Origin: Octopus sinensis
Lineage: Eukaryota
Reading direction: 5' to 3'
NCBI RefSeq assembly: GCF_006345805.1
Contig: NW_021828476.1
Span: 1 to 8,224 of the forward strand
Length of the DNA: 8,224 nt
Shown here: positions 1 through 8,224 of the stretch, piece after piece
Position numbering within the stretch: the stretch's first letter is position 1
Layout: every line of letters begins with the position of its first letter
Notes under the pieces: model-generated
The model's input: the letters and a program-made list of their open reading frames with translations, nothing else
Databases searched by the model: none
What the model was told of the DNA's origin: nothing
Translations under genes and position numbers: made by a program

Positions 1-235
1 ATTTTCTGTATGTATGTTATGTGTTTGTAAGTCCTGGCGTTTTTGTTATGTATTTGTCTGAATAGTTTTTTATCATGCTAATGCACCTGCTGTGATAGGA
101 ATGGTTTCTGTTTTTAGATTCCACATTCTGGTTACCTCATTTCCAGGTCTTTGTATTTTGAAAGTTTCTCCATTTCTTTTAGGAACACGTTGTCATCTGC
201 CGCTATTGATACATCAATTAGAAAGCATTTTTTTT

Positions 236-237
<2 letters not shown>
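1..237 (-). mobile_element. 5'-truncated R4/Dong-clade non-LTR retrotransposon fragment (copy A), C-terminal RLE region; continues off the left edge
   Basis: Manual minus-strand translation, bridging 1-nt indels, gives KCFLIDVSIAADDNVFLKEMEKLSKYKDLE-EVTRMWNLKTETIPITAGAL-MIK..SDKYITKTPGLTN. This matches the D..K..KY..L..E..RMW...IPI..GALG pattern of R4-clade RLE domains. Near-identical to 575-799. Confidence 0.88.
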
Positions 238-292
<55 letters not shown>

Positions 293-307
293 ATTATTAT
301 TATATTA

Positions 308-353
<46 letters not shown>

Positions 354-432
354 TATTATTATTATTATTATTATATTATTATTATTATATTATTATATTA
401 TTATTATTATTATTATTATTATTATGATTATT
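238..432. repeat. (ATT)n/(AAT)n microsatellite, about 195 nt, with scattered 1-nt interruptions
   Basis: Seen directly; separates LINE copies A and B. Confidence 0.98.
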
Positions 433-843
433 CAGTAGTTTTTTTTTATAGCGTGCTTTCACTTCACTACCGAGGCAGCTTGTGTGCCTTGGTATGTTGC
501 TGTGATTTGTTTCTGTGATGACTATGATGGTTATTGTATGAAAAGTGTTCTGCGTAGGATGTGTGCAGTGCCTAGTGTGCAATTTTCTGTAGGTTATATG
601 TGTTTGTAAGTCCTGGCGTTTTTGTTATTTTTTGTATTTGTATGAATAGGTTTTATCAGGCCTAATGCACCTGCTGTGATAGGAATTGTTCTGTTTGTAG
701 ATGTAGATCTACATTCTGGTTACCTCTATTTCCAGGTCTTTGTATTTTGAAAGTTTCTCCATTTCTTTTAGAGACACGTTGTCATCTGCCGGTATTGATA
801 CACGTTGTCATCTGCCGGTATTGATTCATCTGCCAGTATTGAT
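433..843 (-). mobile_element. 5'-truncated R4/Dong-clade copy B with complete 3' UTR and a rearranged 5' junction
   Basis: Minus strand encodes the RLE C-terminus (...EMEKLSKYKDLEIEVTRM...QKIA-LGTAHILRRTL) ending at the TAA at 531-533. A 3' UTR of about 98 nt ends ...AAACTACTG and is followed directly by AATAAT. Homologous to 1-210 and 944-1151. Confidence 0.9.
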
Positions 844-867
844 TTATTATTATTATTATTATTATTG

Positions 868-943
<76 letters not shown>
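844..943. repeat. (ATT)n microsatellite, about 100 nt
   Basis: Seen directly; one ATTGAT interruption at 864-869. Confidence 0.98.
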
Positions 944-946
<3 letters not shown>

Positions 947-1151
947 TAGTTTTATTTTTATAGCGTGCTTTCACTTCACTACCGAGCGCAGCTCTGTGTG
1001 CCTTGGGTATGTGCTGTGATTTGTTGTGATGCTCTGATGGTTATTGTATGGAAAGTGTTCTGCGTAGGATGTGTGCAGTGCCTAGTAGTGCAATTTTCTG
1101 TATTTATATGTGTTTGTAAGTCCTGGTGTTTTTGTTATGTATTTGTCTGAA
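944..1151 (-). mobile_element. Short 5'-truncated R4/Dong-clade copy C (last ~36 codons plus 3' UTR)
   Basis: Minus strand reads SDKYITKTPGLTNTY-QKIALLGTAHILRRTLSIQ* (stop at 1041-1043). The 3' UTR ends ...ATAAAACTACTG|AATAAT, the same 3' junction as copy B. Confidence 0.9.
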
Positions 1152-1250
1152 ACAATATTATATTATTATCATTATTATTATTTATATGTTATTATTATTA
1201 TTATTATTATTAATTATTATATGATTATTATTATTATTATTATTATTATA
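1152..1250. repeat. Degenerate (ATT)n microsatellite
   Basis: Seen directly; 5' flank of copy C and 5' flank of the SINE at 1251. Confidence 0.9.
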
Positions 1251-1464
1251 ACGGCGACAAGCTGACAGAACCTCAGCACGCCGGGCGAAATGCTTAGCGG
1301 TATTTCGTCTGTCTTTTACTTTCCGAGTTCAAATTCCATCGATGTCGACTTTGCCTCTCGTTCGTTCGGGCTCGATAAATTAAGTACCTGTTGCGTACTG
1401 GGTCGATCTGATCGACTGGACTCCTCATCAAAAATTCATGGCCTTGTGCCTAGAGTAGAAAAGA
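1251..1464 (+). mobile_element. tRNA-derived SINE (Octopus-type family), full length, diverged
   Basis: Box A-like GCTGACAGAACC (1261-1272) and box B GAGTTCAAATTCC (1325-1337). The body GTCGACTTTGCC...GATAAATTAAGTACC is the reverse complement of the repeats at 1947-2730. Tail GGCCTTGTGCCTAGAGTAGAAAAG is followed by a simple repeat. Confidence 0.85.
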
Positions 1465-1545
1465 TTCTTCTTCTTCTTCTTCTTCTTCTTCTTCTTCTTC
1501 TTCTTCTTCTTCTTCTTCTTCTTCTTCTTCTTCTTCTTCTTCTTC
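1465..1545. repeat. (TTC)27 perfect microsatellite at the SINE 3' end
   Basis: Seen directly. Confidence 0.98.
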
Positions 1546-1690
1546 ATATATTTACATACATGTTTATGCATGAACATACATGCATATATATATTTTTATA
1601 TATAAGTATCTGTATACATATGTTTGCGCGCACGCGAACGAGTCTGTGTGTGTATACAAATATATATAGATATTTGTATGTATAGCTGCA
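1546..1690. repeat. TA/CA/TG low-complexity region
   Basis: Interspersed short (TA)n, TACA and (TG)n runs. Confidence 0.6.
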
Positions 1691-1946
1691 AACAGGTAGG
1701 TATAAATGAACACTATTATAGAAAGAAACAGACGTAAAATATAAAAAAAATCATTAGAAATGCTAATCAAATGTTAAAATAGTATCAATGGGTTTGCAGA
1801 AAACACCCCAGAGGGTGTTCTTTCTGCTAGTCTTAATAATGCCAGTGATGATGATAAGGATAATGATGACGTCAACAACGAGAAACTGCTGCTAATGTTA
1901 ATGTAGGCAACAGTGATGGTCGTGAGAATTATCATAATTTTAATAA

Positions 1947-2141
1947 TTTCTTTTATTGGCACAGGACCTAATATTTTGAAAGGGAGTCTAGTCGATCACA
2001 TTGACCCTAGCGCTCTACAGGTACTTATTTTATTGACACCTCAAAAGGATGAAAAGCAAAGTCGACCTCGGTGGAATTTAAATTCACTACGTAAAGACGG
2101 ACGAAATACCATTAAGCATTTTGTCTGGGGTGCAAATGATT
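1947..2141 (-). mobile_element. Older tRNA-derived SINE, same tail type as 1251-1464, head clipped by the adjacent trimer
   Basis: Reverse complement gives AAAATGCTTAATGGTATTTCGTCCGTCTTTACGTAGTGAATTTAAATTCCACCGAGGTCGACTTTGC...GATCGACTAGACTCCC...GGTCCTGTGCCAATAAAAGAAA, colinear with the SINE at 1251. Confidence 0.82.
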
Positions 2142-2143
2142 TT

Positions 2144-2730
2144 TATTTCTTTATTGCTCACAAGGAGCGAAACATAGAGGGGACTAACAAGGACAAACAA
2201 AGGGATTAAGTCGATTACATTGACCCTAGTACTTAATTTATCGACCCCGAAAGGATGAAAGGCAAAGTCGTCCTCGGCGGAATTTTGACTCAGATCGTAA
2301 CGGCAGACGAAATACCTATTTCTTTACTACCCACAAGGGGCTAAAATCAGAGAGGACAAACAAGGACAGACAAAAGGATTAAGTTGATTACATCGACCCC
2401 AGTGCGTAACTGGTACTTAATTTATCGACCCCGAAAGGATGAAAGGCAATGTCGACCTCGGCGGAATTTGAACTCAGAACGTAACGGCAGACGAGATACC
2501 TATTTCTTTACTACCCACAAGGGGGTAAACACAGAGGGGACAAACAATGACAGACAAACGGATTAAGTCGATTACATCGACCCCAGTGCGTAACTGGTAC
2601 TTAATTTATCGACCCCGAAAGGATGAAGGCAAAGTCGACCTCGGCGGAATTTGAACTCAGAACGTAGCGGCAGATGAAATACGGCTACGCATTTCGCCCG
2701 GCGTGCTAACGATTCTGCCAGCTCGCCGCC
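2144..2730 (-). mobile_element. Head-to-tail SINE trimer: one full head (2501-2730) plus two headless units (2317-2500, 184 nt; 2144-2316, 173 nt)
   Basis: Three colinear units, each starting TATTTCTTTA on the + strand. Only the 2501-2730 unit has the 5' head GGCGGCGAGCTGGCAGAATCGTTAGC (box A). Box B GAGTTCAAATTCC is present in two units and mutated in the third. Confidence 0.92.
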
Positions 2731-2772
2731 TTTTTATGAGTATTTTTAATACTGATGATGGTGAAGTTTATT

Positions 2773-2936
2773 GCCGAGATGGTGGCACAACGCTAGAACG
2801 TCGGAAAAGCTGTTTCGTATTTATCTCGCTGGTTGTTCTGATTTTTTTTCAAATCTTAATTCAAATCCCCACGAAGCCAATAAAATGACGTACTAGCTTC
2901 AAAATTGCTGGCCTTGTCCCTAATTTAGAAACAATT
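2773..2936 (+). mobile_element. Highly decayed SINE relic
   Basis: GGTGGCACAACGCTAGAACGTCGGAAAA resembles the SINE head, TTCAAATCCC resembles box B, and AAAATTGCTGGCCTTGTCCCTAATTTAGAA resembles the tail of the 1251 SINE. The middle is largely lost. Confidence 0.5.
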
Positions 2937-2991
2937 TTAATTATATCCGTTATGATTTGGAAAAAAGCAAAATAGTTCTTGTGGAAAATGA

Positions 2992-3029
2992 CAACGGGTA
3001 CATCATCAACGGGTATATCATCAACGAGT
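2992..3029. repeat. 15-nt tandem repeat, 2.5 copies (CAACGGGTAYATCAT)
   Basis: caacgggtacatcat / caacgggtatatcat / caacgagt. Confidence 0.85.
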
Positions 3030-3056
3030 TAATGATGTTAATTACGATGCTGCTAC

Positions 3057-3097
<41 letters not shown>

Positions 3098-3320
3098 CCG
3101 ATAACTATAACAACTACCACGATGATTGTAATCATGATAATGTCGACGATGGATGCTGCTGCTGCTACTGCTGCTGCTGATCATGGTGTCGACGATTATG
3201 TTGATGATGATAGTGATGGAGATGATGGAGATGATGATAATGATAACATGACGAGGACGATGATGACAAAGAAGACGATGATGATGTCAATGATGATGAT
3301 TATGATGACCATAATGACAA
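3030..3320. repeat. Compound trinucleotide low-complexity region (GAT, GCT, GAC, ACT)
   Basis: (GAT)n core at about 3058-3097, (GCT)n at about 3153-3179, degenerate GAT/GAC around them. Confidence 0.9.
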
Positions 3321-3385
3321 TATGGCGTTGTTATGAAAAACATGGTTCTGTTCGTTTGATTTTTAGTTAGTGATAATGATGATGC

Positions 3386-3418
<33 letters not shown>

Positions 3419-3450
3419 AGTAGTAGTAGTAGTAGTAGCAGCAGCAGCAG
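3386..3450. repeat. (GTA)n grading into (GCA)n
   Basis: Seen directly. Confidence 0.95.
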
Positions 3451-3729
3451 AGCGATGAGTACGAGTAAGAGGTGGGTGGAGTAAGAAGAAGGTCAGGGTA
3501 AGAGATGGAGATTTTTGACGGAAGTTTTGATGAATTGCGTCTGTTGCTAATTTCATTTCGTATAATTTCTCAAATATTTCTTGTAGAATTAGAAAAAAGA
3601 AAAATGAAAGAAATTTACTGAAATAATTGAACTGAAATTAAAAGATAAAACGAAAAGCAAAAAGCAAAAAGCAAACCAAATAGACAAATATGTAAAACAT
3701 AAACATACATACACGTTTATATGCTGAGC

Positions 3730-3734
3730 TATAT

Positions 3735-3790
<56 letters not shown>

Positions 3791-3816
3791 TATATATATG
3801 TACATATATATAGAAG

Positions 3817-3847
<31 letters not shown>

Positions 3848-3950
3848 TATTTTACATACATATTATATATTCATATATATGTATATATATATATATGTAT
3901 ATATAATCATATATATTATATATATATCTGTATATATATATATGCATATT
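3730..3950. repeat. Interrupted (TA)n microsatellite
   Basis: Seen directly. Confidence 0.95.
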
Positions 3951-4007
3951 TGTATATAATGTATATGTATGCCTTTCTCTATGTGTTATACATCGCTATC
4001 TCCTACA

Positions 4008-4152
4008 TAATACATACATACATACATACATACACACACACACATATATATATATATATATTACACACACATACACACATATATATATATTCCCATGCAC
4101 CCACACACATACATATACAGGCGTACACACTTTCCTACACACACATACACAC
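4008..4152. repeat. Compound (TACA)n/(CA)n/(TA)n microsatellite
   Basis: Seen directly. Confidence 0.9.
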
Positions 4153-4466
4153 TCATCTATACGTGTGTTTGCAAAAATTAAAAGTTTGCTGTGTCACATA
4201 ACTATTTATACCCTCATGTTTAAATTTCGTGTCTGAAGTTATTAACTCGTCAACTTCATATTGGAAACTTGCTAATTAGTCGCCATTAATCATTTTGTTT
4301 TAAAGCATGTTGGCTTGGTATCAGATCCGTAGGGGGTGGCCAGGAGATGAAGTTGTCGGAGTTGACGTCATAACTACATAAACGTTAGTAGGTTGTGTTA
4401 CTGGTATTGCGCATGGTGTTTTTTTTTTCCTGTCCATACCACTATGAAAACAACGCATTTGCCGAA

Positions 4467-4574
4467 TTCTTCTTCTTCTTCTTTTCTTCTTCTTCTTCTT
4501 CTCTTCTTCTTCTTCTTCTTCTTCTTCTTCTTCTTCTTCTTCTTCTTCTTCTTCTTCTTCTCTTCTTCTTCTTC
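4467..4574. repeat. Imperfect (TTC)n microsatellite
   Basis: Seen directly. Confidence 0.96.
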
Positions 4575-4577
4575 TCC

Positions 4578-4715
4578 TCATAATCATAATAATAACAATA
4601 ATAATAATAATAATAATAATAAAATAATAATAATGTAATAATGATGATGACGATGATGACGACGATAACGATAATTACAGTAGTGGTAGTAGTGGTCCTA
4701 ATTTTAGTAGTAGCA
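4578..4715. repeat. Compound (AAT)n-(GAT)n-(GAC)n-(GTA)n microsatellite
   Basis: Seen directly. Confidence 0.88.
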
Positions 4716-4815
4716 ACAACATAATCAATAATAAAAACAACAAATAAAACAGTAATATTAAGAGAAAATAAACACCGTTTATTAGGAAGTCAAAAACAAA
4801 AACAAAAAATAGTAT

Positions 4816-4873
4816 TTTCTTCTTCTTCTTCTCGTCTCCCTTCTCCTCTTTCTCCATCACCTTCATCTTCTTC
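4816..4873. repeat. CT-rich degenerate (TTC)n tract
   Basis: Seen directly. Confidence 0.8.
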
Positions 4874-4974
4874 CGCATTGTTTACGCAGACATATTCATA
4901 TACGAAAAGTCGTAAGTGTCAGTGGTGGCTCCGAATGCTATGCAAAACATGTAGAGACAAACTTAAAAACAAAG

Positions 4975-5495
4975 CTATTATATACTGCATAATTTAGTAG
5001 GGATGTTGTCTTGAGGTTTGGTTGCAACACATTTCCTCCAATCACAAGGATCTTTCTGAAGATTCTCATTGAATACAGGATTGCACTTTTATGCGGGTCG
5101 ATAGTGCGACACCTAATTCCAGTACTCTTCAGACACTTAGGCAGCTGCTTCTGGTTCGTGCCCATTCCACTCTTCTGCTACTTTAAATGGACACAATTGG
5201 CTAACATCCCAATGCACTCTCTTACCGACACAGTCATGCCTGTACATATATTTTTATGCAAAAACTTACTGCAAACGTTGACGGGATGGTTAATACTTTC
5301 GTTTCTTTTTCCATAGATTTAGCGTTTGCTGTATGATTTCTTTTTATCAATCTTTGTCAAATTCGTTCTTATAGCTTGTTCATAAATGGCTGTAAATAGC
5401 AATTAGGTTTCTCTCGCTTCAGGTTTCCATCTGTCAGCCACTGCTAGCGTTCTTTACTTCCAACATCTTCGGTCAGTTACATGAGTTCCGTATGA
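4975..5495 (-). mobile_element. Decayed R4/Dong-clade fragment (copy E, a separate subfamily) with an internal deletion of the RLE core
   Basis: Minus strand, bridging frameshifts: QWLTDGNLKRE..LFTAIYEQAIRTNLTKIDK...NESINHPVNVCSK...RHDCVGKRVHWDV...EWNGHEPEAA, joined directly to PKCLKSTGIRCRTIDPHKSAILYSMRIFRKIL. Both boundaries are approximate. Confidence 0.8.
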
Positions 5496-5496
5496 A

Positions 5497-7216
5497 ATTC
5501 ACTTCTCAGAGCTCTCAATTTCATTTACTCCGGCTAATTCTGTAAGAGCGGACAATAACCTGTTGTCAAGGCTCTCACATGGTCTCTTTCTACGATACTT
5601 AACACCCAAGTACCAATCTCAAAATTCTCGCTCTCCCTAATAAAGAGGTTTTCTGAGCTTGTTCTACCCTTATGTCAATCCCAATATCTCCAACAAGATT
5701 TCTTTGTTATTAATAGTTCTACTACTCCCACAACTACTTGGATGACAGTTCTTTTCTTCATTCATGCAATCTCACCTTTTAGAAGTTTGTACTTATCAGT
5801 CTTTTTCATTTCTTTCTCATCCACTTGTACATCCCCAGGTATGGCAATGTCTACGATCTTGGTTTCCTTCATCATTTTGTCAACTACAACAATATCTTGC
5901 TTCCGAACATCAATCGCTGAATCACACTCGATTGTAAAATCATCAGAGATCTTATACTCATTATTCTCGGTGACGCCTTCTGGATTATGTTCATATCATT
6001 TCAATGTCCCTTGTACACTGTACTTCTCACATGGTCTCCAATGAACATACTTGACTTCTTTACCTCTTTTTGTATTCTTCTTGAGCCAAATTTCTACTCT
6101 CAGTCACAATTTGTGAAACTGTTTCGTTTTTGCTGTCGCACATTATACAAAAAGGCAATTCACTATTATCTTTTTGGAACTTCGTTTAACTAGTTCTCAG
6201 AGCTTGTTCCTGAACGTTGCATATCAATCCTTCAACGCATACTTTCAGATCATTTTTCCTTACCCATCTCCAGGCAATGTTCTTCTCTTTCCTTTCTATT
6301 TTTCTGAGGCATTGTCCGTGTCGCTTTCATTTTCCAGTTGTTCAGCCTTTGTTCTCCATCTTGTTTTTTAATGCTTTTGGGTGTATTGCATTTTCACTTA
6401 ATATCGTGTTGCCATTTCTAAGAGCAACAACCAAAGTTTCAGTCTGCTGTTTGACGTACCATCCCAGACTGTTTTCCCTATTGGCAACAAAGATCTTATA
6501 TCCTACGAGACCGCTTCATCCTTTGTTTCTAGGCACATACAGTCTACCGAGATCGCTTTAAGGGTGCAGTTACTTGATAATTGTCATCCCTTTCCTGGTT
6601 TTTCTATCCATTTCCCCAAGCTCGTTCTTTGTCCATCTAACAATATGTGTACCATATCACATTAAAGAGATAGCCCATGTATCCATTGCCCTGATCTTGT
6701 TCTTTCCATTGAGTCTACTCTCCATAATTAATTCGGTTCTACTAAGGTGTTCTCACCTAAAGATATCCTTCAACTCATTCTCCTTAATTTTGTTGTACTA
6801 CAAAATACCCAGCTACTTATATCCGTCCAACACATTCTCATGCCGTTGGGTATTTCTGCAACATCAAATGAGAATGTTTTACTTTTTTAATGATAAGCAT
6901 GCTACACATTTTAATACCAAATTCCATTCCGATATCCTTACTGAATATCTGTACTATTGAAACCTGACTAATTATTTCACATTCACTCTCTTCGAAGTCA
7001 TCCATTTTTTAAGATGTACCCCGATGTCACTTACCAAGTATCTGCGTGAGGAGTACCATACAAATCACAGAGAGCAATGTGAAGTGTGCCTCCCTTGGTA
7101 TTAACCTTCGCCAGAAAGTCTCCCCATGATGTTAACTCTCTATTCCAGTTCTTCATTGATCTGACAAAATGTAAAATGTTCTTAGAAACCTTTACCAACT
7201 AAAGACTTTCTAAAAC
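5497..7216 (-). mobile_element. Decayed R4/Dong-clade retrotransposon (copy D): second half of RT, zinc knuckle, RLE and 3' UTR
   Basis: See the pseudogene feature. A ~100-nt 3' UTR follows the TAA at 5599-5601 and ends near ...GAGCTCTGAGAAGTGAA at about 5497. Confidence 0.9.
5599..7216 (-). pseudogene. Disrupted RT-RLE ORF of copy D
   Basis: Manual translation: SMKNWNRELTS; MDD (6997-7005); IFSKDIGMEFGIKMC; GYK*LGIL; LNGKNKIRAMDTWA; WTKNELGEMDRKTRK; LHP*SDLGRLYVPRNKG; WVRKNDLK..EGLICNVQEQALRT; degenerate CCHC knuckle CIMCDSKNETVSQIVTES (6096-6149); RKQDIVVVDK..KIVDIAIPGD..EKEMKKTDKY (5790-5905); QKTSLLGRARILRLVLGC*. At least 10 in-frame stops plus several frameshifts. Confidence 0.9.
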
Positions 7217-7221
7217 TCAGT

Positions 7222-7680
7222 AAGTCTTCCTCTGCAGTGCACTTTCCAGGAAGTCATCCCCTCCTTCCCTTCCTCGGATCTTTCCAGGATTACCTCCCTT
7301 CTTCCACTTCTCCCCTCCACGGAACCTTCCAGGAAATTACCCCTTCCTACAGCCCCTCCTCGGGACTTTCCAGGAAGTCTGCCTCTTCCCTCCCTCGGAA
7401 TTTTCCAGGATGTCCCCTCTGCCTCCACTTCCGCGGAAATTTCCAAGAAGTCCTTCCATCCTCTGGGTCTTTCCAGGTTATCTTGTCCCTGATCTCTGAC
7501 TTTTCCAGGTAATCTCGTTCCCAACATCGGAACTTTACTCCTTCCTCCACCTAGGATCTTTCCAGCAAGTCCTCCTCTGCACTGCACTTTCCAGGAAGTC
7601 TCACCCTCCTTCCCTCCTCGGAACTTTCCCGGAAGTCCTTCCCTTCCCCATAAGTCTCCAGGAAGTCATATCCTCCTCCT
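7222..7680. repeat. Interspersed-core tandem array: 13 near-palindromic 18-nt cores separated by variable pyrimidine-rich spacers
   Basis: Cores start at 7239, 7276, 7321, 7362, 7397, 7435, 7465, 7497, 7529 (truncated), 7554, 7584, 7620 and 7652. Consensus GGAACTTTCCAGGAAGTC; spacers 12-27 nt. Confidence 0.92.
7239..7667. promoter_or_regulatory. Putative cluster of NF-kB-like, STAT(GAS)-like and ETS-like motifs (function untested)
   Basis: Exact kB decamer GGGACTTTCC at 7362-7371, and variants GGAATTTTCC (7397), GGAAATTTCC (7435), GGAACTTTCC (7620). TTCNNNGAA at 7244, 7327, 7368, 7441, 7589 and 7626. GGAAGT in five cores. Motif match only. Confidence 0.35.
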
Positions 7681-7681
7681 T

Positions 7682-8224
7682 TCTTGATCTTACAACCATT
7701 TCCAGAGATTAGCTCATTTAATATTGATATCTCCCTTCGCAATGATTCTATCTCAATTTCAATTCTACTCCTCCAGTTTGATTTTCTTTTCGAATTTGGT
7801 ATTGCTGGCTTTTTGGGTGTTAAACAACGTCTTTCGATTACCTGAGCAACAGAGTAAATAATTTCATTTAACTTATTAATATCGGGTTTAAGTTGATGTA
7901 TGATTTCTTGTGTAACGCAGTTGCCAATTTTTATTTGTGTTTTATGTTGGTGTGCATCTGAGAGTTTATGGAGTGGTTCCCTATCATTCATATTTGTATG
8001 CCCTACAACAGCAAGCTCATTCAGAACTTCCTGCTTCATTTCAATGATAGATTTTCTGAGTTGTTCAGCATATAAGTGGTTTTCAAATTCTGTTTCGATA
8101 TCATTTTCCTGGCTGTTTTTTCTAGGGTCATTATATTTTCCTTTTTCTTCAGGCTCTTGAGTGGTTTCGGCAGATGGTCGCCTTTCAGTCAATGTTTGTG
8201 GTCCAATATTCCTCTCCTCTGCTT
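7682..8224 (-). mobile_element. Uninterrupted N-terminal (pre-RT) ORF fragment of a probable R4/Dong-clade element (copy F), open to the right edge
   Basis: The ORF-track frame 7551-8192 has no stop up to position 8224 (AEERNIGPQTLTERR...). Segments VGHTNMNDREPLHKL, DINKLNEIIYSVAQVI and NWRSRIEIEIESLRREISILNEL resemble the pre-RT region of R4-clade ORFs as I recall them. No catalytic motif lies in this piece. Confidence 0.68.

What the first reader, a model, noticed from the sequence alone, without database searches (positions are those of the whole stretch)
7222..7680. CRISPR-like repeat-spacer architecture in eukaryotic DNA: conserved palindromic core with unique spacers
Seen: 13 copies of an 18-nt core (GGAACTTTCCAGGAAGTC, with a TTCC-A-GGAA dyad and a GACTT/AAGTC stem in the best copies). 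They recur every ~25-45 nt, separated by 12-27 nt C/T-rich spacers that are mostly unrelated to each other. In an ordinary minisatellite, core and spacer should decay together; here only the core is held. Inference: either the core is under constraint (protein binding or RNA structure), or the array was built by a mechanism that repeatedly re-copies the core. It is not a true CRISPR (see rejected list).
Basis: partly seen in the sequence, partly recalled or inferred. Interest (0 to 1): 0.75.

Follow-up and report, generated by a model that had tools for sequence, protein, structure and literature searches.

The report
Decayed minisatellite between octopus retrotransposon fragments
The "CRISPR-like" array is an old, worn tandem repeat of a ~37-base unit sitting where two broken octopus jumping-gene fragments meet; it is an ordinary kind of eukaryotic repeat, with one short stretch of each unit kept somewhat better than the rest.

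Summary
The repeat is real. There are 12 full copies of GGAACTTTCCAGGAAGTC, one truncated copy and one interrupted copy, tiling 7220-7691 head to tail at 25-45 nt intervals.

The repeat-spacer reading does not hold:
- The spacers are 88% pyrimidine.
- Their ends next to the core are conserved position by position (z=6.7 upstream, z=3.1 downstream).
- Ten whole 37-nt units align without gaps.
- Only the middle of the pyrimidine run varies in length.

The object is therefore a degenerate ~37-bp minisatellite. Its units are about 65% alike.

An 8-nt block, TTTCCAGG, does vary less (5/96 mismatches against about 25-35% elsewhere). Support is only moderate (P about 0.004-0.04), and the alignment register was set on that block. 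The proposed hairpin shows no covariation. No STAT-, kappaB- or ETS-like motif survives whole in more than 7 of 12 copies.

The array lies exactly at the junction of two same-strand R2-like retroelement fragments on the minus strand:
- a young 5' piece, 91-93% identical to Octopus vulgaris copies;
- an older, unrelated 3' RT piece.

About 300 codons of ORF are missing between them.

No relatives were found in viral contigs, metagenomes or protein databases. Octopus genomes could not be searched at the DNA level. Verdict: ordinary, low interest.

The parts
7220..7691 (+). Degenerate minisatellite of 13-14 head-to-tail monomers, each 25-45 nt (mode about 35-38). The monomer is approximately AGGAAGTC-CTCCCCTCC-(variable)-TCCCTTCCTC-GGAACTTTCC. 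The pyrimidine-rich strand is the + strand.
   Evidence: Core copies start at 7238, 7276, 7321, 7362, 7397, 7435, 7465, 7497, 7554, 7583, 7620 and 7650. There are 10 ungapped copies of a 37-nt unit. The gapped monomer alignment is, and the profile tiling of 7220-7691 is. TRF scores only 7354-7453, at period 35. GC is 0.50 with GC skew -0.47, against GC 0.37-0.40 in the flanks.
7529..7553 (+). Truncated monomer, GGAACTTT followed directly by spacer-like sequence. The CCAGGAAGTC part of the core is missing.
7205..7237 (+). Terminal, interrupted monomer, GACTTTC[TAAAACT]CAGTAAGTC plus CTTCCTCTGCAG. It overlaps the point where RT homology of fragment B resumes.
   Evidence: 7218-7301 aligns with the internal 7563-7646 at 77% (D3). 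There is a weak profile hit at 7220-7247. By eye, the minus-strand translation F*KVFSW lines up with the AFDSVPHSW RT motif of P0039.
7218..7301 (+). First copy of the 84-nt higher-order (two-monomer) duplication.
   Evidence: D3
7563..7646 (+). Second copy of the 84-nt higher-order duplication, 77% identical to 7218-7301.
   Evidence: D3. The monomers at 7238 and 7583 are the most similar pair, at 84%.
7670..8224 (-). Fragment A: the 5' ORF part of a young R2-like non-LTR retroelement. It is open in frame, runs off the window end, and loses homology at the array edge.
   Evidence: It is 92.8% and 90.8% nt identical to Octopus vulgaris OX597823.1 (L001) and OX597814.1 (L004). Homology stops at about 7670-7680. 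The protein hit is P0001. It matches profile positions 170-322.
5602..7216 (-). Fragment B: the decayed 3' two-thirds of a different R2-like retroelement (late RT motifs, linker, zinc-knuckle region, C-terminal nuclease-like region), with many stops and frameshifts.
   Evidence: Its pieces are colinear with a profile of full-length relatives, positions 618/703 to 1198. tblastn with P0039, P0035 and P0041 is. It is only 25-41% aa identical to the near-full-length A copy in L004, with no nt match.

Best explanation
The feature is an old, neutrally decaying minisatellite (a VNTR-type tandem repeat) with a monomer of about 37 bp. It lies in transposon debris of an octopus genome, at the joint between a young 5' fragment of one R2-like retroelement and an older 3' fragment of another.

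Shown:
- The arrangement is head-to-tail tandem.
- Homology covers the whole monomer, spacer ends included.
- There is internal two-monomer duplication, the signature of unequal exchange or slippage.
- Purine/pyrimidine strand asymmetry is strong.
- The hairpin shows no covariation.
- There is no coding signal.

Inferred mechanism:
- A purine/pyrimidine-rich segment of about 37 bp was amplified by replication slippage or unequal exchange.
- The monomers then diverged to about 65% pairwise identity.
- The low-complexity CCTCC/CTTCC run in the middle of each monomer gained and lost bases by slippage. This makes the 'spacers' look unique and unequal in length.
- The non-repetitive TTTCCAGG part has no internal repeat to slip on, so it changed only by substitution.
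- That block is also the anchor on which any reader aligns the copies.
- Later, a deletion or rearrangement joined the array to the 5' part of element A. Purine microhomology may have helped (A has AAGGCAGGAAGA; the array has GGAGGAGGA).

The array has no adaptive-immunity, RNA-structure or demonstrated protein-binding role.
For: - Tiling and whole-unit repeats.
- Conserved spacer ends: (z=6.7 and z=3.1).
- Spacer composition of 88% C+T.
- Higher-order 84-nt duplication at 77%.
- Monomer identity of 65% on average (43-84%), against 91-95% among A copies, so the array is older than, or evolves faster than, the A fragment beside it.
- Hairpin pairing 65.3% against 63.8% in shuffles.
- No Pfam or protein relatives of the array's translations. 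By direct reading, all frames are open only because the consensus monomer contains no TAA, TAG or TGA on either strand.
- The flanks are retroelement fragments.
- A better-kept short core embedded in minisatellite repeat units is a classical observation (Jeffreys interview, PMC2782130).
- VNTRs of about 41-bp units attached to retroposons are known (PMC2119228).
Against: - Under strictly uniform neutral decay, TTTCCAGG should not be 4-6 times less variable than the bases touching it, where indels cannot be blamed. It has 5/96 mismatches against 28/120. The scan permutation gives P=0.0015 on cells and P=0.004 on minimal events.
- A first-order Markov null explains the global similarity of whole spacers (z=1.2), so spacer homology rests on the anchored ends.
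- No octopus genome could be searched at the DNA level. Copy number, allelic length variation and orthologues are therefore unknown.
- The origin of the monomer was not found in the window, L001 or L004.
Confidence: 0.75

Rival explanations
1. Fragment A, the array and fragment B together form one composite, SVA-like non-autonomous retrotransposon. It would have two retroelement-derived modules in the same orientation around a central VNTR, and would be copied in trans by R2-like machinery. The array would then be a family feature present at many loci.
For: - Both fragments lie on the minus strand and are colinear with one ORF. A ends at profile position about 322 and B resumes at about 618, with the array exactly in the gap.
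- A is not truncated in the way TPRT insertions usually are, because it keeps its 5' end and lacks its 3' end.
- A VNTR of about 41-bp units attached to a SINE-R retroposon is a precedent (PMC2119228).
Against: - The only two close A copies that could be fetched continue with normal A sequence past the breakpoint.
- No predicted protein anywhere resembles the array's translations, although all frames are open.
- A is intact and young, while B is riddled with stops, which suggests different ages rather than one transcript.
- Ends, target-site duplications and copy number could not be examined.
Confidence: 0.1
2. The conserved block is a transcription-factor site, and the array is a homotypic binding-site cluster (an enhancer or decoy) kept by selection. 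The consensus overlaps STAT-type TTCCNGGAA, Rel/kappaB-type GGGACTTTCC and ETS-type CAGGAAGT.
For: - The consensus contains TTCCAGGAA, the centre of a designed STAT consensus (CATTTCCAGGAAATC, PMC13595963).
- Copy 7362 contains GGGACTTTCC, the reference NF-kappaB p50 site (PMC4081663).
- The block varies less than its surroundings.
Against: - What is kept is TTTCCAGG, not any complete site.
- TTCNNNGAA survives in 6/12 copies, strict kappaB in 1/12, relaxed kappaB in 5/12, AGGAAGT in 4/12 and the GGAA[AG]T core in 7/12.
- The second STAT half-site (positions 14-16) is among the variable columns.
- The array sits in decayed transposon sequence with no gene evident in the window.
- The motif resemblances come from vertebrate consensus sites. 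Nothing was tested for cephalopod factors.
Confidence: 0.06
3. The array was born in one step at the 5' junction of the 5'-truncated fragment B. The R2-like reverse transcriptase would have jumped repeatedly back onto the same short stretch of template. The block would be the landing microhomology, and the variable pyrimidine runs would come from variable jump points and untemplated additions. The units would then have been unequal from birth.
For: - The array abuts the exact point where RT homology of B starts (about 7216), and its last monomer blends into B sequence (D3).
- The flanking elements' full-length relatives match R2 proteins. From memory, not tested here, R2 reverse transcriptase is known for template jumping and variable 5' junctions.
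- It would explain a re-copied core with length-variable spacers.
Against: - The spacer ends are conserved position by position, as in copies of one monomer.
- A two-monomer block was duplicated at the DNA level.
- No template for the monomer was found in B, A or their relatives.
- No precedent array at other R2-like 5' junctions was available to examine.
Confidence: 0.05
4. A CRISPR-like or otherwise acquired repeat-spacer memory array, with spacers captured from foreign nucleic acid.
For: Only the superficial alternation of a recurring 18-mer with non-identical intervening sequence.
Against: - The repeats are only 74% alike on average (50-100%), and spacers are 11-27 nt.
- The spacers are 88% pyrimidine with conserved ends.
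- There is no repeat hairpin covariation.
- The neighbours are octopus retroelement fragments, and no Cas-like domain was found in the Pfam scan of the pieces.
- There were no matches in viral contigs and only two chance two-copy matches in metagenomes.
Confidence: 0.005

Closest known systems
Minisatellites / VNTRs with an embedded core (Jeffreys-type)
   Same: - Head-to-tail units of tens of bp.
- GC-richer than the flanks.
- Strong purine/pyrimidine strand asymmetry.
- Internal multi-unit duplications.
- A short motif inside the unit that is kept better than the rest. [quoted passage not shown]
   Different: - Here the units are very diverged (65% identity) and the array is short (about 470 bp).
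- The shared block is TTTCCAGG, not the G-rich human core.
- Nothing is known about length polymorphism, or about other loci sharing the block.
VNTR region of SVA / SINE-R composite retroposons (human)
   Same: A tandem array of about 35-50-bp units lies between two transposon-derived modules (PMC2119228, reports 41 bp on average, 17-23 copies). The unit length is variable.
   Different: There is no evidence that the octopus A-array-B unit is mobile or multi-copy. The modules are fragments of R2-like ORFs rather than Alu-like or HERV-K pieces. The two fragments seem to differ in age.
CRISPR arrays
   Same: A recurring short, partly palindromic sequence is separated by non-identical sequence of tens of nt.
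   Different: - The repeats are not near-identical.
- The spacers are not of fixed length, not unrelated and not diverse in composition.
- There are no cas genes.
- The context is a eukaryotic transposon.
- There is no hairpin covariation.
Tandem monomer promoters / homotypic TF-site clusters in retroelements (e.g. mouse L1 5'UTR monomers; from memory)
   Same: Tandem units carrying transcription-factor-like motifs, associated with a non-LTR retroelement.
   Different: The array is not at an element's 5' end. It replaces about 300 codons in the middle of the ORF. The units are about 37 bp rather than about 200 bp. The motifs are not retained whole.

Membership tests
CRISPR array | Near-identical direct repeats of fixed length | tested here: not met
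   Mean pairwise identity of the 18-nt cores is 74% (range 50-100%). One copy is truncated and one is interrupted.
CRISPR array | Spacers of nearly constant length, unrelated to one another | tested here: not met
   Spacers are 11-27 nt and 88% C+T. Their ends are conserved position by position.
CRISPR array | Associated cas genes / leader, in a prokaryotic or viral genome | tested here: not met
   The flanks are octopus R2-like retroelement fragments. There were no Cas domains in the Pfam scan.
Minisatellite / VNTR | Head-to-tail tandem array of units of about 10-100 bp | tested here: met
   The monomer profile tiles 7220-7691 contiguously. There are 10 copies of a 37-nt unit. TRF finds period 35 for the best-kept part.
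Minisatellite / VNTR | Homology extends over the whole unit, not only over a core | tested here: met
   z=6.7 for the 10 nt upstream and z=3.1 for the 10 nt downstream of the core. The test on whole spacers against a Markov null is not significant, so only the mid-spacer is unalignable.
Minisatellite / VNTR | GC enrichment and purine/pyrimidine strand asymmetry | tested here: met
   GC is 0.50 and GC skew -0.47 at 7251-7750, against GC 0.37-0.40 nearby.
Minisatellite / VNTR | Copy-number variation between alleles | not testable with these tools
   No reads or other assemblies of this locus were reachable. Exact-protein look-ups of window ORFs found nothing.
SVA-like composite retrotransposon | VNTR between two transposon-derived modules in one orientation | tested here: met
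SVA-like composite retrotransposon | Many genomic copies sharing the same internal junctions, with target-site duplications and a 3' tail | not testable with these tools
   Only two related loci could be fetched, and neither has the array. The window ends inside fragment A.
Transcription-factor binding-site cluster (STAT / Rel / ETS type) | Complete consensus site retained across copies | tested here: not met
   TTCNNNGAA is retained in 6/12 copies, GGGRNWYYCC in 1/12 and GGAA[AG]T in 7/12. Only TTTCCAGG/YYYYCAGG is common, in 7-9 of 12.
Transcription-factor binding-site cluster (STAT / Rel / ETS type) | Factor occupancy or regulatory activity | not testable with these tools
   Needs experiments.
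R2-superfamily (restriction-like-endonuclease) non-LTR retrotransposon (flanking fragments A and B) | Reverse transcriptase of the R2 type | tested here: met
   The full-length relatives P0039, P0035 and P0041 carry RVT_1 (E 1e-27 to 1e-31). P0039 matches R2 proteins of solved structures (E 5e-28). The window pieces are colinear with their profile.
R2-superfamily (restriction-like-endonuclease) non-LTR retrotransposon (flanking fragments A and B) | C-terminal zinc knuckle plus PD-(D/E)XK-type nuclease, and no N-terminal AP endonuclease | tested here: inconclusive
   The zf-RVT hits are below the Pfam cut-off. The nuclease motif was recognised by eye only. No Exo_endo_phos hit was reported at E<=0.01.

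The most novel reading that the evidence does not exclude
The array is a fossil of reverse-transcriptase 'stuttering'. At the 5' junction of the truncated R2-like insertion (fragment B), the enzyme would have jumped back repeatedly onto the same template stretch. Each jump would have landed on the TTTCCAGG microhomology and added pyrimidine runs of variable length. The minisatellite would then have been created in a single retrotransposition event, with a conserved core and unequal spacers from birth.
Probability: 0.04. Interest if true: 0.55.

Novelty: new member of a known kind. Interest (0 to 1): 0.12.

Why it matters
It matters little beyond annotation. It shows that a repeat-spacer look in eukaryotic DNA can arise from an ordinary minisatellite whose low-complexity half slips in length while its complex half does not. 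Scans should treat such arrays as false positives for 'CRISPR-like' architecture.

Two small points may interest transposon biologists:
- the array sits precisely at a joint between two R2-like retroelement fragments;
- one 8-nt block is kept better than its neighbours.

Both could be settled by a simple genome-wide search.

Tried and rejected
- RNA/DNA hairpin (GACTT/AAGTC): no covariation, with pairing equal to shuffles. Folding the whole array gives z=-3.1 (+) and z=-1.9 (-), as expected for GGAA/TTCC-rich repeats.
- Coding repeat: a 151-codon open frame crosses the array, but the consensus monomer has no stop triplet in any frame. Unit lengths are not multiples of 3. There were no Pfam hits and no protein relatives at E<=10.
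- Known RNA family or tRNA: none in the window.
- Viral or metagenomic relatives of a two-core pattern: 0 viral. The 2 metagenomic hits are chance two-copy matches in an AT-rich contig and in a bacterial gene with a local duplication.
- Origin of the monomer from element A or elsewhere: the monomer profile finds nothing in the rest of the window, L001 or L004. By-eye resemblances to the TE strings ...TTCCAGGCTCACCATCCC... and ...GACCTGGAAAT... are short and were judged to be chance.
- Simple nested insertion of B into A: no remainder of A lies anywhere downstream in the window.
- Close relatives of B, to define its 5' junction: none found.
- Locating this very locus in other assemblies through exact ORF products: nothing on record.
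- Literature on octopus minisatellites: no paper found.

Full report
**Observation**

The + strand between 7238 and 7667 holds 12 full copies of GGAACTTTCCAGGAAGTC with 1-5 mismatches. No comparable match lies elsewhere in the window on that strand. A truncated copy (GGAACTTT...) sits at 7529. An interrupted copy sits at the low-coordinate edge, about 7205-7225. Start-to-start distances are 38, 45, 41, 35, 38, 30, 32, 32, 25, 29, 37 and 30 nt, and spacers are 11-27 nt. The octamer TTTCCAGG occurs 9 times in the window against 0.15 expected from shuffles, and 7 of these are in the array.

**Anatomy**

The claim that the spacers are mostly unrelated does not survive testing.
- The repeat finder reports 10 copies of a whole 37-nt unit at 62-84% identity without gaps. 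That unit is 8 nt of 'spacer', the core, then 11 nt of 'spacer'. It also reports an 84-nt, two-monomer duplication, 7218-7301 against 7563-7646, at 77%.
- I cut the units inside the core and aligned them with gaps. They give one monomer, AGGAAGTC-CTCCCCTCC-(variable)-TCCCTTCCTC-GGAACTTTCC. The length variation is confined to the middle of the pyrimidine run.
- The 10 nt upstream of the core are conserved column by column relative to shuffles within each row (z=6.7, P<0.0002). The 10 nt downstream are conserved too (z=3.1, P=0.006). Both results hold after removing the duplicated monomers.
- A profile of the monomer tiles 7220-7691 head to tail, with full-length hits for most units. The profile was built from those same units, so this shows tiling, not independent support.

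Two caveats apply. Similarity of whole spacers exceeds their own mononucleotide shuffles (z=4.5). It does not exceed a first-order Markov model of pooled spacers (z=1.2). The middle of the spacers is therefore indistinguishable from generic CCTCC/CTTCC low complexity. TRF itself scores only 7354-7453, at period 35 with 2.8 copies, which shows how decayed the array is. Mean monomer identity is 65%, with a range of 43-84%.

**Is only the core held?**

Mismatches to consensus in ungapped register:

| Segment | Mismatches |
|---|---|
| TTTCCAGG | 5/96 |
| The other 10 positions of the 18-nt 'core' | 28/120 |
| 10 nt upstream | 34/120 |
| 12 nt downstream | 52/144 |

What stands out is an 8-nt block.

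Grouping of the low-variation columns into one block is unlikely under column permutation (P=0.0015). Cells are not independent in a duplicated array, so I also counted minimal events (alleles minus one per column). That gives:
- P=0.04 within the core;
- P=0.011 over 28 columns;
- P=0.004 for the scan.

The register was set on this block, which biases the comparison in its favour. Even so, the columns touching it cannot be blurred by indels. I conclude that there is moderate, not compelling, evidence for uneven decay.

**Tests of the proposed constraints**
- *Hairpin.* With the stem GACTTT/GGAAGTC, 65.3% of cells pair, against 63.8% in shuffles. Sliding the partner by -1 gives 61%. There is no support.
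- *Coding.* A 151-codon frame is open across the array on the minus strand. But the consensus monomer contains no TAA, TAG or TGA on either strand (read directly from the sequence), and unit lengths are not multiples of three. Neither Pfam nor the 5.8-billion-protein search (E<=10) finds any relative.
- *Protein binding.* The consensus overlaps a STAT-type palindrome (TTCCAGGAA; designed STAT consensus CATTTCCAGGAAATC, PMC13595963). Copy 7362 holds the reference NF-kappaB site GGGACTTTCC (PMC4081663). From memory, the consensus also overlaps an ETS-type CAGGAAGT. None of these survives as a whole. TTCNNNGAA is found in 6/12 copies, the strict kappaB pattern in 1/12, AGGAAGT in 4/12 and GGAA[AG]T in 7/12. 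The second STAT half-site falls in variable columns.

**Context**

The minus strand is the sense strand of retroelement remains.

Fragment A:
- Window 8224..7670 is an open frame. It is 92.8% and 90.8% identical in DNA to two Octopus vulgaris loci, OX597823.1 (L001) and OX597814.1 (L004).
- In both loci the element continues past the breakpoint with ...KIVRKYG.STREEL..KQKVQAKAQRIRRFEKRI... L004 then continues with a nearly full-length RT ORF.
- In the window, homology stops at about 7670-7680, in a purine-rich stretch at the array's edge.

Family assignment:
- Full-length relatives from the representative search carry RVT_1 and a weak zf-RVT.
- They match R2 retrotransposon proteins of solved structures (E 5e-28).

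Fragment B:
- A profile of these relatives maps the window colinearly. Piece 8222..7554 matches profile positions 170-322. Then 7198..5602 matches positions 618/703 to 1198 through many stops and frameshifts (tblastn).
- About 300 profile positions are missing, and the array of about 470 bp sits exactly there.
- This 3' part is not the same element as the 5' part. It has no DNA match to L004 and only 25-41% protein identity to it.

The locus is therefore a young 5' fragment (A), the array, and an older 3' fragment of a different R2-like family (B), all on one strand. No remainder of A lies downstream, so a simple nested insertion does not explain it. The monomers (65% alike) are far more diverged than the A copies are from one another (91-95%). 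By inference, the array pre-dates its junction with A, or it mutates much faster.

**Elsewhere**
- A two-core pattern finds nothing in viral contigs. In metagenomes it finds two chance two-copy matches.
- The monomer profile finds nothing in 43 kb of other octopus DNA.
- B has no close protein relatives.
- This locus could not be found through exact ORF products.
- No tool here searches octopus genomes at the DNA level. Copy number, allelic variation and orthologues therefore remain unknown.

**Interpretation**

The best-supported reading (confidence about 0.75) is an ordinary, old minisatellite in transposon debris. The unit has a non-repetitive half (GGAACTTTCCAGGAAGTC) and a low-complexity pyrimidine half. 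The pyrimidine half slips in length. That produces unequal, seemingly unique 'spacers', while the complex half changes only by substitution and serves as the alignment anchor. Internal two-unit duplication shows the usual unequal-exchange dynamics.

A short, better-kept core inside minisatellite units is itself a classical observation (PMC2782130). VNTRs attached to retroposons are also known (PMC2119228). The residual puzzle is why TTTCCAGG varies less than its immediate neighbours.

Rivals that address this puzzle:
- a composite SVA-like element (confidence 0.10);
- a selected factor-binding cluster (0.06);
- birth of the array by reverse-transcriptase template jumping at B's 5' junction (0.05).

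A CRISPR-like acquisition array is excluded on every defining feature tested.

**Verdict**

This is a real feature of a known kind: a new, undescribed locus of the minisatellite/VNTR class in an octopus genome. Interest is low (0.12). The most useful follow-up is a genome-wide DNA search with the monomer profile and the two junctions, together with a comparison of orthologous loci.

Noticed in passing
window 2229-2682: A 184-bp unit is repeated 2.5 times at 93% identity. Its minus strand carries a tRNA-T-arm-like string (GAGTTCAAATTCCGCC, by eye), and the translated motif HPFGVDKLST recurs at 2323..2090 and 2733..2575. It looks like a tandemly duplicated SINE-like element. ARAGORN and Rfam find nothing.
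   Followed up: partly
window 76-239 and 712-801 (minus strand): There are two more short fragments of the C-terminal, nuclease-like part of R2-like retroelement ORFs (tblastn). They sit in near-duplicate stretches, each next to copies of ACACGTTGTCATCTGCCGGTATTGAT (TRF 774-844). The same sequence occurs in L004 near 7244, so it is a dispersed repeat.
   Followed up: partly
window 238-432, 844-943, 1156-1249, 1465-1545, 3730-3970, 4467-4642: Long microsatellites are unusually dense: (ATT)66, (TTA)33, (TAT)31, (TTC)27, (TA)124, (TTC)37 and (ATA)22. The ATT/AAT runs also match the microsatellite that follows the retroelement copy in L001.
   Followed up: no
L004 9959-13500 (Octopus vulgaris OX597814.1) and L001 9983-11840 (OX597823.1): L004 holds a nearly full-length copy of the A family, whose ORF is broken by only a few frameshifts. 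L001 holds an internal-deletion derivative that jumps from the N-terminal region straight to the post-RT region. The family may have been recently active.
   Followed up: partly
window 7238-7667, + strand: Each monomer reads as a pyrimidine tract followed by YYYYCAG|G (9 of 12 copies). Two copies continue as CAG|GTAAT or CAG|GTTAT. From memory, this resembles splice-acceptor and splice-donor consensus. Whether the locus lies in an intron of a + strand gene is unknown.
   Followed up: no

What the first reader, a model, noticed from the sequence alone, without database searches (positions are those of the whole stretch)
7239..7667. The array core is a composite NF-kB / STAT / ETS element: candidate immune-responsive enhancer inside a retroelement cluster
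Seen: core 4 reads GGGACTTTCC|AGGAAGT, the canonical kB decamer overlapping the GAS motif TTCCAGGAA and an ETS GGAAGT. Seven cores give GG-N4-TTCC decamers whose differences fall in the degenerate middle positions (GGATCTTTCC twice, GGAACCTTCC, GGAATTTTCC, GGAAATTTCC, GGGTCTTTCC, GGAACTTTCC), besides the exact one. Six cores retain TTCNNNGAA, including TTCCCGGAA at 7626-7634. Established: Rel/NF-kB binds GGRNNYYCC-type sites, STATs bind TTCN3GAA, and both families exist in molluscs. Inference: a homotypic cluster like this could act as an infection- or cytokine-responsive enhancer, either host-derived, viral/LTR-derived or exploited by a retroelement. Repeat amplification alone would also multiply a chance motif.
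Basis: partly seen in the sequence, partly recalled or inferred. Interest (0 to 1): 0.7.

Follow-up and report, generated by a model that had tools for sequence, protein, structure and literature searches.

The report
Minisatellite grown from decayed LINE fragment
A roughly 475-base degenerate tandem repeat in an octopus genome, apparently grown from a decayed retrotransposon reverse-transcriptase remnant, happens to spell NF-kB/STAT/ETS-like motifs, and nothing available here shows it works as an immune enhancer.

Summary
There are eight GG-N4-TTCC decamers, one exact GGGACTTTCC at 7362, and six TTCN3GAA sites in the array, including TTCCCGGAA at 7626. All of them lie in one degenerate tandem array (7204-7679) of 12 clear units spaced 29-57 bp apart, plus two degenerate units.

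The array lies between two LINE pieces on the minus strand. Above it is an open 5' fragment, 92.8% identical to an Octopus vulgaris copy, whose homology stops at about 7680. Below it is a heavily decayed reverse-transcriptase (RT) remnant.

The terminal unit (7226-7204, GACTTACTGAGTTTTAGAAAGTC) still reads in frame as the RT motif-A region (RKTY / VLESL against KKAY / IIESM in a relative). The array core equals this unit minus 7 nt and with one substitution. The TTCC-N-GGAA palindrome therefore looks like an accident of RT decay that tandem duplication then multiplied.

The kB "GG" is no better kept than the kB centre. The GAS N3 positions are kept as well as the contact positions. What is conserved is one contiguous 9-mer, TTTCCAGGA, and only marginally (about 2% of duplication-history simulations).

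Enhancer activity cannot be tested here and has no support. Interest is low.

The parts
7204..7679 (-). Whole degenerate tandem array. It has 12 clear units, one truncated unit and the terminal 'unit 0'. The plus strand is pyrimidine-rich and the minus strand is the sense strand of the flanking LINE pieces.
   Evidence: TRF scores only 7354-7453 (period 35, 76% matches).
7204..7226 (-). Unit 0, GACTTACTGAGTTTTAGAAAGTC. It is both the terminal array unit and the in-frame RT remnant (..K-T-Y-stop-V-L-E-S-L..). It lacks the kB and GAS motifs.
   Evidence: The split pattern GACTTNCTG-N(0-10)-GAAAGTC occurs only here and at core 4 (chance about 7e-7 per 100 positions). VLESL against IIESM scores 16, reached by 0 of 14,272 window pentapeptides. 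RKTY against KKAY has p about 3.5e-4. BLASTP alignment.
7235..7255 (+). Core 1, CAGTGCACTTTCCAGGAAGTC (GAS and GGAAGT, no kB GG).
7273..7293 (+). Core 2, CTCGGATCTTTCCAGGATTAC (relaxed kB only).
7318..7338 (+). Core 3, CACGGAACCTTCCAGGAAATT (relaxed kB and GAS).
7359..7379 (+). Core 4, CTCGGGACTTTCCAGGAAGTC. It is the only strict kB decamer and also carries GAS and GGAAGT.
7394..7414 (+). Core 5, CTCGGAATTTTCCAGGATGTC (relaxed kB only).
7432..7452 (+). Core 6, CGCGGAAATTTCCAAGAAGTC (relaxed kB and GAS).
7462..7482 (+). Core 7, TCTGGGTCTTTCCAGGTTATC (relaxed kB only).
7494..7514 (+). Core 8, CTCTGACTTTTCCAGGTAATC (none of the three motifs).
7526..7546 (+). Truncated unit (..ATCGGAACTTTACTCC..) that has lost the CCAGGAAGTC half. 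It accounts for the 57-bp spacing.
   Evidence: read from the sequence
7551..7571 (+). Core 9, CTAGGATCTTTCCAGCAAGTC (relaxed kB only). In the block alignment it is the counterpart of unit 0.
7580..7600 (+). Core 10, CACTGCACTTTCCAGGAAGTC (GAS and GGAAGT).
7617..7637 (+). Core 11, CTCGGAACTTTCCCGGAAGTC (relaxed kB, TTCCCGGAA and GGAAGT).
7647..7667 (+). Core 12, CCCATAAGTCTCCAGGAAGTC (GGAAGT only).
7218..7301 (+). Higher-order block A, duplicated as block B (7563-7646).
   Evidence: 77% ungapped identity. About 86% with gaps: 8 substitutions and 4 indels over 86 columns.
7563..7646 (+). Higher-order block B, a copy of block A.
7680..8224 (-). The 5' (N-terminal ORF) fragment of a younger LINE-like element. 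It is open from the window edge. It breaks off at about 7680, and its frame then reads through the array to a stop at 7551-7553.
   Evidence: 83% amino-acid identity to O. vulgaris P0001. 92.8% nucleotide identity to L001 10353-10908. Homology ends after GATCAAGAAA.
6123..7216 (-). Decayed non-LTR reverse-transcriptase remnant, running from the motif-A region through the MDD box and thumb to the C-terminal zinc-knuckle region. It has many stops and frameshifts.
   Evidence: tblastn of P0002-P0005 gives E down to 2e-50 over 7005-6123. BLASTP over 7216-7082 against the L122 RT piece gives E=4e-11. That L122 piece hits Pfam RVT_1 at E=1.4e-10 and R2 retrotransposon RT structures at E=1e-10.
5640..6122 (-). 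Probable continuation of the same decayed LINE (C-terminal tail, e.g. DIAIPGDVQVDEKEMKKTDKYK).
   Evidence: Reading of the translations only. This is inference from recalled LINE C-terminal motifs and has no tool hit.

Best explanation
The feature is an old, degenerate minisatellite that grew by tandem duplication out of the 5'-truncated end of a decayed LINE reverse-transcriptase (RT) remnant in an octopus genome.

The seed was about 36 nt of RT motif-A-region coding sequence, GCACTGCAGAGGAA-GACTTACTGAGTTTTAGAAAGT on the minus strand, encoding ..A-L-Q-R-K-T-Y-stop-V-L-E-S... One copy lost 7 nt (AGTTTTA) and took an A-to-C change, giving GACTTCCTGGAAAGTC. On the plus strand this reads GACTTTCCAGGAAGTC. 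That accident created the TTCC-N-GGAA palindrome.

Depending on its neighbours, the palindrome reads as a STAT/GAS site, an ETS GGAAGT or half of a kB decamer. Slippage or unequal exchange then multiplied the unit to about 13 copies. A roughly 345-bp higher-order duplication added to it, and the purine/pyrimidine-rich spacers drifted in length.

The motif cluster is therefore a by-product of amplifying one chance palindrome. The array most likely has no regulatory role.

Shown here: the array anatomy, the LINE flanks, the relation between unit 0 and the core, and the RT homology of unit 0. Inferred: the order of events, neutrality, and how the younger LINE 5' fragment came to be joined at a purine-rich microhomology near 7680.
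For: All motif copies sit in one head-to-tail array with variable spacing.

The flank directly below the array on the minus strand is RT. BLASTP gives E=4e-11 and E=4e-12. tblastn reaches E=2e-50. The relative hits RVT_1 at 1.4e-10 and R2 RT structures at 1e-10.

Unit 0 matches the core as GACTTNCTG-[7 nt]-GAAAGTC, a pattern found nowhere else in the window except core 4. Both of its halves are in frame and collinear with RT residues KKAY..IIESM of the relative (0 of 14,272 pentapeptides, and 3.5e-4).

The junction GAAAGT|GCACTGCAG between unit 1 and unit 0 is what a tandem duplication of that RT segment would produce.

The substitution pattern does not follow the kB or GAS degeneracy. In the most recent duplicate pair, differences are not visibly depleted in the cores.

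The array is not coding. Only 4 of 11 spacings are multiples of 3, all frames carry stops, and no protein homologue was found.

A random 21-mer of window composition carries all three relaxed motifs at about 1e-6. That implies thousands of chance occurrences in a genome of several gigabases.
Against: The 9-mer TTTCCAGGA is better kept (93.5%) than its immediate flanks (72-81%). Fisher gives 8e-5. Only 0.1% of independent-unit simulations and about 2.4% of duplication-history simulations reach this. That is a marginal hint of constraint, or of mutational bias, which pure neutrality does not explain.

RT homology of the first residues of unit 0 rests on one distant relative (L122). At nucleotide level it is detectable only from about 7192 downward.

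Unit 9 aligns as the counterpart of unit 0 in the higher-order block yet lacks the 7 nt.

No other genomic copy or orthologous locus could be fetched. Single-locus origin and neutrality are therefore not demonstrated.
Confidence: 0.6

Rival explanations
1. The array is an immune-responsive enhancer. It acts as a homotypic cluster of Rel/NF-kB, STAT and ETS sites that octopus factors bind after infection or cytokine signalling, driving a nearby gene or the retroelement.
For: Good matches exist: one canonical kB decamer, 8 relaxed kB, 6 GAS (including the optimal-looking TTCCCGGAA) and 5 GGAAGT. The TTTCCAGGA block is marginally over-conserved. Cephalopods express NF-kB p105 and c-Rel homologues (PMC4361686). 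TE-derived inducible enhancers are known in mammals (from my own knowledge).
Against: The kB GG is no better kept than the kB centre (p=0.77). The GAS N3 is as conserved as the contacts (p=0.71). Four of 12 units lack GG, 6 of 12 lack GAS, and only 2 units carry all three motifs. The palindrome originates from a deletion junction in decayed RT coding sequence. No host gene is recognisable in the 8.2-kb window; there are only repeats, microsatellites and LINE debris. No functional data are available.
Confidence: 0.05
2. The array is a binding-site array for some other single sequence-specific protein that recognises about 9-11 bp, (C)TTTCCAGGA(A). Candidates would be a host zinc-finger repressor targeting TE debris, or a transposase-type subterminal repeat.
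For: Conservation is one contiguous block rather than split half-sites. MITE-like elements in metagenome contigs carry many TTTCCAGGA copies in their subterminal regions, so such motif arrays do exist as protein-binding repeats elsewhere.
Against: Those contigs share nothing with the window beyond the 9-mer. No terminal inverted repeats or transposase lie nearby. The conservation signal is only about p=0.02 once relatedness of units is allowed.
Confidence: 0.07
3. The array is the internal VNTR of a dispersed composite, non-autonomous retroelement family with the layout LINE 5' part - VNTR - LINE 3' part, in the manner of SVA. It would then not be a single-locus minisatellite.
For: The younger 5' LINE fragment is joined directly to the array at a purine-rich microhomology, and its ORF runs on into the array. 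Internally deleted LINE derivatives exist in O. vulgaris (L001).
Against: The only related copy retrieved (L001) has no array and continues with normal LINE sequence past the breakpoint. The 3' part is far more decayed than the 5' part and belongs to a different lineage from L001's 3' part.
Confidence: 0.12
4. The array is a pre-existing genomic minisatellite unrelated to the LINE, and two LINE fragments happened to land or be truncated next to it.
For: LINE 5' truncation next to arbitrary DNA is common. Nucleotide-level RT homology starts only at about 7192.
Against: Unit 0 is at once a core relative and in-frame, collinear RT sequence. That coincidence is very unlikely.
Confidence: 0.12
5. 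The array is a protein-coding tandem repeat on the minus strand, with peptides such as D-F-L-E-S-x-E-E-G.
For: The LINE frame stays open for 44 codons into the array. ORFs of 125 and 67 aa overlap the array.
Against: Unit spacings are 38, 45, 41, 35, 38, 30, 32, 57, 29, 37 and 30, so the motif rotates through all three frames. Every frame has stops. Changes are not biased towards third codon positions. No homologous protein appears even at E<=10.
Confidence: 0.02

Closest known systems
Minisatellites / VNTRs arising inside or at the edge of transposable-element remnants (for example the VNTR of SVA, or tandem monomers at LINE 5' ends)
   Same: Head-to-tail units of tens of bp. Variable unit length. 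Higher-order duplication. The unit is derived from adjacent TE sequence. One strand is purine-rich.
   Different: Here the seed is RT motif-A coding sequence at a 5'-truncated end, not a UTR or monomer promoter. Copy-number polymorphism and family-wide presence could not be tested.
TE-derived inducible immune enhancers (for example mammalian LTR families carrying STAT/IRF sites) and classical tandem kB enhancers such as the Ig-kappa intronic enhancer or the HIV-1 LTR enhancer
   Same: Clustered kB- and GAS-like motifs within retroelement-derived DNA. One unit carries the textbook decamer GGGACTTTCC.
   Different: Those elements carry the sites in the family consensus, in a promoter or LTR. They have documented binding and inducible chromatin, and their half-sites are conserved. 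Here the motifs lie in decayed LINE coding debris, half-site conservation fails, and there are no functional data.
Non-LTR (LINE) retrotransposons with an R2-like or RVT_1 reverse transcriptase
   Same: The flanks are LINE pieces: an N-terminal ORF region, RT palm/thumb, and a C-terminal zinc-knuckle region.
   Different: No piece is intact. The endonuclease and the RT N-terminal half are missing between the two fragments. The two fragments differ in age and lineage.
Subterminal repeat arrays of MITE-like DNA transposons seen in metagenome contigs
   Same: Multiple copies of TTTCCAGGA at irregular spacing.
   Different: No further sequence similarity. The window has no terminal inverted repeats. 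All copies here share one orientation and have CT-rich spacers.

Membership tests
NF-kB / Rel binding site (kB) | Match to the canonical decamer GGGRNWYYCC | tested here: not met
   Only 1 of 12 units matches (7362 GGGACTTTCC).
NF-kB / Rel binding site (kB) | Relaxed GG-N4-TTCC in each unit | tested here: inconclusive
   8 of 12 units match. Units 1, 8, 10 and 12 lack the 5' GG.
NF-kB / Rel binding site (kB) | Both half-sites conserved while the centre is free to vary | tested here: not met
   TTCC has 1 of 48 cells mismatched. GG has 5 of 24, against 13 of 48 for the centre (p=0.77).
NF-kB / Rel binding site (kB) | Binding by a Rel-homology-domain protein | not testable with these tools
   Needs EMSA, DAP-seq or ChIP with octopus Rel/p105.
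STAT / GAS element | TTCN3GAA palindrome | tested here: inconclusive
   6 of 12 units match.
STAT / GAS element | Contact triplets conserved more than the N3 spacer | tested here: not met
   Contacts have 7 of 72 cells mismatched, N3 has 2 of 36 (p=0.71).
ETS site | GGAA core with the GGAAGT flank | tested here: inconclusive
   GGAAGT is present in 5 of 12 units. The GGAAGT positions have 12 of 72 cells mismatched.
TE-derived inducible enhancer | Accessible or acetylated chromatin, inducible activity, and a responsive target gene nearby | not testable with these tools
   No chromatin or expression data. No host gene is recognisable in the window.
TE-derived inducible enhancer | Motifs present in the TE family consensus and shared by many copies | tested here: not met
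   The one related LINE copy (L001) lacks the array. The RT relative L122 has KKAYD..IIESM and no palindrome. Only two relatives were available.
Minisatellite / VNTR | Head-to-tail repeats of about 10-100 bp in several copies | tested here: met
   12 clear units plus 2 degenerate ones, spaced 29-57 bp apart.
Minisatellite / VNTR | Copy-number polymorphism between individuals | not testable with these tools
   No population or second-assembly data were reachable.
Non-LTR retrotransposon (LINE) remnant, as flanking context | Reverse-transcriptase homology | tested here: met
   Shown via relatives: tblastn E=2e-50, RVT_1 at 1.4e-10 and R2 RT structures at 1e-10. The window pieces themselves are too decayed for a direct Pfam hit.
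Protein-coding tandem repeat | Reading frame maintained across units, and homologous proteins exist | tested here: not met
   4 of 11 spacings are divisible by 3. Every frame has stops. No homologues were found.

The most novel reading that the evidence does not exclude
A palindrome created by chance in decaying LINE reverse-transcriptase sequence was amplified into a 12-13-copy array, and octopus Rel, STAT or ETS factors (or another TTTCCAGGA-binding protein) now use it as an inducible enhancer. This would be a cephalopod example of de novo enhancer birth from TE coding debris by tandem amplification.
Probability: 0.04. Interest if true: 0.6.

Novelty: new member of a known kind. Interest (0 to 1): 0.15.

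Why it matters
As it stands this is an ordinary piece of repeat debris, a degenerate minisatellite between two LINE fragments. Its main use is as a caution. A striking "composite immune element" can arise from one accidental TTCC-N-GGAA palindrome, because the kB, GAS and ETS consensus sequences all share the GGAA/TTCC core, and tandem duplication then multiplies it. The traceable origin of the palindrome, a 7-nt deletion junction in RT motif-A codons, is a neat illustration of how TE decay can create factor-like sites. If the array did prove to be bound and inducible, it would document enhancer birth from TE coding sequence in a cephalopod, a group with almost no functional cis-regulatory data.

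Tried and rejected
- **Coding repeat:** translated all six frames. The motif rotates through the frames and there are stops everywhere. A protein search with the 125-aa array ORF found nothing at E<=10.
- **Direct Pfam search of the flanks:** no hit, because they are too decayed. Solved through relatives instead.
- **Other genomic copies:** exact-ORF look-ups failed. The viral-contig pattern scan gave 0 hits. The metagenome scan gave more than 120 hits, all unrelated tandem repeats or MITE-like arrays sharing only the 9-mer. L001 and L122 carry no array.
- **Hairpin or cruciform-driven expansion from the near-palindromic core:** single-strand DNA folds are weak (-1 to -3 kcal/mol, z between -0.9 and +0.8). 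No support.
- **Rfam and tRNA scans of the window:** nothing.
- **Literature:** no paper links GGGACTTTCC to oyster. The O. vulgaris repeat-annotation paper (PMC13282606) does not mention such an array.
- **Core against spacer differences in the youngest duplicate pair:** too few differences to decide.

Full report
**1. The observation**

GGGACTTTCC followed by AGGAAGT lies at 7362-7378. Seven further GG-N4-TTCC decamers lie at 7276, 7321, 7397, 7435, 7465, 7554 and 7620. Six TTCN3GAA sites lie in the array, including TTCCCGGAA at 7626-7634.

Against dinucleotide shuffles of the window, the cluster is far from chance:
- GGNNNNTTCC: 13 found against 2.04 expected, reached by 0 of 200 shuffles.
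- TTTCCAGGA with at most one mismatch: 15 against 1.96, reached by 0 of 200.
- TTCNNNGAA alone: 7 against 2.79, reached by 6 of 200.

These copies are not independent. All belong to one degenerate tandem array.

**2. Anatomy of the array**

Scoring the window against a 21-nt register CTCGGAACTTTCCAGGAAGTC finds 12 units. They start at 7235, 7273, 7318, 7359, 7394, 7432, 7462, 7494, 7551, 7580, 7617 and 7647. Nothing comparable occurs elsewhere in the window.

Start-to-start spacings are 38, 45, 41, 35, 38, 30, 32, 57, 29, 37 and 30 bp. The 57-bp gap holds a truncated unit at about 7526-7546. Between the cores lie C/T-rich spacers of 8-24 nt.

The array is so degenerate that Tandem Repeats Finder scores only 7354-7453 (period 35, 76% matches). 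There is higher-order structure: 7218-7301 and 7563-7646 are copies of one block, 77% identical ungapped and about 86% with gaps. The real extent is 7204-7679.

**3. What surrounds it**

The window is octopus DNA. The minus-strand frame from the window edge (8222) down to the stop at 7551 is open. Its first 72 residues are 83% identical to an Octopus vulgaris predicted protein, P0001. Window 7670-8224 is 92.8% identical at nucleotide level to that locus, L001 (OX597823.1).

L001 is an internally deleted LINE-like copy. Its 5' ORF runs on past the point where the window breaks off (..LISGNDVRSRKGRK..KQKVQAKAQRIRRFEKR..). Further along it carries the C-terminal part of such elements, shown by tblastn of P0005 against L001 11076-11297 at E=2.7e-6.

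In the window, homology to L001 stops after GATCAAGAAA at about 7680. The next bases are the first purine-rich spacer of the array, in a short stretch of purine-rich similarity. A 1-nt insertion about 15 nt upstream has already shifted the frame.

Below the array on the minus strand lies a much older, heavily broken non-LTR reverse transcriptase:
- Window 7005-6123 matches four relatives (P0002-P0005) by tblastn, with E down to 2e-50.
- KMDDFEESECEI..DIGMEFGIKMCS aligns to the N-terminus of P0002 (E=4e-12).
- VLESL..SMKNWNRELTSWGDFLAKV (7216-7082) aligns to the RT piece just upstream of P0002 in locus L122 (E=4e-11).
- That L122 piece hits Pfam RVT_1 above threshold (E=1.4e-10, 41.6 bits).
- It also hits solved R2 retrotransposon RTs (E=1e-10).

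The window pieces themselves are too decayed for a direct Pfam hit. The L001 3' part and the window 3' part share no nucleotide similarity, so the two LINE pieces flanking the array differ in lineage and age. There is no LTR or viral feature here.

**4. Where the core comes from**

On the minus strand the array ends with ...GACTTCCTGGAAAGT|GCACTGCAGAGGAA|GACTTACTGAGTTTTAGAAAGTC|TTTAGTTGG.... The last element, 7226-7204, is called unit 0 here. It equals the core GACTTCCTGGAAAGTC with 7 extra bases (AGTTTTA) and A in place of C.

The split pattern GACTTNCTG-N(0-10)-GAAAGTC occurs only there and at core 4. The chance expectation is about 7e-7 per 100 positions.

Unit 0 is also RT sequence. In the same frame as the rest of the remnant it reads ..A-L-Q-R-K-T-Y-stop-V-L-E-S-L... 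This is collinear with ..V-D-Y-K-K-A-Y-D-(MIPHSW)-I-I-E-S-M.. of the L122 relative. That stretch is the region of RT motif A; this assignment comes from established knowledge of RT motifs and was not directly scored here.

- VLESL against IIESM scores 16 in BLOSUM62, reached by none of 14,272 pentapeptides translated from the rest of the window.
- RKTY against KKAY is reached by 3.5e-4 of them.

RT sequence shared with another species must be ancestral, so the core descends from the RT and not the reverse. The junction GAAAGT|GCACTGCAG is what a tandem duplication of the segment GCACTGCAG...GAAAGT would create.

On the plus strand, GGAAGTC is the complement of the K-T-Y codons, and GACTTTCC is the complement of the E-S-L codons. 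TTCCAGGAA spans the 7-nt deletion junction. Unit 0 itself has no kB or GAS match. The "composite element" therefore did not exist in the RT. It was made by a small deletion plus one substitution in dead coding sequence, and was then multiplied.

Three caveats apply. Nucleotide-level homology to L122 is detectable only from about 7192. Only one relative covers this region. Unit 9, which pairs with unit 0 in the higher-order block, lacks the 7 nt.

**5.

Per-position identity across the 12 units, for positions 1-21 of CTCGGAACTTTCCAGGAAGTC, is 11, 6, 9, 8, 11, 8, 8, 8, 11, 11, 12, 12, 12, 11, 11, 11, 10, 9, 8, 11, 11 out of 12.

| Positions | Cells mismatched |
|---|---|
| kB 3' half TTCC | 1 of 48 |
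| kB 5' GG | 5 of 24 |
| kB centre | 13 of 48 |
| GAS spacer N3 | 2 of 36 |
| GAS contact triplets | 7 of 72 |
| GGAAGT | 12 of 72 |

The kB 5' GG is no better kept than the centre (p=0.77). The GAS N3 is kept as well as the contact triplets (p=0.71).

What stands out is one contiguous 9-mer, TTTCCAGGA, at 93.5% identity against 72-81% for its flanks (Fisher 8e-5). After choosing the best window post hoc, 0.1% of simulations with independent units reach this. About 2.4% of simulations in which units share a duplication history reach it. This is a marginal signal.

The signal fits a single roughly 9-11-bp site, or a mutational or homogenisation bias, better than three overlapping factor footprints. 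In the youngest duplicate pair, differences are not visibly depleted in the cores, but there are too few to decide.

**6. Chance and look-elsewhere**

kB, GAS and ETS consensus sequences all contain GGAA/TTCC, so one TTCC-N-GGAA palindrome goes most of the way to all three. A random 21-mer of window composition carries any one of the relaxed motifs at about 0.2-0.6% each, any two at 2.4e-4, and all three at about 1e-6. In a genome of a few gigabases that means thousands of chance composites. Only units 4 and 11 carry all three.

**7. Other readings tested**

- **Coding repeat (D-F-L-E-S-x-E-E-G):** rejected. Only 4 of 11 spacings are divisible by three, every frame has stops, changes are not biased to third positions, and no protein homologue exists at E<=10.
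- **Viral or LTR origin:** no support. There were 0 hits in viral contigs, and the flanks are LINE.
- **Hairpin-driven slippage:** folds are weak and no better than shuffles.
- **Related arrays elsewhere:** a metagenome scan for three spaced TTTCCAGGA copies returned more than 120 contigs. They are unrelated tandem repeats and MITE-like subterminal arrays that share only the 9-mer.
- **Source contig and paralogues:** neither could be reached through exact-protein look-ups.

**8. Verdict**

This is a degenerate minisatellite, most likely seeded by decayed RT motif-A sequence, that amplifies an accidental palindrome.

Cephalopods do have Rel and p105 (PMC4361686), so in-vitro binding to a few units would not be surprising and would not by itself show function. 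An enhancer role remains possible at a few per cent. Deciding it needs genome-wide copy and orthologue comparisons, chromatin data and binding or reporter assays.

Noticed in passing
window 2053-2714 and 1316-1402: SINE-like units of about 184 bp lie in tandem (2.5 copies at 93%, plus partial copies). An inverted partial copy lies about 1 kb upstream. There is no tRNA or Rfam hit.
   Followed up: partly
window 1-1250: Three direct repeats of about 510-590 bp (96-98% identical segments at 18/597/1107, 139/728 and 522/1032). Each is followed by a long (ATT)n tract. This suggests tandemly duplicated element tails.
   Followed up: no
window 1465-1545, 4467-4575, 3730-3970, 3057-3308: Unusually long microsatellites: (TTC)27 and (TTC)37, a (TA)n tract of about 240 bp, and (TGA/GAT)n. 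Most of the first 5 kb is low-complexity sequence.
   Followed up: no
window ~7692 (against L001 ~10881): A 1-nt insertion in the younger LINE 5' fragment lies about 15 nt before the array junction. It shifts the frame, so the LINE ORF reads 44 codons into the array before the stop at 7551-7553.
   Followed up: partly
L001 10001-12440 (O. vulgaris OX597823.1): The annotated 'hypothetical predicted protein' P0001 is a gene model built on an internally deleted LINE copy. It has the 5' ORF region joined to the C-terminal region, and the RT is missing.
   Followed up: partly
L005, L006, L029, L037, L013, L025, L027 (metagenome contigs): These are MITE-like families, probably from eukaryotic hosts. 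Their termini resemble CAGGGTTCGTACAGAC... or ...GTTGTAGACACCCTG, and their subterminal regions carry many irregularly spaced TTTCCAGGA copies. They are unrelated to the window apart from the 9-mer.
   Followed up: partly
window 7551-7571 against 7204-7226: Unit 9 is the positional counterpart of unit 0 in the higher-order block alignment, and both have a non-C base at core position 6. Unit 9 nevertheless lacks the 7-nt TAAAACT that unit 0 keeps. Gene conversion or a parallel deletion would be needed to explain this.
   Followed up: no
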